64,000 bases of DNA, taken from positions 3,299 through 67,298 of the forward strand of contig CAYLJD010000001.1 of NCBI GenBank assembly GCA_964383875.1, read 5' to 3'. A program made the position numbers and the translations under genes. The DNA is from an uncultured Halobacteriales archaeon. GTDB lineage: Archaea; Halobacteriota; Halobacteria; Halobacteriales; Haloarculaceae. The stretch's first letter is position 1. Each line of letters starts with the position of its first letter. The notes beneath the pieces are model-generated. The model did no database searches and had not been told where the DNA came from. It was given only the letters and a program-made list of their open reading frames with translations. Below are positions 1-64,000 of the stretch, piece after piece.

Positions 1-824
1 CGTCAACAGCAGACCGGTACACGACCACGTCAGCCGCCCCCGATATCTGGAGTCGAACGGCCCACGACGAGGCATTCGGGCCACGACCGCCGCGCATCAG
101 CATCCGCCTCCCCGAGGAGTCTGTCGATAGCGAGTACCGAGTCAGTGGCCCCTACCGGACCGGGTCCCTCGCTGGACCGCCGTTCGTCCTCGTCCCCGAC
201 GAGACGCTGACAGTCCCGGTTCGAATCGCCAACGACGGCGGCACAGCCGGCAGCTACAATCTGACTTACGGTCGGGTCGGAGGGCCGACTCGAACCCTCA
301 CAGGCTCGATCGGGGTCGACGAGTCACGATTCGAGAACGTGTCGGTGCCGTTCGATGCGGTCGGGGAGTACACAATCCGGATCGGGGAATTCACGTTCCC
401 AGTGACGGTCGCCGAACCCGCCCGGCCGACCGTGACCGCCATCGACGTCGCCCGACCCGATGTGGCAGTGTCCGAGGCTGTCGACGTCTCGATCGACGTG
501 GAGAATAGCGCAGATCGGCCCGCTGCAGGCACCCTGAATATCACAGTCGACGGCGAGACGATCGCCGCAGAACGAGTCACGTTGGATGTTGGCGAATCCC
601 GAACGCTCGTCCTCACAACACGCTTCGAGTCGCACGGCCACCATCGAATCGCCGCCGGCAATCAGACGACGAGCGTCACCATCCACACTGACGCGATGAC
701 CTCCACGCCCGGCGGGCAGGGTCCAGGTCCCGGACCGCTGATTACGGGGCTAACTATCGTTCTGGGTGCCCTCCTGCTCCGTCACGCGTGGGAAGTCGGT
801 CTCCACCCACGTGGCCGCCCGTGA
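1..824 (+). CDS. secreted/surface protein, C-terminal part (5' end lies outside the window); CARDB-like beta-sandwich repeats plus C-terminal TM anchor
   Basis: Frame 3 is open from nt 3 to the stop at 822-824, so the track's M at 339 is internal. It has repeated CARDB-like motifs (VRIANDGGTAGSYNLTY; VDVSIDVENSADRPAAGTLNITVDG). These are followed by a Gly/Pro linker (PGGQGPGPGP), a hydrophobic helix (LITGLTIVLGALLL) and basic residues. Confidence 0.6.
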   Translation, partial: STADRYTTTSAAPDIWSRTAHDEAFGPRPPRISIRLPEESVDSEYRVSGPYRTGSLAGPPFVLVPDETLTVPVRIANDGGTAGSYNLTYGRVGGPTRTLTGSIGVDESRFENVSVPFDAVGEYTIRIGEFTFPVTVAEPARPTVTAIDVARPDVAVSEAVDVSIDVENSADRPAAGTLNITVDGETIAAERVTLDVGESRTLVLTTRFESHGHHRIAAGNQTTSVTIHTDAMTSTPGGQGPGPGPLITGLTIVLGALLLRHAWEVGLHPRGRP

Positions 825-930
825 CCGTGCTGGCCACCTCGGGTCCGGACGCTGGTCGCCAGCTCGCCCCAGCCACCGACGTCCCCGCCCTGTTCTGGAA
901 AGGCTGGGCGTTTTACCCCAATACCACGGT

Positions 931-2304
931 CTACGGGGGCGAGTCCGAGACGGCCTCGAGGAGCGCAAGCGTCCGGTCCGAGAGCGACGCCGGGGTCTCC
1001 GCGAGGAGCTTTAGGATCGGCTCTTTACCCACGTCACCGCGATCGATCACTGCCGCCGGCGTCTCCTCGGTTGACTCCAGGGCTTGCCGCGCCGCCCATC
1101 CCATCGTGCGTCCGTCGGCGGCCTTGACGCTCTCCGGCTCGGCGTCTCGGTCGTACTCGGCGATCGGCCCATCGAGGACGTCAAGCGACGCTTCCACGGC
1201 TGAATCGAAGCGACAGTTCACGGCAAATTGGAGGCCGGGATCGATCTCGCGGGCAGCGAGGAGGAAGCGAGCAACGTGACTCGATGCGCCAAAGCGGACG
1301 CCGCGGTGTGCCCGTGCGCCGTCGAGCGTCCGCGTGATTCGGCCCTCCACCGCTGCGCACTCCCCCGGCTCCTCTGCGTACGGCGTCGCGCCCACGACGT
1401 TCATGCCGACTTCAGGGACAAGCGGCGCGACGTCCGCCGACTCGAACGCGGCAACGATCCCGGACACCCGTTCAGCCGTGGGATCCCGTTCGGCCTGCTC
1501 TCGAAGGGCGACCATGTGGTGGACGGCACCCGGTCCCTCGCCGACGTCGAGGGGATATCGGACGGCACGCGCCAGCAAATCGATTCCACTATGGACCGCC
1601 GACTGGAGCTCGTCACCGTGGGCAAGGCGGGTGGCGATCGCCGAAGACAGTGTACAGCCGGAACCATGGGTGGCGTCCGTGGCCACGCGGGGGTGGGTAA
1701 TCGATTCCACCCCATCGTGGGTCGCGAGAACGTCCGTGACCGCCTCGCCCGGGAGGTGGCCACCTTTGACGAGGGCCGAATCGGCACCCATCTCCACGAT
1801 CGCTTTGGCAGCAGCTTCGGCACTCTCGGTGTCCGTCACGTCAATGTCCGTGAGCACCCCGGCTTCGTCGGCGTTGGGGGTGGCAAGCGTCGCCCCAGCA
1901 ATCAGGTCCTCATAGGCGGCCTCGGCCGCGGGTTCGAGGAGGCGATCGCCCGACGCCGCAACCATCACGGGGTCGACGACAATCGGGACGTTGAGGGTGG
2001 TCGCGTGCTCGGCAACCAGTTCGACGATCGGCCGGGTCGCGAGCATTCCGGTTTTGACCGCCGCCACGTCGAAGTCGTCGAACACGGCGTCGATCTGCGC
2101 CGCAACCTCGTCGACGGGGAGAACGTGAGTACTTTCGACGCCCCGCGTGTGCTGTGCCGTGACACTCGTAATGGCGCTGGTCCCGAACCCGCCCACCGCC
2201 TCAATCGTCTTGAGGTCAGCCTGAATGCCGGCACCGCCGCCGGAGTCGCTCCCGGCAATCGTACAGACGACCGGAGGTGAGACCGGCGCGGGGGTGCGAG
2301 TCAT
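931..2304 (-). CDS. thiDN: bifunctional HMP/HMP-P kinase + ThiN-type thiamine-phosphate synthase (ThiDN)
   Basis: The N-terminal half carries ThiD motifs (TIAGSDSGGGAGIQADLKT, THGSGCTLSSAIA). The C-terminal half looks like the archaeal ThiN domain. ATG at 2304 (MTRTP...) is preferred over the track's TTG at 2331. Confidence 0.88.
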   Translation of the reverse strand: MTRTPAPVSPPVVCTIAGSDSGGGAGIQADLKTIEAVGGFGTSAITSVTAQHTRGVESTHVLPVDEVAAQIDAVFDDFDVAAVKTGMLATRPIVELVAEHATTLNVPIVVDPVMVAASGDRLLEPAAEAAYEDLIAGATLATPNADEAGVLTDIDVTDTESAEAAAKAIVEMGADSALVKGGHLPGEAVTDVLATHDGVESITHPRVATDATHGSGCTLSSAIATRLAHGDELQSAVHSGIDLLARAVRYPLDVGEGPGAVHHMVALREQAERDPTAERVSGIVAAFESADVAPLVPEVGMNVVGATPYAEEPGECAAVEGRITRTLDGARAHRGVRFGASSHVARFLLAAREIDPGLQFAVNCRFDSAVEASLDVLDGPIAEYDRDAEPESVKAADGRTMGWAARQALESTEETPAAVIDRGDVGKEPILKLLAETPASLSDRTLALLEAVSDSPP

Positions 2305-2475
2305 AAGTGATGGTATCAGCCGGTTGTACAAAGAGGTGGTGACAGCTGCCCGTCTCGGACGTCACGGCCGGTTCCTAGAATGGTACTAAGGTACATTGAG
2401 ATGATCGCCGGAAAACTTATACGGAGCCCGGCGCCTCCCATCAGATAACGGGATCAGGACATCCCTCCCACGACG

Positions 2476-2625
2476 ATGACCACTGAGACTGACCCGGACG
2501 CCGCAGGGCCTGATGACGAGCGGTACGGCTCCATCGAGACGGGCGACGGCGCGACGATCATCTACGATCGGGAAGCGCGTGACGCTTGGCTCCAGTCCAA
2601 CCTCCTCGTGGACTGCGAGGCGTAA
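2476..2625 (+). CDS. small acidic protein (49 aa), conserved-haloarchaeal-type
   Basis: This ORF is below the 60-aa track cutoff: ATG 2476 to TAA 2623-2625. It translates to MTTETDPDAAGPDDERYGSIETGDGATIIYDREARDAWLQSNLLVDCEA. It is very acidic with GC-rich third codon positions. A TATA-like aaaacttata lies at 2412-2421. Confidence 0.5.
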   Translation: MTTETDPDAAGPDDERYGSIETGDGATIIYDREARDAWLQSNLLVDCEA

Positions 2626-2673
2626 CGCCGCGACAGCCACGCGATCGCGCCGCAGCCGTGGGGGATCCTCTCG

Positions 2674-3696
2674 CTATTCCTCAAGCGCGGCTGCGAACTC
2701 CTCGAAGGCCGCCCAGAATGGGTCGCGAGCTGGAGGGTCGACCGGCTCGCCGTCCACGGTCAGGCCGTCACCGTCAACGACGGCACCGACGTCCGCCGCG
2801 GGGACATCCGCCGCGTCGAGGGCCGCGAGGACATCGTCGACGCCAGTCGGATCGACTGCACAGAGGAGCGTGCCTTCGCTGATCGAGATCCAGGGATCGA
2901 TCTCGAAGAACTCGCAGGCAGCCTCGACGCCGGGCTGGATCGGGACGCGGTCACGCTCGATGGCGACACCGGCGCCGGCGGCCCGACCGAGTTCCACCAG
3001 TCCCCCAAAGACACCTCCCTCCGTCGCGTCGTGCATTGCCGTCACCGGCCCGGCGCCGGCCGCGACCAGTGCATCCCGGACCGGACTCATGTCCCAGAAC
3101 CGGTCAGTGGCGGCCTCGATCGCCTCCTCGGACACAGTTCCGCGCATGAGGGACTCGTACTGGATCGACAAGAGCGCCGTCGCCTCGATCGCGGGACCTT
3201 TCGTGACGACGATCCGGTCACCGACTCGCGCACCATCCGGCCGCACCAACGCGTCCGGCTCGCCGACGGCGAGAGCCGTCCCTCCGCCGACCATCGGGTA
3301 ATTGCAGCCAGCGTACCGCCCAGTGTGCCCGGTGACGATCGCGACACCAAGCTCAGTTGCCTCCCGGTCGATCGTCTCCCACACAGTCGCAAACTCCTCG
3401 TCGGTGATCTCGGGCGGGAGATTCAGGTCGATCGAGAGGTGGGACGGCGGAATGCCCGAGACGGCCACATCGGAGAGAAGGATGTGGAGCGCAAACCACG
3501 CGGCACGCTCGAACCCGAGCGACGGCAGGACGAACACTGGGTCAGTGGAGAGCGCGGCAACGTGGTCGCCGATGGTCACGACGCCGAAGTCGACGCCATG
3601 GTGTGGGCCGAGCGCGACGTCGTCCCGGTCGGCCCCCAGGTTGGGGTAGACGTACTCGTCGAAGAAGTCGCGGTCGATTTTGCCGAGGTCTGGCAT
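2674..3696 (-). CDS. AIR synthase-related (PurM/HypE/ThiL superfamily) protein
   Basis: Starts at ATG 3696 (MPDLGKIDRDFF...). The layout is PurM-like N and C domains, with motifs HGVDFGVV, LSTDPVF, LLSDVAVSGIPP, VTGHTGRY and DATEGGVFGGL. It is more HypE-like than ThiL-like because it lacks a GDDAA motif. Confidence 0.7.
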   Translation of the reverse strand: MPDLGKIDRDFFDEYVYPNLGADRDDVALGPHHGVDFGVVTIGDHVAALSTDPVFVLPSLGFERAAWFALHILLSDVAVSGIPPSHLSIDLNLPPEITDEEFATVWETIDREATELGVAIVTGHTGRYAGCNYPMVGGGTALAVGEPDALVRPDGARVGDRIVVTKGPAIEATALLSIQYESLMRGTVSEEAIEAATDRFWDMSPVRDALVAAGAGPVTAMHDATEGGVFGGLVELGRAAGAGVAIERDRVPIQPGVEAACEFFEIDPWISISEGTLLCAVDPTGVDDVLAALDAADVPAADVGAVVDGDGLTVDGEPVDPPARDPFWAAFEEFAAALEE

Positions 3697-3863
3697 GTGG
3701 TGGCTTCGCGGGGCAGACGCATAGCCCTGGGCATTGTGGTTGCTGGCATCGGTCACCGCCCAGGCCGTCAGGAGGCGACGCCGGCTCGACGAACCGCCAC
3801 GAGGGCTGTCCCACAAAGGTTAACGGGAAACCCGACCGAGGCACGGGACAGCGAGGTCCCCAC

Positions 3864-4775
3864 GTGGTCGCTATTCAGACCGACCAACTCACCAAACGGT
3901 TCGGGGCGGAGGTCACGGCGGTCGAGTCGCTGGATCTCACGGTCGAGTCCGGAGAAATTTTCGGTTTCCTGGGTCCGAATGGGGCCGGAAAGTCCACGAC
4001 GATCGACATTCTGTTGGACTTTGTACGGCCGACGAGTGGCGCCGCCGAAGTGCTGGGCCACGACGCCCAGGCAGAGACGCGGGCCATCCACGAGCGGATC
4101 GGCGTCCTCCCCGAGGGGTACGCCGTCTACGACCGGTTGTCCGGCCGGCGGCACCTCGAATTCGCCATCGAGCTGAAAGGGGCCGACGACGACCCGGCCC
4201 AGCTCCTGGAGCGCGTCGGGCTCTCGGCCGCCGACGGGGACCGGCGGGCCGGCGAGTACTCGCAAGGGATGCGACAGCGGTTGGTGCTCGCGATCGCCCT
4301 CGTCGGAAACCCGGACCTGCTCATTCTCGACGAACCGACAAATGGCCTCGATCCGAATGGTGCCAGGGAAGTGCGAGAGATTGTCCGCGAGCACGCCGAC
4401 CGTGGCGCCACGGTGTTTTTCTCGAGTCACATCCTCGAGCAGGTCCAGGCGGTGTGCGACCGGGTCGCCATCCTCGACGACGGGCAGCTCGTCGCCGTCG
4501 ACACGATCGATGGCTTGCGCCAGGAAATCGGATCGGGCGCAACGCTGACGATCACGGTGGACCGCGTACCGGACGGGTTGGATCTCCAGTCCATCGCTGG
4601 CATTACTGGCGTCGCCACGCGCGACGACGAGCTCCGGGTCAGCTGCGCGGAACCCGCAGCGAAGCTGGCGACGCTCGACGCGGTCCGGGATGCCGGTGCG
4701 ACGATCGAGGACTTCTCGACGGCCGAGGCCTCCCTAGAGGAACTGTTCGCTGCCTACACGGAGGACCTGCGATGA
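3864..4775 (+). CDS. ABC transporter ATP-binding protein (ABC-2 type system)
   Basis: Walker A GPNGAGKST, signature YSQGMRQR, Walker B LLILDEPT and H-loop FFSSH are all present. GTG at 3864 (VVAIQTDQLTKRFG) is the likely start. The upstream part of the track ORF is Arg-rich and non-coding-like. Confidence 0.85.
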   Translation: MVAIQTDQLTKRFGAEVTAVESLDLTVESGEIFGFLGPNGAGKSTTIDILLDFVRPTSGAAEVLGHDAQAETRAIHERIGVLPEGYAVYDRLSGRRHLEFAIELKGADDDPAQLLERVGLSAADGDRRAGEYSQGMRQRLVLAIALVGNPDLLILDEPTNGLDPNGAREVREIVREHADRGATVFFSSHILEQVQAVCDRVAILDDGQLVAVDTIDGLRQEIGSGATLTITVDRVPDGLDLQSIAGITGVATRDDELRVSCAEPAAKLATLDAVRDAGATIEDFSTAEASLEELFAAYTEDLR

Positions 4776-5623
4776 GCTGGGTCGCCGTTGCGCGGAAAGA
4801 CATCGACGACGCGATCCGCTCCCGAACACTGCTCGGTCTGGTCGTCGTCTTGACGCTGCTAGAGGTCCTCGTCTTTGCTCTGCCGGGCTTCCTCGCCGAC
4901 GGTTTTCCCGTCGCAGGGGCCGTCTGGCTGATCACGTTCCCGGCGTCGATCGTGGCGCCCTTGGTTGCGCTCGTCGCATCGTATCTGGCAGTCGCCGGCG
5001 AGCGCGAGTCGGGGAGCGTCAAGATTCTCCTCGGACTCCCGCCCAGCCGGGGCGACGTCGTGCTCGGCAAGTTCGTCGGCCGGGCGGTCGTCGTCGAACT
5101 GGCAATCCTCGCCTCGTTTGCCGTCGGGGCTGTCGTCCTGCTGGTGGCCTTCGGCGAGTTCCCGTTCGTGGCGTACGCCCTGGTGACGGCGCTCACTGGG
5201 TTTCTCGCAGTGGCGTTCGTGGGCCTGGCCGTGGGGCTCTCGGCCGCCGCACCCTCTCGGGCTCGGGCGATGGCACCGGCAATCGGGCTCTATGTCCTGT
5301 TTGTGGTGCTGTGGGATCTCTTTGTCACGGCGTTACCCATCGCCGCTGACTGGCTGTTTTCGGTGACGCTCCGATCGGCCACCGTCGACCTGATCACCAT
5401 TCTCTCGCCACCGAAGGCCTATGGCCGCCTGATCAACTCGATGGTCATCCCGTCGCTCCGCGAGACCCTACCGGATGGCATGGCTGCCGGGTTACCGTCA
5501 CTCGCTCCCTCCAGCGGCCCTCTCTACCTCCAGGATCCGTTCGTCCTCGGACTGCTCGCCGCCTGGACGGTACTGCCGTTGCTGCTTGGGTACTGGCGAT
5601 TCGCTCGGGCGGATCTCACGTGA
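4772..5623 (+). CDS. ABC-2 family transporter permease
   Basis: ATG 4772 overlaps the stop of the ATPase gene (ATGA). The protein has about 6 hydrophobic helices and the typical ABC-2 architecture, starting MSWVAVARKDIDDAIRSR. Confidence 0.8.
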   Translation: MSWVAVARKDIDDAIRSRTLLGLVVVLTLLEVLVFALPGFLADGFPVAGAVWLITFPASIVAPLVALVASYLAVAGERESGSVKILLGLPPSRGDVVLGKFVGRAVVVELAILASFAVGAVVLLVAFGEFPFVAYALVTALTGFLAVAFVGLAVGLSAAAPSRARAMAPAIGLYVLFVVLWDLFVTALPIAADWLFSVTLRSATVDLITILSPPKAYGRLINSMVIPSLRETLPDGMAAGLPSLAPSSGPLYLQDPFVLGLLAAWTVLPLLLGYWRFARADLT

Positions 5624-5717
5624 CGGGACTCGGGCCCCTCACCGATCCCCGCCAATATCCGCCAGTCGGCCCAGCCATGGGTCCGTGAGCACGCTCGCAA
5701 CGAGGTCCAGCAGTGGG

Positions 5718-6254
5718 TCACTCCGTCTCGAGCTGCCACCGACTCTCCACACTTTGGTTCGCCAACACGACGATGTCACCGTCCTCGAGTTCCAGGCGGC
5801 TCTTTCGAAGGCCGATGGCGCGAACGGTCCCCGTCACGTCCGCCGTCGTCACCGTGTCCCCCGGGTTGAAGTCGGGGTCGCGCAACAGGTACAGCCCCGC
5901 CACCGTGTCGGCGATCATGTCCGAGAGCGCATACGACACGCCGAGTGCGACGAACCCGGTCGCCGTCCCGAGGCTCGCGGCCACCGCGCCCATCCCGAGA
6001 ATCGACAGCAAGGTCAACCCCGCCGCAAACCAGAGTCCGATTGTGACGAGCAACATCGCCAGGTTCACGATGATCCGCTGATCGTCCGGGTACACCCGGC
6101 GGAGAGATCGAGCGAGCACGAACCGGATTGCGGTGATGATGACAGCCGCAAGGGCCAGGAAAATGAGGCCGCTGAACAGCCGCGGAAGGGCCGTTTGAAT
6201 GTCGATCAGAAACTCCGTGACGGCATCCCAGAGCGCGGTCGACACGCGTGTCAT
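5718..6254 (-). CDS. small-conductance mechanosensitive channel (MscS family)
   Basis: Starts at ATG 6254 (MTRVSTALWD...). It has three N-terminal TM helices followed by an MscS beta-domain motif (NPGDTVTTADVTGTVRAIGLRKSRLELEDGDIVVLAN). Confidence 0.75.
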   Translation of the reverse strand: MTRVSTALWDAVTEFLIDIQTALPRLFSGLIFLALAAVIITAIRFVLARSLRRVYPDDQRIIVNLAMLLVTIGLWFAAGLTLLSILGMGAVAASLGTATGFVALGVSYALSDMIADTVAGLYLLRDPDFNPGDTVTTADVTGTVRAIGLRKSRLELEDGDIVVLANQSVESRWQLETE

Positions 6255-6339
6255 ACCGGTCGCAGGCGTCGCCGGGCCAAAGTCCCTGCGTCTGCGTCGA
6301 CCGAGGTGTTCTTGCCGGCCCGTCCCCAAGCGCCAGTCG

Positions 6340-6540
6340 ATGGTGGATCGACCACCGCGACCGGACCAATGGGACCTGGCAGCCGCGACGGCAGCGCTCG
6401 GCCTGCTCGTCGTGGCCTACGTGCTGTACCCCCACCGGCTGGTGCAGTATGGGGTGTGGCTCGCGGTCTTCTCGATCTGGATGGCGTGGTTCGTCTACTA
6501 CGGGACCAAGTGGCTGTATGAGCCCGGTCCCAATCGGTGA
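6340..6540 (+). CDS. small membrane protein (66 aa, two TM helices)
   Basis: Starts at ATG 6340 (MVDRPPRPDQWDLAAATAALGLLVVAYVLYPHRLVQYGVWLAVFSIWMAWFVYYGTKWLYEPGPNR). It has two clear hydrophobic helices and lies divergent to mscS. Confidence 0.5.
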   Translation: MVDRPPRPDQWDLAAATAALGLLVVAYVLYPHRLVQYGVWLAVFSIWMAWFVYYGTKWLYEPGPNR

Positions 6541-6639
6541 AATTCGCTGGACTTCGTCATACCGCGGGCTCTCAGGTATTGTCGCTCGCGTGGTTCGCAG
6601 GTGTGAGAGATGTCCGCGTCTATTGGGAGCCGCGCGGAT

Positions 6640-8268
6640 TCAGCGCCCCTCGAGGAACGACGCCGCGCCCGCTGGATCCACCTCACCAGACATGGTTGTC
6701 AGGGGGACGTCCAACAACCGGTTGTCGTCCATTAGGTCCGCCCAGTACTCGGGCACTGGTTCTAATCCAGTCAGGTCGCTCTGCCAGTTCAGGTCTCGGG
6801 CGGACTCGAGGTAGTCGGCATAGTCGGACGAGTCGTTCGGCGTCTCCGGGAAGTCGCTCCACCCGGTCCCGGTCCCGATCTGTGCCGGCACCTCTTCTTG
6901 GGCGAACCCGTCGAACAGGAGATAGTAGTTGTCGGCGACCAGCGGCGGAAGCTCCCAGAGATCCAGTTCGTCGGTGACGTAGTCGTACGTCCCGGTCTTC
7001 CGGAGGAGGGGGACGAGCATCCCGACGTAGTACGTGATCGCCCCATTGATGACCTTCTGGCGACGGGAGAGCCGCGTTGTCCGCTCGTACCACTCGATGA
7101 CGGCGTCGTTGGCCCTCCCAGCCAGGTCGGCCATCTCGTCGAGGTCGGGGACCGACAACGACTCCCGGTCGATACCGCCCACTTGATCGAGCTCCTCCCG
7201 GACGAACATGCCGCCCCGTTCGACCGCGGCCAGGTAGTCGGCGGGGGCGGTGACCGTCGTGAGCGGACAGCGGATCTCCTGCAGATCGATCGCGTCTGGA
7301 TCCAGAACCATCGCGACGGTGACGCCGTAGGGCATGTCCCGGTCGGCTGCGATGTCGTTCCACGGGAGAAACGGTCGATTGAGCAACACGTCCCGCATGA
7401 GCAGCGGCTTGCCGTCTTCGACGAGATACGGACCGTTGTCGATGAGGCCCACCCGGTTGTCGTAGTGCATGAGGAACGAGAGCAACTCGAGCGCTGCGTT
7501 TGCGCGTCGGAAGGTCGACCGCTCGTCCTCGCCGATGTCCTGAAGGTTGTCGAGGACGTACTCGACAGTCGCTGGGGACTTGGCCCCGTTGACGTATCGA
7601 TTCTGGCTGGGATAGAGGTAGCCAGTCTCGTCGAACGTGGCGTACATCAAGGCTGCAGCCGTCGTGAGACAGACTTTGCGCTGTTCGACGTGGACGGGAT
7701 CGTCCGGATCGATCAGCTCGAGCAGATCCCACCCGATCGAGCCCCCGCTGGGGACACCGAGGAACGTCCACCCCGTCAACGTCGTGAGACCGGTCGCGAG
7801 TTCTTCGCGGGACTCCCGGCCCACCGCCAGGAGCCCGTCGATCCCGACCGTGTGAATGAGGAGCTTGAAGAACTCCGGCCACCGGGCCATGGCCCACGCG
7901 AACGAGAGTGCCTCGTATTCCTGCCTGGGGATGATCTCCGACTTGCCTTCCTGGGCACGCAATGCGAGGGCGTCGTAGACGTTCCACGCGTGGTAGTTCT
8001 GGAGGTCGTTGAACTCCGCCCGAGAGAGGCCGCGGGCGAAGTGATCCCGTGAAATCGCCCCATCGAGGAGATCCGTCTCGAGGTACTCGCGCATCTGGCG
8101 GTCACCCGAGATGCCGTCGGGGACGAGATTCAGATCGTACACTTCTGCCATCCGGAAGAACGGGAACTCGTCGTTGAACGTCATCCCCTCGGCGTCGGGC
8201 GCAAACTGGGACAGGTACTGGTAGTCACCGAGGTCGCCCTCCTGGACCTGCGTGACGACGTCCCGCAT
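6640..8268 (-). CDS. uncharacterized acidic soluble protein (542 aa), last gene of the swivel-domain operon
   Basis: ATG 8268 shares one nt with the upstream stop (TGATG at 8270-8266). The frame is long and GC3-rich, and the protein is acidic with no TM helices. I recognise no nucleotide-binding or other family motif by eye. Confidence 0.8.
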   Translation of the reverse strand: MRDVVTQVQEGDLGDYQYLSQFAPDAEGMTFNDEFPFFRMAEVYDLNLVPDGISGDRQMREYLETDLLDGAISRDHFARGLSRAEFNDLQNYHAWNVYDALALRAQEGKSEIIPRQEYEALSFAWAMARWPEFFKLLIHTVGIDGLLAVGRESREELATGLTTLTGWTFLGVPSGGSIGWDLLELIDPDDPVHVEQRKVCLTTAAALMYATFDETGYLYPSQNRYVNGAKSPATVEYVLDNLQDIGEDERSTFRRANAALELLSFLMHYDNRVGLIDNGPYLVEDGKPLLMRDVLLNRPFLPWNDIAADRDMPYGVTVAMVLDPDAIDLQEIRCPLTTVTAPADYLAAVERGGMFVREELDQVGGIDRESLSVPDLDEMADLAGRANDAVIEWYERTTRLSRRQKVINGAITYYVGMLVPLLRKTGTYDYVTDELDLWELPPLVADNYYLLFDGFAQEEVPAQIGTGTGWSDFPETPNDSSDYADYLESARDLNWQSDLTGLEPVPEYWADLMDDNRLLDVPLTTMSGEVDPAGAASFLEGR

Positions 8269-8696
8269 CAGTCCGCACCCCCAACGTCGCGGACGGTACC
8301 CGTCACTGTCGCCCCATCGGTCTCGGTCGTCATACTCACGGTCCGACCATCGAGGTAGTCCCCCCATTCGGCAAAGAACTCGTCCGTGCCGGGATCGGCG
8401 GCGACAAGGTCGGCTACCGGCTCGATGCTCATCACGCACGGCACGTCGTACTCGCGCGACAGAATGCCGAGGTGGCTCGTCGGGGCGCCCTCCATCGTGA
8501 GCAGCCCGTGAACGTCGTTGGCCAACAACGGCGACGCGAACGCGCTCGTCCCGGCGCGGACAAGCGCGATCACGTCCGAAAGGTCACCCCCAGTGAGTTC
8601 CATGACGGCCGCCGGCGTCGTCACGTGGTGCACAGTCCCCCTGACCTCGCCGTCAAGGTCGAACACGGCTCTCCCCTCCGCGAGCGTGGAAGCCAT
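8268..8696 (-). CDS. stand-alone PEP-utilizing enzyme mobile ('swivel') phosphohistidine domain protein, paralog 2
   Basis: The core motif MEGAPTSHLGILSREYDVPCVM matches the PEP-utilizer mobile-domain signature G-G-x-T-S-H-x-A-I-x-A-R-E-x-G-I-P. The start is ATG 8696 (MASTLAEG), with an alternative GTG at 8714. Confidence 0.8.
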   Translation of the reverse strand: MASTLAEGRAVFDLDGEVRGTVHHVTTPAAVMELTGGDLSDVIALVRAGTSAFASPLLANDVHGLLTMEGAPTSHLGILSREYDVPCVMSIEPVADLVAADPGTDEFFAEWGDYLDGRTVSMTTETDGATVTGTVRDVGGAD

Positions 8697-8747
8697 GTGG
8701 CCGTGTGACACCACCGGCTTACTAAAGCGTGCCGTCCGTCCAGACCG

Positions 8748-9179
8748 CTACTCGGGGAACGTCACGGTTCCAGCAGTGCCGTCGATGCGAACCCGGTCGC
8801 CCGCGTCGACGGTCCGATTCTCAACCGACAGTTGCCCGGCATCTGTATCGATTGAGAGTGCCTGGCACCCCACGACCGCCGGCGTATCGAACTCGCGGGC
8901 CACAATCGCCGCGTGTGAGGTCTGCCCTCCCTCGCTGGTGAGCACGCCAGTGGCCGCTTCGATCGCTGGGGTGTCGGCTGGGACGGTCATCTCCCGGACG
9001 AGAATGATTGACTCCCCGGCCGAGGAGCGTGTGACCGTCTCCACTGGGGAGAAACAGATCGCTCCCTCAGCGACGCCCGGCGCCGCTCCGAGTCCCGAGA
9101 GTTCCACCTCCGGCATGGGATGAGGCTGAACGAGGGGGCCAATAATCCTATCCCCACCGCCATCCTGGTCACCCAACAT
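8748..9179 (-). CDS. stand-alone PEP-utilizing enzyme mobile ('swivel') phosphohistidine domain protein, paralog 1
   Basis: It has a canonical swivel motif (SEGGQTSHAAIVAREFDTPAVVG) preceded by GLGAAPGVAEGAI. ATG 9179 overlaps the DCC gene stop by 11 nt. An alternative ATG lies at 9116. Confidence 0.85.
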   Translation of the reverse strand: MLGDQDGGGDRIIGPLVQPHPMPEVELSGLGAAPGVAEGAICFSPVETVTRSSAGESIILVREMTVPADTPAIEAATGVLTSEGGQTSHAAIVAREFDTPAVVGCQALSIDTDAGQLSVENRTVDAGDRVRIDGTAGTVTFPE

Positions 9180-9660
9180 CTGCCACGGTCCCAGAATCCG
9201 CCGTCACGTCGTCCTGATCGGTCCCCTCGGAGGGGCGGCCGTCGCTGACGAGAAACCGATCCGCGACGTCAGCAGTCGGAACCATACACGCCTCGCGTCG
9301 GCCGAAAATGCGGTAGCGATGGGTCGCGATCAGGTCGTAGACCGCGTCACGAAGCGGACGGGGGACGTACCGGAACGGCGAGAGCAGTCGGTACCGTCCG
9401 CCCAATCGACTCGCGACGCGAACTGCGGCCTCGGACTTCGTGTAGCACTCGCCATCGGCCACGAGGACCCACGTGTTCCGCTGCGCCGGGTCCATGCCGC
9501 ACGCGGCGAGCAACGACGCACCCGGATCCGACTGAATAGGGGCGAACCGGAACTCCCCGGCCGGGTCCCGACGGATCACGAACTGGACGCCCCAGTTACA
9601 GAGATTGCAGACCCCGTCGAACAGCACCACCGGGTGGTCGGTTTCGACGGATCCCGACAT
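9169..9660 (-). CDS. thiol-disulfide oxidoreductase DCC family protein (DUF393)
   Basis: The N-terminal motif VLFDGVCNLCNWGVQFVIRRD (CxxC) is typical of the DCC/DUF393 family. Starts at ATG 9660. Confidence 0.8.
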   Translation of the reverse strand: MSGSVETDHPVVLFDGVCNLCNWGVQFVIRRDPAGEFRFAPIQSDPGASLLAACGMDPAQRNTWVLVADGECYTKSEAAVRVASRLGGRYRLLSPFRYVPRPLRDAVYDLIATHRYRIFGRREACMVPTADVADRFLVSDGRPSEGTDQDDVTADSGTVADVG

Positions 9661-9841
9661 CAGTCACAGGTACGGAGACGAGCCTGTTGAGGGTTCCGAC
9701 CGGGGCCATCTCCACCCGGGACACGCGACCGCGCCGTGAGATGTACCCACTGCAGCTCGCCAGAGCGACGCTGACGACCGGGAGATTGTCCAGGCCAAGG
9801 TGGTGGGTGTCGTCGCCTCACCGCGCCGGTATTTCCGTGGC

Positions 9842-9848
9842 TTTATGC
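9842..9848 (+). promoter_or_regulatory. TATA-like box for pckA (leaderless-type spacing)
   Basis: The element tttatg(c) is centred about 29 nt upstream of ATG 9874. That spacing is expected for haloarchaeal leaderless transcripts. Confidence 0.35.
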
Positions 9849-9873
9849 CCCCCGCTGGCGACCTTCTGCACAC

Positions 9874-11394
9874 ATGACATCGCCGCGGGTGGAGGCGTCC
9901 GTGCTGACGGACGCGCTCCCTGACCCGAGGACGGCGCCGAACGTCAGGCACAATCCGACGTTCGAGACGCTGCGGGACCTGGCGGCGGACGACGAGACGA
10001 CCACCGAATTCGGGAGTCCGAGCTACGTCAGCGACCAGCGATCGCGCAGTGCCGACTGTACGAAGAATCTGATTGACGATCCTTTCGACGACGGCGATTG
10101 GGGCGCCATTCAGGACGCCCTCGACATCGCTGCCGAAACCGACCTCGTCTGTCTGGATCGGCGGCTCGGCCGGCATCCGGAAACTTCGTACATCTGTCGG
10201 CTCTACGTCCCGACAGACTTCGCCCGGATTGCGCTCGCCTGGGGGAAGCTCCTCGAACCGGCCGACGGCGACCCGGACTTTCGGACCCTCCAGCTTCCGG
10301 ACTGGGACGCCCGCGAACACTGCCGGCGCCGCATCCGTGTCCTCCCGGACGAGGGGTTGACGTTCGTGCTCGGGAGCGACTACACCGGCGAGGCCAAGAA
10401 GTCATTTCTCCGGCTGTTCATGTATCGCGTCAAACAACACGGAGGTCTCGGTCTCCACGCGGGGACCAAACGACTCAGGATCGAGGGAGACGGCGAACTG
10501 CGGACGGTCGGCCAGGCCTTCCTCGGACTGTCGGGAACCGGAAAGTCCACGCTGACCGGCCACGGCTGCTGGCTCGACGAGCCGGAATGGGCGCACATGC
10601 TCCAGGACGACGTGTGTGGTTTCCTCCCGGACGGACAGGTCACCGGGAGCGAGGGCCTCGGGCTGTACATCAAGACGTTGGGGCTCGACGAGAACGAACA
10701 GCCGCAACTCTACCGGGCGGCCACACACGAGAGTGCCGTCTTCGAGAACGTCGCCGTCGAGTCCGACGGGACCGTCGACTTCGACAACGACGACCTGACG
10801 GGAAACGGCCGAGCCGTTATCCAGCGTGAGTGCCTCGAAAGTGCCGCCGATGACATCGACCTCCAATCGATCGACCAGGTGTTTTTCATCACCCGGAACC
10901 CGCTGATGCCGCCGGTCGCCCGACTCACCCCCCGGCAGGCCGCGGTCGCGTTCATGCTGGGCGAATCAGTCCAGACCAGTGCTGGAGATCCAGACGCCGC
11001 CGGGGAGTCGATTCGCGTCGTCGGGACGAACCCCTTCATCATCGGGCCGGCGGGCGAGGAGGGGAACCGGTTCTACGAGTTGATCGCGGCAAACGACGTC
11101 GAGTGTTTCGTCATCAACACCGGCTACGTCGGCCCCGCCAAGGCCGACATCGGCGTCCGCGAGTCGGTCAACATTCTTGTTGGCGCCGCCCGGGGGGACC
11201 TCGAGTGGGACCACGACGACACGCTCGGGCTGGACATCCCGACGTCGGTGCCCGGAACGAACGTCCAGGTCTTCTATCCGCCGGACCACTACGAGGATTT
11301 CGAGGCTGAGGTAGCGGCGTTGCGCGCCGAACGCCGCGAGTACCTCGAGGCGTTCGAGTCGCTGGACGAGACCATCATCGACGCGGTCTATTAA
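9874..11394 (+). CDS. pckA: phosphoenolpyruvate carboxykinase (ATP)
   Basis: Motifs are characteristic of ATP-dependent PEPCK: kinase-1a GLSGTGKSTL, GSDYTGEAKKS, and NGRAVI...FFITRNPLMPPV. Confidence 0.9.
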   Translation: MTSPRVEASVLTDALPDPRTAPNVRHNPTFETLRDLAADDETTTEFGSPSYVSDQRSRSADCTKNLIDDPFDDGDWGAIQDALDIAAETDLVCLDRRLGRHPETSYICRLYVPTDFARIALAWGKLLEPADGDPDFRTLQLPDWDAREHCRRRIRVLPDEGLTFVLGSDYTGEAKKSFLRLFMYRVKQHGGLGLHAGTKRLRIEGDGELRTVGQAFLGLSGTGKSTLTGHGCWLDEPEWAHMLQDDVCGFLPDGQVTGSEGLGLYIKTLGLDENEQPQLYRAATHESAVFENVAVESDGTVDFDNDDLTGNGRAVIQRECLESAADDIDLQSIDQVFFITRNPLMPPVARLTPRQAAVAFMLGESVQTSAGDPDAAGESIRVVGTNPFIIGPAGEEGNRFYELIAANDVECFVINTGYVGPAKADIGVRESVNILVGAARGDLEWDHDDTLGLDIPTSVPGTNVQVFYPPDHYEDFEAEVAALRAERREYLEAFESLDETIIDAVY

Positions 11395-11526
11395 GGCGCG
11401 TCGAGGGGAGTTTGTGACGTGGAGCTGTGAATCCCAAAGTCGGTGATCGGTCACCATCGCGCTCGGACGTGGCCGATGCACGACCGGGCCGACAGCTTTT
11501 GCCCCTCGGGCGCTCAGGGTCGGGCG

Positions 11527-12243
11527 ATGGACCGACGTCGGTTTCTGGTGACGAGCGCCACCGCGGCCATCGCTGGGTGTCTCGGCGGGACCCCCACGGG
11601 ATCCGGATCCACCGCCCCAAACAGCACAAACACCTCGTCCTCGCCGACTGACAACGGAGGCGCACAACTGACCGACCACCCGGCTGCGCAGGCGCTGGCG
11701 ACGCAGCCGGTCCGTGGTCCGGATCCACCCGAGGCACCCGGCCTGATCGTGGCCTTCGAAGATCCTTCGTGTCCGACCTGTCGACGTTTCGAACAGAACG
11801 TCGTGCCGACGATCCGTCGCGAACTGATCGAGCCCGGCGACGTGGCCTACGTCTTTCGGGGGTACCCGGTCGTCTATCCCTGGGGCGAACCGGCGGTTCG
11901 GGCACTCGAATCGACCTACGCGCGTGACCCGGCCGCCCACTGGGCACTCGTCGATCACTACTTCGACCAGCAGGAGGCGTACCGCCGTGCAGGCGTCGAC
12001 GCCGTCTACGAACGCACCGAAACGTTCCTCCAGGACGAGACGGAGCTCCAGGCAGGGAGTATTCTCGATGAGGCCAGGAACGGCCTCCACGACGAGGCAG
12101 TCCAGTCAGACCTGGATGCCGGCATGGCGGCCGGTGCCGGGCGAACGACCCCGCATCTCTTTCTGTTTCGAAACGGCGAGTTTCGGACGAAAACTGCCGG
12201 CCGTGTCAGCTACGACACGGTCTCCACCGTTTTGGGGTTCTGA
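11527..12243 (+). CDS. DsbA/thioredoxin-fold lipoprotein (Tat signal + lipobox, CPTC active site)
   Basis: Starts at ATG 11527. MDRRRFLVTSATAAIAGC combines a twin-arginine signal with a lipobox Cys. A Ser/Thr-rich linker follows, then EDPSCPTCRRFE (CxxC) in a DsbA-like fold. Confidence 0.8.
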   Translation: MDRRRFLVTSATAAIAGCLGGTPTGSGSTAPNSTNTSSSPTDNGGAQLTDHPAAQALATQPVRGPDPPEAPGLIVAFEDPSCPTCRRFEQNVVPTIRRELIEPGDVAYVFRGYPVVYPWGEPAVRALESTYARDPAAHWALVDHYFDQQEAYRRAGVDAVYERTETFLQDETELQAGSILDEARNGLHDEAVQSDLDAGMAAGAGRTTPHLFLFRNGEFRTKTAGRVSYDTVSTVLGF

Positions 12244-12830
12244 TGGTCCGGTTGCCAACGCGGCGATCGGACTGGCGGCTCCTCGCCCGGACAGTCAGGC
12301 TAGTCCTCGGGATCCCCTTCTATGCGGCTTTGGCGAGCCTCTACGCAGTGACCGCGGTGTCGGTCTTTGCCGTATCCCAGAATCTCGCGCTGGTCAAGTT
12401 CCTGCTGACGGGCCCGCTCGCCCTCTCCGATAGGGCCCGGATTTTCCTCGACCTCTACCCGATACTCGGACCGCTGTACCGCCCGGTCACCGGCGTTGCG
12501 CTCGTGGGCGTCGCCGTGCTCGTCGGCGTCGATCTGGCGCTCGTCACGTACCACGTCCGCGAGCACGGACTCTCGACCGAAGGGAGCAGCGGCAGTGCGG
12601 TTGGGGTGGTCCTCGGCGTCCTCGGTGCCGGCTGTGCGGCGTGTGGGTCGGCCATCCTCGTCGGTCTCCTCTCGCTCCTCGGCGGCGCGGGGCTGGTGAC
12701 GCTGCTGCCGCTGGAGGGGCTCGAGTTCACCGTCCTCGCGACTGGTGTCCTCGTCCTTTCGCTCTTCTGGCTCGCCGACGGGATGCGTGGCGGCGAGATC
12801 CGCGGCTGTCCGGTGGACGGACAGCGTTGA
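12243..12830 (+). CDS. integral membrane protein with intramembrane CxxC (GAGCAACGSA), coupled to the DsbA-like gene
   Basis: ATG 12243 shares one nt with the upstream TGA (TGATG). The protein has about 4 TM helices, CAAC at the start of a TM helix, and an extra Cys near the C-terminus (RGCPVDG). Confidence 0.75.
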   Translation: MVRLPTRRSDWRLLARTVRLVLGIPFYAALASLYAVTAVSVFAVSQNLALVKFLLTGPLALSDRARIFLDLYPILGPLYRPVTGVALVGVAVLVGVDLALVTYHVREHGLSTEGSSGSAVGVVLGVLGAGCAACGSAILVGLLSLLGGAGLVTLLPLEGLEFTVLATGVLVLSLFWLADGMRGGEIRGCPVDGQR

Positions 12831-12872
12831 GCCCACCACCTTAAGCGCAATCGGTCCGTAGGCGGGCCAGAG

Positions 12873-13250
12873 ATGGCCACGGAGCCCGCCTTCGAGATTC
12901 CGTCGCGACCGGACCGGCGGTTTCCTGCGGGTGGCGGCGTCGAGTTTCACGGCGGGACTCGTTTCGATCTCCGGCCGTCCGAGACGCCCGATGACCTGAC
13001 GCTCCCGGACCTCGTCGCGGCTGTCCTGGAACGTGGTCCGTACCGCTTCGGCGAGTTCGTGGAGTTACCGATGCCGCTGTATCTCGTGCGCGACGACGAA
13101 ACAGGGGACGTCTTCCGCGTCTCGATTCGTGACGGCGCTGTCAGGCTCCACGTGTTACCGGAGACCGAGTCCACTGGCCTGCGGGCCTTCTACCAGCGGT
13201 TGGCCGACCGAGCGGCGGTCGAATGGTCGGTCGAAACGAGGGAAAACTGA
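12873..13250 (+). CDS. hypothetical acidic protein (125 aa)
   Basis: A clean ATG-initiated ORF with acidic composition and GC3-rich codons. No family is recognised. Confidence 0.6.
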   Translation: MATEPAFEIPSRPDRRFPAGGGVEFHGGTRFDLRPSETPDDLTLPDLVAAVLERGPYRFGEFVELPMPLYLVRDDETGDVFRVSIRDGAVRLHVLPETESTGLRAFYQRLADRAAVEWSVETREN

Positions 13251-13315
13251 GACGGGTGCAACCCCCGGGCAGAGAACCCATAACCGGTTTAGGGACCCCT
13301 CGCGTTCCTCCGGGC

Positions 13316-14542
13316 ATGACTGTCTCGCGCGAAGTCGAGCTCGAGGGCCACATCATCGACTCCGGAATGATGCAGGCCTGCTTCGGGATCATCATGGACA
13401 TGGGTGGATCCTTCGAGGTCGAAGAGTTCGACATCGGTCGCCACGAGACTGCCCACTCCTACGCCCGACTCCTCGTCGAGGCCGACGACGAGTCGACACT
13501 CCAGTCGATTCTGCACGAACTCCACCAGAACGGTGCGAACCCCTCTGACCCGAAAGACGCGACGCTGGAAGCCGCCCCGACCGACAACGTCGTCCCCGCC
13601 GGCTTTTATTCGACGACGAATCACCCGACCGAGGTGCGGGTCAATGGCGAGTGGCTCGCGGTCGAGAACATCGAGATGGACTGTGCTGTCGTTGTCGAAC
13701 CGGACAAACCACGAGCCTACACTGAGACGCTGAACGCCATCGAGGCTGGCGACCTGGTCGTCACGGGTGAAACCGGCATTCGCGTCCATCCACCTGAGCG
13801 TCCCAGAGACCGCGAGGGGGCGTTTGGATTCATGCAGGGCGGGGTCTCATCGGAGCGGCCCTCGGAGTCGACGATATCCGAAGTGGCCGAAGCGATCCGG
13901 GAGACCAAGCGCGAGGGGGGCGAGATTCTGGCCGTCTGTGGCCCGGCGCTCATCCACTCGGGAGCCCGAGAAGACCTCGCGCGCCTCGTCCGTGAAGGCT
14001 ACGTCGACATGCTCTCGACTGGCAACGGCTTCGCCGTCCACGATCTCGAGCGGGACATCTTCGGGACGTCTCTCGGGATGGACACCGAGAGTCTGGACCA
14101 CCCTCGCAAAGGCCACAAGCACCACATTTACACGATCAGTGAGATCATCCGGGCGGGCGGCATCGCGTCCGCGATCGAGTCGGGTACCGTCGAATCCGGC
14201 GTCATGTACGAGTGCGAAGAAAACGACGTGCCGTACGTCATCGCCGGATCGATCCGCGACGACGGGCCGCTCCCCGAGACGATCACCGACGCAATCGAGG
14301 CCCAGGAAGCGATCCGGGAGCAGGCTCACCGAGCGGATCTGGTCCTCATGCTCTCGACGCTGCTCCACTCGGTCGCCGTCGGCAACTGCCTCCCCTCGAC
14401 GACCCGGACCGTCTGTGTCGACATCAATCCCGCGACGGTCACCCAGCTCCTCGACCGGGGGAGTGCCCAGGCAGTCGGCATGGTCACCGACATCGGTACG
14501 TTCGTGCCGATTCTCGCCGAGCACCTCTTCGGCGAGCGGTGA
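13316..14542 (+). CDS. TIGR00300-type protein (LOR/SDH-like N-domain; family that includes archaeal ornithine cyclodeaminase-type enzymes)
   Basis: Starts at ATG 13316. The N-terminal stretch VELEGHIIDSGMMQACFGIIMDMGGSFEVEEFDIG matches the LOR/SDH conserved region. A Rossmann-like C-terminal half follows. The family name is recalled from memory. Confidence 0.7.
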   Translation: MTVSREVELEGHIIDSGMMQACFGIIMDMGGSFEVEEFDIGRHETAHSYARLLVEADDESTLQSILHELHQNGANPSDPKDATLEAAPTDNVVPAGFYSTTNHPTEVRVNGEWLAVENIEMDCAVVVEPDKPRAYTETLNAIEAGDLVVTGETGIRVHPPERPRDREGAFGFMQGGVSSERPSESTISEVAEAIRETKREGGEILAVCGPALIHSGAREDLARLVREGYVDMLSTGNGFAVHDLERDIFGTSLGMDTESLDHPRKGHKHHIYTISEIIRAGGIASAIESGTVESGVMYECEENDVPYVIAGSIRDDGPLPETITDAIEAQEAIREQAHRADLVLMLSTLLHSVAVGNCLPSTTRTVCVDINPATVTQLLDRGSAQAVGMVTDIGTFVPILAEHLFGER

Positions 14543-14644
14543 CCACCGTCCTCCACGCGCAGCCACGACCCTATCGGGCGGGTCCCTGCGGCTGGCTCGC
14601 CAGTGCCACGAGTGTCACCACAAACGGGGGTGGTACGGCCCGGC

Positions 14645-14917
14645 TCAGACGCCCTCGAGCGTCTCGCGGTAAGCACGAATGTCGTCGAGGGCCTGTTCAA
14701 TCGTGACGGCGGTGTCGTCGCCGACGGTCGCCTGGACCTGGTCGAGTCCAGACTGGATCCGGGCGAGTCGCCCGTGATCCGGGCCATGCTCCGATGATGC
14801 CAACCGATCAAGTTGGTCGGCTAGCTCTCCGAGGCGTGCTGCCGCGTCCCCATCGGTCGCGCTGCCGGCGGCCGATTCCAGGCGGTCGGCGGCGCTCGCT
14901 AGTTCCGATCGTGACAT
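14645..14917 (-). CDS. hypothetical small acidic helical protein (90 aa)
   Basis: An ATG-initiated ORF rich in Asp, Glu, Ala and Leu, like haloarchaeal small helical proteins. No family is recognised. Confidence 0.55.
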   Translation of the reverse strand: MSRSELASAADRLESAAGSATDGDAAARLGELADQLDRLASSEHGPDHGRLARIQSGLDQVQATVGDDTAVTIEQALDDIRAYRETLEGV

Positions 14918-14995
14918 GTGTCGCGGTAGAGCGTGTGTGGCGAAAACCGTTGTGGTCGGAACTATCCGTGCGAATTCTCACGGACTGATCAGTGA

Positions 14996-15397
14996 TCAGT
15001 CACTGACCAACGGGACACACCGGACCGGCCGCTCCGCCTCGAGCAGGAGATTCTGTGCCGTGCTGCCGAAAATCACCTTGCCGACCGGCGACCGTTTGCG
15101 AATCCCGATGACGTACTCGTCGGCGTCCCACTCCGCAGCGACTGCCAGCAGATCCTCGACCGGCTCGTTCCCGCGGACAAACTGGTGCCGTTCGACCGAG
15201 ACGGCTGGATCGATACCATCGACCAACGTATCGAGGGCTGCCTCGCCTTCCTCCACGGCCGCTGTGGACGTCTCCTCACCGCCGGGAAGTGAATTGAGGG
15301 CGTAGACCTGATCGGTGGCGTCCACCACGGTGGCCAGATACTCGCTCAGTCGGTTGCTTGTCTGTTGCCCATCAGTGCCCACGAGGAGGCGCGTCAT
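14996..15397 (-). CDS. universal stress protein (UspA family)
   Basis: Starts at ATG 15397 (MTRLLVGTDG...). The C-terminal motif VIGIRKRSPVGKVIFGSTAQNLLLEAERPV is typical of the USP ATP-binding region. Confidence 0.8.
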   Translation of the reverse strand: MTRLLVGTDGQQTSNRLSEYLATVVDATDQVYALNSLPGGEETSTAAVEEGEAALDTLVDGIDPAVSVERHQFVRGNEPVEDLLAVAAEWDADEYVIGIRKRSPVGKVIFGSTAQNLLLEAERPVRCVPLVSD

Positions 15398-15572
15398 AGC
15401 TATCCCTTCGAGGTGGGGCCGCATAAAGCCCCGACGTCACCCAGCTCGTTATTGTCGATGGCGGCTCTGATGGTCGTGTGGACGCGACACAGTTCCTCGT
15501 GGTGTCGCTCAACGCCGCGCTGATTACCGACCTGGCGTAACACCTCGAAGATGTGAAGGACGTCGATGGACA

Positions 15573-15769
15573 GTGCGCGTCGCCGGCGACACCGGGATGC
15601 CCCTCGTCGTCACCGGCACAGGCGAGACGATGCACGCCGCTCGCGAGCACGCCGACGATCGCATCGACGACATCGTGATCCCGAATATGTACTACCGGAC
15701 GACATCGGGGAGCGATGGAGGACAGGAGACGGCGATCGGCTGCAGGCCTGGGGCTACCTAGGGCCGTAG
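15573..15769 (+). pseudogene. relic of the C-terminal domain of a PurD-like (phosphoribosylamine-glycine ligase) gene, frameshifted
   Basis: Two frames joined by an apparent 1-nt deletion near 15699-15703 read ...PLVVTGTGETMHAAREHADDRIDDIVIPNMYYR|TDIGERWRTGDGDRLQAWGYLGP*. This resembles the PurD C-terminus pattern G-x-T-x3-A-x3-A-y-x2-i-x2-I-x5-YRxDIG. No N-terminal 350 aa is present, because the USP gene starts about 175 nt upstream. Confidence 0.35.
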
Positions 15770-15895
15770 ACCGGCGCCCCGCCTGAGTGCCGGATCGTGT
15801 CACAGACACGGAGCGAAGACTTATTGATCCGAGCGACGCACCGTTCAGTCGTGATTAGTAAATTAGCACAGTCACTTAACAACTCCCGGCAGGAC

Positions 15896-16711
15896 GTGTC
15901 GCTCCTCGGCGTCAGCGCGACAGTCGTCCTGCTCGTCTTCTCTGCGGTAGCGGTCACCCAGAGCCTGACGAAAGTCCTCGTCATCTCTTGGGTGGCGTTT
16001 CTCGCGATGGCAGCTGGGGCGGCACTCGGCGTTCGGGCGGCGACAGCCTATCCTCGACGGCTCGTCTGGGGCTACGGCCTCGCCAGCGGCGCCATGGTGA
16101 CGAGTTCGGCCGTCTTCCTGGTGCCACAGGCCATCGGCATCGACGGGAGCATTGGCGGGTTTGGCGTCGCCATCGGTCTCCTCGTTGGCTACGGCGCCCA
16201 CATCGTGGGCCACCGCCTGTCACACGTCGATCTCGGTCTCGACGTCACGGCGGCCCAAATCTCGGCACACGCACTCTCCGCCGGCGTGATCATCGGCCTG
16301 GTCTACAACTCGATGCCCGAGTTGGGTCTCCTGCTCGGACTGGCGATCGTCTCCCACAAGGGGCCGGCGGGCTACGCGGCGGCAAACAGGCTTCGGGAAT
16401 CAGGGGGCCGACCGTCCGCCATCCTCCTGCCTGCGGCCGGTGTCGGAATCACCGCCATCCCGGCCGCCACCGTTCCACTCCCCAGCGTCGCAGCCGTCAA
16501 TGCGGCCATCTTCGGGTTCGCGGCCGGGGTCTTCCTCCACGTGGCCATGGACTTTCTGCCCTCTTGTGAGGTCGGCGGCGAGGTCGACGAGGTCTGTGGT
16601 CTCTCCGAGCGGTCCCACGAGCTGCTGGACCAGCTCCGCGTCCACGCAGTGGCCAGCACCTTTCTGGGTGGCGTCGCGGTGTTCGTCGGCTGGCTCGCCG
16701 TGGGTGCCTAG
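15896..16711 (+). CDS. ZIP family metal (Zn/Fe) transporter
   Basis: A multi-TM protein with ZIP-type motifs (HIVGHRLSH, ISAHALSAGVIIG, AIVSHKGPAGY, FLHVAMDFLP). GTG 15896 is preferred because an AT-rich TATA-like gattagtaaattagc lies about 30-40 nt upstream. The track start at 15797 and a GTG at 15851 are alternatives. Confidence 0.75.
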   Translation: MSLLGVSATVVLLVFSAVAVTQSLTKVLVISWVAFLAMAAGAALGVRAATAYPRRLVWGYGLASGAMVTSSAVFLVPQAIGIDGSIGGFGVAIGLLVGYGAHIVGHRLSHVDLGLDVTAAQISAHALSAGVIIGLVYNSMPELGLLLGLAIVSHKGPAGYAAANRLRESGGRPSAILLPAAGVGITAIPAATVPLPSVAAVNAAIFGFAAGVFLHVAMDFLPSCEVGGEVDEVCGLSERSHELLDQLRVHAVASTFLGGVAVFVGWLAVGA

Positions 16712-17220
16712 AGTGCTCGCCGGGTTTCCGGATCGTCGAGCTCCCACAGGACTGCCGGGAGGAACGCCTCGAGATTGTCGATGAGTCGCCGTTCGCTGAC
16801 GTCGAGTCCCTCGCAGTGACGGTGTGCGTCGTCGCGAACGGTGACGTGGATGTCGTCGTCCACGACCGTCACGTGCAGTGGAAACACCGAGCACCGCGCC
16901 GGTTTCCAGTTGTGTTCGGCGTGGAGCGCACACAGGCCGTCGTCGTCAAGGAAGAAGCAGGCCTCGCCATCGACGTCGACGTGTTCGTCGCGGTCCTTGG
17001 GTTCACGGCGTACGAAGTCCTCACCACGGAGCTCCGTCGTGGCCTCCGACAACGAGGCGTAGCCCGCCAGTTCGAGAAAGTCCGGCTCGTAGAGCATCAC
17101 GCCGTGGTGGCAACACCAGGTACAGCCGTCGACGCACTCGAAGGTAAGGTCGGGATCGAAATCTACGACGGCTTCTTTCCCGGGATGGACCTCGACGCGC
17201 TGCGGTGAGTCGACGGACAC
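16708..17220 (-). CDS. YkgJ-family cysteine-cluster (Fe-S/Zn) protein
   Basis: Motifs ECVDGCTWCCHHG and ACFFLDDDGLCALH...RCSVFP match the UPF0153/YkgJ pattern. The track ORF runs into tfs, so GTG 17220 (VSVDSPQRVEV) is the first plausible start downstream of the tfs stop. Confidence 0.65.
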   Translation of the reverse strand: MSVDSPQRVEVHPGKEAVVDFDPDLTFECVDGCTWCCHHGVMLYEPDFLELAGYASLSEATTELRGEDFVRREPKDRDEHVDVDGEACFFLDDDGLCALHAEHNWKPARCSVFPLHVTVVDDDIHVTVRDDAHRHCEGLDVSERRLIDNLEAFLPAVLWELDDPETRRAL

Positions 17221-17263
17221 ACCCGCTGGTGGGGGAGCTGGAGTAAAAAGGCCTCGGGCCCGC

Positions 17264-17587
17264 TTACCCGTACTCACGCCACCGATATCCGCAGTCCTTG
17301 CATTTGAAAAATCTGGCCGGCGGCTCGTCGGCGGCGCCGGTCTGCCTGATCTCGTACCACGCTTCGTCGTGGCCACACTCGTCACAGACAATGTCCGTGG
17401 CTGTCGGCTTCCCTTCAAAATCCGCCCCTTCCTCGGTCTCGATGAGTTCCCCCTCTGCCTGCTCATCTGTCGAGACGAACGCTTCAGCCCGCTCCTCGTC
17501 TCGAGGGACTCGGTTGTCGCACTCGGCACAGACCATCTCGTCGCCGTCCGCGTGCATCATGGAGCCACACGCCTCGCAGAACTGCAT
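17264..17587 (-). CDS. tfs: transcription factor S / RNA polymerase subunit M-type Zn-ribbon cleavage factor
   Basis: It has an N-terminal Zn ribbon (CEACGSMM...CAEC) and a C-terminal TFIIS-type ribbon (CDECGHDEAWYEIRQTGAADEPPARFFKCKDCGYRW) with the acidic ADE loop. Confidence 0.9.
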   Translation of the reverse strand: MQFCEACGSMMHADGDEMVCAECDNRVPRDEERAEAFVSTDEQAEGELIETEEGADFEGKPTATDIVCDECGHDEAWYEIRQTGAADEPPARFFKCKDCGYRWREYG

Positions 17588-17710
17588 GCCGGGACATCGC
17601 GGTGGAGTTCAACCAGTCTTTCGGGTCGCAGTGAGGCCGCGGCAGTGGCAGCGGGCCCATTCGACCCGCACAACATTCCCGAGCACCGATTGAGGAGTCC
17701 TGAGACAGGC

Positions 17711-18673
17711 TCAGTCGATGTCCGCCCCGTCGTTTCGGGCCGAAACGAGATGTACCGAACCGTCGCGGTCCACACGATCGAGCGCAGCTTCGCCGACAGC
17801 CCTGGCTCGGTCGGCGTCATCGACGTGGGTCACGCCATAGACTGTCGGACCCCACGATGACTGTCCCGCGCCAGTGATCTCGGGTGCGGCGTCGAGCGCC
17901 TCGACGATTCGGCCCGCAGGCGGGCGGTAGATTCCACCTTGTTCGTCGGCGTACCAGGCGCCGTTCAGGCGACCGAGTCTGGCGGCCGACGATCCGAACT
18001 CGCCGTGATCACCGGTTGCGATTGCCGGAAGCAGGCGCCGGGTCAGCACGCTGGCGATGTCGTCGGCGATTCCCGGGTCCGCCCGTTCGACGACGGTCCG
18101 GATCCGCTCGTCCTCTGGCTGTCCGCTCGGCCCGGCAGGGGCGTCCGGGATGACGAGCACGAACCGCCAGTCCGACGGAACCGGATGACGGGCGATTGGT
18201 TCCGGCACGGTCCAGTCGCCACGTTCAGGCGCGTCGGTCGTGAACCGCTCCGTCGGATGCCCGCCGTCGACGACGAACCCGCCGTGCTCGAATGTCGCGA
18301 CGCCCACCCCGCTCCGTCCACCCCGACCCAAGTCCGGTGCGCGTGACCGGGGATCGGCCGGGACGTCGTGTGCGCGAGCGACGGCGACCAGCGTCGCGAG
18401 CGCCAGCTGCGTCCCGCTCCCAAGGCCCACGTGGCGGGGAAACGTCTGTGTGACGTCGACCCGGGCCCCGGGAACGCCCAGGCAGTCCACGACTCGGTGG
18501 AGGATGGGTTCGACGGCAGCATCCGGACACTCGACAGTGTCTCCTGGTTCCGCAGTGAGTTCGAGGACTGGCTCGGCCAGCGCCAACCCCACCCCGCCGT
18601 AGAGGCGTTCGTGGGCGAGCGAAAGGTTCTGGAAGCCCAAGTGGAGTCGGGCCCCAGTCCGAACCGTAACCAT
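17711..18673 (-). CDS. beta-ribofuranosylaminobenzene 5'-phosphate synthase-like (GHMP kinase superfamily)
   Basis: Starts at ATG 18673 (MVTVRTGARLHLGF...). The GHMP motif HVGLGSGTQLALA and the overall pattern are typical of archaeal beta-RFAP synthase (MptG-like). Confidence 0.7.
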   Translation of the reverse strand: MVTVRTGARLHLGFQNLSLAHERLYGGVGLALAEPVLELTAEPGDTVECPDAAVEPILHRVVDCLGVPGARVDVTQTFPRHVGLGSGTQLALATLVAVARAHDVPADPRSRAPDLGRGGRSGVGVATFEHGGFVVDGGHPTERFTTDAPERGDWTVPEPIARHPVPSDWRFVLVIPDAPAGPSGQPEDERIRTVVERADPGIADDIASVLTRRLLPAIATGDHGEFGSSAARLGRLNGAWYADEQGGIYRPPAGRIVEALDAAPEITGAGQSSWGPTVYGVTHVDDADRARAVGEAALDRVDRDGSVHLVSARNDGADID

Positions 18674-18767
18674 ACCGAGGAGTGGGGTGGGGTGAGTACT
18701 TAATGTGCGGGACCTCACCGGGCTATCCCCACGACCTCCATGGGTCAGCGTCACACACGAGGCGGCA

Positions 18768-18774
18768 ACTTAAG
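18768..18774 (+). promoter_or_regulatory. TATA-like box for ilvD
   Basis: The element acttaag is centred about 28 nt upstream of ATG 18799. Confidence 0.3.
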
Positions 18775-18798
18775 TCGGCGTGGACCGACCACCTGCGC

Positions 18799-20547
18799 AT
18801 GAGTCACCAGGAACCGGAGCGTCGCCGCGAGCGGGACACGAAGGATCCCGACCTCCCGAGCAACGAGGTGACCCGCGGACCGGAGCGGGCGCCCCACCGC
18901 GCCATGTTCCGGGCGATGGGATACGACGACGAGGATCTCGCTGCACCGATGGTCGGTGTCGCCAACCCGGCTGCAGACATCACCCCCTGTAACGTCCACC
19001 TGGACGACGTGGCCGGTGCGGCGTATAGAGGGATCGACACCGCCGGCGGGATGCCAATCGAGTTCGGGACCATCACCATCTCCGACGCCATTTCGATGGG
19101 AACTGAAGGAATGAAGGCCTCGCTCATCTCCCGCGAGATCATCGCCGACTCCGTCGAGCTGGTGGCCTTCGGCGAACGGATGGACGGCCTCGTGACCGTC
19201 GCCGGCTGCGACAAGAACCTCCCCGGGATGATGATGGCCGCGATCCGAACCGATCTCCCGACTGTCTTTCTCTACGGCGGGTCGATCCTCCCCGGAGAAC
19301 ACGAGGGACGGGAGGTCACGATCCAGAACGTCTTCGAAGGCGTCGGCGCGGTGTCACAGGGTGATATGAGCGAGGCCGAACTCGACGAACTCGAACGACA
19401 CGCGTGCCCCGGAGCAGGATCCTGCGGCGGGATGTTCACTGCAAACACGATGGCGTCGATTTCCGAGGCGCTCGGGTTCGCCCCGCTCGGGAGTGCGGGA
19501 GCGCCAGCCGAGAGTGACGAGCGCTACGAGACGGCACGACGGTCTGGCGAACTTGCCGTCGAGGTCGTCGAACAACGCCGCCGTCCCTCCGATCTGCTCA
19601 CGAAGGACTCGTTCGAGAACGCCATGGCACTGACCGTCGCTATCGGCGGCTCGACGAATGCCGTTTTGCACCTGCTCGCGCTCGCCGCGGAAGCCGGCAT
19701 CGACCTCGAGATCGACGAGTTCGACGCAATCTCCCGACGGACGCCGAAGATAGCAGACCTCCAGCCCGGCGGCACGCGTGTCATGAACGACCTCCACGAG
19801 CTGGGCGGCGTGCCCGTCGTCCTCCGTCGGCTTCTCGAGGCCGATCTCCTGCACGGCGACGCGTTGACTGTGACCGGCCGGACCATGGCGGACGAGATTG
19901 CCCACCTCGAATCCCAGGGACGCCTGCCGCCTGACGAGGACATCGATGCGGACTTCCTCTATCCAGTCGCGGCCCCGAAGCAACCCGAAGGAGCGATCAA
20001 GATTTTACGAGGGAACCTCGCTCCGGAGGGCGCCGTCCTCAAGGTGACGGGGGACGACGCGTTCCACCACAAGGGGCCCGCTCGCGTCTTCGAGGGCGAA
20101 GAAGCCGCCATGGCGTACGTCCAGGACGGCCAGATCGAGTCTGGTGACGTGATCGTCATCCGGAACGAGGGGCCGCGGGGTGGACCCGGGATGCGAGAGA
20201 TGCTCGGAGTCACCTCGGCAGTGGTCGGACAGGGACACGAAGACGACGTGGCGCTCGTCACAGACGGCCGATTCTCGGGAGCGACTCGCGGTCCGATGAT
20301 CGGACACGTCGCGCCGGAGGCGTACGTCGGTGGTCCGATCGGCGTGCTCGAAAACGGCGATACGATCACGATTGACATTCCGGAACGGACCCTCGCGGTG
20401 GATCTGAGCGACGCCGAACTCGAACGGCGACGGGAACTGCGTGACGACCCTGATCCACCATACGAGAACGGCGTGCTCGCCAAGTATACTCGCGACTTCG
20501 ATTCGGCGGCGAACGGTGCAGTCACGAATCCGGGCGTGACCCGATAA
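18799..20547 (+). CDS. ilvD: dihydroxy-acid dehydratase
   Basis: Starts at ATG 18799. It carries IlvD/Edd motifs: RAPHRAMFRAMG, CDKNLPGMMMA, CPGAGSCGGMFTANTM and TDGRFSGATRGP. Confidence 0.92.
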   Translation: MSHQEPERRRERDTKDPDLPSNEVTRGPERAPHRAMFRAMGYDDEDLAAPMVGVANPAADITPCNVHLDDVAGAAYRGIDTAGGMPIEFGTITISDAISMGTEGMKASLISREIIADSVELVAFGERMDGLVTVAGCDKNLPGMMMAAIRTDLPTVFLYGGSILPGEHEGREVTIQNVFEGVGAVSQGDMSEAELDELERHACPGAGSCGGMFTANTMASISEALGFAPLGSAGAPAESDERYETARRSGELAVEVVEQRRRPSDLLTKDSFENAMALTVAIGGSTNAVLHLLALAAEAGIDLEIDEFDAISRRTPKIADLQPGGTRVMNDLHELGGVPVVLRRLLEADLLHGDALTVTGRTMADEIAHLESQGRLPPDEDIDADFLYPVAAPKQPEGAIKILRGNLAPEGAVLKVTGDDAFHHKGPARVFEGEEAAMAYVQDGQIESGDVIVIRNEGPRGGPGMREMLGVTSAVVGQGHEDDVALVTDGRFSGATRGPMIGHVAPEAYVGGPIGVLENGDTITIDIPERTLAVDLSDAELERRRELRDDPDPPYENGVLAKYTRDFDSAANGAVTNPGVTR

Positions 20548-20822
20548 TTCGCACTCACGGACGTGATCCGATCCATCGGGACTGCCCGGCACGTGGTAAT
20601 CGAGCGTTTTCAACCCGCAACAGGTAGATATCGGCGTCGATGACGAAGGGAGGCCATGGGCGTCGAGCACGGGACGGCGTCGACGAGCGTGCCACGCGAG
20701 CGGTCAGTTCTCGTCGCTCGTGACTGATCGGTTCCACTATCGAAACAGTGAGTGGTAGTTTTAATTGAATAGTATTGATTACCTAGCAAAAGAGTCTTGG
20801 GACGTCCGTGTGAGAGGGCTCC

Positions 20823-21377
20823 GTGGCCCGTCTCGCCCTCCTCGCGATTGGCTGGAGCCTGTGTCTCCTGACGGCAGGGTGTGCGGGTCTCGTGGGTGGT
20901 GGGGCCAGCACATACAACGCGACCGTGACCGAGGTCGTCGACGGCGACACGGTGGAAGTCCGCCTCGAGAACGGATCCGCTCGGACCATCAGACTCCTCG
21001 GCGTCGACTCCCCGGAACTCTACGCCCGGACGAATCCGTCGGAATTCGTGGGTGTTCCCGACACCGACGCCGGGGGTCGGTGTCTCCACGAGGCGGCTGA
21101 GACTGCGAGGGCCGTTCTCCACAGTCAGGTCGCCGGCGACCGCATCCAGCTCAAAACCGATCCGGCGGCGGATCGGCAAGGAGACTACGGTCGGTTGCTG
21201 GCCTACCTCTACAAGGCCGATCGGAATCTAAACTACGACCTCATCGAGGGAGGCCACGCCAGGGTCTATCAGACGCGCTTTTCCGAACGAGTCCGGTTCG
21301 AACAGGCTGCCGCGGACGCCCGATCGGCCCACCGCGGTCTCTGGCAGTGCCGGCACCCCGACGAACTGTCCGGGTAA
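20823..21377 (+). CDS. thermonuclease (staphylococcal nuclease-like) lipoprotein
   Basis: Starts at GTG 20823. It has a signal peptide with lipobox LLTAGC and SNase motifs (VVDGDTVEV, IRLLGVDSPE, DYGRLLAYLY, and a C-terminal GLW). Confidence 0.8.
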   Translation: MARLALLAIGWSLCLLTAGCAGLVGGGASTYNATVTEVVDGDTVEVRLENGSARTIRLLGVDSPELYARTNPSEFVGVPDTDAGGRCLHEAAETARAVLHSQVAGDRIQLKTDPAADRQGDYGRLLAYLYKADRNLNYDLIEGGHARVYQTRFSERVRFEQAAADARSAHRGLWQCRHPDELSG

Positions 21378-21393
21378 AGGCCCTGCGGCGCGA

Positions 21394-22251
21394 TCAACCC
21401 CGCCAGATCGTGGAAAACGCGTCGAAGTAGTCGGTGTCAGTCGCCACCAGCGAATGATCGATTTCGAGGTCCTGCGCCCGAACTGCCACGTCGTCGACGA
21501 ACGTGCGCACCCGCTGTTTGTATCGGTCGGCCAGTCGACCACCGAAGTACGTCCGTCGCTGCAGGTCAGTCTCGGCGTCCTCGAAGATGGTATCACCGCT
21601 CGTCTCCGGGTCGAGTTCACCCGGAGAGAGGACCTGGGCGAGCACGACATCGTTCCGCGACAGAGAGGCAAGCCCGGTCTCGAGGGCGTCAAGATCGCCG
21701 ATGCAATCTGTGACAACCACCACGAGCGAACGGGTATTGATCGAGGCGGCGTACTCGCCAAGTGCGGCCTCGAAGTCTGACTCGCCGCTCGGATCGGCCG
21801 CGTTCAGCCGGTCGACCAGCGCGAGGACCTCCCCGCGTGTCGACCGCCCGGCGTCGAGACGATCGGTACGGTCCCGAAAGAGGGAAAACTGGAAGTCGTC
21901 GTGGGCCTCGGCCACGAGGTACGCGTAGCCAAGACCGAGTTTCGCCCCGAACTCGAACTTGTGCTCGTCGCCCGCCCCGTAGTCCATCGAGGCACTGGCG
22001 TCGAGTAACACGTGGACGGTGAGATTGCGCTCCTCTTCGAATCGCTTGATGAACAGTTCGTCCGTCCGGGCGTACAGCCGCCAGTCGAGGAGTCGGGTGT
22101 CGTCACCCGGCGAGTATCGGCGAAAGTCGCTGAACGTCAGTCCCTCCCCGACACTCGGGGACTCCTGTTCCCCACGCTCGACCGCGGTCGTCCGCTGTCT
22201 GACCGAGGACTGGAACCGGTCGAGTTCGTCGAGGAACGCTGGGTCGATCAT
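21394..22251 (-). CDS. DUF58 domain protein (MoxR-associated, vWA-like)
   Basis: The motif FSDFRRYSPGDDTRLLDWRLYARTDELFIKRFEEERNLTVHVLLDASASM is the DUF58 hallmark. ATG 22251 shares one nt with the moxR stop (TGATG). Confidence 0.85.
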   Translation of the reverse strand: MIDPAFLDELDRFQSSVRQRTTAVERGEQESPSVGEGLTFSDFRRYSPGDDTRLLDWRLYARTDELFIKRFEEERNLTVHVLLDASASMDYGAGDEHKFEFGAKLGLGYAYLVAEAHDDFQFSLFRDRTDRLDAGRSTRGEVLALVDRLNAADPSGESDFEAALGEYAASINTRSLVVVVTDCIGDLDALETGLASLSRNDVVLAQVLSPGELDPETSGDTIFEDAETDLQRRTYFGGRLADRYKQRVRTFVDDVAVRAQDLEIDHSLVATDTDYFDAFSTIWRG

Positions 22252-23195
22252 CAGGCCTCAGCGAGCAACTCGGCCACGACGTCGTCGGTCGTCCGGCCCT
22301 CCCGTTCGGCGCGGAAGTCCAGCAGGATGCGGTGGCGCAACACCGGCGGTGCCATCGCCTCGATGTCTTCCCACGAGACGTGGTTCCGTCCGTGGAGGAA
22401 CGCTCGCGCCTTGGCCGTCAGGATGAGTCCCATGCTCGCCCTGGGGCTCGCACCGAACTCGACGTCGTCAGTGTCTCGCGTGGCACGCACCAGATCGATG
22501 GCGCGGTCACGGATGTCGTCTGCCACGGGCACTTCTCTGACGAGTGACTGCGCCTCGCGGATCTCGTCTCGAGTGAGGACTTGATCGACGTCCGGGGCTG
22601 GCTGCCCGACAGTATAGAGATCGACAATCGTCCGTTCCTCCTCGTCGCTCGGATAGTCGAGGAGGAGCTTCAGGAGGAACCGGTCGGTCTGGGCCTCTGG
22701 AAGCGGATAGGTTCCCTCTTGGTCGATCGGGTTCTGCGTCGCGAGGACGAAAAACGGCCGTGGGAGGTCGTACGTCTCTCCAGCCGCGGTCACCTGCTTT
22801 TCCTGCATCGCTTCCAGCAGCGCTGCCTGGGTTTTGGGCGTCGCGCGGTTGATCTCGTCAGCGAGCACGACGTTGGCGAAGACGGGGCCCCGTTCGAAGA
22901 CGAACTCGCGATTCCCACCTGACTCGCGGATGATCTCCGTCCCCGTAATGTCCGATGGCATCAGGTCGGGAGTATTCTGGATCCTGGAGAACTCCAGATC
23001 CGTGACGTTCGCGAGCGTCCGGACCATTGTGGTCTTGCCAAGACCTGGATTGCTTTCCAGGAGTGCGTTGCCGTCCGCCAGCACACACACGATCAGGCGT
23101 TCCAGCACGTCTACCTGACCGACAATCCGTTTGCCCACCTCCTCGCGAACGCGCCCGAGGCGGTCCTGCAGCGCGTCAATGTCGGTCTCGCTCAC
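22251..23195 (-). CDS. MoxR-family AAA+ ATPase
   Basis: Walker A ESNPGLGKTT, Walker B VVLADEINRA, plus TPKTQAALLEAMQE and FFVLATQNPIDQEGTYPLPEAQTDRF. The GTG start at 23195 overlaps the upstream stop (GTGA). Confidence 0.9.
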   Translation of the reverse strand: MSETDIDALQDRLGRVREEVGKRIVGQVDVLERLIVCVLADGNALLESNPGLGKTTMVRTLANVTDLEFSRIQNTPDLMPSDITGTEIIRESGGNREFVFERGPVFANVVLADEINRATPKTQAALLEAMQEKQVTAAGETYDLPRPFFVLATQNPIDQEGTYPLPEAQTDRFLLKLLLDYPSDEEERTIVDLYTVGQPAPDVDQVLTRDEIREAQSLVREVPVADDIRDRAIDLVRATRDTDDVEFGASPRASMGLILTAKARAFLHGRNHVSWEDIEAMAPPVLRHRILLDFRAEREGRTTDDVVAELLAEA

Positions 23196-24124
23196 GCGTC
23201 ACCCCCCTCGCGGATCCGCAAGTTGTACTCCCGGATCAGAGCCGCGTCTTCGAGCTGTTCCGACCCGGAGAACCCGGCCTGTTGACTCTCGATCGAGGTA
23301 CCGGCCGCGAACCCGCTGGTGTCGTACGAAACGGCCGGGTCGTCGCCGGTGCCGTCACTTCCACCAGACCCGGTTGTGCCGATGAGGGCGTCCATGGAAT
23401 TCTCTCCAGTGGGCACGTCTTCGGCTTCGCCGAGAATCGACGAGCCGTCCTGGAGGCCGCTGTACTCGTCCGCTCTGGTGTCACCAGGTGTTCCATCGCC
23501 CGGCCCATCGATCGCGCCGATCGAAATGTCGATTACAGCCAGCTGGATCGACGCCAGGCTCACGATCGCCACAAGCACGACGGTCGCCGTCACCCGCCGG
23601 AGATCTACGAGGCCGAGGCTGGAGGATCGCCGGAGTTCTGACAGGACATCCTCATAGAGGCGCCGAGCAATTCGAGAGTTGGTGTCGGCCGCGAGCGCGT
23701 CGCGAGCGGTTCGGAGTGACTCACGGAGACCGGGATTGGCCGCCTCGAACTGCTCGATCAGTGGGCGCCGGACGCGGAGAGTCACTTCGGCGCTGAAGGC
23801 CACCACACCGAGAATTACACCAACGATGGCACTCGTGCCCACCGTCGGATCGGCGAGGGTGAGGCCAATGGTACTGCGCAACGCCGTTACACCTGCCTCG
23901 GGAATCGGGACCCGGGCCGGGAGGAACGGCGGCTGCCAGACGGAGAGGACGAGGTTGGTCCCCAGCGTGACGAGCGCCGCATCGAGGGTGGCGTAGATGA
24001 CCGCGACTTTCCACCCTTCGCGGCGGATCTCCGTCAACGCCTGGCGCATTCGCCCCGCCTCGTTCGCGTCCGCCCCCGCTGCGGGGTGGACTGGTTCGTC
24101 CGTCACGCTCAGACGCTCCCACAT
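23192..24124 (-). CDS. membrane protein of the MoxR/vWA operon (3 TM, acidic Gly/Ser/Asp-rich C-terminal tail)
   Basis: ATG 24124 overlaps the preceding gene by 16 nt. An alternative ATG lies at 24049. It has hydrophobic helices (VAVIYATLDAALVTLG..., AIVGVILGVVAF..., VTATVVLVAIVSLASI). No family is recognised. Confidence 0.65.
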   Translation of the reverse strand: MWERLSVTDEPVHPAAGADANEAGRMRQALTEIRREGWKVAVIYATLDAALVTLGTNLVLSVWQPPFLPARVPIPEAGVTALRSTIGLTLADPTVGTSAIVGVILGVVAFSAEVTLRVRRPLIEQFEAANPGLRESLRTARDALAADTNSRIARRLYEDVLSELRRSSSLGLVDLRRVTATVVLVAIVSLASIQLAVIDISIGAIDGPGDGTPGDTRADEYSGLQDGSSILGEAEDVPTGENSMDALIGTTGSGGSDGTGDDPAVSYDTSGFAAGTSIESQQAGFSGSEQLEDAALIREYNLRIREGGDA

Positions 24125-24732
24125 TCTGGGGGTCGGTTGTCCGGTTCGAGTCTCTCACAGGCCGTCCGGAGTCCACTCTCGAGTTCGGAGACGTCGGTCT
24201 CGAGGCGGTTGTTCTCCGCCTGCAGGTCGTCAACCTGCGCGTTCAGGTCGGAGACCTCTCCTTCGAGCTGCGAGACGTCGTCGCTGAGCGAGTCGACCTC
24301 GTTCTGGAGTTGGTCGCGCTCGGCCCGCAGATCGGCGTTCGTCGATTCGAGCGAATTGACGCGAGATTGCAGCTGCTCGACCCGGTCACGGGCCTGGCGG
24401 AGGTCCTGGAGCGTCGTGCTCAGCTCCTCTTCGGTCGCTTCCAACTGCCCTTCTGTCTGATCCAAATTCTCCGCAACCTGGCTCACGTCACCGCGTGTCG
24501 TCTGCAAGCTCTCGTTCAGCTCGGCCACACGCTGGCGCATGTTCTGCAGGTCCTGCTCCGTCTGCGCGAGGTCCTCACGGAGCTGTTCGTTTTGCGAGCC
24601 GAGCTGGGTGTTGGCCGTGTCGAGTTCGTCGACCGACTCCTGGTACAGGAGGGTCGCACCGGCGTTTCCGACCACCAGGAGACAGACGACGAAGACGAGT
24701 CCGAGGTTGATCGATCGACCAATCAGGGTCAT
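24109..24732 (-). CDS. N-terminally membrane-anchored coiled-coil protein
   Basis: ATG 24732 overlaps the upstream stop (ATGA). A TM helix (INLGLVFVVCLLVVGNAG) is followed by about 170 aa of heptad-like Q/E/L/D repeats. The protein ends in CERLEPDNRPPECGSV. Confidence 0.7.
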   Translation of the reverse strand: MTLIGRSINLGLVFVVCLLVVGNAGATLLYQESVDELDTANTQLGSQNEQLREDLAQTEQDLQNMRQRVAELNESLQTTRGDVSQVAENLDQTEGQLEATEEELSTTLQDLRQARDRVEQLQSRVNSLESTNADLRAERDQLQNEVDSLSDDVSQLEGEVSDLNAQVDDLQAENNRLETDVSELESGLRTACERLEPDNRPPECGSV

Positions 24733-27113
24733 GGAAGGCCGCTCTCGCTCCGGGTATGCCCCCGGTACACTTGAAGTCGACGCACGACGACTTCCGCCAG
24801 AAAGACCCCGAGCGCCACGACCAGCAACGCCCAATCCCACTGCTGGCGGACGTCTCTCACACGGGTTGATTGCTGTCGGGCGAACGACGCGATCGCCGCG
24901 GCGTCATCCTGATCGAACTGCTGACCACCAGTCGTCCGGGCGGCTTCGGCCACCGCCGGCGCCGGACCGAACCCGAGGTACTCCGCGTGGTAATTCGCCG
25001 CGTACGTGGCCCCGGCGACCGTCTCAAACCCAGTCGAGTCCGGCGAGACCTCGGCCCGGAAGACGCCGTCGTCGACGGCGCGGAACGTGAGGTTCGGGGC
25101 CGACGGTGGATTCGACCCGCGGTAGGTGACCGGTGTCGCCTCACCGACGCGAGTATCGCCAACCTCGACGATGTCGGTCGCCTTCCGTTCCGGATCGCCG
25201 ATGGCGTAGTTGACCGATTTCGTCACAGCCAGCGAATCGGGCTGGTCAAGCAAGCCGTCCAGGCTCCCGTCGACGCCGTAGGTCGTGATCGTGACCGCCC
25301 GCCCCAACCCGTAGCGCCAGGATGCAAACGCCGGCGTCCCGTCCTCGGCAGCGACGAGGAAGTCGGCACCCGGCCGAATCGAGACGTCATTGACCTGCCC
25401 TGGGTTGGACTCGAACGTCACGCCGGCCGTCACGAAATGGCTCGGATCAACGACAGTGAGGCCCTCGCCCTCGAACTGGCGCGATCCGCCACCGAAGAGG
25501 AGGCGAAGCCGCTCTGTCTCTGTGGCCCGAACGTACTGTCCATTCGACGCCTGGGCGACGTCTCGCAGTACCCGTTCGTTGACGTTCCGCCCAGCGCCAA
25601 TGGCGATGACGCGCACCCCCTGGCGGCCGAGCGAGTCGGCGACGACGCGGGACGGACTCAGCGGATCGTGCCCGTCACTGATCAGGATGACCGTGCCTCG
25701 CTGGCCCGCCAACATCTCCTCGGCTCCGCGGAGGCCGGTCGCAATGTCGGTGGCCCCGCCAGCCTGCAGTCGAGAAATGCGATCTTGCAGCTCGGCCCGA
25801 TTCGCGGCCAGTTCTTCGGGCTGGGCGACGGCGTAGGCGTCGTAGTTGAATCCGACGAGGCCGACGATGTTCTCGTTGCCGAGTTGGGAGAGTGCATCCA
25901 GTGCGACCGCCTTCTGGATCTGCATTCCTTCCCCGGCACTGCCAGAGACGTCGACCAAGAGGATTATCCGCGCCGTTCCTTGCGTCGATTCCCCGAGCGT
26001 GACCGGGAGCATGGACGCGATCGGAGACTCGGCGTACCCGCCGTTTTCGAAGCTGTTCCGCCCACCCGCCAAGACGAGTCCGTTGCCGTCGATCACGAAC
26101 CGTTGCAGTTCGTCCACGCGGCCCAAATCGTCGGCGGCCAGGTCCTGGACCACGACCGCGTAATAGGGATCCAGGTCTGCCGGAATTGCGTCGGCCGTGT
26201 CCACCTCGTAGAGCTCCCCCAGATAGTCGCGGAGGGGGTAGGTCCCCTGGGCGACGTAGAGGACCCGCGGTGGCTCCACGACCCGGACGGTCTTTCGAGC
26301 GACGTCGTTGACAGCAAAGGTATCGTCCCCATCGATCGCCGCGGTGACCCGATGGGAGCCGGTGGCTTCGAAAGTGTGTGTGACCTGGACGCTCCCGTTT
26401 GTGCCCTGGATCGATTCACTGGCGACCGTCTCGCCGTCGACCGCGACGGTCAGTGTCACGGATCCGGTGGCGTCGACGCCTCCGACCTGCGCGAGGAACT
26501 GACTCTCGACGCCGGCGCTCGTCTTGGCCGGTCCGGCGAGCGTCACGTACCGCTCACTCCGGTCGGGCGCAGGCGTGACGGTACTGATCGTCGCGTTGAG
26601 CGTGCGGGCAAACTCCGCCGCCGCTGGGAGACTCCGCCCGCCGGTGACCCGGCCGTCGGAGACGAGAACCACCGACCCGTTCTCCTGCAGATTTGCGGCT
26701 AGGCCCTCGCCGATCCGCGAGTTCGTTCCCTGGCCGATGGTCGCCACGGTGGCCGGCACGCCTGCAGCTTCGATGTCGGCTGCGAGTGTGTCCCCGACGG
26801 CTGGCGAGACAGCCATGCTGTCCGAGCGATCGACGAGCACCGTCACCTGGGGCTCGCCGGGCGTCTCCATCGTCGCGACCGTGAAGGGGCCGGCCGCCGC
26901 GACGACAAGCAGCGTGATGACGCCGAGTCGCGAGACAGAAAACCACCGACGACTCCGCGTGCCGGCCGTGCCACTCGCCCGGCGGTACACGAGAAGCCAG
27001 AGAAAGATTACGGCGACCGGAAACGCGATCAGCACGAGCGGTGTTTCGACGCCGACCACCAGCCCGTTCGGTAGGGTGGTTCGTGCCGCGAGTATCCCGA
27101 CGCCGGGAGCCAT
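24729..27113 (-). CDS. large vWA-domain membrane protein (BatB-like)
   Basis: ATG 27113 shares one nt with the upstream stop (TGATG). It has N-terminal TM helices and two vWA MIDAS-type segments (VLVDRSDSM; ILLVDVSGSAG...GGATDIATGL...ILISDG). A C-terminal TM helix (WALLVVALGVFLAEVVV) closes the protein. Confidence 0.8.
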   Translation of the reverse strand: MAPGVGILAARTTLPNGLVVGVETPLVLIAFPVAVIFLWLLVYRRASGTAGTRSRRWFSVSRLGVITLLVVAAAGPFTVATMETPGEPQVTVLVDRSDSMAVSPAVGDTLAADIEAAGVPATVATIGQGTNSRIGEGLAANLQENGSVVLVSDGRVTGGRSLPAAAEFARTLNATISTVTPAPDRSERYVTLAGPAKTSAGVESQFLAQVGGVDATGSVTLTVAVDGETVASESIQGTNGSVQVTHTFEATGSHRVTAAIDGDDTFAVNDVARKTVRVVEPPRVLYVAQGTYPLRDYLGELYEVDTADAIPADLDPYYAVVVQDLAADDLGRVDELQRFVIDGNGLVLAGGRNSFENGGYAESPIASMLPVTLGESTQGTARIILLVDVSGSAGEGMQIQKAVALDALSQLGNENIVGLVGFNYDAYAVAQPEELAANRAELQDRISRLQAGGATDIATGLRGAEEMLAGQRGTVILISDGHDPLSPSRVVADSLGRQGVRVIAIGAGRNVNERVLRDVAQASNGQYVRATETERLRLLFGGGSRQFEGEGLTVVDPSHFVTAGVTFESNPGQVNDVSIRPGADFLVAAEDGTPAFASWRYGLGRAVTITTYGVDGSLDGLLDQPDSLAVTKSVNYAIGDPERKATDIVEVGDTRVGEATPVTYRGSNPPSAPNLTFRAVDDGVFRAEVSPDSTGFETVAGATYAANYHAEYLGFGPAPAVAEAARTTGGQQFDQDDAAAIASFARQQSTRVRDVRQQWDWALLVVALGVFLAEVVVRRLQVYRGHTRSESGLP

Positions 27114-28918
27114 CAGAGATCCCCCCGACGGCGGAGGTACCCCACCTCTCCGAGGACGAGTGCGAGTGCCACGAGGGCAGCAGCCCACGTCAGCGGCGAG
27201 GGAACGCGCGATTCTTCCTGCCGGGCGAGCGCTGCCGACTCGTCGCTCCGCTGGGCGAGCGGCGTCGTCGCGACAGCTGACTCCGGTTCACTGAACAAGG
27301 AGACGCCGAGACGACGGTCACCAACGGTGTAGTATCCGGTGCGATCGAAGCGGATCGTCCGGGCCGTCACACTGCCATCCGGCGTCTCGACACGCGTTTG
27401 GTTCCCGAACTGGAGACGAGCCCCCGCTTCCCGGTTCAGCGACGGCAGGGCCTGCCGGTCCGCGAGGTGGTAGATCGCCCGCTTCCAGAAGACTGGATAC
27501 TGGAAGTAGTAGCGGAAGGTGTCGCCATCGGGGACGTACCCGTAATAGAGGAGCCGGCCGGGGCCGCGAACGTCGGCCGCCAAGAGGGGTGTCTCGTCGG
27601 TGGTTTCGACTAACGGAGAGCCGCCCCTCAGGGAACCCCGGAGATACGACTCGGGCGGCGGAAAGTCGATGTCCCGTGTGAGTTCGTGGGTTGCCACGCG
27701 CCCGATCGACGGATTCGACCCGACACCGTTGGGATCGACGAGCATGAGATTGCCATAGGAGGCGGGTGGGTCCGGCTGGGCGAGGACGGCGACACCGCCG
27801 CCACGCTCGATCGTCTCCCGACCGGCTGCGACGGTTCCGTCGAGCAGCCGATCGGGATTCGTGTCACTGTAGACGATCACGTCGGGTTGCCCCTCGACGG
27901 TCGTCGGGGGTTCCCCCACCGTCAGACGGACCTCGTCAATCACGGACAGTGCCGTCCGGAGGTACCGATCGGGGTCGTTCGTCACCAACAGGACGTCGAC
28001 CGTTGGATCAGTTGGTGCAGCCAGGAATGCCCTGTCGTCGACCGGGAACGAGTCCCCAGGCGAGAGGGTCGCTTCGCCGCCGCCCGCTGGCACGGTGAGT
28101 GTCACCCGCTCGACGCCGCCTGGAGCGAGATCGATCGACCGCGTCTGATCGCCGAGCCGGATCGTTCTCGTCGTTGGTGCGTCCCCGAAGTGTTTCACCG
28201 AGAGCGTCACATTGTGTCCCGTGAACGTGCGGTCGACGATGCCGACGTTCGCAGCGCCACCCCCAGTGAGCTGGCGGAGATCGACCTGTAACCCGCGGGC
28301 GCGTGCGGCCCGGACGGCGTCGGCCCAGCCCGTGTCCCCGGCGAAGTCGCTGAAGATCACGATCCGAGCGTTTTCGCCGGCCAGCGAGGCAGCCTGCGTG
28401 ATCGCCCCGTTGAGGTCCCCAGGCGCATCGGTCACGGCGAGGTCGTCCAGGGCCGACTCGACCTCGGTCGCCCCACCATCACGCACGACGATCCGGGGCT
28501 CACTTCCGGCGACGACGACGGAGTTGGTCCCGCTGGTCGACGCCCGCGCGGCTCCGAGTGCGCTCTCGAATCTGGTCGCGCCCTCCCGCTCCGTGGCCAT
28601 GCTCGCACTCGCGTCCACCACGAGCACCGTCTCCTCGACAGTCTGACTTCTCGTGACGCTCACGTACGGGCCGGCGAGTGCCACAACGAGCCCGACGACA
28701 ACGAGAATCTGGATGAGAAGGAGCAGATTGCGCTTGAGCCGTTCGAAGAGCGGATTGGCGGCATCGCGCTGGGATTCGTCGAACAGAAACCGGATTGTCG
28801 GGAGTTCGACGCGACGCGGATCCGGCTGGACGAGATACAGAAGTACGATCGGAATAATGGCCACAAGCCCGCCGAGAGCGAGTGGCGAGAGAAACACGTC
28901 CTGAAGGGCCATGGCCAT
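27113..28918 (-). CDS. BatA-like protein: aerotolerance-regulator N-terminal double-TM domain + vWA domain
   Basis: The N-terminus FLSPLALGGLVAIIPIVLLYLVQPDPRRVELPTIRFL matches the BatA_N pattern. The vWA MIDAS segment is VLVVDASASMA. A C-terminal TM helix is present. Confidence 0.8.
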   Translation of the reverse strand: MAMALQDVFLSPLALGGLVAIIPIVLLYLVQPDPRRVELPTIRFLFDESQRDAANPLFERLKRNLLLLIQILVVVGLVVALAGPYVSVTRSQTVEETVLVVDASASMATEREGATRFESALGAARASTSGTNSVVVAGSEPRIVVRDGGATEVESALDDLAVTDAPGDLNGAITQAASLAGENARIVIFSDFAGDTGWADAVRAARARGLQVDLRQLTGGGAANVGIVDRTFTGHNVTLSVKHFGDAPTTRTIRLGDQTRSIDLAPGGVERVTLTVPAGGGEATLSPGDSFPVDDRAFLAAPTDPTVDVLLVTNDPDRYLRTALSVIDEVRLTVGEPPTTVEGQPDVIVYSDTNPDRLLDGTVAAGRETIERGGGVAVLAQPDPPASYGNLMLVDPNGVGSNPSIGRVATHELTRDIDFPPPESYLRGSLRGGSPLVETTDETPLLAADVRGPGRLLYYGYVPDGDTFRYYFQYPVFWKRAIYHLADRQALPSLNREAGARLQFGNQTRVETPDGSVTARTIRFDRTGYYTVGDRRLGVSLFSEPESAVATTPLAQRSDESAALARQEESRVPSPLTWAAALVALALVLGEVGYLRRRGDL

Positions 28919-29165
28919 CTCTCACGTTCGCCGCCCTATCGATGTTTCGACGTCCGAATGGCCGAACAAACCACCTGACGGTACGGAGGTGAAACGATCG
29001 CGTCACGCCGGTCTGAATCGGGAAACGTGGGTGGACGGCGTCAGGGATCCCGCCAGGCGAACCGACGTGGATACCAACCCGCGTCTCCAAGAACTCAGCC
29101 ACGAGCCTGACACACTTGAGAAGGCGAGAACCGGAACTGGTCAGTCATGGTAACAAACACCCGGG

Positions 29166-29740
29166 CTAATCGTCAGCCTCCATTTCGTGAAATTCAGCTA
29201 CGTGCTCGCTCATTCGGCCGAGTGTCGCATCGGCCGCGTGTCGCAGTTCGTCGGCCCGCGCGAGGAGTTCCAGGTACTGGTCGTTCTCGGCCAATTCCCC
29301 GGCGGCTTTCACCCGCTCGAGGACGTCCAGCTTGGCTGCCACACGAAGTACTCCTCGACGACCTGCCGGTACGTCCGGCGGAAGAACACCTGTTCGATCT
29401 TCGCCTGAAGGGTCGGCCGCTCGACGGGTTTGCGAAGATAGTCGTCGATCGGGAGGTCAATGACGTCGAAATCGGGTGCCACCCCACTGACCATCATTAC
29501 CTGCAGTGGAAACTCGATCTGTTCGCGAATTTCGGCAAGGACTGCCTCGCCGGACATGCCAGGCATTTGACGGTCGAGAAGGACGATGTCAACCGATTCG
29601 TCGATCTGTGAGACGACCTCCGGGGCGGTGATAATCGTCTCTCACGTCCACTTCTCCCGGATCCATTCCGCAAGCATATTCGCCAAGAGCGGCTCGTCGT
29701 CCACGACGAGAATCGTCCCAGTCTGAGGGTGGGCAACCAT
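29166..29740 (-). pseudogene. response regulator (receiver + HalX domain) disrupted by an in-frame TGA and a frameshift
   Basis: ATG 29740 gives MVAHPQTGTILVVDDEPLLANMLAEWIREKWT, then TGA at 29644-29642. The same frame continues ETIITAPEVVSQIDESVDIVLLDRQMPGMSGE...DDYLRKPVE...EEYFV. The HalX-like helix (AAKLDVLERVKAAGELAENDQYLELLARADELRH...EADD*) then continues in another frame from about 29340 to the stop at 29168-29166. Confidence 0.75.
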
Positions 29741-29940
29741 GTACGCTACATTATGTTTACCTGACTTAATACATAAGAAACTATTAGTTGGTATTATAAT
29801 AGTTTATTCGATTGTAGGACCGTTCCCCCGGATCTGGCCTCGTACGATACGCAGAAAACCACCACCGGACTGTGGACCGACCCACCATCCTCGAGTCACG
29901 CATGGCATTCGACAAATCCAATCAATAAGATTATATATTC

Positions 29941-29959
29941 CTGATGGCGGGACCATCAG
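29941..29959 (-). terminator. hairpin plus T-rich tract downstream of tRNA-Pro
   Basis: A perfect 7-bp stem (ctgatgg/ccatcag) with a 5-nt loop lies 39 nt past the tRNA 3' end. On the transcribed strand it is followed by T-rich sequence (aatatataatcttattgattggattt). Confidence 0.3.
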
Positions 29960-29997
29960 CCACGCGGGCGACGGTACCCAGGTAGCGAAACGTGAAG

Positions 29998-30068
29998 TGG
30001 GACCGCCGAGAGTCGAACTCGGGTCCGACGCACCCCATGCGCCGAGGATACCACTACCCCACGGTCCC
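29998..30068 (-). tRNA. tRNA-Pro (anticodon GGG)
   Basis: The reverse complement reads GGGACCGUGGGGUAGUGGUAUCCUCGGCGCAUGGGGUGCGUCGGACCCGAGUUCGACUCUCGGCGGUCCCA. It has a 7-bp acceptor stem GGGACCG/CGGUCCC, a T-arm CCGAG-UUCGACU-CUCGG, and an anticodon arm GGCGC-AUGGGGU-GCGUC. No CCA is encoded. A TATA-like ccttaat lies about 30 nt upstream. Confidence 0.85.
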
Positions 30069-30123
30069 GCGCTCGGAAAGACGGCAGTCCGGCGATTAAG
30101 GCCTTCGATTCCCGCGGTTGGGC

Positions 30124-31047
30124 TCAGACGAGGACGCGCTCGAGATCGACGACGACGCCGGAGTTGGTGTCCGGGTCCCCGACGAGCGTCCCGAGACAGA
30201 CGGCACTCCCGCCCGACGTCGTACAGACCACGAGCGAGTCGCGTTCCGGCGTGTCCCCACCGGACGGCGCCGGACGTGTGTCCATCACTCCCGGTGCGTA
30301 GACCGGCGCCCCCTCGGCGATTTGCCGGGCGGCGGAATCCGCAACCGTCACCCGCGGGAGGCCACGAAGCGCCCGTTCGGCCGGATCGACCACCGCTCGG
30401 AGCGGTTCGGGATCGCCGTGCTGCGCCCAGACGGCGAGAGCGTCGGCGACCTCCTCCATCGTGACTAGGTCAGTGTCGTCAAACACCCCACTCGCGGTCC
30501 GGCGGAGGGCCCCCATATGCGCGCCAGTCCCCAGCGCCAGGCCGAGGTCGTGACAGAGTTTCCGAATGTACGTCCCCGCCTCGCACCGGACCCGCAGGAG
30601 AGCCCGACGGTCCGCCCGTTCGAGGACCGTCAGATCGGAGACCTCCCGGGAGCGCAGCCGGCGAGAGACGGCGCTCTTTCTCGGCGGCTTCTGGTAGAGC
30701 TCCCCCTCGAACTCGCTGATGATCGCGTCGAAGTCCCCCGGACGAGGCCCGTGGAGTTCGAGGACAGTCACGTATTCCTTCGGTGCATCGGCGAAAACTT
30801 GCGCGAGCCTGGTCGCGTCGCCGAGCAACATGGGCAGACAACCGGTGACTTTCGGGTCGAGCGTACCGCCGTGTGCTGTCCGGTCGATTCGTGGCACGCC
30901 GTGCTCGGCTTGGGCCTCGCCGATCAGGTCCCGGACCCAGCCCGCCACCTGGTGCGCATCGGGGCCGGGAGGTTTGTCCAGGTTGATCACCCCGAATGAC
31001 AGCAGCGATCCGGGTGATCGCTCGTCGGGCGGGTCGCGAAGGCTCAT
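30124..31047 (-). CDS. cbf5: H/ACA RNP pseudouridine synthase Cbf5 (TruB family with PUA domain)
   Basis: ATG 31047 shares one nt with the cmk stop (TGATG). It has TruB motifs (INLDKPPGPDAHQV, AHGGTLDPKVTGCLPM, YQKPP) and a C-terminal PUA-like region. Confidence 0.88.
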   Translation of the reverse strand: MSLRDPPDERSPGSLLSFGVINLDKPPGPDAHQVAGWVRDLIGEAQAEHGVPRIDRTAHGGTLDPKVTGCLPMLLGDATRLAQVFADAPKEYVTVLELHGPRPGDFDAIISEFEGELYQKPPRKSAVSRRLRSREVSDLTVLERADRRALLRVRCEAGTYIRKLCHDLGLALGTGAHMGALRRTASGVFDDTDLVTMEEVADALAVWAQHGDPEPLRAVVDPAERALRGLPRVTVADSAARQIAEGAPVYAPGVMDTRPAPSGGDTPERDSLVVCTTSGGSAVCLGTLVGDPDTNSGVVVDLERVLV

Positions 31048-31625
31048 CAGAAATCGAACCGAACGCCGTCGATCGGCGTCTGTCCCTCGTCGGCTGCTGG
31101 CTCGTACGCCTCGACGGCCCGGAGAACGATCGACACAACCTCCTCCGGCCCCCACCGTGCCGAGTTCACGACGAGGTCGTAGATCGAGTGGTCGTCGATG
31201 TCGATGTCGTAGTACGTCGTGTAGCGGGTGGCTTCACTCTCGGCCCGGGAGCGTGTCTCCTCGCGCGCCTGCTCGACGGACTTGCCCTCGCGGTCGGCGA
31301 TACGGCTCGCCCGAACGTCAAGCGGTGCGTCCAGCCAAATCAAGAGATCGGCGTAGTCGCCGCCCATCCAGCCCGCGAGCCGTGACTCGAGTACGAGGTC
31401 GTCACGATCCCGAGCGGTCGTCCGCAGCCGTCGGTCGAGATCCCGATCGATCGACGGGTCGTCCTCGGCGAGTCGGTTGAGTTCCAGCGGCGTGAGATCG
31501 CGCTCGGCAGCAAGCTCCCGAAAGATGTCTCCACCGGAGACGTGGTCGTAGCCCAGCCGGTCGGCAAGCGCCGCCGCGAGCGTACTCTTGCCGCTCCCGG
31601 CCGGTCCGGAGACAGTGACCAACAT
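31047..31625 (-). CDS. cmk: archaeal-type cytidylate kinase
   Basis: The P-loop [11 protein letters not shown] is at the N-terminus. ATG 31625 (MLVTVSG) is preferred over the track's GTG at 31631. The gene sits in the conserved position between DUF106 and cbf5. Confidence 0.85.
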
Positions 31626-31664
31626 ACGCACCGTGCGCGAGGTGGGGCCAAAGAGGTTGCGTGT

Positions 31665-32558
31665 CTAGGTGGGCGAGGTCTGGACGTTCAGTGCCTTTCG
31701 CATCACCTGGGTAAAGGTGATCGAGCACAGGAAGTACCACAGCAGCCATGCCTCGATCGGCCCGATGACGCCGGTCCGCCACGTTTCGATCGCCCCGATC
31801 AGCGGCAGCACCATCACGTTCTGGGCGCCTCCCAAGCCGACGTCGAGAATCATCCAGTACATCCAGAGGAACACCGGAATCGTCAGGAGCATGATCCAGA
31901 CCATCGGTCGGAACTGGGCCTTGAACATGCCGAGGTTGTCGGACATCATCGCCATCTGCTCTTCCTGGATCTCCTGGAGTGCCTCGTCGTCGTCACGCTC
32001 TTTCGCCCGTTTGCGGCGCTCGCGAAGCTCCTTGGACTTCTCCTGGTAGTCGCCCATGACGTCCATGTCCATGAGGTTGTCCTGCAGGAGTGTCGACCAC
32101 AGGCCCGTGAACAATGCGAGCACGAGAATGACGACGTAAAACGGGACCATGGACTCCAGCGGTCCGAGGAAGATGTTGATGATCGACCCGATGGTCGCCC
32201 GGACCGACTGGATCCCATAGCCCAGGATGAACGCGACTGCCGCCACCGCCGCGAGTTTGTCGTAGACCGTCCAGTCGACCCCGTCCCCATCGCCATCGTC
32301 AGTGGCAGCCGGCTCGGCCTCGCCGAGGGCATCGCGGACGCCATCGGGGTCGTCTACGACGAACCCTTCGCCACCAGCGTCGACCAAGAGGCCCGTTTCG
32401 ATCAGCCGCCCCCACTGCCCACTCGTGAGCTCGTCGCTCACGTCGCTCCACGTGACCGTTCCCTGTTGGTCGGCTACGCGGAGCACCGACGAGAGGGCGT
32501 CAGTCATATCCTCGCCCTCGGCAGCGAGGTCATCCACTTTCTGGGCGGTCCGTGGCAT
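31665..32558 (-). CDS. DUF106/EMC3-Oxa1-like membrane protein with about 100-aa acidic N-terminal extension
   Basis: The C-terminal 190 aa show the DUF106 architecture: a TM helix, then a Lys/Arg/Glu-rich coiled hairpin (YQEKSKELRERRKRAKERDDDEALQEIQEEQ), then two more TM helices. It occupies the conserved adk-DUF106-cmk position. Confidence 0.8.
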   Translation of the reverse strand: MPRTAQKVDDLAAEGEDMTDALSSVLRVADQQGTVTWSDVSDELTSGQWGRLIETGLLVDAGGEGFVVDDPDGVRDALGEAEPAATDDGDGDGVDWTVYDKLAAVAAVAFILGYGIQSVRATIGSIINIFLGPLESMVPFYVVILVLALFTGLWSTLLQDNLMDMDVMGDYQEKSKELRERRKRAKERDDDEALQEIQEEQMAMMSDNLGMFKAQFRPMVWIMLLTIPVFLWMYWMILDVGLGGAQNVMVLPLIGAIETWRTGVIGPIEAWLLWYFLCSITFTQVMRKALNVQTSPT

Positions 32559-32594
32559 CTATCAGTGTGTCTACGCTCGGTCGCTATGAACCTT

Positions 32595-33245
32595 TTACTC
32601 CACGTGCGCCTTGATAGCAACGTTGATGTCACGCCAGACGCCGTCCGGTGACTGCTCTCCATCGATCGACTCGAAGCCTGGATGGTCGCGATAGTAGTCG
32701 ATGACCGGCTCAGTGTTCTCTGCGAAGACGTCGAGCCGGTTCTCGACGGCCTCCCGCTGGTCGTCCTCCCGTTGGATGAGCTCACCACCGCAGTCGTCAC
32801 AGCGACCCGGTTCAGCTGGTGGATCGAACTCGACGTGGAAGTTGGTCCCACACTCGCTACACACCCGGCGGCCCGTGAGACGATCGATCAGCTCCGACCG
32901 GCCGACGGCCAGCGACAGGACGATGTCGAGATCGGTCATCCCGTCGAGGGCCTCGGCCTGGTCGACATTGCGGGGATACCCGTCGAGGACGAAGCCCTCG
33001 GCCGCCGCGAGTGCCTGCTCCACGATCGCGGTGACGACTTCGTCCGGGACCAGGTCGCCCGCGTCCATGTACTCCGCAGGAGTGTCGTACTCGGCGTCGA
33101 CGTGGCTGATGTCCATGTGCTTGTTTGCCCGGAGCGCGTCGCCAGTCGTGATGTGTTCGATGTCGTAGGCACTGGCGATGTTCTCGCTTTGCGTCCCCTT
33201 GCCAGCCCCCGGCGGACCGAGAATCAACACGCGGGGTGCAGTCAT
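32595..33245 (-). CDS. adk: adenylate kinase (with Zn-finger lid CxxC...CxxC)
   Basis: Starts at ATG 33245. It has the P-loop GPPGAGKGTQ, a GFVLDGYPR motif, and the lid segment RRVCSECGTNFH...GRCDDCGGELIQREDD. Confidence 0.92.
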   Translation of the reverse strand: MTAPRVLILGPPGAGKGTQSENIASAYDIEHITTGDALRANKHMDISHVDAEYDTPAEYMDAGDLVPDEVVTAIVEQALAAAEGFVLDGYPRNVDQAEALDGMTDLDIVLSLAVGRSELIDRLTGRRVCSECGTNFHVEFDPPAEPGRCDDCGGELIQREDDQREAVENRLDVFAENTEPVIDYYRDHPGFESIDGEQSPDGVWRDINVAIKAHVE

Positions 33246-33293
33246 AGTCGCGGGTGCACGACCCGCGGTTAAATGGTTGTCCAAACCACTCCG

Positions 33294-33521
33294 CTACTCG
33301 GTCAGAGGCATGACGATACTGAACACGAGCGGTGCTACGAGGACACTGAGCACGCCCAGCACCGCGAGGTCGGACAGGAGCGCCTGCTCCCAGCCTAGCA
33401 ACCCACCCGAAAACAACGTGGCCGACAAGTTCACCGACGGCCCGATGAGGAACAAAGTAAAGCCAAGGAGAAAGCGCCGTTTCGTCAGGCGGGGATAGTC
33501 AAGCGAGCCGTATCGTGCCAT
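33294..33521 (-). CDS. small membrane protein (75 aa, two TM helices)
   Basis: An ATG-initiated ORF with two hydrophobic helices (FLLGFTLFLIGPSV; LAVLGVLSVLVAPLVFSIV). It lies directly upstream of adk on the same strand. Confidence 0.55.
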   Translation of the reverse strand: MARYGSLDYPRLTKRRFLLGFTLFLIGPSVNLSATLFSGGLLGWEQALLSDLAVLGVLSVLVAPLVFSIVMPLTE

Positions 33522-33664
33522 GCACAGCCCTCCTCATCCCATCCCGCAAAAACTGAGCGCCTCGCCGGCGAGTGAGTCTGCCCCAGGATCCGTCCGGGTG
33601 GGTCGGTCAGTCGCCGAATTCGGTCGATCCGAATCCAGCGGTGCGGGGTCGCAGTACTGGGTTC

Positions 33665-33676
33665 CGAAAGTCTTAG
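33665..33676 (+). promoter_or_regulatory. BRE/TATA-like element for hemE
   Basis: The element cgaaagtcttag is centred about 29 nt upstream of ATG 33702. Confidence 0.3.
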
Positions 33677-33701
33677 CCCGCAACCCACCATCCGTCCGGC
33701 A

Positions 33702-34718
33702 ATGGACCACCTGCTCGTGCGCGCCGCCCGTGGGGAGCGCACCGAGCGCCCGCCGGTCTGGCTCATGCGCCAGGCCGGGCGCCACATTCCCGAGTACCGC
33801 GAGATCCGTGAGGAGTACTCCTTTTTGGAGGCGATCAAAACGCCCGACATCGCCGCTGAGATCACGCTGCTGCCGTGGGAGTACTACCGACCGGATGGCC
33901 TTGTGATCTTCTCGGACATCCTCACCGTCCTCGAGCCGCTGGGCTTCTCGTATCACATCGAGAGTGGTGTCGGGCCGGTGATCGAGAACCCCGTCTCGGG
34001 CCCGAATGACGTCGACCGTACGTACGGCGACGTCGTCCGAGAACTCGATTACGTGGGCGAACTCCTGGTGGAACTCGACCAGCGGATCGGTGACGAAACC
34101 GCCCTCATCGGGTTTGCCGGTGGCCCCTTCACGCTGGCCTCGTACGCTGTCGCAGGCGGCCCGAGCCGAACGAATATGCCGCTCCGCCGTCTCCGCACCG
34201 AACACCCCGAGGCGTTCCGGACCCTCCTCGAGTCGTTTGCCGACATCGTCCGTGACTACCTCGAATTCCAGATCGGGAACGGAGCCGACGTCGTCCAGTT
34301 GTTCGACACATACGCCGGGGTTCTCGGGCCGGCTGATTACGCGGAGTTCGTCCTTCCTCTCCACCGGGAGATTCTCGCCGACCTCGCCGCCCCGTCGATT
34401 CTCTTCGTCCGTCGGATGAACGGCCGGCTCGACCTGGTTGCAGACGCTGGCGCAGACGTCGTTGGGCTGGACTGGACTGTCGACATGGGCGAGGCGAGGG
34501 CGAGCCTGGGCGCGGACGTCCCGGTCCAAGGAAACCTCGATCCGGCGTACCTCTTCGGCTCGCGGGAGCTTATCCAGCGAGCGACCCGCCGAATCGTCGA
34601 GCAGGCAGGCCCACGGGGACACGTGCTCAACCTCGGCCACGGCGTCCATCAGGACACGCCGGTCGAGGGGGTCCGCGCGTTCGTCGAAACCGCCAAATCG
34701 ATCGAGCGGGACACCTGA
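33702..34718 (+). CDS. hemE: uroporphyrinogen decarboxylase
   Basis: The N-terminal signature RPPVWLMRQAGRHIPEYR and the later FSDIL and NLGHGV motifs are typical of UroD/HemE. Confidence 0.9.
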   Translation: MDHLLVRAARGERTERPPVWLMRQAGRHIPEYREIREEYSFLEAIKTPDIAAEITLLPWEYYRPDGLVIFSDILTVLEPLGFSYHIESGVGPVIENPVSGPNDVDRTYGDVVRELDYVGELLVELDQRIGDETALIGFAGGPFTLASYAVAGGPSRTNMPLRRLRTEHPEAFRTLLESFADIVRDYLEFQIGNGADVVQLFDTYAGVLGPADYAEFVLPLHREILADLAAPSILFVRRMNGRLDLVADAGADVVGLDWTVDMGEARASLGADVPVQGNLDPAYLFGSRELIQRATRRIVEQAGPRGHVLNLGHGVHQDTPVEGVRAFVETAKSIERDT

Positions 34719-34842
34719 CCGGTGCTGGCGGTTCGATATGTCGCGGCGAAGCGTTCTCCGTGGTGTGCCCACCGCGTTCGCGACACGCCAGACCAGCTGA
34801 CGATCATCCAAGCCGGCGAGGTCCGATGGTCGCAACCGATCG

Positions 34843-36123
34843 CTACTCGACGGACGGCTCAGCCGAATCGGATCTGTCGAGCCGAGTCGCCAGCTCCCTG
34901 GCCTCACGGACTCGACTCGGCACACCCATCCGTGCCGTGTAGTTCGTCGCGAGCTCGATGCCCTCGGGCGTGGAGAGCGTCTCCAGCCCGTCCCACGAAC
35001 CGTCCCACGCCGGAAAACCACGTTCGAGCCGCTGAACGTCGAGGACTGTCGCCGTCGCACCGGTCACGCGTTCGAACTCCCGGCTGGCAATGTCACCGAG
35101 ACGGTCCGGCGGCTCCTGGACGAGGTCGGGTTCGTGCATCCCGCCGAGAAACGCCGTATAGAGGTCATCGCGGCCGAACAGGCTCGCGTTCCAGGTGACA
35201 CCAAGCGTGTGGAGATCCTCGCCGTATCCGACCTGATAGCCCATGCCCGGCTTCGCGAGCTCGGACTGGAGAAAGACCAGTGCAAGTGGGTTGTACGTGA
35301 GCGAACGGAGTCCTTCGACGCCGGTGGCCAGGTCCTCGAGGAGCGCTGCCGTGTCCGGCGCCGGTGCAGTCACGACGACCCGGTCGACGGTTTCGTCCCC
35401 GTCGGGAGTTTCGATCGCCCACCCGTCCCGCGTCATCGCCAAACCGGTCGCCGGCGTTCCGAGCCGGACGCGGTCTGCGTATCGGTCCGCCAGCGCCCGC
35501 GGAAGTGTCTGAAGGCCCCCCTCGAAGGACAGTGGGGGAAACTGTCGACCCTGTCCCATCTGCCGGGCGAGGGCCCGCAAGAGACTGTGCAGCTCGCGTT
35601 CCCGGTCAAGTAGTCGCGACAATGCGTGGCGTGCCGGCATCGCCGCGGGATCGGACCCGTAGATGCCCCCGTAGAGTGGCCCGAAGAGGTTCCGGTACGC
35701 CTCGTCCCCGAACTTTCGCCGGAAGATTGCGGCAACGGATTCGTCCGGTCGACCGCGCCGAGTCAGGGGTTCCGCGAGCAGGCGGAGTTTTCCCTGCCAC
35801 GAGAGCAGATCGGTCCGGCGGAGCCCGCCCGGGGCGAAGGGAACCTCGCTGAGCGAGCCATCAGCGTAGACGTACAGCGGGAGGTCGGGAGACTCGATCG
35901 CCGATCCCTCGAGGTCGCACGCAGCAATCAGTTCGTCGATCGCCGGCGTGCGCCGGATTCGCTGTGGACCGCGCTCAGTGACGACACCGTCGATGCGTTC
36001 CGAGTCGATGACGCCACCGGGTTCGTCGGCCGCCTCCATCGTGACGCACTCGACGCCTTGCTCGGCCAAGTGGTGCGTGAGTGCGAGGCCGGTGATGCCG
36101 GCGCCGACGATGCCGACCCGCAC
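34843..36123 (-). CDS. hemY: FAD-dependent protoporphyrinogen/coproporphyrinogen III oxidase (HemY/CgoX family)
   Basis: The GTG start gives (M)RVGIVGAGITGLALTHHL, a dinucleotide-binding fold, followed by EAADEPGGVI. Length and motifs are HemY-like. It lies immediately upstream of the ferrochelatase gene (stop and start 4 nt apart). Confidence 0.8.
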   Translation of the reverse strand: MRVGIVGAGITGLALTHHLAEQGVECVTMEAADEPGGVIDSERIDGVVTERGPQRIRRTPAIDELIAACDLEGSAIESPDLPLYVYADGSLSEVPFAPGGLRRTDLLSWQGKLRLLAEPLTRRGRPDESVAAIFRRKFGDEAYRNLFGPLYGGIYGSDPAAMPARHALSRLLDRERELHSLLRALARQMGQGRQFPPLSFEGGLQTLPRALADRYADRVRLGTPATGLAMTRDGWAIETPDGDETVDRVVVTAPAPDTAALLEDLATGVEGLRSLTYNPLALVFLQSELAKPGMGYQVGYGEDLHTLGVTWNASLFGRDDLYTAFLGGMHEPDLVQEPPDRLGDIASREFERVTGATATVLDVQRLERGFPAWDGSWDGLETLSTPEGIELATNYTARMGVPSRVREARELATRLDRSDSAEPSVE

Positions 36124-36126
36124 GGC

Positions 36127-37158
36127 TCACCCACCGCGGGCCGCGTTGAGACACACAGTTCCAGGGCGATCACGACACTGGCACTGCCGGAGCTGATAGT
36201 AGCCGGGGTCGAAATTCGCCAGGAACGGCTCGAGCAGGTCGGCGAAGACATCCGTGAGACGGTCGTCGTCGTGGGGGATCGGGACGCGGTGGAAGGTGAT
36301 GTCAGCCGTCTCTGCCACTTCACGGACGTCTACGTCGAGCTCGTACAGCGTTTCGCTTTGCTCGTGGAGGAAGCTGACCGGTTCGATAACGACCCGGTCG
36401 GCATCGAGCTCGGGGAGGAGATCCTCGACTGTGGGTTCCGTCCACGGAATGTCGCGGTTCTCGTGGTTCTGGTACCCGACAGCGTAGTCGTCGACTCCGA
36501 GCAGCGATGCCTGTACGGAGCTGTACTCCTCGACGTAGACGTCGTACCGACTGCCGGCCTCGAGGTAGTGGACGGGCGTCCCGTGTGCCGAGAATACGAG
36601 CGTCGTGTTGGGGGCCGCCAAATCGATGTCTCGCTCGGCGGCGAAGTGGGCAATATTGTCGGCCCGAAGCCGGGTGTAGCCGGGATGACGGTGCCACCCG
36701 GTGACTTCCTGTACCGGGACCCGGTCGGAGACAGCCTCAGACATGGTTTCGAGGGCGGCAACCGTCGTCGAGGGGCCACACAACGGATAGACCGGCAGCC
36801 CCACCAGCCGATCAGCCCCGTCGTCGATGGCGGCCTCGACGGCGTCGTCGATGAACGGCTCAGTGTACTGCATCCCGACGTAGGTTCGAGCAGCGTAGCC
36901 GCCGCTCCGCAAATGCTGCTCGAGTGCCTCCGCCTGCGAGGCTGCTTGCTCGCCCAACGGCGAGCCACCGATCGCCTCGTATTCATCGATGAGCGTCGGG
37001 GCCCGCCGCTCGGCGAGGTCCCGAGCCCGCTGTCGCGGATCGGTCGCGTCCTCGAGATCGGCATTCGCAAGAAAAATGCGCTCAAGGTAGTCAACGACCG
37101 CCGACCGCTCGGGTTCGTGCGGCTCGCCGAAGTTGAGCAGGACGACCCCTGTGGTCAT
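36127..37158 (-). CDS. hemH: ferrochelatase (HemH/CpfC-like) with Cys-rich C-terminal tail
   Basis: Starts at ATG 37158 (MTTGVVLLNFGEP). It has ferrochelatase motifs (YEAIGGSPL, MQYTEPFI, FSAHGTP, GYQNHENRDIPWTEP, SFLHEQSETLYELD). The tail reads QCQCRDRPGTVC. Confidence 0.88.
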   Translation of the reverse strand: MTTGVVLLNFGEPHEPERSAVVDYLERIFLANADLEDATDPRQRARDLAERRAPTLIDEYEAIGGSPLGEQAASQAEALEQHLRSGGYAARTYVGMQYTEPFIDDAVEAAIDDGADRLVGLPVYPLCGPSTTVAALETMSEAVSDRVPVQEVTGWHRHPGYTRLRADNIAHFAAERDIDLAAPNTTLVFSAHGTPVHYLEAGSRYDVYVEEYSSVQASLLGVDDYAVGYQNHENRDIPWTEPTVEDLLPELDADRVVIEPVSFLHEQSETLYELDVDVREVAETADITFHRVPIPHDDDRLTDVFADLLEPFLANFDPGYYQLRQCQCRDRPGTVCLNAARGG

Positions 37159-37248
37159 ATATGGGACTTCGAGTGCCGGCGGGAATAGCTGTCGTTTCAC
37201 GGTAGGCCAGTTCTGGCCACCACCGTTCCGTCGGCTGATCTTGCCCCC

Positions 37249-38799
37249 TCACGTCCGCCAGAACGCGCCGGTGAACAGCACCATGACCGGAATGATCTCC
37301 AGTCTGCCGACCACCATGAGAAACACCATCAGCAACTTCGATGTATCGGGAAAGCCCAGGTAGCTCCCGAACGGCCCGAGCTGGCCGAATCCCGGACCGA
37401 TATTCCCGATAGTCGCCAGACTGGCACTCGCAGCCTCTAACGCGGACAGGCCCATCCCAATCCGGCCCGCGTCAAGGGCGATGACAACGGCACCAACCAT
37501 GAACAGGATCAAGTACAGAAGCGTAAACCCGAGCACGCCACGGACGGCAGCCTCGTCGACGACGTTCCGACCGATGCGAATTGGCGTGATCGCGTCGGGG
37601 TGCGTGGTGGTAAACAGTTCTCGTCGGGCGACCTTGACGACGACGAGCCACCGGACCACCTTGATCCCACCACCGGTCGACCCGGCCGAGCCGCCGATGA
37701 ACATGGCGAAGAGCAACACCATCTGTGCGGCCGTGTCCCACTGGGCGAAATCTGCGGTGGCGAAGCCGGTCGAGTTCAGAAGTGACGCAATCTGGAAAGC
37801 ACCCTGCCGCGCGGCGTTCTCGACGACCCCGGCGGTGACCCCGCCGAGCCGCATCGCCGGTGCGGCGCCAAGGTAGAGGAGTCCTGCAAGGATGGCCGCG
37901 AGCACCGTCGTGGCTCCAATGAACGTGCGAAACTCCCGATCGCCGAGGAAGCTGTCAATGTCACGGTTCAGCAGATACCAGAACAGCGCAAAGTTCGTCC
38001 CCGCCACGAGTATAAATGGGATAAATGCCCACTGCACCACCGGTCCGAAGGCGCCGATGCTGTCGGCCTGCGGTGAGAACCCCCCGGTCGGCAGGGTGGA
38101 AAAGCCGTGAGCGACCGCATTGAACACGTCCATGTTCGGTGCGAGGCCGACCGCGTGAAGAATGACCATGAGAACGACGAACAGGAGAGTGAATGCGAGG
38201 TAGACGAGCCAGAGCACCCGAGCCGTCTCCGCAATCCGGGGTGTGAGCTGTTGGAGTTCAGGTCCTGGCGCCTCTGACTCCATCAACTGGGCCCCATTGA
38301 TAGCGACCTCCGGGAGGATGGCGATCATCAACACGATGATCCCCATGCCACCAAGCCACTGCGTGAGTTGTCGCCAGATGAGCAGCGCGTGGGAATGTCG
38401 ATCTACCGAAATGTCGCCCATGACGGTCGCTCCGGTGGTGGTGAACCCGGACGTCGATTCGAAAATCGCGTTGATCGGGTGTGCCACGGTCGATTCCGTC
38501 CCCACCCCCGCAAGCAGGTACGGCACCGATCCGACGAGCGAGACCGATGTCCACGCCAACGCGACGAGGAGCAGTGCCTCCCGGGGGCCGAGCTCCGTTC
38601 CAGGGTCGAGGCGCTCGAGGCCAAACCCGATGGCTACGAAGATTCCAATCGAGGCGACGAACACGGCCAGGCCCTCGCCGTAGAGCAGGCTGACGACCAC
38701 CGGCACGAGCATGGCGACTGCCAACCACTTGATGACCGTCCCAGTGAGTGCGACGCTCTTTCGCCACTCGACGTAGACGTCGATCACGGTTGTTTCCAC
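37249..38799 (-). CDS. trkH: Trk-type potassium uptake protein, membrane subunit
   Basis: A multi-TM protein with TrkH selectivity-filter-like repeats (SGFTTTGATV, LPTGGFS, STGFATA, GGSAGSTGGGIKV). GTG start at 38799. Confidence 0.9.
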   Translation of the reverse strand: METTVIDVYVEWRKSVALTGTVIKWLAVAMLVPVVVSLLYGEGLAVFVASIGIFVAIGFGLERLDPGTELGPREALLLVALAWTSVSLVGSVPYLLAGVGTESTVAHPINAIFESTSGFTTTGATVMGDISVDRHSHALLIWRQLTQWLGGMGIIVLMIAILPEVAINGAQLMESEAPGPELQQLTPRIAETARVLWLVYLAFTLLFVVLMVILHAVGLAPNMDVFNAVAHGFSTLPTGGFSPQADSIGAFGPVVQWAFIPFILVAGTNFALFWYLLNRDIDSFLGDREFRTFIGATTVLAAILAGLLYLGAAPAMRLGGVTAGVVENAARQGAFQIASLLNSTGFATADFAQWDTAAQMVLLFAMFIGGSAGSTGGGIKVVRWLVVVKVARRELFTTTHPDAITPIRIGRNVVDEAAVRGVLGFTLLYLILFMVGAVVIALDAGRIGMGLSALEAASASLATIGNIGPGFGQLGPFGSYLGFPDTSKLLMVFLMVVGRLEIIPVMVLFTGAFWRT

Positions 38800-38875
38800 C
38801 CGAGCCCGGGTTGCTCGGTCACGTGGCGTCGGAAGCCCGGTCGTCTAAAGAATCCATCGACCCTTCGCCACACGC

Positions 38876-40213
38876 TTACAACATCGATTGCGCCTCGTCG
38901 AGGACCGTCGCGTCGACGAACACGACGACGTGATCCCCCTCCTCAATCACCGTGTCGCCACGCGGCACGACGAGTTCGCCCTCTCGGGTGATGGCACCGA
39001 GAACAATCCCGTCGGGCAGATCGGGCATCGATTCCCGGATCCGCCGGTCTACGAGGACACTCTCCGGGCCGATCTCCAGCTCCAGCACCTCCGCCCGGTC
39101 ACTGCCGATGATCGCGACGTTCTCAGTCCGTCGTTCTCGAGTGAATCGAGTGATCTCCTCTGCGGTCACTCGACGGGGGTTGATCGCGACGTCGACGCCC
39201 ACCTCCTCAAAGAGGTCAACGTACTCGCCGGCGTCCACAATCGCGACGGAGCGCTCGGCGCCCATGCGTTTGGCCAACAGCGAGGCCAGGAGATTCATTT
39301 CGTCATTGCCTCTGGCCGCAATGACGATGTCGACCTCGTCAATGTGCTCCCGTTCGAGAAATCCCCGATCCGTCGGATCGCTCTCGAGGACCGTCGTCCC
39401 GGGCAGCCGTTCGGCGAGGTCTCGGGCTCGTTCCGGGTCGGGTTCGACCAACCGTGGCGTGAGACCTTGTTTCTCGAGGAGCCGAGCCGTCTGGTAGGCG
39501 ATGTCGGTGCCGCCGATGATCATGATCGTCTTTGCCCCATTACCCGCGTGTGGGGCTACTTCGGCCGCCATGTCCCTGACGCTCTCGCGGGAGCCGATCA
39601 CGATCACCTCGTCGTTGGGCTGGATAACGGTCCCCCCAGTTGGAATGACGACGTCGTCCTCTCGGAGCACGGCGACAAACGTCAGCGAGTCGAACCGGTC
39701 GGCCTGTTGGACCGTCTGGCCAGCCATGGGGCTGGATTCGGGGATCTCGAACTCGGCCATCTGAACCGTGCCACCGGCGAAGGTGTCGACGTCCCGCGCA
39801 GCCGGCAACCCACACAACCGAACCGCGGTTGTGGCCGTCAGCAGGTTCGTTCCAACCATGAAGTCGACACCCAGGGCGTCCCCCTTCGCGTTCCGCCACG
39901 TATCCAGGAACTTCGTGTTCTTGACACGCGCGATCGTAAACAGGTCCGAGAGGGTCTTCGCGGTCCCGCAGGTAACGATGTTGGTCTCGTCGTCGTCCGT
40001 GCTGGCGATGAGCATGTCGGCTTCGCCAACTGACGCCTCTGTAAGCGTCTCCACGGTGGCCCCATCGCCGTGAATCGGCAGCAGATCCACCGAGTACGTA
40101 AGCTCGTCGACCCGCTCCGCGTCGATGTCGACCACGACAACGTCGTGGGAGTCCGCGAGACTTTCGGCAATGGTCGAGCCAACCTCGCCCGCACCGACGA
40201 TGATTACCTGCAC
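38876..40213 (-). CDS. trkA: Trk system NAD-binding subunit (tandem RCK/TrkA-N + TrkA-C)
   Basis: Two Rossmann repeats are present (IIVGAGEVG... and IMIIGGTDIAYQ...), each followed by a TrkA-C domain. GTG start at 40213. Confidence 0.9.
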   Translation of the reverse strand: MQVIIVGAGEVGSTIAESLADSHDVVVVDIDAERVDELTYSVDLLPIHGDGATVETLTEASVGEADMLIASTDDDETNIVTCGTAKTLSDLFTIARVKNTKFLDTWRNAKGDALGVDFMVGTNLLTATTAVRLCGLPAARDVDTFAGGTVQMAEFEIPESSPMAGQTVQQADRFDSLTFVAVLREDDVVIPTGGTVIQPNDEVIVIGSRESVRDMAAEVAPHAGNGAKTIMIIGGTDIAYQTARLLEKQGLTPRLVEPDPERARDLAERLPGTTVLESDPTDRGFLEREHIDEVDIVIAARGNDEMNLLASLLAKRMGAERSVAIVDAGEYVDLFEEVGVDVAINPRRVTAEEITRFTRERRTENVAIIGSDRAEVLELEIGPESVLVDRRIRESMPDLPDGIVLGAITREGELVVPRGDTVIEEGDHVVVFVDATVLDEAQSML

Positions 40214-40361
40214 CGGAGGCCCTCCCGACGTCGCATGTCCATACCCTCTCGAGGACGGGGTAAGTGGATTTCCATTCTGCGGCTGACGTGACGCTTAAGA
40301 ACCGGCCGTGAGTGATATCGGCCATGACCCGCCCATCAGCCGACCATTTCCCCGAGTGTCG

Positions 40362-40793
40362 ATGAGCGACCTGCTTGCTCGCGTCTGCCTCCCCGTGGCG
40401 TCCGTCGAGGACGCACAGACATCCTGTGCGGCACTCGTCCGGTACGACCCGGATCACGTCGTTGCCGTTCACGTCATCGAAAAGGCCGGAGGGGCCCCCG
40501 ACAAAGCCAGCATCGAGCAACGGGAAGCGATAGCCACGGAGATTTTCAGTGTCGTTACCGACACCGTCTCGGACATTCCTGTCGAGACGGACCTCCGCTA
40601 CGGGACCGACGTCGCCGAGTCCATCTTCGAAGCGGCCTCGGAGCACAACGCGACAGCCATCGCGTTCACGCCCCGGAGCGGGAGTCGGTGGATCCGTCTC
40701 CTGACCGGCGACGTGGCGATGGCGCTCGTCACCCGTACCGACCGGCCCGTCGTCGTCCTCCCAGACGTGGAAGAACATGGAACGGACACCTAA
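40362..40793 (+). CDS. universal stress protein
   Basis: Starts at ATG 40362 (MSDLLARVCLPV...). It has a USP fold pattern ending in GDVAMALVTRTDRPVVVLP. Confidence 0.7.
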   Translation: MSDLLARVCLPVASVEDAQTSCAALVRYDPDHVVAVHVIEKAGGAPDKASIEQREAIATEIFSVVTDTVSDIPVETDLRYGTDVAESIFEAASEHNATAIAFTPRSGSRWIRLLTGDVAMALVTRTDRPVVVLPDVEEHGTDT

Positions 40794-40835
40794 CTGCCGG
40801 CTGAGAGTCGGGTTCGAACACACGGTGAGGGACTG

Positions 40836-43082
40836 ATGGGGGACGAGGAACTCGCCAAAGATCTCGGGCCGTTGGCGGCACTGACAATCGGTGTCGGCAC
40901 GATGATCGGGGCCGGCATCTTCGTGCTACCCGGCCAGGCAGCCGGCGTCGCGGGGCCGTTAGTCGCGGCTTCGTTCGTCGTGGGTGGCGTCATCTCCCTG
41001 TTTACCGCCCTGTCGGCAAGCGAGCTGGGGACGGCCATGCCCCGGGCAGGAGGAAGTTACTATTACGTCAACCACGCGCTGGGGCCGCTCTTCGGTTCGA
41101 TCGCGGGCCTCGGGAACTGGATCGGACTTGCGTTCGCCTCGGCCTTCTACATGCTTGGATTCGGCAGTTTCCTCATCGAGCTCGTGTCCCTCCCGACCCT
41201 CGACCTCGGCCTGCTCGTCCTCGGTGAGACGCAGGTCGCCGGCCTCATCGCCGGGAGTGCGTTCGTCGTCGTCAACTACATCGGTGCCAAGGAGACTGGC
41301 CGTCTCCAGAATGCGATCGTTCTCACTCTCGTTGCGATCCTGACAGTCTTCGCGATACTCGGCGCGCTCTCGGCCGACCTCTCGACGTTGTCGCCGATCG
41401 CCCCCAACGGGATTGGTTCCCTGCTGCCCGGCACGGCCCTCGTGTTCGTCTCCTTCCTCGGGTTTGCAAAAATCACGACCGTCGCCGAAGAGATCAAGAA
41501 CCCGGGCCGCAATCTACCGCTGGCCGTCGTCGGATCCGTGGTGATCGTGACCATCATGTACGCCATCATCATGGTGGTGCTGATGGGGGTGGTCAACTGG
41601 GAGGCGCTCGCTGCGTCGTCGAGTCCGGTCATCGACGTCGCCGAAGTGGCGTTCGGGAACGTGCTCGGGCTGGCGTCGGTCGGCGGCGCGTTAATCCTGT
41701 TTGCCGGGCTGCTGGCGACGGCCTCCTCGGCCAACGCCTCGATCCTCGCCTCCTCCCGGATCAACTTCGCCATGGGCCGGGACAAGCTGGTCACGGCATG
41801 GCTCAACGAGATTCACGAGCGGTTCGCGACACCCTATCGGTCCATCGCGATCACCGGGACGCTGATCCTGCTGTTCATCGCTGTCGGGAACGTCGAAACC
41901 CTCGCGAAAGCGGGCAGCGTTCTCCATCTCGTCGTCTACGGCCTGATGAACGTGGCGTTGATCGTCATGCGGGTCGCCGACCGTCCGGAGTACGACCCGG
42001 CGTTCACCGTTCCGTTGTATCCGATGACCCCAATCCTGGGTGCGATTCTCTCGTTCGGGCTGATCGCCTTCATGGACCCGATCGAGATCGGACTGGCAAC
42101 CGGTTTCGTCGTCGCCGGCGTGGTCTGGTACTTCGTCTACGCCCGCCGGTATGCAACGAAGCAGGGTATCCTCGGCCAGTATGTCCTCTCGCGAGCCGAA
42201 CAACTGCCGGAGGCGGCCGTGTCCGCCGCAACGACGGTCCAACCTGACGGGGGCACCTACAGAGTCATGGTCCCGCTGGCTAATCCGGCCCACGAACACG
42301 ACCTCATCAGACTGGCCGCATCGATCGCGAAGCAGCGAAACGGGACCGTCGTCGCGACCCACATTGTGACGGTTCCAGACCAAACGGCACTCGCGAGTGC
42401 GGCCGAGTACGCCGACGAACTCGACGAAACGTCTCAAGAACTTCTCGACTCGGCCCGGGCCAACGCGGAGACGCTCGACGTGCCCGTGGAGACTCACACC
42501 ATCATCTCCCACCGGAGCTTCGAGGAGATTTTCGACGCCGCCCGCACATACGACGCCGACCTTGTGGTCATGGGATGGGGGAGTGACGCCCACGGATCCC
42601 CGGGTCGAGCCGAGTCGGCCGTTGACGAGGTAGTCGGGTCCGTCCCGTGTGACTTCCTCGTCCTCCGTAACCGGGGTTTCGATCCGTCACGGATCCTCGT
42701 GCCGACAGCCGGTGGCCCGGACTCGGATCTGAGTGGAGAGATCGCACGCCTGCTCGCCGCGGAGTACGGATCCGACGTCACGGTGCTCACCGTGAGAGGG
42801 GACGAACCGTCGGACGACGCCGAGCGCTTCCTGACCGAGTGGGCCAAAGACCGCGATCTCGACCACGCCGAGTTGCGCGTCGAAAGCGGCGACGTGGAGG
42901 CCGCCATCGAGCGTGTGGCCACTGAACATACGCTCCTCATCGTCGGGGCCACCGAACGCGGTCTCCTCTCCAGGCTCGTCACCGGCTCGCTGGTCATGGA
43001 CGTCGTCGAGGACGTCGAGTGTTCGGTCATCCTGGCGGAGAAACACCGCACACGGTCGCTCTGGCAGACGCTGTTCGGATAA
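40836..43082 (+). CDS. APC-superfamily amino acid permease fused to two C-terminal USP domains
   Basis: The N-terminus ALTIGVGTMIGAGIFVLPG and about 12 TM helices match the APC family. The C-terminal 300 aa carry two USP-like repeats (YRVMVPLANPAHEH...LVVMGW; ILVPTAGGPDSDL...LLIVGATERG). Confidence 0.85.
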   Translation: MGDEELAKDLGPLAALTIGVGTMIGAGIFVLPGQAAGVAGPLVAASFVVGGVISLFTALSASELGTAMPRAGGSYYYVNHALGPLFGSIAGLGNWIGLAFASAFYMLGFGSFLIELVSLPTLDLGLLVLGETQVAGLIAGSAFVVVNYIGAKETGRLQNAIVLTLVAILTVFAILGALSADLSTLSPIAPNGIGSLLPGTALVFVSFLGFAKITTVAEEIKNPGRNLPLAVVGSVVIVTIMYAIIMVVLMGVVNWEALAASSSPVIDVAEVAFGNVLGLASVGGALILFAGLLATASSANASILASSRINFAMGRDKLVTAWLNEIHERFATPYRSIAITGTLILLFIAVGNVETLAKAGSVLHLVVYGLMNVALIVMRVADRPEYDPAFTVPLYPMTPILGAILSFGLIAFMDPIEIGLATGFVVAGVVWYFVYARRYATKQGILGQYVLSRAEQLPEAAVSAATTVQPDGGTYRVMVPLANPAHEHDLIRLAASIAKQRNGTVVATHIVTVPDQTALASAAEYADELDETSQELLDSARANAETLDVPVETHTIISHRSFEEIFDAARTYDADLVVMGWGSDAHGSPGRAESAVDEVVGSVPCDFLVLRNRGFDPSRILVPTAGGPDSDLSGEIARLLAAEYGSDVTVLTVRGDEPSDDAERFLTEWAKDRDLDHAELRVESGDVEAAIERVATEHTLLIVGATERGLLSRLVTGSLVMDVVEDVECSVILAEKHRTRSLWQTLFG

Positions 43083-43125
43083 CCCGACCCACGACGTTTT
43101 CAGCGTCGGGAGCGATACGCTGGCA

Positions 43126-43734
43126 ATGGCACTGCGCGGACGGCCGACAATCGAGACCCTCATCGTCCTCTTTGCGGTCTTCGCCGTCCAGCTGGTCGCG
43201 ACCATCGCGGGCTGGCGCCTCCCGCTCGTTTTGGCCGCCCCGCTCACAGTCGAGCCGTGGACGATCGCCACGAGCGTCTATGCGCACGTCGGCCTCGGCC
43301 ACCTCCTCGCCAATGCACTCGGTCTCGCCATTCTCGGCCCGCTCGTCGCCAGACGAACCTCGCGCTGGGGGTTCCACGGCTACTTCCTCGGCACGGGTGC
43401 CAGTGCCGGCATCGCCGAGGTCACGCTCGGCGGCTTGATCGGACAGCCGACGGCCGTGGTGGGTGCGAGCGGGGCCGTCTTCGCCCTCCTTGGGTACCTT
43501 CTGGCTGGGAACGTCGTCTCGACGGTCCTCCTCGATCGCATCAACCTCTCACGCCGAACACAGTTGGTTGTCATCGTGGTCGTGGCAGTGCTGCTCACCC
43601 TCGCGACGGCCGGCTCACGCTCGGCACTGTTCGGGCACGCCACCGGTCTCACGCTGGGGTTGATCGCCGGCCGGATGCGCATCCTGGACCGTCCCGCCGC
43701 CGGGACCAACCGAATCGTGTCCGGCCGAAACTGA
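43126..43734 (+). CDS. rhomboid family intramembrane serine protease
   Basis: Starts at ATG 43126. It has the HxxxN-type motif (HVGLGHLLANAL), the catalytic GASGAVFALLG and a later His (FGHATG). Confidence 0.8.
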   Translation: MALRGRPTIETLIVLFAVFAVQLVATIAGWRLPLVLAAPLTVEPWTIATSVYAHVGLGHLLANALGLAILGPLVARRTSRWGFHGYFLGTGASAGIAEVTLGGLIGQPTAVVGASGAVFALLGYLLAGNVVSTVLLDRINLSRRTQLVVIVVVAVLLTLATAGSRSALFGHATGLTLGLIAGRMRILDRPAAGTNRIVSGRN

Positions 43735-43757
43735 CCACGAGTCCGTGTCTGGACGCC

Positions 43758-44651
43758 TCACCCGACCTCGGTCTTGGTGGTGTCGAGTCCGTCGGTCAGC
43801 TCGTCCCACCGCTCGGCGAGTTCGTCGGCTGTCCACGGCTCCTCGACAGCGAGATCCTTCGAGAGCGTCCGTTCACGTTCCGGATCGGAGATGAAGCTGA
43901 GGTCACCCCCGCCGAGACCGACGGTACACCCGGTGACGTCTGTCGCCAGATCGCTGGCGAAAAAGACGGGTACGGGTGTCACGAGGTGCGGCCCGAATTC
44001 GTCCTCGGGGCGATCGCCGATCCCGGGCAGCCCATCGGTCATGCGGGTGAGCGCGGCCGGCCACATGGCATTGACGCGCACGTCGTACTGGTAGAGCTCC
44101 CTGGCTGCCGTCCGCATCAGCCCGAGGATGCCCGCCTTCGCCGCAGCGTAGTTCGTCTGCCCGGGGTGGCCCGCCGCGGCGCCCGACGAGATACACAGAA
44201 ACGAGCGTTGCCGATCGAACCCCTCGTCCTTGTATCGCTGGCGCCAGTGGCGCGACGCGTTGTGCAGCAGCGCGTAGTGGCCCTTCAGGTGGACGTCGAT
44301 GACGGTATCCCAGTCAGCCTCCGACATGTTGAAGACCATCCGGTCGCGGAGCACGCCAGCGAAGTTCGCCACAGAGTGGACGGCGCCAAACCGGTCGACT
44401 GTCTCCGCGATCAACTCCTCCGTGTAGTCCACGTCGGTGACGTCGCCGAAGTGGGCCACCGCCTCGCCACCGGCCGCCTCGATACGGTCGACCGTCTCCT
44501 GGGCAGGATCCTCGTCGGGATCGCCGCCGGTGACGTCGACGCCCAGGTCGTTCACCACGACCGTCGCGCCGTGCTCGGCCATCGCGACGGCTGCCTCTTC
44601 GCCGATGCCGTGTCCGGCCCCACAGACAATGCAGACTGTCTCCTCGAGCAT
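43758..44651 (-). CDS. SDR family oxidoreductase
   Basis: ATG 44651 (MLEETVCIVCGAGHGIGEE) is preferred over the track's TTG at 44684. It has a TGxxxGxG-like glycine motif and the catalytic YAAAK. Confidence 0.8.
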   Translation of the reverse strand: MLEETVCIVCGAGHGIGEEAAVAMAEHGATVVVNDLGVDVTGGDPDEDPAQETVDRIEAAGGEAVAHFGDVTDVDYTEELIAETVDRFGAVHSVANFAGVLRDRMVFNMSEADWDTVIDVHLKGHYALLHNASRHWRQRYKDEGFDRQRSFLCISSGAAAGHPGQTNYAAAKAGILGLMRTAARELYQYDVRVNAMWPAALTRMTDGLPGIGDRPEDEFGPHLVTPVPVFFASDLATDVTGCTVGLGGGDLSFISDPERERTLSKDLAVEEPWTADELAERWDELTDGLDTTKTEVG

Positions 44652-44725
44652 TGTACCGTCACGCCGTACCGACCCATCCGTCAATAGCCTACCGGATTCC
44701 GGCCTGCCGGTGGCGTGGTTACACC

Positions 44726-45259
44726 TCAGGGGTCTAGCTGGCTACCGCGGTCGAGCACGGTCACGTCGAATTCGCCAGCGTGGACGTCGAGGACCAGCAT
44801 GGACGGGTCAGACGCTGGAAGAGCTCCGGTCGCGCTTCCCGGGTTGAGCAGCCGCGTGCCGTCAACGACGGTATCGAGAACGCGGTGGGTGTGTCCAGCG
44901 ACAGCCACGGCCACCGGCCCGACCCGCTCGCGGAGGGTCTGTACTACCGTTCGGCCGTAGGCAGTCGCGTCGGGTGACACGTCACCGACGCCGGGCGGAT
45001 GGGTGATGCCCACGGTGACACCCTCGACCGAAAGTGAGGCCACTGTCGGTAGGTCGACGCCGGCGACATCACCGTTGCCCCGGACGGCGACCAGGTCACG
45101 TGCACGGGACTCGAAGAACGCGAGCGCGTCCGGCGTGACGACGTCGCCCGCGTGGATCGTGTGGTCGGCGGTTTCGACCCGCTCGCGAACCCAGTCCGGC
45201 ACCGTCTCGGCTGGGTCGTGGTAACAGTGGGTGTCGCTGACGACTGCAACCGTCGCCAT
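44726..45259 (-). CDS. metallophosphoesterase (YfcE/MJ0936-like)
   Basis: Starts at ATG 45259. Motifs are VVSDTH, HAGD, GNGD and GHTH. Confidence 0.8.
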   Translation of the reverse strand: MATVAVVSDTHCYHDPAETVPDWVRERVETADHTIHAGDVVTPDALAFFESRARDLVAVRGNGDVAGVDLPTVASLSVEGVTVGITHPPGVGDVSPDATAYGRTVVQTLRERVGPVAVAVAGHTHRVLDTVVDGTRLLNPGSATGALPASDPSMLVLDVHAGEFDVTVLDRGSQLDP

Positions 45260-45622
45260 CGTCCGACGTTGAACTACCCTCACCTAATGGGTGCCGAATC
45301 GCGCTGGCGCTGTCCGTCCCGGTACTCATCGAACTCCGGACCGTTCTCGTCTGGATCGGGGTGGACATCCCTCCGGCTCTACGCCCCAGCAGCCGTGGTC
45401 CTCGTGGTGCTGGTCGGTGCTGGTGTATGGGTGCTCTCAGAGGACACGCCCCGTGAAGCGTAGCGCCAGCCGGGTCGACGCCAGAGTTTTGCGCGTGGAC
45501 GACCAGCCGGACCACATGGACATCCGGGGGCCGCGACGCAGTGCTCGGCCATTCGGCACAATCATCGATCTGGATGCGGGCAGAGCGAGTGCCGGCCCTC
45601 GCACACAGGAGCCACGCCTGGG

Positions 45623-46438
45623 GTGTCGCCGGTGAGCGTCCCACTCCTCCATCTCGCCCCGGAGACGGTCAGTGCGAACGCGGATCTCCTCGTCTTTTTC
45701 GTGGTCGGCATCCTCGCCGGCGCCCACTGTCTGGGCATGTGCGGGCCGCTGGTCAGCGTCTACGCCGACCGTCTCGCATCGAGGAAAGACGCGCACCGAT
45801 CCACACTCACGCTCTTCGAAGTCCGCCAGCACTTCCTGTTCAACGTGGGTCGGACGGCCGGCTACGCCGTCGCCGGCGTGGTGTTTGGCCTGCTCGGTGC
45901 GACCCTGTTCTCGTCGATCGACCAGATATCCACGGTCGGTGCAGGGGTGCGGGCGACGATGGGCATCGGTGTCGGGCTGCTGATCCTCGGTGCTGGACTC
46001 GGCTATCTGTTCCGGGGAACCGGCGGGGCACCCAGTGTGTCGATCCCGTACGTCTCGATGGTCTTTCGCCGGATCAGTGCGGTTTTGACGGGGCACGTCG
46101 ACCGGCTCGCCAGTTCCACGGGCATTCTCGCCCTCGGTGGTGTGCATGCGGCGCTCCCCTGCCCGATCATCTACCCGGCCTATCTCTACGCCTTCGCCAT
46201 CGGTGATCCAGTGAGAGGCGGCCTCTCGCTGGCCGCCCTCGGGCTCGGGACGCTCCCCACCCTGTTTGCATACGGAACCATGCTCGGAACGCTCTCGGCG
46301 GGCCACCGAGCCGGACTCCACCGGCTGCTCGGTGCAGCGTTCGTCCTGCTGGCCTACGTCCCACTCTCGCACGGCCTCGTCCTCCTCGGCGTCCAGGTCC
46401 CACACCTGGACATCCCCTACTACCAGCCGCTCACCTGA
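45623..46438 (+). CDS. DsbD_2/TauE-like membrane protein with HCxGMCGP motif, upstream of the P-type ATPase
   Basis: It has about 6-7 TM helices and the GAHCLGMCGP motif in TM1. The start is GTG 45623 or 45632. Its stop lies 4 nt before the ATPase ATG. Confidence 0.7.
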   Translation: MSPVSVPLLHLAPETVSANADLLVFFVVGILAGAHCLGMCGPLVSVYADRLASRKDAHRSTLTLFEVRQHFLFNVGRTAGYAVAGVVFGLLGATLFSSIDQISTVGAGVRATMGIGVGLLILGAGLGYLFRGTGGAPSVSIPYVSMVFRRISAVLTGHVDRLASSTGILALGGVHAALPCPIIYPAYLYAFAIGDPVRGGLSLAALGLGTLPTLFAYGTMLGTLSAGHRAGLHRLLGAAFVLLAYVPLSHGLVLLGVQVPHLDIPYYQPLT

Positions 46439-46442
46439 GACC

Positions 46443-48851
46443 ATGTCCGAGACGTGTACGCTCTGTGGCCTGCCGCTCCCGGACCCACCCATCACCGGTG
46501 CGAACACCGATGGCCGGTTCTGCTGCCAGGGGTGTCTGGACGTGGCCAGCACCGTGTCGGATCTCGGCGACGACCCGCCCGATCCGGCGGCGATCCGCGA
46601 CCGAGCACAGCGCGATGAACTGACAGGCGACCGTACCATCGACGACGACCTCGCAGAAACGTTTCTCACGGTGGAGGGCATGCACTGTACGACCTGCGAG
46701 GCCTTCCTGGCCCTCCGCGGCGAATCCACCGACGGAATCGAGTCAGTCGACGCGAGTTACGCAACCGAAACGGTGCGGGTAATCTACGACCCGGAACAAC
46801 TGACGCGGACAACAGTCGCGGACGCACTCACCGGATACGGCTACAGCGCAGCCACCCGACGTGACGCGGACGCAGAGCGGGCGGACGCGAACCGGGGGAC
46901 CCGGCAACGCCTCACCGTCGGCATCGTCCTCGCGATGCTCGTGATGCCCTGGTACGTCTTCTTCCTCTATCCGAGTTACGTCGGGATCGAAACCGGGATC
47001 CTCTCGGCCGATATGACGACTTCGGCCGGCCTGTACCTGCCAATGAGCATCATCGCGCTCTTCTCCGCCGGCGTCGTCTTCGTCACGGGGTGGCCAATCC
47101 TGCGAGGCGCCTGGGTCAGCCTGCGGGCTCGCCGCCCGAACATGGATCTCCTGATCGCCGTGGCCGTCCTCGCGGCGTTTGCGTACAGTCTGGTCGCGCT
47201 GGCGACAGGCAGCATCCATCTGTACTTCGATGTCGCCATCGCCATCGTGCTCGTCGTGACGGCGGGTGGCTACTACGAGGACCGGCTCCGGCGAGACGCC
47301 ACCGACCGGCTCTCGGCCCTCACCGCAGCTCGTGTCACGGAAGCCACCCAGCGCCGCCCAGACGGGTCCACTGAAACCGTCGAGATTGACGCGCTCGAGC
47401 CTGGCGACGTGGTCGTCGTCAGCCCCGGCGAGCGGATCCCAGTCGACGGCACGGTCCGAGCGGGCCAGGCGGCCGTCGACGAAGCGCTCGTGACCGGCGA
47501 ATCGCTCCCGTCGACGAAAACGCCGGGCGATCAGGTCCTGGGCGGGACTGTCGTCACTAACAGTGCGCTCGTCGTCGCGGTCGGCGACGCGGCCCAGAGC
47601 ACGCTGGACAGAGTCACGAACCTCCTCTGGCGTGTCCAGAGTGAACGACACGGTGCGCAACGGTTCGTCGACCGACTCGCAACCGTGTTCGTCCCGCTCG
47701 TACTCGTTGTCGGTGTTGCCGTCTTCGGCTGGCGCCTGTCGGGCGGAGCCAGTGCTGACACGGCGCTGCTCGCTGGACTGACGGTTCTCGTCGCGGCCTG
47801 TCCCTGTGCGATGGGCCTCGCGACGCCACTCGCCGTCGCGGCTGGACTCCGCGACGCCCTGCGAAAAGGAATGATCATCACGAGCTCGTCGCTGTTCGAG
47901 CGGGCCCCGGGGATCGACGCGATCGTATTCGACAAGACAGGGACGCTCACCACTGGCGACATGGAAGTCCGGGAGGTCGTCGGGGATCCGGACGCGGTGG
48001 CGGCGGCTGCGGCACTGGAGCGGCGTGCCTCACACCCCGTGGCAGCCGCGATTGAGTCCTATGTCACGGCTGCTCCGGACGGCGGAGCAGGTGTGGGCGC
48101 CACATCCGACATCCCCACTGACGTGCGAGCATTCGAGCGACATCCAGGCAGCGGGGTCAGTGGGGTCGTCGGCGAGAACGCCGTCTCCGTCGTAGCCGGG
48201 ACGCCAGCCCTCGTCGAGACCCAGTGCGGCCCCTTGACCGAAAACCTGGCACAGGCCGTCGAACGCACCCGGAGTAACGGGAATCTTCCAGTGGTCGTCG
48301 GCGTCAACGGCACGGCGGCCGCAGTCATCGTCGTGGGCGACCGTGAGCGGGCGGGGTGGGAACCCACCCTCGACGCGTTCGACGACCGGACTGTCGTCGT
48401 GCTGACTGGGGACGACTGGGCCGCGACGACCAGATTTCGAGCACACGAGGCTGTCGACCGGGTGCTCGCTGGCGTGCCACCAGATGGGAAGGTCGCGGCT
48501 ATCGAGGGACTGGCCGCCGACCGATCGGTCGCCATGGTGGGTGACGGGACGAACGACGCGCCGGCACTGGCTGCCGCAGACGTCGGCATCGCCGTCGCCG
48601 GAACGGCGCACGCGGCTGACGCCGCCGACGTGGTTGTCGGAGACGGTGCGCTCGATTCTGTTCCGGCGGCGTTCGATCTTGCCGAGGCGACGCGCCGCCG
48701 CATTCGAGAAAACGTCGGCTGGGCGCTGTGTTACAACGGCGTCGCCCTGCCGCTCGCCGCTGTGGGGGCGTTGAACCCCTTGCTAGCCGCGCTCGCCATG
48801 GCGGGGAGCAGCATCCTCGTCGTGACGAATTCACGACGGCGAATGCATTAA
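46443..48851 (+). CDS. heavy-metal (Cu-type, CPC) P1B-type ATPase with N-terminal TRASH-like Cys motif + HMA domain
   Basis: Starts at ATG 46443. Features are: N-terminal CTLCG...GRFCCQGC (C-x2-C-x17-CC-x2-C), an HMA motif GMHCTTCE, TGES, the TM CPC motif (ACPCAMG), DKTGTLT and GDGTNDAPAL. Confidence 0.9.
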   Translation: MSETCTLCGLPLPDPPITGANTDGRFCCQGCLDVASTVSDLGDDPPDPAAIRDRAQRDELTGDRTIDDDLAETFLTVEGMHCTTCEAFLALRGESTDGIESVDASYATETVRVIYDPEQLTRTTVADALTGYGYSAATRRDADAERADANRGTRQRLTVGIVLAMLVMPWYVFFLYPSYVGIETGILSADMTTSAGLYLPMSIIALFSAGVVFVTGWPILRGAWVSLRARRPNMDLLIAVAVLAAFAYSLVALATGSIHLYFDVAIAIVLVVTAGGYYEDRLRRDATDRLSALTAARVTEATQRRPDGSTETVEIDALEPGDVVVVSPGERIPVDGTVRAGQAAVDEALVTGESLPSTKTPGDQVLGGTVVTNSALVVAVGDAAQSTLDRVTNLLWRVQSERHGAQRFVDRLATVFVPLVLVVGVAVFGWRLSGGASADTALLAGLTVLVAACPCAMGLATPLAVAAGLRDALRKGMIITSSSLFERAPGIDAIVFDKTGTLTTGDMEVREVVGDPDAVAAAAALERRASHPVAAAIESYVTAAPDGGAGVGATSDIPTDVRAFERHPGSGVSGVVGENAVSVVAGTPALVETQCGPLTENLAQAVERTRSNGNLPVVVGVNGTAAAVIVVGDRERAGWEPTLDAFDDRTVVVLTGDDWAATTRFRAHEAVDRVLAGVPPDGKVAAIEGLAADRSVAMVGDGTNDAPALAAADVGIAVAGTAHAADAADVVVGDGALDSVPAAFDLAEATRRRIRENVGWALCYNGVALPLAAVGALNPLLAALAMAGSSILVVTNSRRRMH

Positions 48852-49567
48852 CCCGGTATCAGATCCACGCGGCGGACGAAGCGCCGGAGCGTCTCGCCGT
48901 TCTCGTCCTGGAGCTCGACAGTGAACTGCCGATCGTCCCTGACACGCTGGACGTTCTCGACGTCGATGTTGAAGTCGAACGGCGGATCGTGGATCGTCAC
49001 CAGCGTCCGGTCCCCGGACGTCACGACGACACTATCGATGCCCCGCGAGTCCGAGAGGTGACAGTGGACGACACCGCCGGATTTCGTACACTGGAGCTGC
49101 GGGTTGACGTCTCCGCCCGATCCGCCGCTCGGGAGTTGGAATTCGAACGTCATGACGCCGAGGGGAAATGTTCCCAAGACGAGAACGATCGTGAAGAACA
49201 CCGCCAGGTTCGCCTTCGAGCCGTGGCGGGCGACCCACCGCCCGATGCCCGTCGCCCCCGACCGGCGGAGTCGGATCACGAACGGGACGATGACGAAGTG
49301 CGTGAGCGGGCCCCAGAGCAGCAGGACGAACCCGTAGGCGAGCACGTAGTCGAACGGCCACCATTCCGGGCGATACGACAGAATCAGGTTCGCTCCGACC
49401 CAGCTGAAGAGGCCGGCGAAAAGCAGTGCCCCGCTCTTGAGTAGCCGCCAGATCAGCGTATTGGCGTAGTACACGCTCCGCGCGTCGCGCCACATGCCCC
49501 GGAGGGTCCGGCGAATCCACTCGGTCGGGGCGCCGGGATGGTCATCGCCAGACGTGGGATCAGACAT
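48848..49567 (-). CDS. uncharacterized membrane protein with C-terminal soluble domain carrying C-x8-HCH
   Basis: An ATG-initiated ORF 61 nt downstream of oxidase subunit I on the same strand. It has about 4 TM helices. A beta-rich domain follows, with QCTKSGGVVHCHLSD (C160, H168, C169, H170). Confidence 0.65.
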   Translation of the reverse strand: MSDPTSGDDHPGAPTEWIRRTLRGMWRDARSVYYANTLIWRLLKSGALLFAGLFSWVGANLILSYRPEWWPFDYVLAYGFVLLLWGPLTHFVIVPFVIRLRRSGATGIGRWVARHGSKANLAVFFTIVLVLGTFPLGVMTFEFQLPSGGSGGDVNPQLQCTKSGGVVHCHLSDSRGIDSVVVTSGDRTLVTIHDPPFDFNIDVENVQRVRDDRQFTVELQDENGETLRRFVRRVDLIPG

Positions 49568-49628
49568 TACGCTGGTTTGCGGCGGTGTGGGTTTTTACGT
49601 TTGGACGAACGGTGATAGCCGAGGCTGT

Positions 49629-51359
49629 TCAGAGCCCGACAGACCAGAGCTCCGAGAGGAACCACCAGTTCGCGACATACGAGAGGACAAACACCACCAT
49701 GAACACGAGGACGAAGAAGAACGTCCCGCGCATCTCGTAGGCGTGAACCGGCTTCCCGTCTTCCGGAGCGCCGCCGTCTGGAACCAGGTCGGCATTGTCG
49801 CTCGGGTCTGTCACGCGATCACCGAACAGCAACGACCCGACAGCAACCAGCAAGAAGACGATACCCGCAACTATCGCGAGGAGCGCAGCGATACCCAGGA
49901 GGGCAAACAACGGTGCCGCGGCGCCGAAGCTGAAGTCCGTCCCGGGAATGTTTTCGACGGCTTCCGCCGTGCGCCGCGGGACGCCGTAGAGGAGCCCGAC
50001 GTACATCATCATCAGAACCACGATGCCCATCGCTCCAGCGTAGAAGTACGGTTGGATACTCGCCAATCGGGGGAACGAGAGGCGTCGCTGGAACATGGTC
50101 CGCACCACGAAGAAGACCAGCCCCATGAACGCGAGCGTCGTGCCGACGGCGACGGTCCCGTGGAAGTGCCCGACGGTCGCGAAGTTGTTGTGCCAGGTCA
50201 TGTTGACCTGCATCTGGCCCATCACGACACCCGTGATGCCGCCGACGAAACCGAAGAGGACGATGCTGAATATCGTGGCCGAAAAGACCGGATTCGACCA
50301 CGGGGCGGACGTCAGCCAGCCCAAGAGCCCACCACCCTTGCCGCGCTTTCGGCGGCCGGCTTCGAGCCCGGCCGGGATGGCGAAGGCGTGGATCATGCTG
50401 GCGAAGGCTGCTCCGTAGAACGCATACGACGTGTTGAACAGCCGCCATCCCGACGAGACGACCGGATCGGACATCAGGTGGTGGGCCGCACCCAGATTGA
50501 TGAAGAAGAGATAGAGGATGAACGCCGTCCGGGAGACCTTCTCGCTGACAACCTCCGCCCCGCCAACGACGTGAGTCAGGAAGTACCAGACCGTCACCAT
50601 CGCTGCCAGGTTGATTTGCTGGCTGCCGTGCCCGATCGTCCAGTACATCTGGCGGTACCAGGCGGCATCCATCCAGGCGATGACGTCGATCCGCCAAAGC
50701 AACGTAACGAGGAAGGTGATGAGACCACCGACAAGTGCCTCGACGGCGATGATCGACGTGACGAATGCGCCAAACGCGACGAGTGGGAGTGACTTTCCCG
50801 GGTTTTCGCGTCGCTCGCGCCAGAGGGTCAGGAAGAAGGGCAGTGCTGCGACGACCGCACCGACGATGAAGAGGACCGCGCCGACGTAGAAGCCAACCGG
50901 CGACTCGAGGGGTGCGTAGGCGGTGAGCAGTGGGGCGTTCTCACTGGGAAACCCGGAGCCGAGCCAGACCGAGACGTTGACCGCCAGCGCGCCGATTACC
51001 ATCGTCACCCAGCCTGCTTTCGCGAACGTCGTGAGCGGGAGTCGACGCCCGAGGATCATCGGGCCGCCGACGTAGAGGATGGCAATTTCCATGAAGACCA
51101 TCCAGAAGATGAGGAGATTCCAGGCGTGCAGTGTCAGATGCTTGTAGAACTGGCTCGGCTCGATCAGGCCGATCACTTCCCACCGCGTCATGGCGACCGT
51201 GAAGGCGAAGATCCCGCCGACGAGGAGCGCGATGACGGCCGTCAACCCGAATAGTTTGACGTGGTTCTCCGCCGACCGGTGGATGTGCAGTCCGGTCACC
51301 GAGCAGGTCCGAAAGCCCTCGTCGTCGTAGTCGTTATCGAAGAGGCCGAGGGCGTTCAT
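49629..51359 (-). CDS. cbaA: heme-copper oxidase superfamily subunit I, B-family (ba3-like)
   Basis: It aligns by eye to Thermus ba3 subunit I: HLTLHAW (heme His), WTIGH (metal His), AAHHLMSD (HH pair), LGWLTSAPWSNPVF, VGHFHGT. The cross-link Tyr position is Gln (GHGSQQ). ATG 51359 overlaps the subunit II stop (ATGA). Confidence 0.85.
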   Translation of the reverse strand: MNALGLFDNDYDDEGFRTCSVTGLHIHRSAENHVKLFGLTAVIALLVGGIFAFTVAMTRWEVIGLIEPSQFYKHLTLHAWNLLIFWMVFMEIAILYVGGPMILGRRLPLTTFAKAGWVTMVIGALAVNVSVWLGSGFPSENAPLLTAYAPLESPVGFYVGAVLFIVGAVVAALPFFLTLWRERRENPGKSLPLVAFGAFVTSIIAVEALVGGLITFLVTLLWRIDVIAWMDAAWYRQMYWTIGHGSQQINLAAMVTVWYFLTHVVGGAEVVSEKVSRTAFILYLFFINLGAAHHLMSDPVVSSGWRLFNTSYAFYGAAFASMIHAFAIPAGLEAGRRKRGKGGGLLGWLTSAPWSNPVFSATIFSIVLFGFVGGITGVVMGQMQVNMTWHNNFATVGHFHGTVAVGTTLAFMGLVFFVVRTMFQRRLSFPRLASIQPYFYAGAMGIVVLMMMYVGLLYGVPRRTAEAVENIPGTDFSFGAAAPLFALLGIAALLAIVAGIVFLLVAVGSLLFGDRVTDPSDNADLVPDGGAPEDGKPVHAYEMRGTFFFVLVFMVVFVLSYVANWWFLSELWSVGL

Positions 51360-51901
51360 AGCGACTCCACCACTTCGATTCGGCCGTGCATTGTGCGGTG
51401 CCCGACCCCACAGAACTCGTTACAGACGAGGTGGTAGGTGCCGGGTTCGTCGAACTCCATCGGGAGAATCCACTCGTACTCGGGGAGGATCTGGAAGTTC
51501 ATGTGCTTGCTCAGCGCCGCTTCGGGCCGGATCGAAAAGCCGTGCTGTACGTCGATGGAACTGAGGTGGAAGGCGTACTCTCGTCCGGTCTCCAGAACGA
51601 CCGGCGTGCCCTGCCAGTCCCATTGGCGTGCGACGATGTAGACGTTCTCGTCGGGCGGCACGATCCCCTGTTCAGTTTCCGAACTCGCGTCCTGGTAGTC
51701 CGAAAACGCCGATTGGAACTCCTCGGCGGTGACCTTGCGGGTCTCGCCGATCGGGTTCTGGTCGCCGATCCGCGTGTATGCACTCATCCACCCGAAGATC
51801 AGGATCGACCAGATGCCACTCAGACCGAGCCAGATGGACTCGCGACGGTTGATCCGCTGGTTCCACCAGTCGTCCTCGGGCTCCTCGAGGGGCGAGCCCA
51901 T
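51356..51901 (-). CDS. cbaB: heme-copper oxidase subunit II (single TM + cupredoxin, CuA site)
   Basis: Starts at ATG 51901 (MGSPLEEPEDDWWNQ...). It has one TM helix (IWLGLSGIWSILIFGW) and the CuA ligand pattern DVQHGF...CNEFCGVGHRTM. Confidence 0.85.
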   Translation of the reverse strand: MGSPLEEPEDDWWNQRINRRESIWLGLSGIWSILIFGWMSAYTRIGDQNPIGETRKVTAEEFQSAFSDYQDASSETEQGIVPPDENVYIVARQWDWQGTPVVLETGREYAFHLSSIDVQHGFSIRPEAALSKHMNFQILPEYEWILPMEFDEPGTYHLVCNEFCGVGHRTMHGRIEVVESL

Positions 51902-52053
51902 CAGGCCACCCCCATCGGCACTGAGAAGATATCCAGCAGGCCCCAGACGACATACGACAGCGCCCAGAACAACAACGCAGCGAGAGCGAGGAGCCAGATC
52001 CTGTCGTAGAGCCGCTGCATCATGGGCTGGTCGGCCGCTCCACGATCGGACAT
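51901..52053 (-). CDS. 50-aa single-TM protein coupled to oxidase subunit II (CbaD/subunit IIa-like position)
   Basis: This ORF is not in the track because it is under 60 aa. ATG 52053 to TGA 51903-51901, sharing one nt with the subunit II ATG (TGATG). It translates to MSDRGAADQPMMQRLYDRIWLLALAALLFWALSYVVWGLLDIFSVPMGVA. Confidence 0.6.
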   Translation of the reverse strand: MSDRGAADQPMMQRLYDRIWLLALAALLFWALSYVVWGLLDIFSVPMGVA

Positions 52054-52250
52054 GATTCAATCTGGAGGGTTCGCCCGGATCAATTGAAAACACTTTGGGC
52101 TATTCTTAGTTTATACAATATGTAATTTCGTAGGGGTATGTGAGTGCCAGGAGCGAGACTATCACTCTCCGTACCAGGCAACCTGACGGGTGGGCACGCT
52201 GGCCACAATCCGTCGAATGGATCGTTACACGAGACCGAATGGAGGACCGT

Positions 52251-52868
52251 ATGTCGGTGACGCTGACTGGACTCGGTGTGATACGTCTGGTCACGGCCGT
52301 GGCCGGAGCCGTCAACGACGTCGCCGAATTCGGGTTCGCTATCGTCGGGACTGTCATCGGGATGGTCCGCCTGGAACGGGATCCTGCTGCGCCACTCAAA
52401 GTCGGGCTCGGCGTCATCGCGCTCGCGTTCGTCGTGAGTATCCAAGACGCCGTCACCATTCCAGGCTTCGATGTCCCGAAAGCGGGTTGTTTCGTCGAGA
52501 CGCCGCTGGCGATGGTCGGCGTGGGCGGCGTGTCCGGCCTCCTGTTCGGTGGGACGAACGTCGGCGTGCAACTCGTCGCGTACCTCCGGAGCTGTGACCT
52601 CTCTCACGGGCTGTTCGTGGGTGTCGTCGCGCTCGTGTTTCTCGGTCTCAACGGCGTCAAAATCGGGATCGCTGGGATACTCGGCCTGTATCCGAGTCTA
52701 GACATCTTCGGTGTCTCGATCGGCCCTATATTGCCCGCGGTGGCTGGCGTCGCCATTGGATCACGGCTCCGGGACCGCGTCGACGCACGCACGCGCCGAA
52801 CGACCGTTCTCGGTCTCCTCACCCTGATTGGTGGTCGGTTGGTACTGGCCGGTGTTGGCGTAGCCTGA
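52251..52868 (+). CDS. TauE/SafE-family (sulfite exporter-like) membrane protein
   Basis: A multi-TM protein rich in Gly, Val and Leu. The pattern is typical of TauE/SafE, with a C-terminal RTTVLGLLTLIGGRLVL. ATG 52251 is preferred. The track's GTG at 52140 sits in an AT-rich promoter-like region. Confidence 0.6.
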   Translation: MSVTLTGLGVIRLVTAVAGAVNDVAEFGFAIVGTVIGMVRLERDPAAPLKVGLGVIALAFVVSIQDAVTIPGFDVPKAGCFVETPLAMVGVGGVSGLLFGGTNVGVQLVAYLRSCDLSHGLFVGVVALVFLGLNGVKIGIAGILGLYPSLDIFGVSIGPILPAVAGVAIGSRLRDRVDARTRRTTVLGLLTLIGGRLVLAGVGVA

Positions 52869-52919
52869 GTACAAACACGTACATACCGCTCGACGAGTAA
52901 TGACCCGAGAAACACTCGC

Positions 52920-53681
52920 ATGGAGTACGTCGTTATCTCCTCAAGCGACCAGGTTCGTGAACAGTGGCAGCGACGGCTGGGCGAGCACGGTTTCGTGGTC
53001 CGCGAGGAGTACGACCCGGACGCGACGCTGCTCACACTCGGCGGGGACGGAACGATCCTCTTTGCGGCCCGGACCTACCGCGACCCCACGATACTCCCGG
53101 TCCGAACTGCCGGGTCAGCCGGAAACCGCACCACGCTGCACGACGACGACGTGATCGACACACTCGAGCAAATCGAGAGTGGGTCTCCCGACACCGACTA
53201 CGCCATTGATCGCCACCGGAAACTCGCCGGATTCCGGAACGGGACGGAGCTCAGAGGCGACTTCGACGCGCTGAACGAGATTTCCCTCCACCACCGGTCG
53301 CCGGTCCACGCCGCAGTCTTCGCGACACGCGTCAGCGACGGTGGGGAGACACGAACGTTTGATCGCGTCGTCGGCGACGGCGCCCTCGTGGCGACGCCAT
53401 TCGGATCGACTGGCTATTACCGATCGATCACGCGGGGGACCTTCGACACTGGAATTGGAATCGCGTTCAATAACGTCCACGACCCGACCGACACCCCGGA
53501 CTCGCTGGTGGTGTCCGACGATGCCGTCATCGAAGTGGAACTCCTCGAAGCAGAACACGGCTCGGGTGCGGTGTTGACACGAGACGACGACCACGACTCG
53601 TACGACATCCCGGTCGATACGCCGATCGAGATCCGGCTCACCGAGCGCGTGGTCGAACTCATCAGACCAATCACCGAGTGA
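52920..53681 (+). CDS. nadK: NAD(+) kinase-like protein
   Basis: Motifs are LLTLGGDGTILFAA (GGDGT), ALNEISL and LVATPFGSTGYYRS (the TPTGSTAY equivalent). Confidence 0.7.
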   Translation: MEYVVISSSDQVREQWQRRLGEHGFVVREEYDPDATLLTLGGDGTILFAARTYRDPTILPVRTAGSAGNRTTLHDDDVIDTLEQIESGSPDTDYAIDRHRKLAGFRNGTELRGDFDALNEISLHHRSPVHAAVFATRVSDGGETRTFDRVVGDGALVATPFGSTGYYRSITRGTFDTGIGIAFNNVHDPTDTPDSLVVSDDAVIEVELLEAEHGSGAVLTRDDDHDSYDIPVDTPIEIRLTERVVELIRPITE

Positions 53682-53748
53682 ATCGATCGCCCGGTTCTGC
53701 CACCAACTGCATCCCCATATTCGGAGAGTATATCAAATTTTCAATGCA

Positions 53749-53758
53749 AATATATTTT
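53749..53758 (+). promoter_or_regulatory. TATA-like box for the 2-oxoacid dehydrogenase operon
   Basis: The element aatatatttt sits within an AT-rich island (53720-53760), centred about 29 nt upstream of ATG 53783. Confidence 0.35.
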
Positions 53759-53782
53759 TCCACGCTCGCTGACCGTACTGGC

Positions 53783-54919
53783 ATGGCACGGTGGGACGAA
53801 CAGCGACCGAGGGAGGAATTCTTCAGAATCCTCGCCCCGGACGGCGAGGTACAGGCAGATCCCCCAGATCTGGACGAGGAAATGTTGGTGCGGCTGTACC
53901 AGACGCTCGTCGCGTCGCGAGCGTTGGACGAGAAGACGCTCAGCATGCAGCGCCGTGGCGAGATCAGCATCATCGCGAGAAGTACCGGCGAGGAGGCCAC
54001 GCCCCTCGGCGCGGCGGCCGCACTCGAACCGGGAGACTGGTGTTTCCCCTCCTACCGCCAGGCACCGGCGTTACTCTACTGGGGTGCCTCGATGGCCCGC
54101 GCCATCGCGAATCTGATGGGGGCCGAACCGGAGACCATCGACGAGCACCTCCCGGTACCCGAGGAAGAGATGCCGCCGGTCAACTTCACGCCAATATACG
54201 TCCCGCTCGCAGTGAACGTGACGAACGCTGTCGGATCGGCCATGACCGACCGGTTCGACGGATCAGACGCGGTTTCACTCTCGTTCATCGGCGACGGGTC
54301 TACCAGCCAGGGCGACTTCCACGAGGCACTCAACTTTGCGGGTGTCTTCGAGGCCCCGGCCGTGACGATCTGTCAGAACAACCAGTGGGCCATCTCCGTG
54401 CCGGCCCACCGCCAAACCGCTGCGGACACGTTCGCGCAGAAAGCCGAGGCCCACGGGGTCCCACACGAGCGCGTCGACGGGAACGACGTGCTTGCGGTCT
54501 ACCAGAAGACGAGGGAGGCAGTCGAACGTGCCCGTGCTGGAGAGGGGCCGACATTCATCGAGTGTGTCACCTACCGGATGGTCGAGCACAACACGGCAGA
54601 CGAGGAAAGCATCTACCGCACCGAGGAGGAGCGAGACTTCTGGGCGAACCGCGATCCGATCGACCGCTTCGAGACGTACCTCATGGACCAGGACGTTCTC
54701 GACGACGAGGCCGTCGACTCGATCCACACGTCGATCGACGAAGAAATCCAAGACGCCGTCAACCGCGCCCGCGAGGTGCCTGTGTCCGATCCACTGACCA
54801 TGTTCGAGAACCACCTGCACGTCGAGTCCTGGAACCGACGCCACCAACGACAGGAGCTCCGCGCGGAGCGCGATGGGCGTAATCCGTTTACCGACTTCAC
54901 GGGGGAGGGTCTCGAATGA
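53783..54919 (+). CDS. 2-oxoacid dehydrogenase E1 component, alpha subunit (TPP-dependent)
   Basis: The TPP-binding motif is FIGDGSTSQGDFHEALNFAGVFEAPAVTICQNNQWAIS. ECVTYRMVEHNTAD is also present. Confidence 0.88.
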   Translation: MARWDEQRPREEFFRILAPDGEVQADPPDLDEEMLVRLYQTLVASRALDEKTLSMQRRGEISIIARSTGEEATPLGAAAALEPGDWCFPSYRQAPALLYWGASMARAIANLMGAEPETIDEHLPVPEEEMPPVNFTPIYVPLAVNVTNAVGSAMTDRFDGSDAVSLSFIGDGSTSQGDFHEALNFAGVFEAPAVTICQNNQWAISVPAHRQTAADTFAQKAEAHGVPHERVDGNDVLAVYQKTREAVERARAGEGPTFIECVTYRMVEHNTADEESIYRTEEERDFWANRDPIDRFETYLMDQDVLDDEAVDSIHTSIDEEIQDAVNRAREVPVSDPLTMFENHLHVESWNRRHQRQELRAERDGRNPFTDFTGEGLE

Positions 54920-55926
54920 GTAGTCTCTCCAATACGGAATCGCCCGAACAGACCGAGGAGATGAACATCGTCACGTCCGTCAACCACACCCTGGCTCAGG
55001 AGATGCGACGGGACGAGACGATGCGGATCACGGGCTACGACGTTGGGCCGATCGGTGGTGTCTACCGCGCCACCGAGGGCCTCCTCGAGGAGTTCGGTGA
55101 GGACCGTGTCATCGATACGCCGCTCTCGGAGAATGGCATCATCGGCACGGCCGTCGGCATGGCCATGCGAGGCGAGACCGTCGTCCCCGAGATCCAGTTT
55201 ATGGGCTTTTTCTACCCCGCCTTCGGCCAGTTCATGTACACGCTCGTGAAGATGTACGAGCGATCAGGGGGCCAGCTCGAGGTGCCGCTGACGGTCCGCA
55301 TCCCCTACGGCGGTGGCATCAAGTCGAGCGAGTACCACTCGGAGTCCACGGAGACGTTCTTCGTGCACACGCCCGGGGTGCGTGTGGTCGTCCCGAGCAC
55401 ACCAGCGGAGACGAAGGGCCTCCTCGCTGCGAGTATCCGGGATCCCGATCCCGTGATGTTCCTCGAGCCGAAGAAGATCTACCGAGGGTCGCGCGAACCG
55501 GTCCCGACCGAGCCCTACACCCTGCCGCTCGACGAGGCCAGAGTCGTCAGGGAGGGAGCAGACGTCACGGTTTTTGCATGGGGTGCAATGGTCCGCCACG
55601 CAGTGACGGCGGCGGACACAGTCGACCACGACGTCGAGGTCGTCGACCTCCGGACGCTTTCGCCCCTCGACGTAGAGACCATCCTCACATCGGCAAAGAA
55701 GACCGGACGGGTCGTGATCCTGCACGAAGCCCGGCGGACACTCGGTCTCGGGGCCGAAATTTCGGCACTCATCAACGAGTACGCGTTGGATCACCTGCAG
55801 GCTCCGATCAAACGGGCCACCGGCTTCGACGTCCACTTCCCCGGCCACGAAACGGAGGACGCCTACCTGCCGGATGCCGACCGTGCGACGTACGCGATCG
55901 AGGCGGTGATGGACTATGCGTTCTGA
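54916..55926 (+). CDS. 2-oxoacid dehydrogenase E1 component, beta subunit
   Basis: The ATG overlaps the alpha-subunit stop (ATGA). Motifs are FGEDRVIDTPLSENGIIGTAVGMA, IQFMGF and DPDPVMFLEPKKIY. Confidence 0.9.
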   Translation: MSSLSNTESPEQTEEMNIVTSVNHTLAQEMRRDETMRITGYDVGPIGGVYRATEGLLEEFGEDRVIDTPLSENGIIGTAVGMAMRGETVVPEIQFMGFFYPAFGQFMYTLVKMYERSGGQLEVPLTVRIPYGGGIKSSEYHSESTETFFVHTPGVRVVVPSTPAETKGLLAASIRDPDPVMFLEPKKIYRGSREPVPTEPYTLPLDEARVVREGADVTVFAWGAMVRHAVTAADTVDHDVEVVDLRTLSPLDVETILTSAKKTGRVVILHEARRTLGLGAEISALINEYALDHLQAPIKRATGFDVHFPGHETEDAYLPDADRATYAIEAVMDYAF

Positions 55927-55986
55927 CGTGTCCCCACCGCTGACAGGCGGACAGACGGCCGAGACGCCGGAACGGAGGGGTGTCTG

Positions 55987-57297
55987 ATGGCCCGCTTCGA
56001 GTTCCGGCTCCCGGACCCCGGCGAAGGCCTGACGGAGGCCGAGATTGTCGAGTGGTACGTCGAGCCGGGCCAGGAGATCGAGGAGGACAAACCGCTGGTC
56101 GACGTCGAAACCGACAAGGCCGTCGTCGAGATTCCGGCGCCCTGCACCGGGACGGTCGAATCGTTGGCGGCCGAGCCCGGCGACGTGGTCGCGGTCGGCG
56201 ACGTGGTGGCCGTCTTCGAGACCGAGAATCCGCCTCGCCAGCAGAGCTTCGATACGGACGCCGGGGCGGCGTCCGCAGACACCGACACCACCAGCCAGCA
56301 GGCCGCGACCCACCAAGGCGCCACGGAAGCGGCGGAGGCAACTCCTGCCATCACGCGGGTCGATGCCGCGACCGAGTCCGAGCCGGAACCTGGCGACGGT
56401 CGCGTGTTCGCTGCGCCAGCGACGCGGCGGTACGCCCGCGAACAGGGCGTGGACATCGCCCAGGTCGAGGGGACGGGACCGAGTGGACGGGTCCTCCGCG
56501 AGGACATCGACCGGCATCTGGAGGAATCACCGGCACCGGCGTCATCACAACCCGAGGCAGACGTGGACAGCCCTCCGCCGGGCTCGCCTGCCGAGGAGCG
56601 GGAGGTCACGAGACCGCTGACGGGCGTCCGCCGGACCATCGCGGAGAACATGACCCGGTCGAAGCGCGAAATCCCCCACGTCACCTCCGGATACGAGGCA
56701 GATGCCGAGGAGCTCGTCGGCCTCAAACGTCGCCTCGACGAGAAACACGAGGATGTCCGCATCACCTACACAGCAATTCTCGTCAAGGCCGTCGTCCCCG
56801 CCTTGCAGGAGTTCCCCCTCGTCAACGCCTCGGTCGACATGGCGGCAGAGGAGATCACCGAGAAACACTACTACAACGTGGGCGTCGCCACACACACCGG
56901 CGACGGCCTCATCGTCCCGGTGCTCAAACACGTCGATCAGAAGTCGATCGTCCAGATCGCCGAGGAACTCCAAACCCGGGTCGAGGAGGCACGCGACCGC
57001 TCGATCGACCCGGCGGACCTCCAGGGTGGAACGTTCACCATCACGAACACCGGCAGCCACGGCGGCCACGGGACGTTCGGCACGCCGATCATCAACCACC
57101 CGGAAGCGGCCATCATGGGCGTCGGACGCATCCAAGAAAAGCCCGTCGCCGTCGACGGCGAAGTCGAAGTGCGAGAACGGCTCGGGTTGACGCTCTCGTT
57201 CGATCACCGTCTCATCGACGGCGTGACTGCCGGCCAGTTCATGGAAACCGTCATCGAAGGGATCGAGGACACGGATATCCTCCTCTCGCGCCTGTAG
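55987..57297 (+). CDS. 2-oxoacid dehydrogenase E2 dihydrolipoamide acyltransferase (single lipoyl domain)
   Basis: The lipoyl-Lys motif is [15 protein letters not shown]. An Ala/Pro/Thr linker follows, then a peripheral-subunit-binding motif ([27 protein letters not shown]). The catalytic motif is SFDHRLIDG. Confidence 0.9.
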
Positions 57298-57336
57298 CGG
57301 TCCTCGCCCTCGACCGAACAGGCGGTATTGGATCGA

Positions 57337-58053
57337 CTACGCGATGCCGATGTAGGCGTCGCGGACGTACTCGTTTTCCCGGAATTCCTCGGCCGTCCCG
57401 GACAACTCGATCGTCCCTGTCTCGAGCAGGTAGAGTCGTTCGGCGTGAGTCATCGCGAACGTCGAGTTCTGTTCGGCCAGAAGGATGGTCAATCCCGCGT
57501 CCTGGAGTTCCTCGAGTGCTTCGCTGATGTCCTCGATGATGACCGGGGCCAGCCCCTGGGTCGGTTCGTCGAGGATCAGCAGGTCCGGATCGCCCACCAG
57601 CGCCCGGCCGATGGCGAGCATCTGTTGTTCGCCCCCGCTCATCGTGTGGGCCTCCTGCTCGCGACGCTCGTCAAGGCGGGGAAACAGATCGTAGACGTAC
57701 GCCAGACGATCGTCCAGCTTGTCCCGTCCGAGCCGGTGACCACCCATCAGGAGGTTCTGGTGGACGGAGAAAAACGGATAGAGATCACGCTCTTCCGTGC
57801 AATAGATCAGTCCCATCTCGACGATTTCCCGCTCCGCTTTCGGCCCAAGGTCCTCACCACGGAACCGGATGGACCCGTCGAAGGGAATGAGCCCGCTGAT
57901 GGCGTCAAGCATCGTCGTCTTACCGGCCCCGTTCGGACCGATCACGCTCACGATCTCCCCCTCGTCGACGTGCAGGGACACCCCATCGAGGGCCTGTGAC
58001 TTCGCATAGAAGACGTCCAGGTCCTCGATATCGAGAAGCGGCTCGCCCGACAT
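57337..58053 (-). CDS. livF: branched-chain amino acid ABC transporter ATP-binding protein (LivF-type)
   Basis: Walker A GPNGAGKTT, signature MSGGEQQMLAIGRAL and Walker B LLILDEPT. It is the last gene of the liv-type operon. Confidence 0.88.
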   Translation of the reverse strand: MSGEPLLDIEDLDVFYAKSQALDGVSLHVDEGEIVSVIGPNGAGKTTMLDAISGLIPFDGSIRFRGEDLGPKAEREIVEMGLIYCTEERDLYPFFSVHQNLLMGGHRLGRDKLDDRLAYVYDLFPRLDERREQEAHTMSGGEQQMLAIGRALVGDPDLLILDEPTQGLAPVIIEDISEALEELQDAGLTILLAEQNSTFAMTHAERLYLLETGTIELSGTAEEFRENEYVRDAYIGIA

Positions 58054-58788
58054 CTAGACCTCCCCCGCCAGATACGCGCTCTGGACCCGTTCGTCGTCGG
58101 CGATCTCCTCGGGCGTGCCGTCGGCGATCTTTCGACCCTCGTTGAGGACAATGACGCGGTCGACGAGGGCCATGAGTCCCCGCATGTTGTGGTCCACAAC
58201 GACCAGTGTCATCCCCTCCTCGCTGAACGCGCGGATCTCGTCGGAGAGATCGCGGATCTCGGACTGGTTGAGCCCGGCGAACGGCTCGTCGAGGAGGAGC
58301 ACGTCCGGCTCGGTGGCGATGGCCTTCGCGATCTCGAGGCGACGCGTATCGGCGTGTGGGATCGACCCCGGCAACGCGTCGAGTTTGTCGGCAAGGCCGA
58401 CGCGCTCGGCGATCGCCACGATGTCGTCGTGGTCGCCGCCGCCGTTGAAGGCAAACGGGCTGTCGGGCAGCGTAAACAGCCTGATGTTGTCTTCGACCGT
58501 CATGGTCCCGATGGGATTCGACTCCTGGGAGACCCGAGCGAGCCCCTGCTTGACGATCTCGTGCGTGTCCCAGTCGGTCACGTCCTCGCCGTGGAGGTGA
58601 ACCGAGCCGGCAGTCACGTCGTAGACGCTCATGATACAGTTGAAGACGGTGCTCTTTCCGGCCCCGTTTGGACCGATGAACCCGAGAATCTCGTCGTCGT
58701 GGACCGAGAACGACAGGTCGTCGACCGCCGTCAAGCCACCGAACTGCTTCGAGAGTCCTTCGATTCGCAGCGGGGCAGCCGCGCTCAT
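58054..58788 (-). CDS. livG: branched-chain amino acid ABC transporter ATP-binding protein (LivG-type)
   Basis: The motif FGGLTAVDDLSF, Walker A GPNGAGKST and Walker B LLLDEPFAGL are present. Its stop directly abuts the livF ATG. Confidence 0.88.
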   Translation of the reverse strand: MSAAAPLRIEGLSKQFGGLTAVDDLSFSVHDDEILGFIGPNGAGKSTVFNCIMSVYDVTAGSVHLHGEDVTDWDTHEIVKQGLARVSQESNPIGTMTVEDNIRLFTLPDSPFAFNGGGDHDDIVAIAERVGLADKLDALPGSIPHADTRRLEIAKAIATEPDVLLLDEPFAGLNQSEIRDLSDEIRAFSEEGMTLVVVDHNMRGLMALVDRVIVLNEGRKIADGTPEEIADDERVQSAYLAGEV

Positions 58789-59801
58789 TCGGAATCACCG
58801 CCGCCGAGCCGACCGAGGAGGTTCCAGAGACGGGTGAAGATGCCCTGTGGCGAGGTCACGAGCAGGATCAACACGACGGCCCACAGGGCGACCCAGCGGG
58901 CGTTCGGCCCGAGGAACGCCCGGAACAGCTCGTCACGCAGGAAGATGAGGAGGTAGGCCCCGCCCACCGGACCGAGGATGGTGCCCATGCCGCCCACCGC
59001 GGCGATCGCGATCATCTCGATGCTGCGGTCGACGATCAGGAACGCGATCGGCTCGACGTTCCCGAAGAAGTGTGCCAGCAGTGCTCCGCCGATACCCATC
59101 GGCACCGCACTGAAGACGAATCCCCAGAGCTTGAACTTCGTCGTGTCGAGACCGGCGGCCTCGACGGCTGGTTCGTTCTGTCCGATGGCCCTGAGCACCA
59201 TGCCCACGTTCGACCGACTGATGTAGAGGAGGATCGTTGCGATAATCAACGCGGGGATCAGCGTGTAGTAGAACATCGTCGTGTTGTCGAAGGTCAACAC
59301 GGACACCGTGCTGATGCCCATCTCCCCGTTCGTGTACCCCGAAAAGATGTAGACCGCCTTGGTCGCGATCAGCACCGAGACGAACGTGAGGAGCGAGAAG
59401 TACGGCCCGCTCAGGCGCAGTGATGGCAAGGCGAACACCAGTCCGGCGAGGACGGCCACGGCCACGGAAATCGGGAACGTGATGTACATCGCCATGTTCG
59501 GGTCGATGTTGAACGTGAGTAACGCCGTCGTGTAGGCGGCGAGGCCCGAGAGGAACGAGTGGCCGAAGCTGATGTAGTTCGTGTGCCCGCTGATGATGTC
59601 CCAGCTGACCGCGAAGATGACCCAGATGTTCGCGAACGCGAATACGTAGGTCCAGGCAGGAGCCCAGAACGGCAGCGTGACGAGGCTCACCAGCCCCAGC
59701 CCGAGGACACCGAGCTGATAGTTGTTTGTCTCCGCGTCGAACACCCGTCCGAGGACGTGTCGGGATGGCGCCTCCTCCACCCCGGTCGCTGATTTACTCA
59801 A
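58785..59801 (-). CDS. livM: branched-chain amino acid ABC transporter permease (LivM-type)
   Basis: A multi-TM LivM-like permease. The track start at 59801 is a TTG that overlaps livH by 8 nt. A GTG at 59780 is an alternative start. Its stop overlaps the livG ATG (ATGA). Confidence 0.82.
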   Translation of the reverse strand: MSKSATGVEEAPSRHVLGRVFDAETNNYQLGVLGLGLVSLVTLPFWAPAWTYVFAFANIWVIFAVSWDIISGHTNYISFGHSFLSGLAAYTTALLTFNIDPNMAMYITFPISVAVAVLAGLVFALPSLRLSGPYFSLLTFVSVLIATKAVYIFSGYTNGEMGISTVSVLTFDNTTMFYYTLIPALIIATILLYISRSNVGMVLRAIGQNEPAVEAAGLDTTKFKLWGFVFSAVPMGIGGALLAHFFGNVEPIAFLIVDRSIEMIAIAAVGGMGTILGPVGGAYLLIFLRDELFRAFLGPNARWVALWAVVLILLVTSPQGIFTRLWNLLGRLGGGDSE

Positions 59802-60651
59802 TGAACTCCCTCCCGAAGAGGCCCTGTGGTCGAACGATGATGATCACGATGAGCAGCAGGAGTGCGAACATCCCGCGCCAATCCGCCCCGACGATGGCAA
59901 CAGTGGTCGTCTCGAGGTACCCGATGAGGTACGCGGCGATGATCGTCCCCTTGATACTCCCGACGCCACCGACGGTGACGATGATGAACGCCAGTCCGAG
60001 CGCGTTGATCCACATCGTGGGGCTCGTCGACTGCAGTGCCCCGAGGAACACGCCCGAGAACCCGGCGAAGGCGCCGGCAACCAGCCACGTGGCGGCGTTC
60101 ACGTAGAGAACGTTGACGCCGTTCAGCTTCGCGCCTTTCTCCGACATCGACGTCGCCAGAATCGACCGGCCCAGCTTCGTGCGCCGGACGAACAGGTACA
60201 GCAGCCCGAGTGCCACCCACGACAGGACGAACCCCGCGATCTGGTAGGTTCTGACGCGGGTCCCGGCGATCGGAATGCCACCCGAGACGATCGGGTTCAG
60301 CGACCGCGGGGCGAGCGAGAACTGGATCGTCAGCAACTGCTGGACGATCAGCGCCACAACCACGGTCACCAGGAACGTGATGACGACGTCGTGTTCGGTG
60401 AAGCGCACAAGCCCGAGATAGAGTATTAGTGACGCGAGACCAGCCACGGCAATCGCCCCGAGGAACGCGACCCACTCGGGTGCTGCGACGTTGATAACGA
60501 GATAGCCGAATGCGCCGATCATGATCAGGGCGCCATGGGCCAGGTTGATCACACCCCGGACGCCGTAGATCAGGGAGAAGCCGATGGCGATGAGGGCGTA
60601 GACCGAACTGATCATCGCGCCGGTGAACAGTATTGTCAGAACGTCTACCAT
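59794..60651 (-). CDS. livH: branched-chain amino acid ABC transporter permease (LivH-type)
   Basis: A multi-TM protein with the N-terminal pattern GAMISSVYALIAIGFSLIYGVRGVINLAHG, typical of LivH. Confidence 0.88.
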   Translation of the reverse strand: MVDVLTILFTGAMISSVYALIAIGFSLIYGVRGVINLAHGALIMIGAFGYLVINVAAPEWVAFLGAIAVAGLASLILYLGLVRFTEHDVVITFLVTVVVALIVQQLLTIQFSLAPRSLNPIVSGGIPIAGTRVRTYQIAGFVLSWVALGLLYLFVRRTKLGRSILATSMSEKGAKLNGVNVLYVNAATWLVAGAFAGFSGVFLGALQSTSPTMWINALGLAFIIVTVGGVGSIKGTIIAAYLIGYLETTTVAIVGADWRGMFALLLLIVIIIVRPQGLFGREFIE

Positions 60652-60714
60652 ATACCGGCTCCCGATCCGCCTGTGATCGTGTCGCGGACTGACAGTCCCA
60701 TGAGTGTATTCCGG

Positions 60715-62121
60715 TCAGGACATCCACTGGGGTGGCTGGTGGTCGCCGGTGGCAAAGTCCTCCGGCCAGACGCACACCTTCGCGCCGTCGCCCTCGATCA
60801 TGTCGTTCTCCGCCTCCGACTGCCACTGAACCACGGGGAATGGCGCGAGATCGGCGCCGTACTTCACGTCGTGTGGATACTCCTCGTCCGGGCCGTAGAA
60901 CTGGATTTGCCCGGCGGTGCCGGTGTAGTCCGTCGCTTCCAGTTCGGCCACGATGTCGTCGAGATTGTTCTCGTAGTCGACGGTGCCGGCGGCTTCGGCC
61001 GCTTCCTTGAAGATGAACCCCGCGTCGTACGTCCCGAATCCCATGTACATCGGAAGCGTTGGACGTGAATCGAATCGCTCGGCGTAGGTCTCCGTGAACG
61101 GAATCGTCTTCTCGGTGACCGGGGCCGTCCCACCTGCCCCGGATTCGGCGGTCGTCTCGTAGAGACACCCGCCGTTGGTGTCCTCCCAGTACTGGGGCGA
61201 CATCGATGCCACGTTGATCCCTTCCTGGGCGAACGGGTACTCGTTGGCCCCCCACGTGGAGAGCATGCCCGTCCCACTGATGTGGGAGATTGCCTTGATC
61301 ATCGAGCGGGAGCCGGTCTCCTCCACGGAGTCGAGAATGGGTGTGAAGTCAGTCGTGTCAGGCGAGATCCGGCGGTTCATCTCGACGCTCAGCCCGTGTT
61401 CGTTCTCCATGCGGTCGGCGGTCCGATCGGTGACCGGCTGAGTCCATGCCGCGTCCTCGACGATGACGGAGAAACTGTTCCAGCCGTGCGTATCGCTCAG
61501 GAACGCGGCGTAGTCCGCGAGGAGATCGGCCTGGAAGTCCGCATTCACCGGGTTGGGGCGGAAGATGTTCTTGTACGTGTCGTAGTCCGCCCCGACGAAC
61601 TCCTGGGTGATTCGCGGCGACGCCGATCCCGTGTCGAGGAACGGGACGTTCAGGTTCCCGACACGTTCCTCAATGCCGAGCATCGTCTCGCTGGCGAACG
61701 TCCCGCTGATCATCCGGACGTCCTCCTGGTTCACCCACTGTTGGACCAGCTGGTTCGCCTGGGACGGGCTCAACTGCGTGTCACCTTCGACGAGTTCGAC
61801 TTCCCGACCCAGTATGCCGCCCTCCTCGTTGAGCGCCTCGACCAAGAGCCGGGCACTTCGCATCGACCCCTGGCCCATGTCAAGCTGAACTGGGGCGAGG
61901 TGGCCGATTCGGATCGGTCCGCCACCTCCGCCTCCTCCGCCATCGCCACCGCCACCGCCGTCACCGCCACCGCCGCCGTCTCCGCCGTCCCCGCCAATAC
62001 AGCCGGCGACACCGGCTGCGAGCGCCGCGCCGCTCGTCGTCTTCAGGAACGTTCGACGATCGACGCCTGTGCTCCGACTCGATTTCTCCGAACCCCGGTT
62101 CCCGCCGTCGGTATCTGTCAT
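60715..62121 (-). CDS. ABC transporter substrate-binding lipoprotein (LivJ/type I periplasmic binding fold), Tat signal + Gly/Asp linker
   Basis: It has a twin-arginine signal (VDRRTFLKTTSGAALAAGVAGC) with a lipobox, and a 26-aa G/D tract. A Liv-type binding domain follows (IRIGHLAPV...). Confidence 0.85.
   Translation of the reverse strand: MTDTDGGNRGSEKSSRSTGVDRRTFLKTTSGAALAAGVAGCIGGDGGDGGGGGDGGGGGDGGGGGGGGPIRIGHLAPVQLDMGQGSMRSARLLVEALNEEGGILGREVELVEGDTQLSPSQANQLVQQWVNQEDVRMISGTFASETMLGIEERVGNLNVPFLDTGSASPRITQEFVGADYDTYKNIFRPNPVNADFQADLLADYAAFLSDTHGWNSFSVIVEDAAWTQPVTDRTADRMENEHGLSVEMNRRISPDTTDFTPILDSVEETGSRSMIKAISHISGTGMLSTWGANEYPFAQEGINVASMSPQYWEDTNGGCLYETTAESGAGGTAPVTEKTIPFTETYAERFDSRPTLPMYMGFGTYDAGFIFKEAAEAAGTVDYENNLDDIVAELEATDYTGTAGQIQFYGPDEEYPHDVKYGADLAPFPVVQWQSEAENDMIEGDGAKVCVWPEDFATGDHQPPQWMS
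61918..61995 (-). repeat. low-complexity GGN/GAC codon tract encoding GGDGGDGGGGGDGGGGGDGGGGGGGG
   Basis: The plus strand reads tcc gcc acc tcc gcc tcc tcc gcc atc gcc acc gcc acc gcc gtc acc gcc acc gcc gcc gtc tcc gcc gtc ccc gcc. This is near-periodic in 15-18 nt units and lies inside the substrate-binding protein gene. Confidence 0.8.
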
Positions 62122-62533
62122 AATATACCATGGGTAATGAAACCGCGTATCATAAATATACCGGCGGTCGTTTCGGCCGCTTCCGGACTGTTAGCGAACA
62201 GACTTCCACGTGGTGGTCCCGTGATTCTCGCAGTAGGCGGTGTCACGGGGGAGATATCGGAGACATTTCCAGAATTGTTTATCGTTTAACTCAGTTTATT
62301 TGTGAGAACGTACCGTGGGTGCACATCTCGCGTCAGGTGGGACACACCGCTCAACGCCAATTAGATGCGTACGAAGGTATTAATTATACGAGGTCTCACT
62401 AGGTCCGAGGAGGGGGATACGGTCTCCCGATCCCTCGCAAGCGCTCAGATGGATCCGTCGCGCGGGAGAAGAGAGGACTTTCACTACTGCCAAGATCGGT
62501 GGACGTGTTGTGAATAATGGGGAAACACGCCGC

Positions 62534-64000
62534 TCAACCGAACATCTGGCGCATCATGGGATGCATCTCCATGAGCTGCTCCTCGGCAATCTCCTCGTAG
62601 ATCTTGTACGTGATCGAGACGGTCAGCAAGAGCCCAGTCCCGGTGACGCCGCCGATGGTCCCGAGCATGTTGGCCATGACAGCCAGCAGGCCAACGAGCG
62701 CCCCACCGATCACCGTGACCTGCGGGATGTACTGTTCCAGAACCCGCTCGATCGAGCGGATGTTGCGCCGGAAGCCCGGGATCTGCATCCCGGAGTTGTG
62801 GATCTGTTGGGCGGTCGCTTCCGGTCCCATGTCGGTCGTCTCGACCCAGAAGATCGCAAAGATGGCTCCGCCAATCACCATGAACGTCAGATCGACGCTG
62901 ATCCGGAGCATGATCTCCCAGGGTGCGTTCCCACCGCCCCCGCCGGCGAACCACATCCAGTCCTGTGGGTTGTAGATCGGCGCCAGAAAGTAGAACAGCC
63001 CGCCTGTCGCCTGGCCGTTCGCGTCGTAGGTCCCCAGCCACGCCGGCATACTGGCGAGCTGGGCGTCGAGGATGCGGCCGAAAAACTGGACGTTCGCTTG
63101 GAGCGCGCGCACGAGAATCATCGGCAGGACGCTCGCGTATATCAGCTTCACCGGAAACCGACCGCGGGCACCCTTGACTTGCGCGTTGGAGAGCGGAATT
63201 TCCACCCGGACCGATTCTGCGTAGACGACCGTCACGAAAATCGCGATCGTGGTGATGATGGGGATGATCGCCCCCTCACCGATCAGCAACTGCTGGAGGC
63301 CCTGTGGCGTGAGGAGTGGGGGCATCTCCACGTATCCGAGCACCATCCCGAACCACCGTGGCACGATCCCGGTCTCTCCATGGATTCCGGGGATCGCGAA
63401 GAGCCCTCCGATGAGGCGTTGGCTGACACCAGCGATGATGAACAGGCCGATTCCGGACCCGACGCCCCATTTGCTCACGACCTCGTCCATAAAGAGGATG
63501 AGAATGCCGCCGACGAACACCTGCGCGAAGATCAGCCACTGAACGCCGCTCAGGCCAATGCCCAGCTGCTCGGCCACAGCGGGACTCGGCGGAAGGAAGT
63601 TCCCCGCGAAGACCATCGGCAGGGCTGTCAGTGCCGTCATCACGACGACGAGCAGCTTCTGGAGGCCCTGATAGAGGACCTGATCCCGTGGATTGTTCTG
63701 CGTGTCGAGGCCCAAGAGGTCGGCGCCGCCGAGCAGCTGCAGGACAATGCTGGCAGTGACGATCGGGCCGATCCCCAGCTGCATCACCGTCCCCTGCCCA
63801 CCGGCCAGAATCGAACGGAACTGACCAAAGACTTCGCTCCCCTGGCCCTGGAGTCCGTACAGAAACACGTTCGTCAGGAAGAAATAGAGGACGAGGATGC
63901 CCGCGGTCCAGGTGAGCTTGCGTCGAAATGGAACGTGCCCTTCCGGCCGCCGCACCGACGGCATCCGCGTCAGAACCGGTTCGGCGGTATCTTTCCACGT
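62534..64000 (-). CDS. secY: preprotein translocase subunit SecY (5' end just outside the window)
   Basis: The frame is open to nt 64000 (..TWKDTAEPVLTRMPSVRRPEGHVPFRRKL...), so the track's M at 63964 is internal. SecY features include 10 TM helices, QLGIGPIVTASIVLQLL and a C-terminal EIAEEQLMEM. Confidence 0.9.
   Translation of the reverse strand, partial: TWKDTAEPVLTRMPSVRRPEGHVPFRRKLTWTAGILVLYFFLTNVFLYGLQGQGSEVFGQFRSILAGGQGTVMQLGIGPIVTASIVLQLLGGADLLGLDTQNNPRDQVLYQGLQKLLVVVMTALTALPMVFAGNFLPPSPAVAEQLGIGLSGVQWLIFAQVFVGGILILFMDEVVSKWGVGSGIGLFIIAGVSQRLIGGLFAIPGIHGETGIVPRWFGMVLGYVEMPPLLTPQGLQQLLIGEGAIIPIITTIAIFVTVVYAESVRVEIPLSNAQVKGARGRFPVKLIYASVLPMILVRALQANVQFFGRILDAQLASMPAWLGTYDANGQATGGLFYFLAPIYNPQDWMWFAGGGGGNAPWEIMLRISVDLTFMVIGGAIFAIFWVETTDMGPEATAQQIHNSGMQIPGFRRNIRSIERVLEQYIPQVTVIGGALVGLLAVMANMLGTIGGVTGTGLLLTVSITYKIYEEIAEEQLMEMHPMMRQMFG

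Follow-up and report, generated by a model that had tools for sequence, protein, structure and literature searches.

A putative fully split phosphotransfer system with two swivel domains and an uncharacterised partner protein in a haloarchaeon

Three adjacent genes on the minus strand of a 64-kb stretch of haloarchaeal DNA (the window) encode two small swivel proteins, A (8748-9116) and B (8268-8696), and a 542-aa protein (6640-8268) that we call the orphan. Our preferred explanation, to which we give a probability of about 0.55, is that they form one transcription unit for a stripped-down, fully split dual-swivel phosphohistidine system, in which the orphan would be the donor or acceptor domain of swivel B. 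An earlier note on this DNA had proposed a split phosphotransfer enzyme in which the orphan supplies such a site and a DCC thiol oxidoreductase, encoded by a fourth gene, may add redox control. The link between swivel B and the orphan holds up; the part given to DCC does not.

Phosphotransfer enzymes that work through a swivel (PPDK, PEP synthase, PTS enzyme I, RPH and the phenol dikinases) form a compact and much-studied group, each defined by the domain that its swivel visits. The orphan adds another swivel partner domain, one that has neither family annotation nor structural relative. To our knowledge, all characterised dikinases manage with one swivel, which speaks against a scheme that uses two. 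Nor do we know of any described dual-swivel design, or of a precedent for direct transfer from one swivel to another. In the literature we found nothing specific on dual-swivel systems, DUF7064/7065, the Methylibium locus tags or the Rhodococcus 'PEP-utilizing enzyme'.

How far does the transcription unit extend? All four minus-strand open reading frames listed in the earlier note are present (9169-9660, 8748-9179, 8268-8714 and 6640-8268), and most of the junctions described there can be read in the sequence. The stop codon of swivel B (TGA, 8270-8268) overlaps the start codon of the orphan (ATG, 8268-8266) in a TGATG junction, and an overlap of 1 or 4 nt is kept among haloarchaeal relatives. 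Swivel B has 142 aa from ATG 8696, the form found in NCBI, or 148 aa from GTG 8714; by choice of start, 51 or 33 nt separate swivels A and B. The 11-nt overlap claimed between DCC and swivel A is start-dependent, as it requires swivel A to begin at ATG 9179, the limit of its ORF. Public gene calls begin swivel A at ATG 9116, giving 122 aa and a 52-nt gap after DCC, and the N-termini of homologues match the residue equivalent to this ATG. About 29 nt upstream of it lies an A/T-rich, TATA-like element (taggattatt, 9141-9150, minus strand), the putative promoter of the three-gene cassette. Two related loci, L087 (GGTTATTAG) and L081 (CGTTTTGT), have a similar element at the same distance and no DCC gene upstream. 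A sigma-70 promoter scan is not applicable to archaea and carries no weight here.

The DCC gene itself (9169-9660, minus strand, 163 aa) encodes a DCC1-like thiol-disulfide oxidoreductase: PF04134 is matched at 1.8e-33 (116.6 bits against a cut-off of 27.8), with CNLC at residues 18-21, an assignment that holds for this gene only. It shares its strand with the cassette, and with the ATG 9179 start its stop would be overlapped by 11 nt, as expected of a four-gene co-translated operon with a CxxC protein for redox control. Yet DCC is absent from every related locus, more than 90 in all (80 searched by tblastn, and later haloarchaeal, plasmid and metagenome loci), and the closest relatives have a divergently transcribed module of about 200 aa upstream in its place. 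Further thiol-redox genes lie beyond DCC, for example that of a Thioredoxin_4 protein at 11443-12243. Because DCC is missing at the relatives and the start at 9116, behind the TATA-like box, leaves a 52-nt gap, the coupled unit comprises three genes rather than four, and a four-gene operon is very unlikely. DCC is an unrelated upstream neighbour and no conserved member of the system. A survey of gene co-occurrence likewise bears out the cassette of swivel A, swivel B and orphan and leaves DCC out of it.

Swivel A matches PF00391 (PEP-utilizers) at 2.4e-22, with 78.8 bits against a gathering cut-off of 23.1, and the NCBIfam PPDK model over residues 374-501 at 3.4e-32. Compared with PDB sequences, it aligns to PPDK residues 393-507 with the catalytic His matched (His68, codon 8915-8913). 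Residues 330-443 of a haloarchaeal 447-aa PPDK_N-swivel protein (L001) share 49% identity with swivel A. Judged by these alignments, swivel A is a central domain of the PPDK/PEP-synthase type, the detached C-terminal part of a PPDK_N-swivel protein. Stand-alone homologues occur in at least four independent sequences (P0178, P0183, P0184 and the L095 protein), and the gene order swivel A, swivel B, orphan is found again in L081 and L087.

Swivel B is more divergent. Its PF00391 match is 2.5e-9 (37 bits, cut-off 23.1), and its best sequence match in the PDB is the swivel of RPH, with the His aligned (His75, codon 8474-8472). Both T-S-H phosphohistidine motifs (GGQTSHAAIVAREF and GAPTSHLGILSREY) are thus where they were said to be; a possible misalignment of the His residues was checked, and in the alignments they match the catalytic His residues of PPDK and of rifampin phosphotransferase. 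Two bare swivel domains are indeed encoded, but they do not look like simple paralogues, A being PPDK-type and B a divergent swivel that belongs to the orphan. Of 80 loci, 70 have swivel B next to the orphan homologue or fused to its N-terminus; fusions include P0024, P0026-28, P0031, P0098, P0117 and a 793-aa 'PEP-utilizing enzyme' of R. opacus. This recurrent adjacency and fusion supports a functional tie between the orphan and a swivel domain and marks swivel B as the phosphohistidine domain that goes with the orphan. Against this, four haloarchaeal orphans (L004, L082, L083 and L084) have no swivel nearby.

The orphan, whose 542-aa product is present in identical form in NCBI, is acidic as previously described (pI 4.2; 96 D+E against 41 K+R). 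It has no family match in Pfam, NCBIfam (including models NF006149-53 and NF041857), PHROG or PADLOC, and 26 homologues likewise have no Pfam match. With nothing of relevance from PHROG or PADLOC, we draw no phage or defence link for the cassette. Among PDB sequences, neither the orphan nor its profile retrieved anything but noise. An AlphaFold (AF2) model of high confidence (pLDDT 93, pTM 0.93) found no Foldseek match in the PDB and only noise in BFVD, a viral library. As a control, the model of a natural fusion recovered the swivel from PK, PPDK and RPH structures, aligning to 5FBT, 5FBS and 5HV1 over about 119 swivel columns only; its orphan part matched nothing. The predicted secondary structure consists of long helices and an antiparallel sheet, with no (beta/alpha)8 barrel. 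The claim that the protein has no recognisable ATP-grasp, P-loop or PEP-binding barrel is borne out by these family and structure searches.

Two stretches of the orphan are strongly conserved. The first, R104-E119 (LALRAQEGKSEIIPRQEYE, 7912-7959, minus strand), comprises a loop and the start of a helix. Within it R104, E107, G108, P114, R115, Q116, Y118 and E119 are invariant in the 27 sequences of alignment A1, and in a set of 95 diverse members R104, S110, P114 and Y118 each reach at least 90% conservation. In both models pLDDT is lowest in this stretch (58 and 47), which is what a mobile loop should show, and we regard it as a candidate active-site loop. The second, H268-R292 (HYDNRVGLIDNGPY...R, 7393-7467, minus strand), contains D270, R272, D277, G279, P280 and R292, all invariant in A1; among the 95 members R272 is conserved in 98%, G279 in 100%, P280 in 99% and R292 in 96%. 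We define the family by the patterns RAxEGxSxxIPRQEYE and HxDxRxGxxDxGPY...R, a length of about 380-540 aa, and a PF00391 domain of the swivel B type either fused to it or next to it. The orphan shows these features in A1, in the profile search and in the synteny count; the family is defined here and has no curated entry. The orphan founds this uncharacterised family of swivel B partners and represents its haloarchaeal long form. Its C-terminal 65 residues were considered as a substitute for the 200-aa module and dropped, as the alignment is poor in that region.

The orphan family comprises 28 close clusters, rising to about 328 cluster representatives by profile search, and has members in no fewer than 114 sequenced species (114 genome loci). 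A metagenome scan with alignment A3 gave 12 loci; one with a single protein gave none. The system is found mainly in Actinobacteria, and a fuller form occurs in Actinomycetota, some Proteobacteria and some haloarchaea. That form has three parts: a PEP-synthase-like protein that joins a PPDK_N ATP-grasp to a PPDK-type swivel A; a divergent swivel B, fused or translationally coupled to an orphan domain of 380-540 aa; and the module of about 200 aa, which begins with a winged helix and either extends the orphan's C-terminus as a fusion or is a separate product encoded nearby. In R. opacus B4, pROB02 carries such a pair, a 570-aa PPDK_N-swivel A protein and the 793-aa protein that unites swivel B, orphan and module. 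Among the 80 loci the 200-aa module is present in 47, the PPDK_N-swivel A protein in 38 and the collinear four-module form in 16.

The company that the family keeps is catabolic. It recurs in catabolic islands on plasmids of Rhodococcus and Methylibium, and its recurrent neighbours elsewhere are Zn-ADH, aldehyde dehydrogenase, CoA ligases, APH-type kinases and a phosphatase, the last being Y_phosphatase3 in actinobacteria and His_Phos_1 or SurE in haloarchaea. Phosphatase, ADH, ALDH and ligase neighbours are common to bacteria and archaea. Such neighbours point to a catabolic route through alcohol, aldehyde and acid with a phosphorylated intermediate, a substrate class that we infer from gene context. 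The family name would then give a handle on a step in alcohol, ketone or hydrocarbon catabolism. One large 'neighbour cluster' was discarded because it consisted of antisense ORFs. No catabolic neighbours lie in the 64-kb window; the cassette here is surrounded by housekeeping genes, as against the catabolic island usual elsewhere.

How might two swivels and the orphan work together? In the scheme that we propose, an ATP-grasp would phosphorylate the His of swivel A, converting ATP to AMP and Pi, and the phosphoryl group would pass from there to the His of swivel B. Swivel B would carry it into a pocket of the orphan, beneath the mobile conserved loop, where it would be given to, or taken from, a small molecule. 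We assume that this pocket is rich in Arg, Asp and Glu, formed by a cluster of R104, R115, R272, R292, E107, E119, D270 and D277. No PPDK_N ATP-grasp is encoded by the four genes or anywhere in the 64-kb window (tblastn; best profile HMM E-value 1.1), which sets the cassette apart from a PEP synthase or PPDK and means that in this scheme the ATP-grasp must act in trans. A bolder version is in our view unlikely: the family might be a new dikinase-like class with a His-to-His relay, in which swivel A, charged by an ATP-grasp, passes its phosphate to swivel B (or the two carry beta- and gamma-phosphates separately) and swivel B supplies a catalytic domain, of a fold new to the PDB, that acts on a catabolic intermediate. 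The window would then hold a minimal version, dependent on a housekeeping PEP synthase or PPDK for the loan of its ATP-grasp or PEP-binding domain.

The missing ATP-grasp, the lack of a 200-aa module within the 64 kb and the position of the cassette amid housekeeping genes, away from the usual catabolic island, could also mean that these three genes are the non-functional remains of a system in decay. Against this, all three ORFs are intact, with dN/dS of 0.13-0.15 (0.13 for swivel A) relative to the closest, 79%-identical relative. Purifying selection in each of the three genes therefore points to a functional cassette. The catalytic His residues and T-S-H motifs are retained, and the stand-alone arrangement of swivel A, found in at least four independent sequences, is not peculiar to this genome. 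We consider a remnant highly improbable.

The winged helix of the 200-aa module is more suggestive of regulation than of catalysis. Could the whole be a regulatory phosphorelay and no enzyme, with the orphan as a ligand-sensing or regulated domain and the module as DNA-binding output? Swivel phosphorylation would then control the adjacent catabolic operons, by analogy with the control of PRD regulators by PTS components. The module repeatedly gives sub-threshold wHTH matches (MarR_2 0.0028, TrmB 0.004, HVO_A0261_N 0.002), and in the PGAP annotation the Methylibium homologue appears as a MarR-family regulator. In L081 and L087 it is transcribed divergently from the cassette, a typical regulator layout; the family adjoins varied catabolic clusters and has several paralogues per genome. 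Yet near-invariant Arg, Asp, Glu, Gly and Pro residues in 95 members fit a shared chemistry better than variable ligand sensing, and the clusters already hold dedicated regulators (PucR-GAF, FCD/GntR). One fusion, P0028, lacks the wHTH yet retains the helical part of the module, and the module is wholly missing from the window and from many other loci. A purely regulatory role is unlikely in our judgement, and we continue to favour the split phosphohistidine system.

Is that system no more than an ordinary split PEP synthase, PPDK or phenol dikinase of the PpsAB/HpeHI type, with the orphan as a divergent PEP-binding or RPH-type substrate domain? PPDK and PEP synthase are the closest sequences to swivel A, and split dikinases are known (PMC12167813). 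However, the orphan matches none of the PEP-utilizers_C, PPDK_N or PRK08296-type NCBIfam models, and Foldseek leaves it unaligned to RPH 5FBT/5HV1 in the very search that finds their swivel. No PEP-utilizers_C TIM barrel was found by Pfam in the orphan or its 26 homologues, and Foldseek aligned no PPDK/PPS chain to it; its helices and antiparallel sheet do not suggest such a barrel. The swivel is N-terminal, not C-terminal. An ordinary split dikinase is barely tenable.

The PpsAB, CreHI and HpeHI systems, which combine an RPH-type substrate domain bearing a C-terminal swivel with a swivel-less ATP-grasp (PMC12167813), nevertheless offer the nearest terms of comparison. Like the present system, PpsAB(C), CreHI and HpeHI consist of several polypeptides in which a swivel shuttles between an ATP-grasp and a separate substrate domain, and they lie in actinobacterial catabolic clusters with a downstream phosphatase step (PMC12167813). 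The orphan, by contrast, has no detectable relative in fold or sequence; alone it has no RPH match, and its swivel is N-terminal or separate, so that it does not qualify as a substrate component like RPH, PpsA, CreH or HpeH. Here, moreover, the swivels number two and differ in type, and the ATP-grasp of the canonical system bears one itself. The analogy to phenylphosphate synthase drawn earlier survives as a loose likeness in being split, and fails for fold, domain order and number of swivels.

RPH supplies swivel B's top match among solved structures and a similar logic, from ATP-grasp to His to the hydroxyl of a small molecule; it differs in holding ATP-grasp, RIF-binding domain and swivel in a single chain, and the orphan matches no RIF-binding domain. 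PEP synthase and PPDK share with swivel A a central domain with the GGxTSHAAIVAR motif, and canonical partners of swivel A carry PPDK_N; unlike them, the system has no PEP/pyruvate TIM-barrel and the window no ATP-grasp. The PTS relays (EI-HPr-EIIA, DhaM) contain HPr, EIIA and EIIB folds that are absent here, where both carriers are swivels and the canonical donor is an ATP-grasp, not a PEP-binding domain. They resemble the present system in their co-encoded small phosphohistidine carriers and in the possibility of His-to-His passage. For tests of such swivel-to-swivel transfer, the natural fusions and the fully split forms offer clean constructs.

The two phosphohistidine carriers and the orphan protein beside them are a real finding, with the unit redrawn to three genes and the DCC thiol oxidoreductase left out. 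Rather than a curiosity peculiar to haloarchaea, this cassette is a minimal offshoot, lacking the ATP-grasp, of an uncharacterised system that is widespread. The four ORFs do lie in a row on the minus strand: DCC (9169-9660; 163 aa; DCC1-like, PF04134, 1.8e-33), swivel A (8748-9179; 143 aa from ATG 9179; PEP-utilizers, PF00391, 2.4e-22), swivel B (8268-8714; 148 aa; PF00391, 2.5e-9) and the orphan (6640-8268; 542 aa from ATG; no Pfam or NCBIfam match). As the earlier note had claimed, the orphan is acidic (pI 4.2), a TGATG overlap read directly from the sequence joins swivel B to it, and both small proteins carry the T-S-H motif. The concern that their conserved histidines might be misaligned proves unfounded. 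In alignments to solved structures, the histidine of swivel A coincides with the catalytic histidine of PPDK (PPDK residues 393-507), and that of swivel B with the catalytic histidine of rifampin phosphotransferase. Long ORFs also overlap the orphan gene on both strands (6640-8439 (-), 6898-8052 (+), 6683-7987 (-)); we rejected these as high-GC artefacts, including a 599-aa extension of the orphan from GTG 8439 that overlaps the preceding gene. The start at 8268 (542 aa) was kept, since both the public call and the N-termini of homologues support it.

What kind of protein is the orphan? Nothing was found for it in PHROGs, in PADLOC or in sequence searches of the PDB with the single protein and a profile, and 27 aligned homologues gave no Pfam match except PF00391 in four fused members. 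The AlphaFold2 model, which rests on an alignment of 27 sequences, is confident (mean pLDDT 93, pTM 0.93) and predicts an antiparallel sheet surrounded by long helices, with no (beta/alpha)8 barrel; Foldseek searches of PDB and BFVD returned nothing better than E ~1, at TM ~0.1. As a positive control we modelled a natural swivel B-orphan fusion, P0028 (pLDDT 82, pTM 0.72). Foldseek retrieved its swivel from structures of pyruvate kinase, PPDK and RPH (~120 columns, probability 1.0) and nothing for its orphan part or C-terminal part; the RPH structures align across the swivel only. Given these null searches and the control, the orphan is neither an ATP-grasp nor a PEP-binding domain, of which the earlier note too had seen no sign, nor an RPH/HpeH-type substrate domain. 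By 'new fold' we mean that no solved relative turned up in a structure search that covered the PDB and one viral library. Conserved among 95 diverse members are R104, S110, P114, Y118, R272, D277, G279, P280, R292, W303 and Y413, and the conserved loop of residues 101-114 is the lowest-confidence part of both models.

The orphan family is widely distributed. A word-indexed search gave 28 clusters, the four most distant of which have a fused N-terminal PF00391 domain with the motif of swivel B, GAPTSHLGILSREYGIPCVMG. When 1.84 billion representatives were searched with a profile, 328 members emerged, further N-terminal swivel fusions among them; scanning one genome per species gave 114 loci. 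The majority belong to Actinomycetota (Gordonia, Pseudonocardia, Nocardia, Rhodococcoides, Microbacterium, Solirubrobacterales); the rest include one Halobacteriales MAG with two copies and one gammaproteobacterial locus. Modules were mapped by tblastn on 80 loci, 77 from the scan and three contigs obtained by exact look-up. A swivel B-type domain is fused to the orphan or lies directly upstream in 70/80; a module of ~200 aa is present in 47, in 35 of them fused or directly downstream; and a PPDK_N ATP-grasp domain with a C-terminal swivel A-type domain occurs in the flanks of 38. Swivel B, orphan, module and PPDK_N-swivel A are collinear in 16. Some actinobacterial loci (L057 8001-10574, L059 8001-10555, L061 5243-9131) contain orphan paralogues in tandem, accompanied by a swivel or not, which hints at hetero-oligomeric assemblies.

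The earlier note coupled DCC to the cassette through an 11-nt overlap, which requires swivel A to start at ATG 9179. In the public gene calls, found by exact-sequence look-up, swivel A has 122 aa (ATG 9116) and swivel B 142 aa (ATG 8696); the nearest swivel A homologues start at the position equivalent to ATG 9116, leaving a 52-nt gap after DCC. In this gap, about 29 nt upstream of ATG 9116, lies the A/T-rich element taggattatt, a putative archaeal promoter belonging to the cassette itself; two relatives without an upstream DCC have a comparable element at equal distance from the start. By tblastn DCC is found in 0/80 related loci. Swivel A, swivel B and the orphan recur in that stand-alone order in L087 and in L081, whose orphan is 79% identical; in both, the 200-aa module lies divergently upstream in place of DCC. 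We therefore disfavour a DCC-coupled operon. The cassette might instead be a relic, decayed after loss of PPDK_N and the module, neither of which is detected in the window by tblastn or purpose-built HMMs (best E 1.1 and 0.013, respectively). This too is disfavoured: the cassette does not appear decayed, because the same order is repeated in L081 and L087 and dN/dS against L081 is low (0.13, 0.15 and 0.15 for the three genes), and metagenome contig L095 has another stand-alone swivel A. Swivel A is the carrier domain detached from the system's ATP-grasp protein; it matches only residues 330-443 of a haloarchaeal 447-aa PPDK_N-swivel protein (49% identity).

The system has two different phosphohistidine carriers, one of which is coupled to the orphan either physically or at the level of translation; it is usually accompanied by an ATP-grasp and often by an adjacent phosphatase. 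We propose that swivel A would be charged ATP-dependently, here of necessity by an enzyme encoded elsewhere in the genome, and that the phosphoryl group would be handed to swivel B, or both carriers used in parallel. In the orphan's putative Arg/acid-rich site, a small catabolic intermediate would then receive or donate the phosphoryl group. The chief alternative is a relay that serves regulation, with the winged-helix module as output; repeated, though sub-threshold, winged-helix matches at the N-terminus of the 200-aa module speak for it. An ordinary split PEP synthase is disfavoured, the orphan being neither ATP-grasp nor PEP-binding domain. Of the systems described so far, the two-component dikinases PpsAB, CreHI and HpeHI and single-chain RPH come closest (PMC12167813). 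They share split architecture and swivel logic with the present system, but they have an RPH-type substrate domain, one C-terminal swivel and a swivel-less ATP-grasp (PMC12167813); the present system differs from the two-component dikinases in fold, domain order and swivel number and does not belong among them. We found no description of this dual-swivel/orphan system in the literature. Its partner domain and dual-swivel layout are unfamiliar, although the principle of the phosphohistidine swivel is well known.

Other haloarchaeal orphans have swivel B alone (L005, L085) or no nearby swivel (L004, L082, L083, L084). On a 137-kb metagenome contig (L086 6878-8420), the PPDK_N region and the following 139-aa swivel are in different frames; the gene is either naturally split or frameshifted, and across the PPDK_N region the gene caller had predicted an antisense ORF. 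The PPDK_N-swivel protein of R. oxybenzonivorans (L089 11118-13625) has an extra C-terminal extension of ~330 aa without a Pfam match, possibly a degenerate PEP-binding domain.

On annotated plasmids the system sits within catabolic islands. In R. opacus B4 pROB02, ferredoxin reductase, ferredoxin and a PPDK_N-swivel protein diverge from a set encoding P450, ALDH, Zn-ADH, ADP-forming acyl-CoA synthetase, APH/EcKL kinase, a 793-aa fusion annotated 'PEP-utilizing enzyme', a Y_phosphatase3 phosphatase and a second EcKL kinase. R. oxybenzonivorans pRB98 has separate swivel B, orphan and module genes and an 835-aa PPDK_N-swivel protein, preceded by a BVMO-like oxidoreductase, hydrolase, ALDH, ADH and AMP-ligase. 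In Methylibium PM1 a distant set, its 200-aa module annotated as a MarR-family regulator, adjoins 2-hydroxyisobutyryl-CoA mutase genes. Clustering of flanking ORFs recovers Zn-ADH (24 loci), SDR (22) and Y_phosphatase3 (19), as well as AMP-ligase, acyl-CoA dehydrogenase, enoyl-CoA hydratase and APH. Haloarchaeal L095 reads swivel A, SurE, His_Phos_1, module, Zn-ADH, APH, DUF7065, AMP-ligase, swivel B, orphan, ALDH. Two unrelated phosphatase families repeatedly adjoin the system: His_Phos_1 (with SurE) in haloarchaea (L001 159-806, L085 9695-10387, L095 1452-2186) and Y_phosphatase3 in the 19 loci, which are actinobacterial (for example, L015 14065-14922 and L088 10844-11677). Their recurrence suggests either that an intermediate is phosphorylated or that one step resets phospho-His. 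Close to the orphan, a betaproteobacterial plasmid (L091 7378-8382) and two haloarchaeal contigs (L095 5308-6336, L085 3464-4501) encode DUF7064/DUF7065 proteins, on which we found no literature.

Neighbours in the window are housekeeping genes (ThiD/ThiN, ABC-2 transporter, MscS, PEPCK, thioredoxin-like, ArgZ-like, Usp, ZIP, GHMP kinase). An ATP-dependent PEP carboxykinase (9874-11394 (+), NF006821, 4e-177) is divergent from DCC; its link to PEP chemistry looks coincidental, since tblastn places PEPCK near none of the 80 related loci. Beyond it lie a Thioredoxin_4 protein (DsbA-like, CPTC) and then a 195-aa membrane protein that bears the motif GAGCAACGS (11443-12830 (+)); with DCC they make up a loose thiol-redox neighbourhood, perhaps DCC's real functional context. 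The flanks also hold ordinary archaeal housekeeping genes for a ThiD-ThiN fusion (phosphomethylpyrimidine kinase and thiamine-phosphate synthase; 931-2331 (-)) and an ArgZ-like/LOR-SDH protein (13223-14542 (+)).
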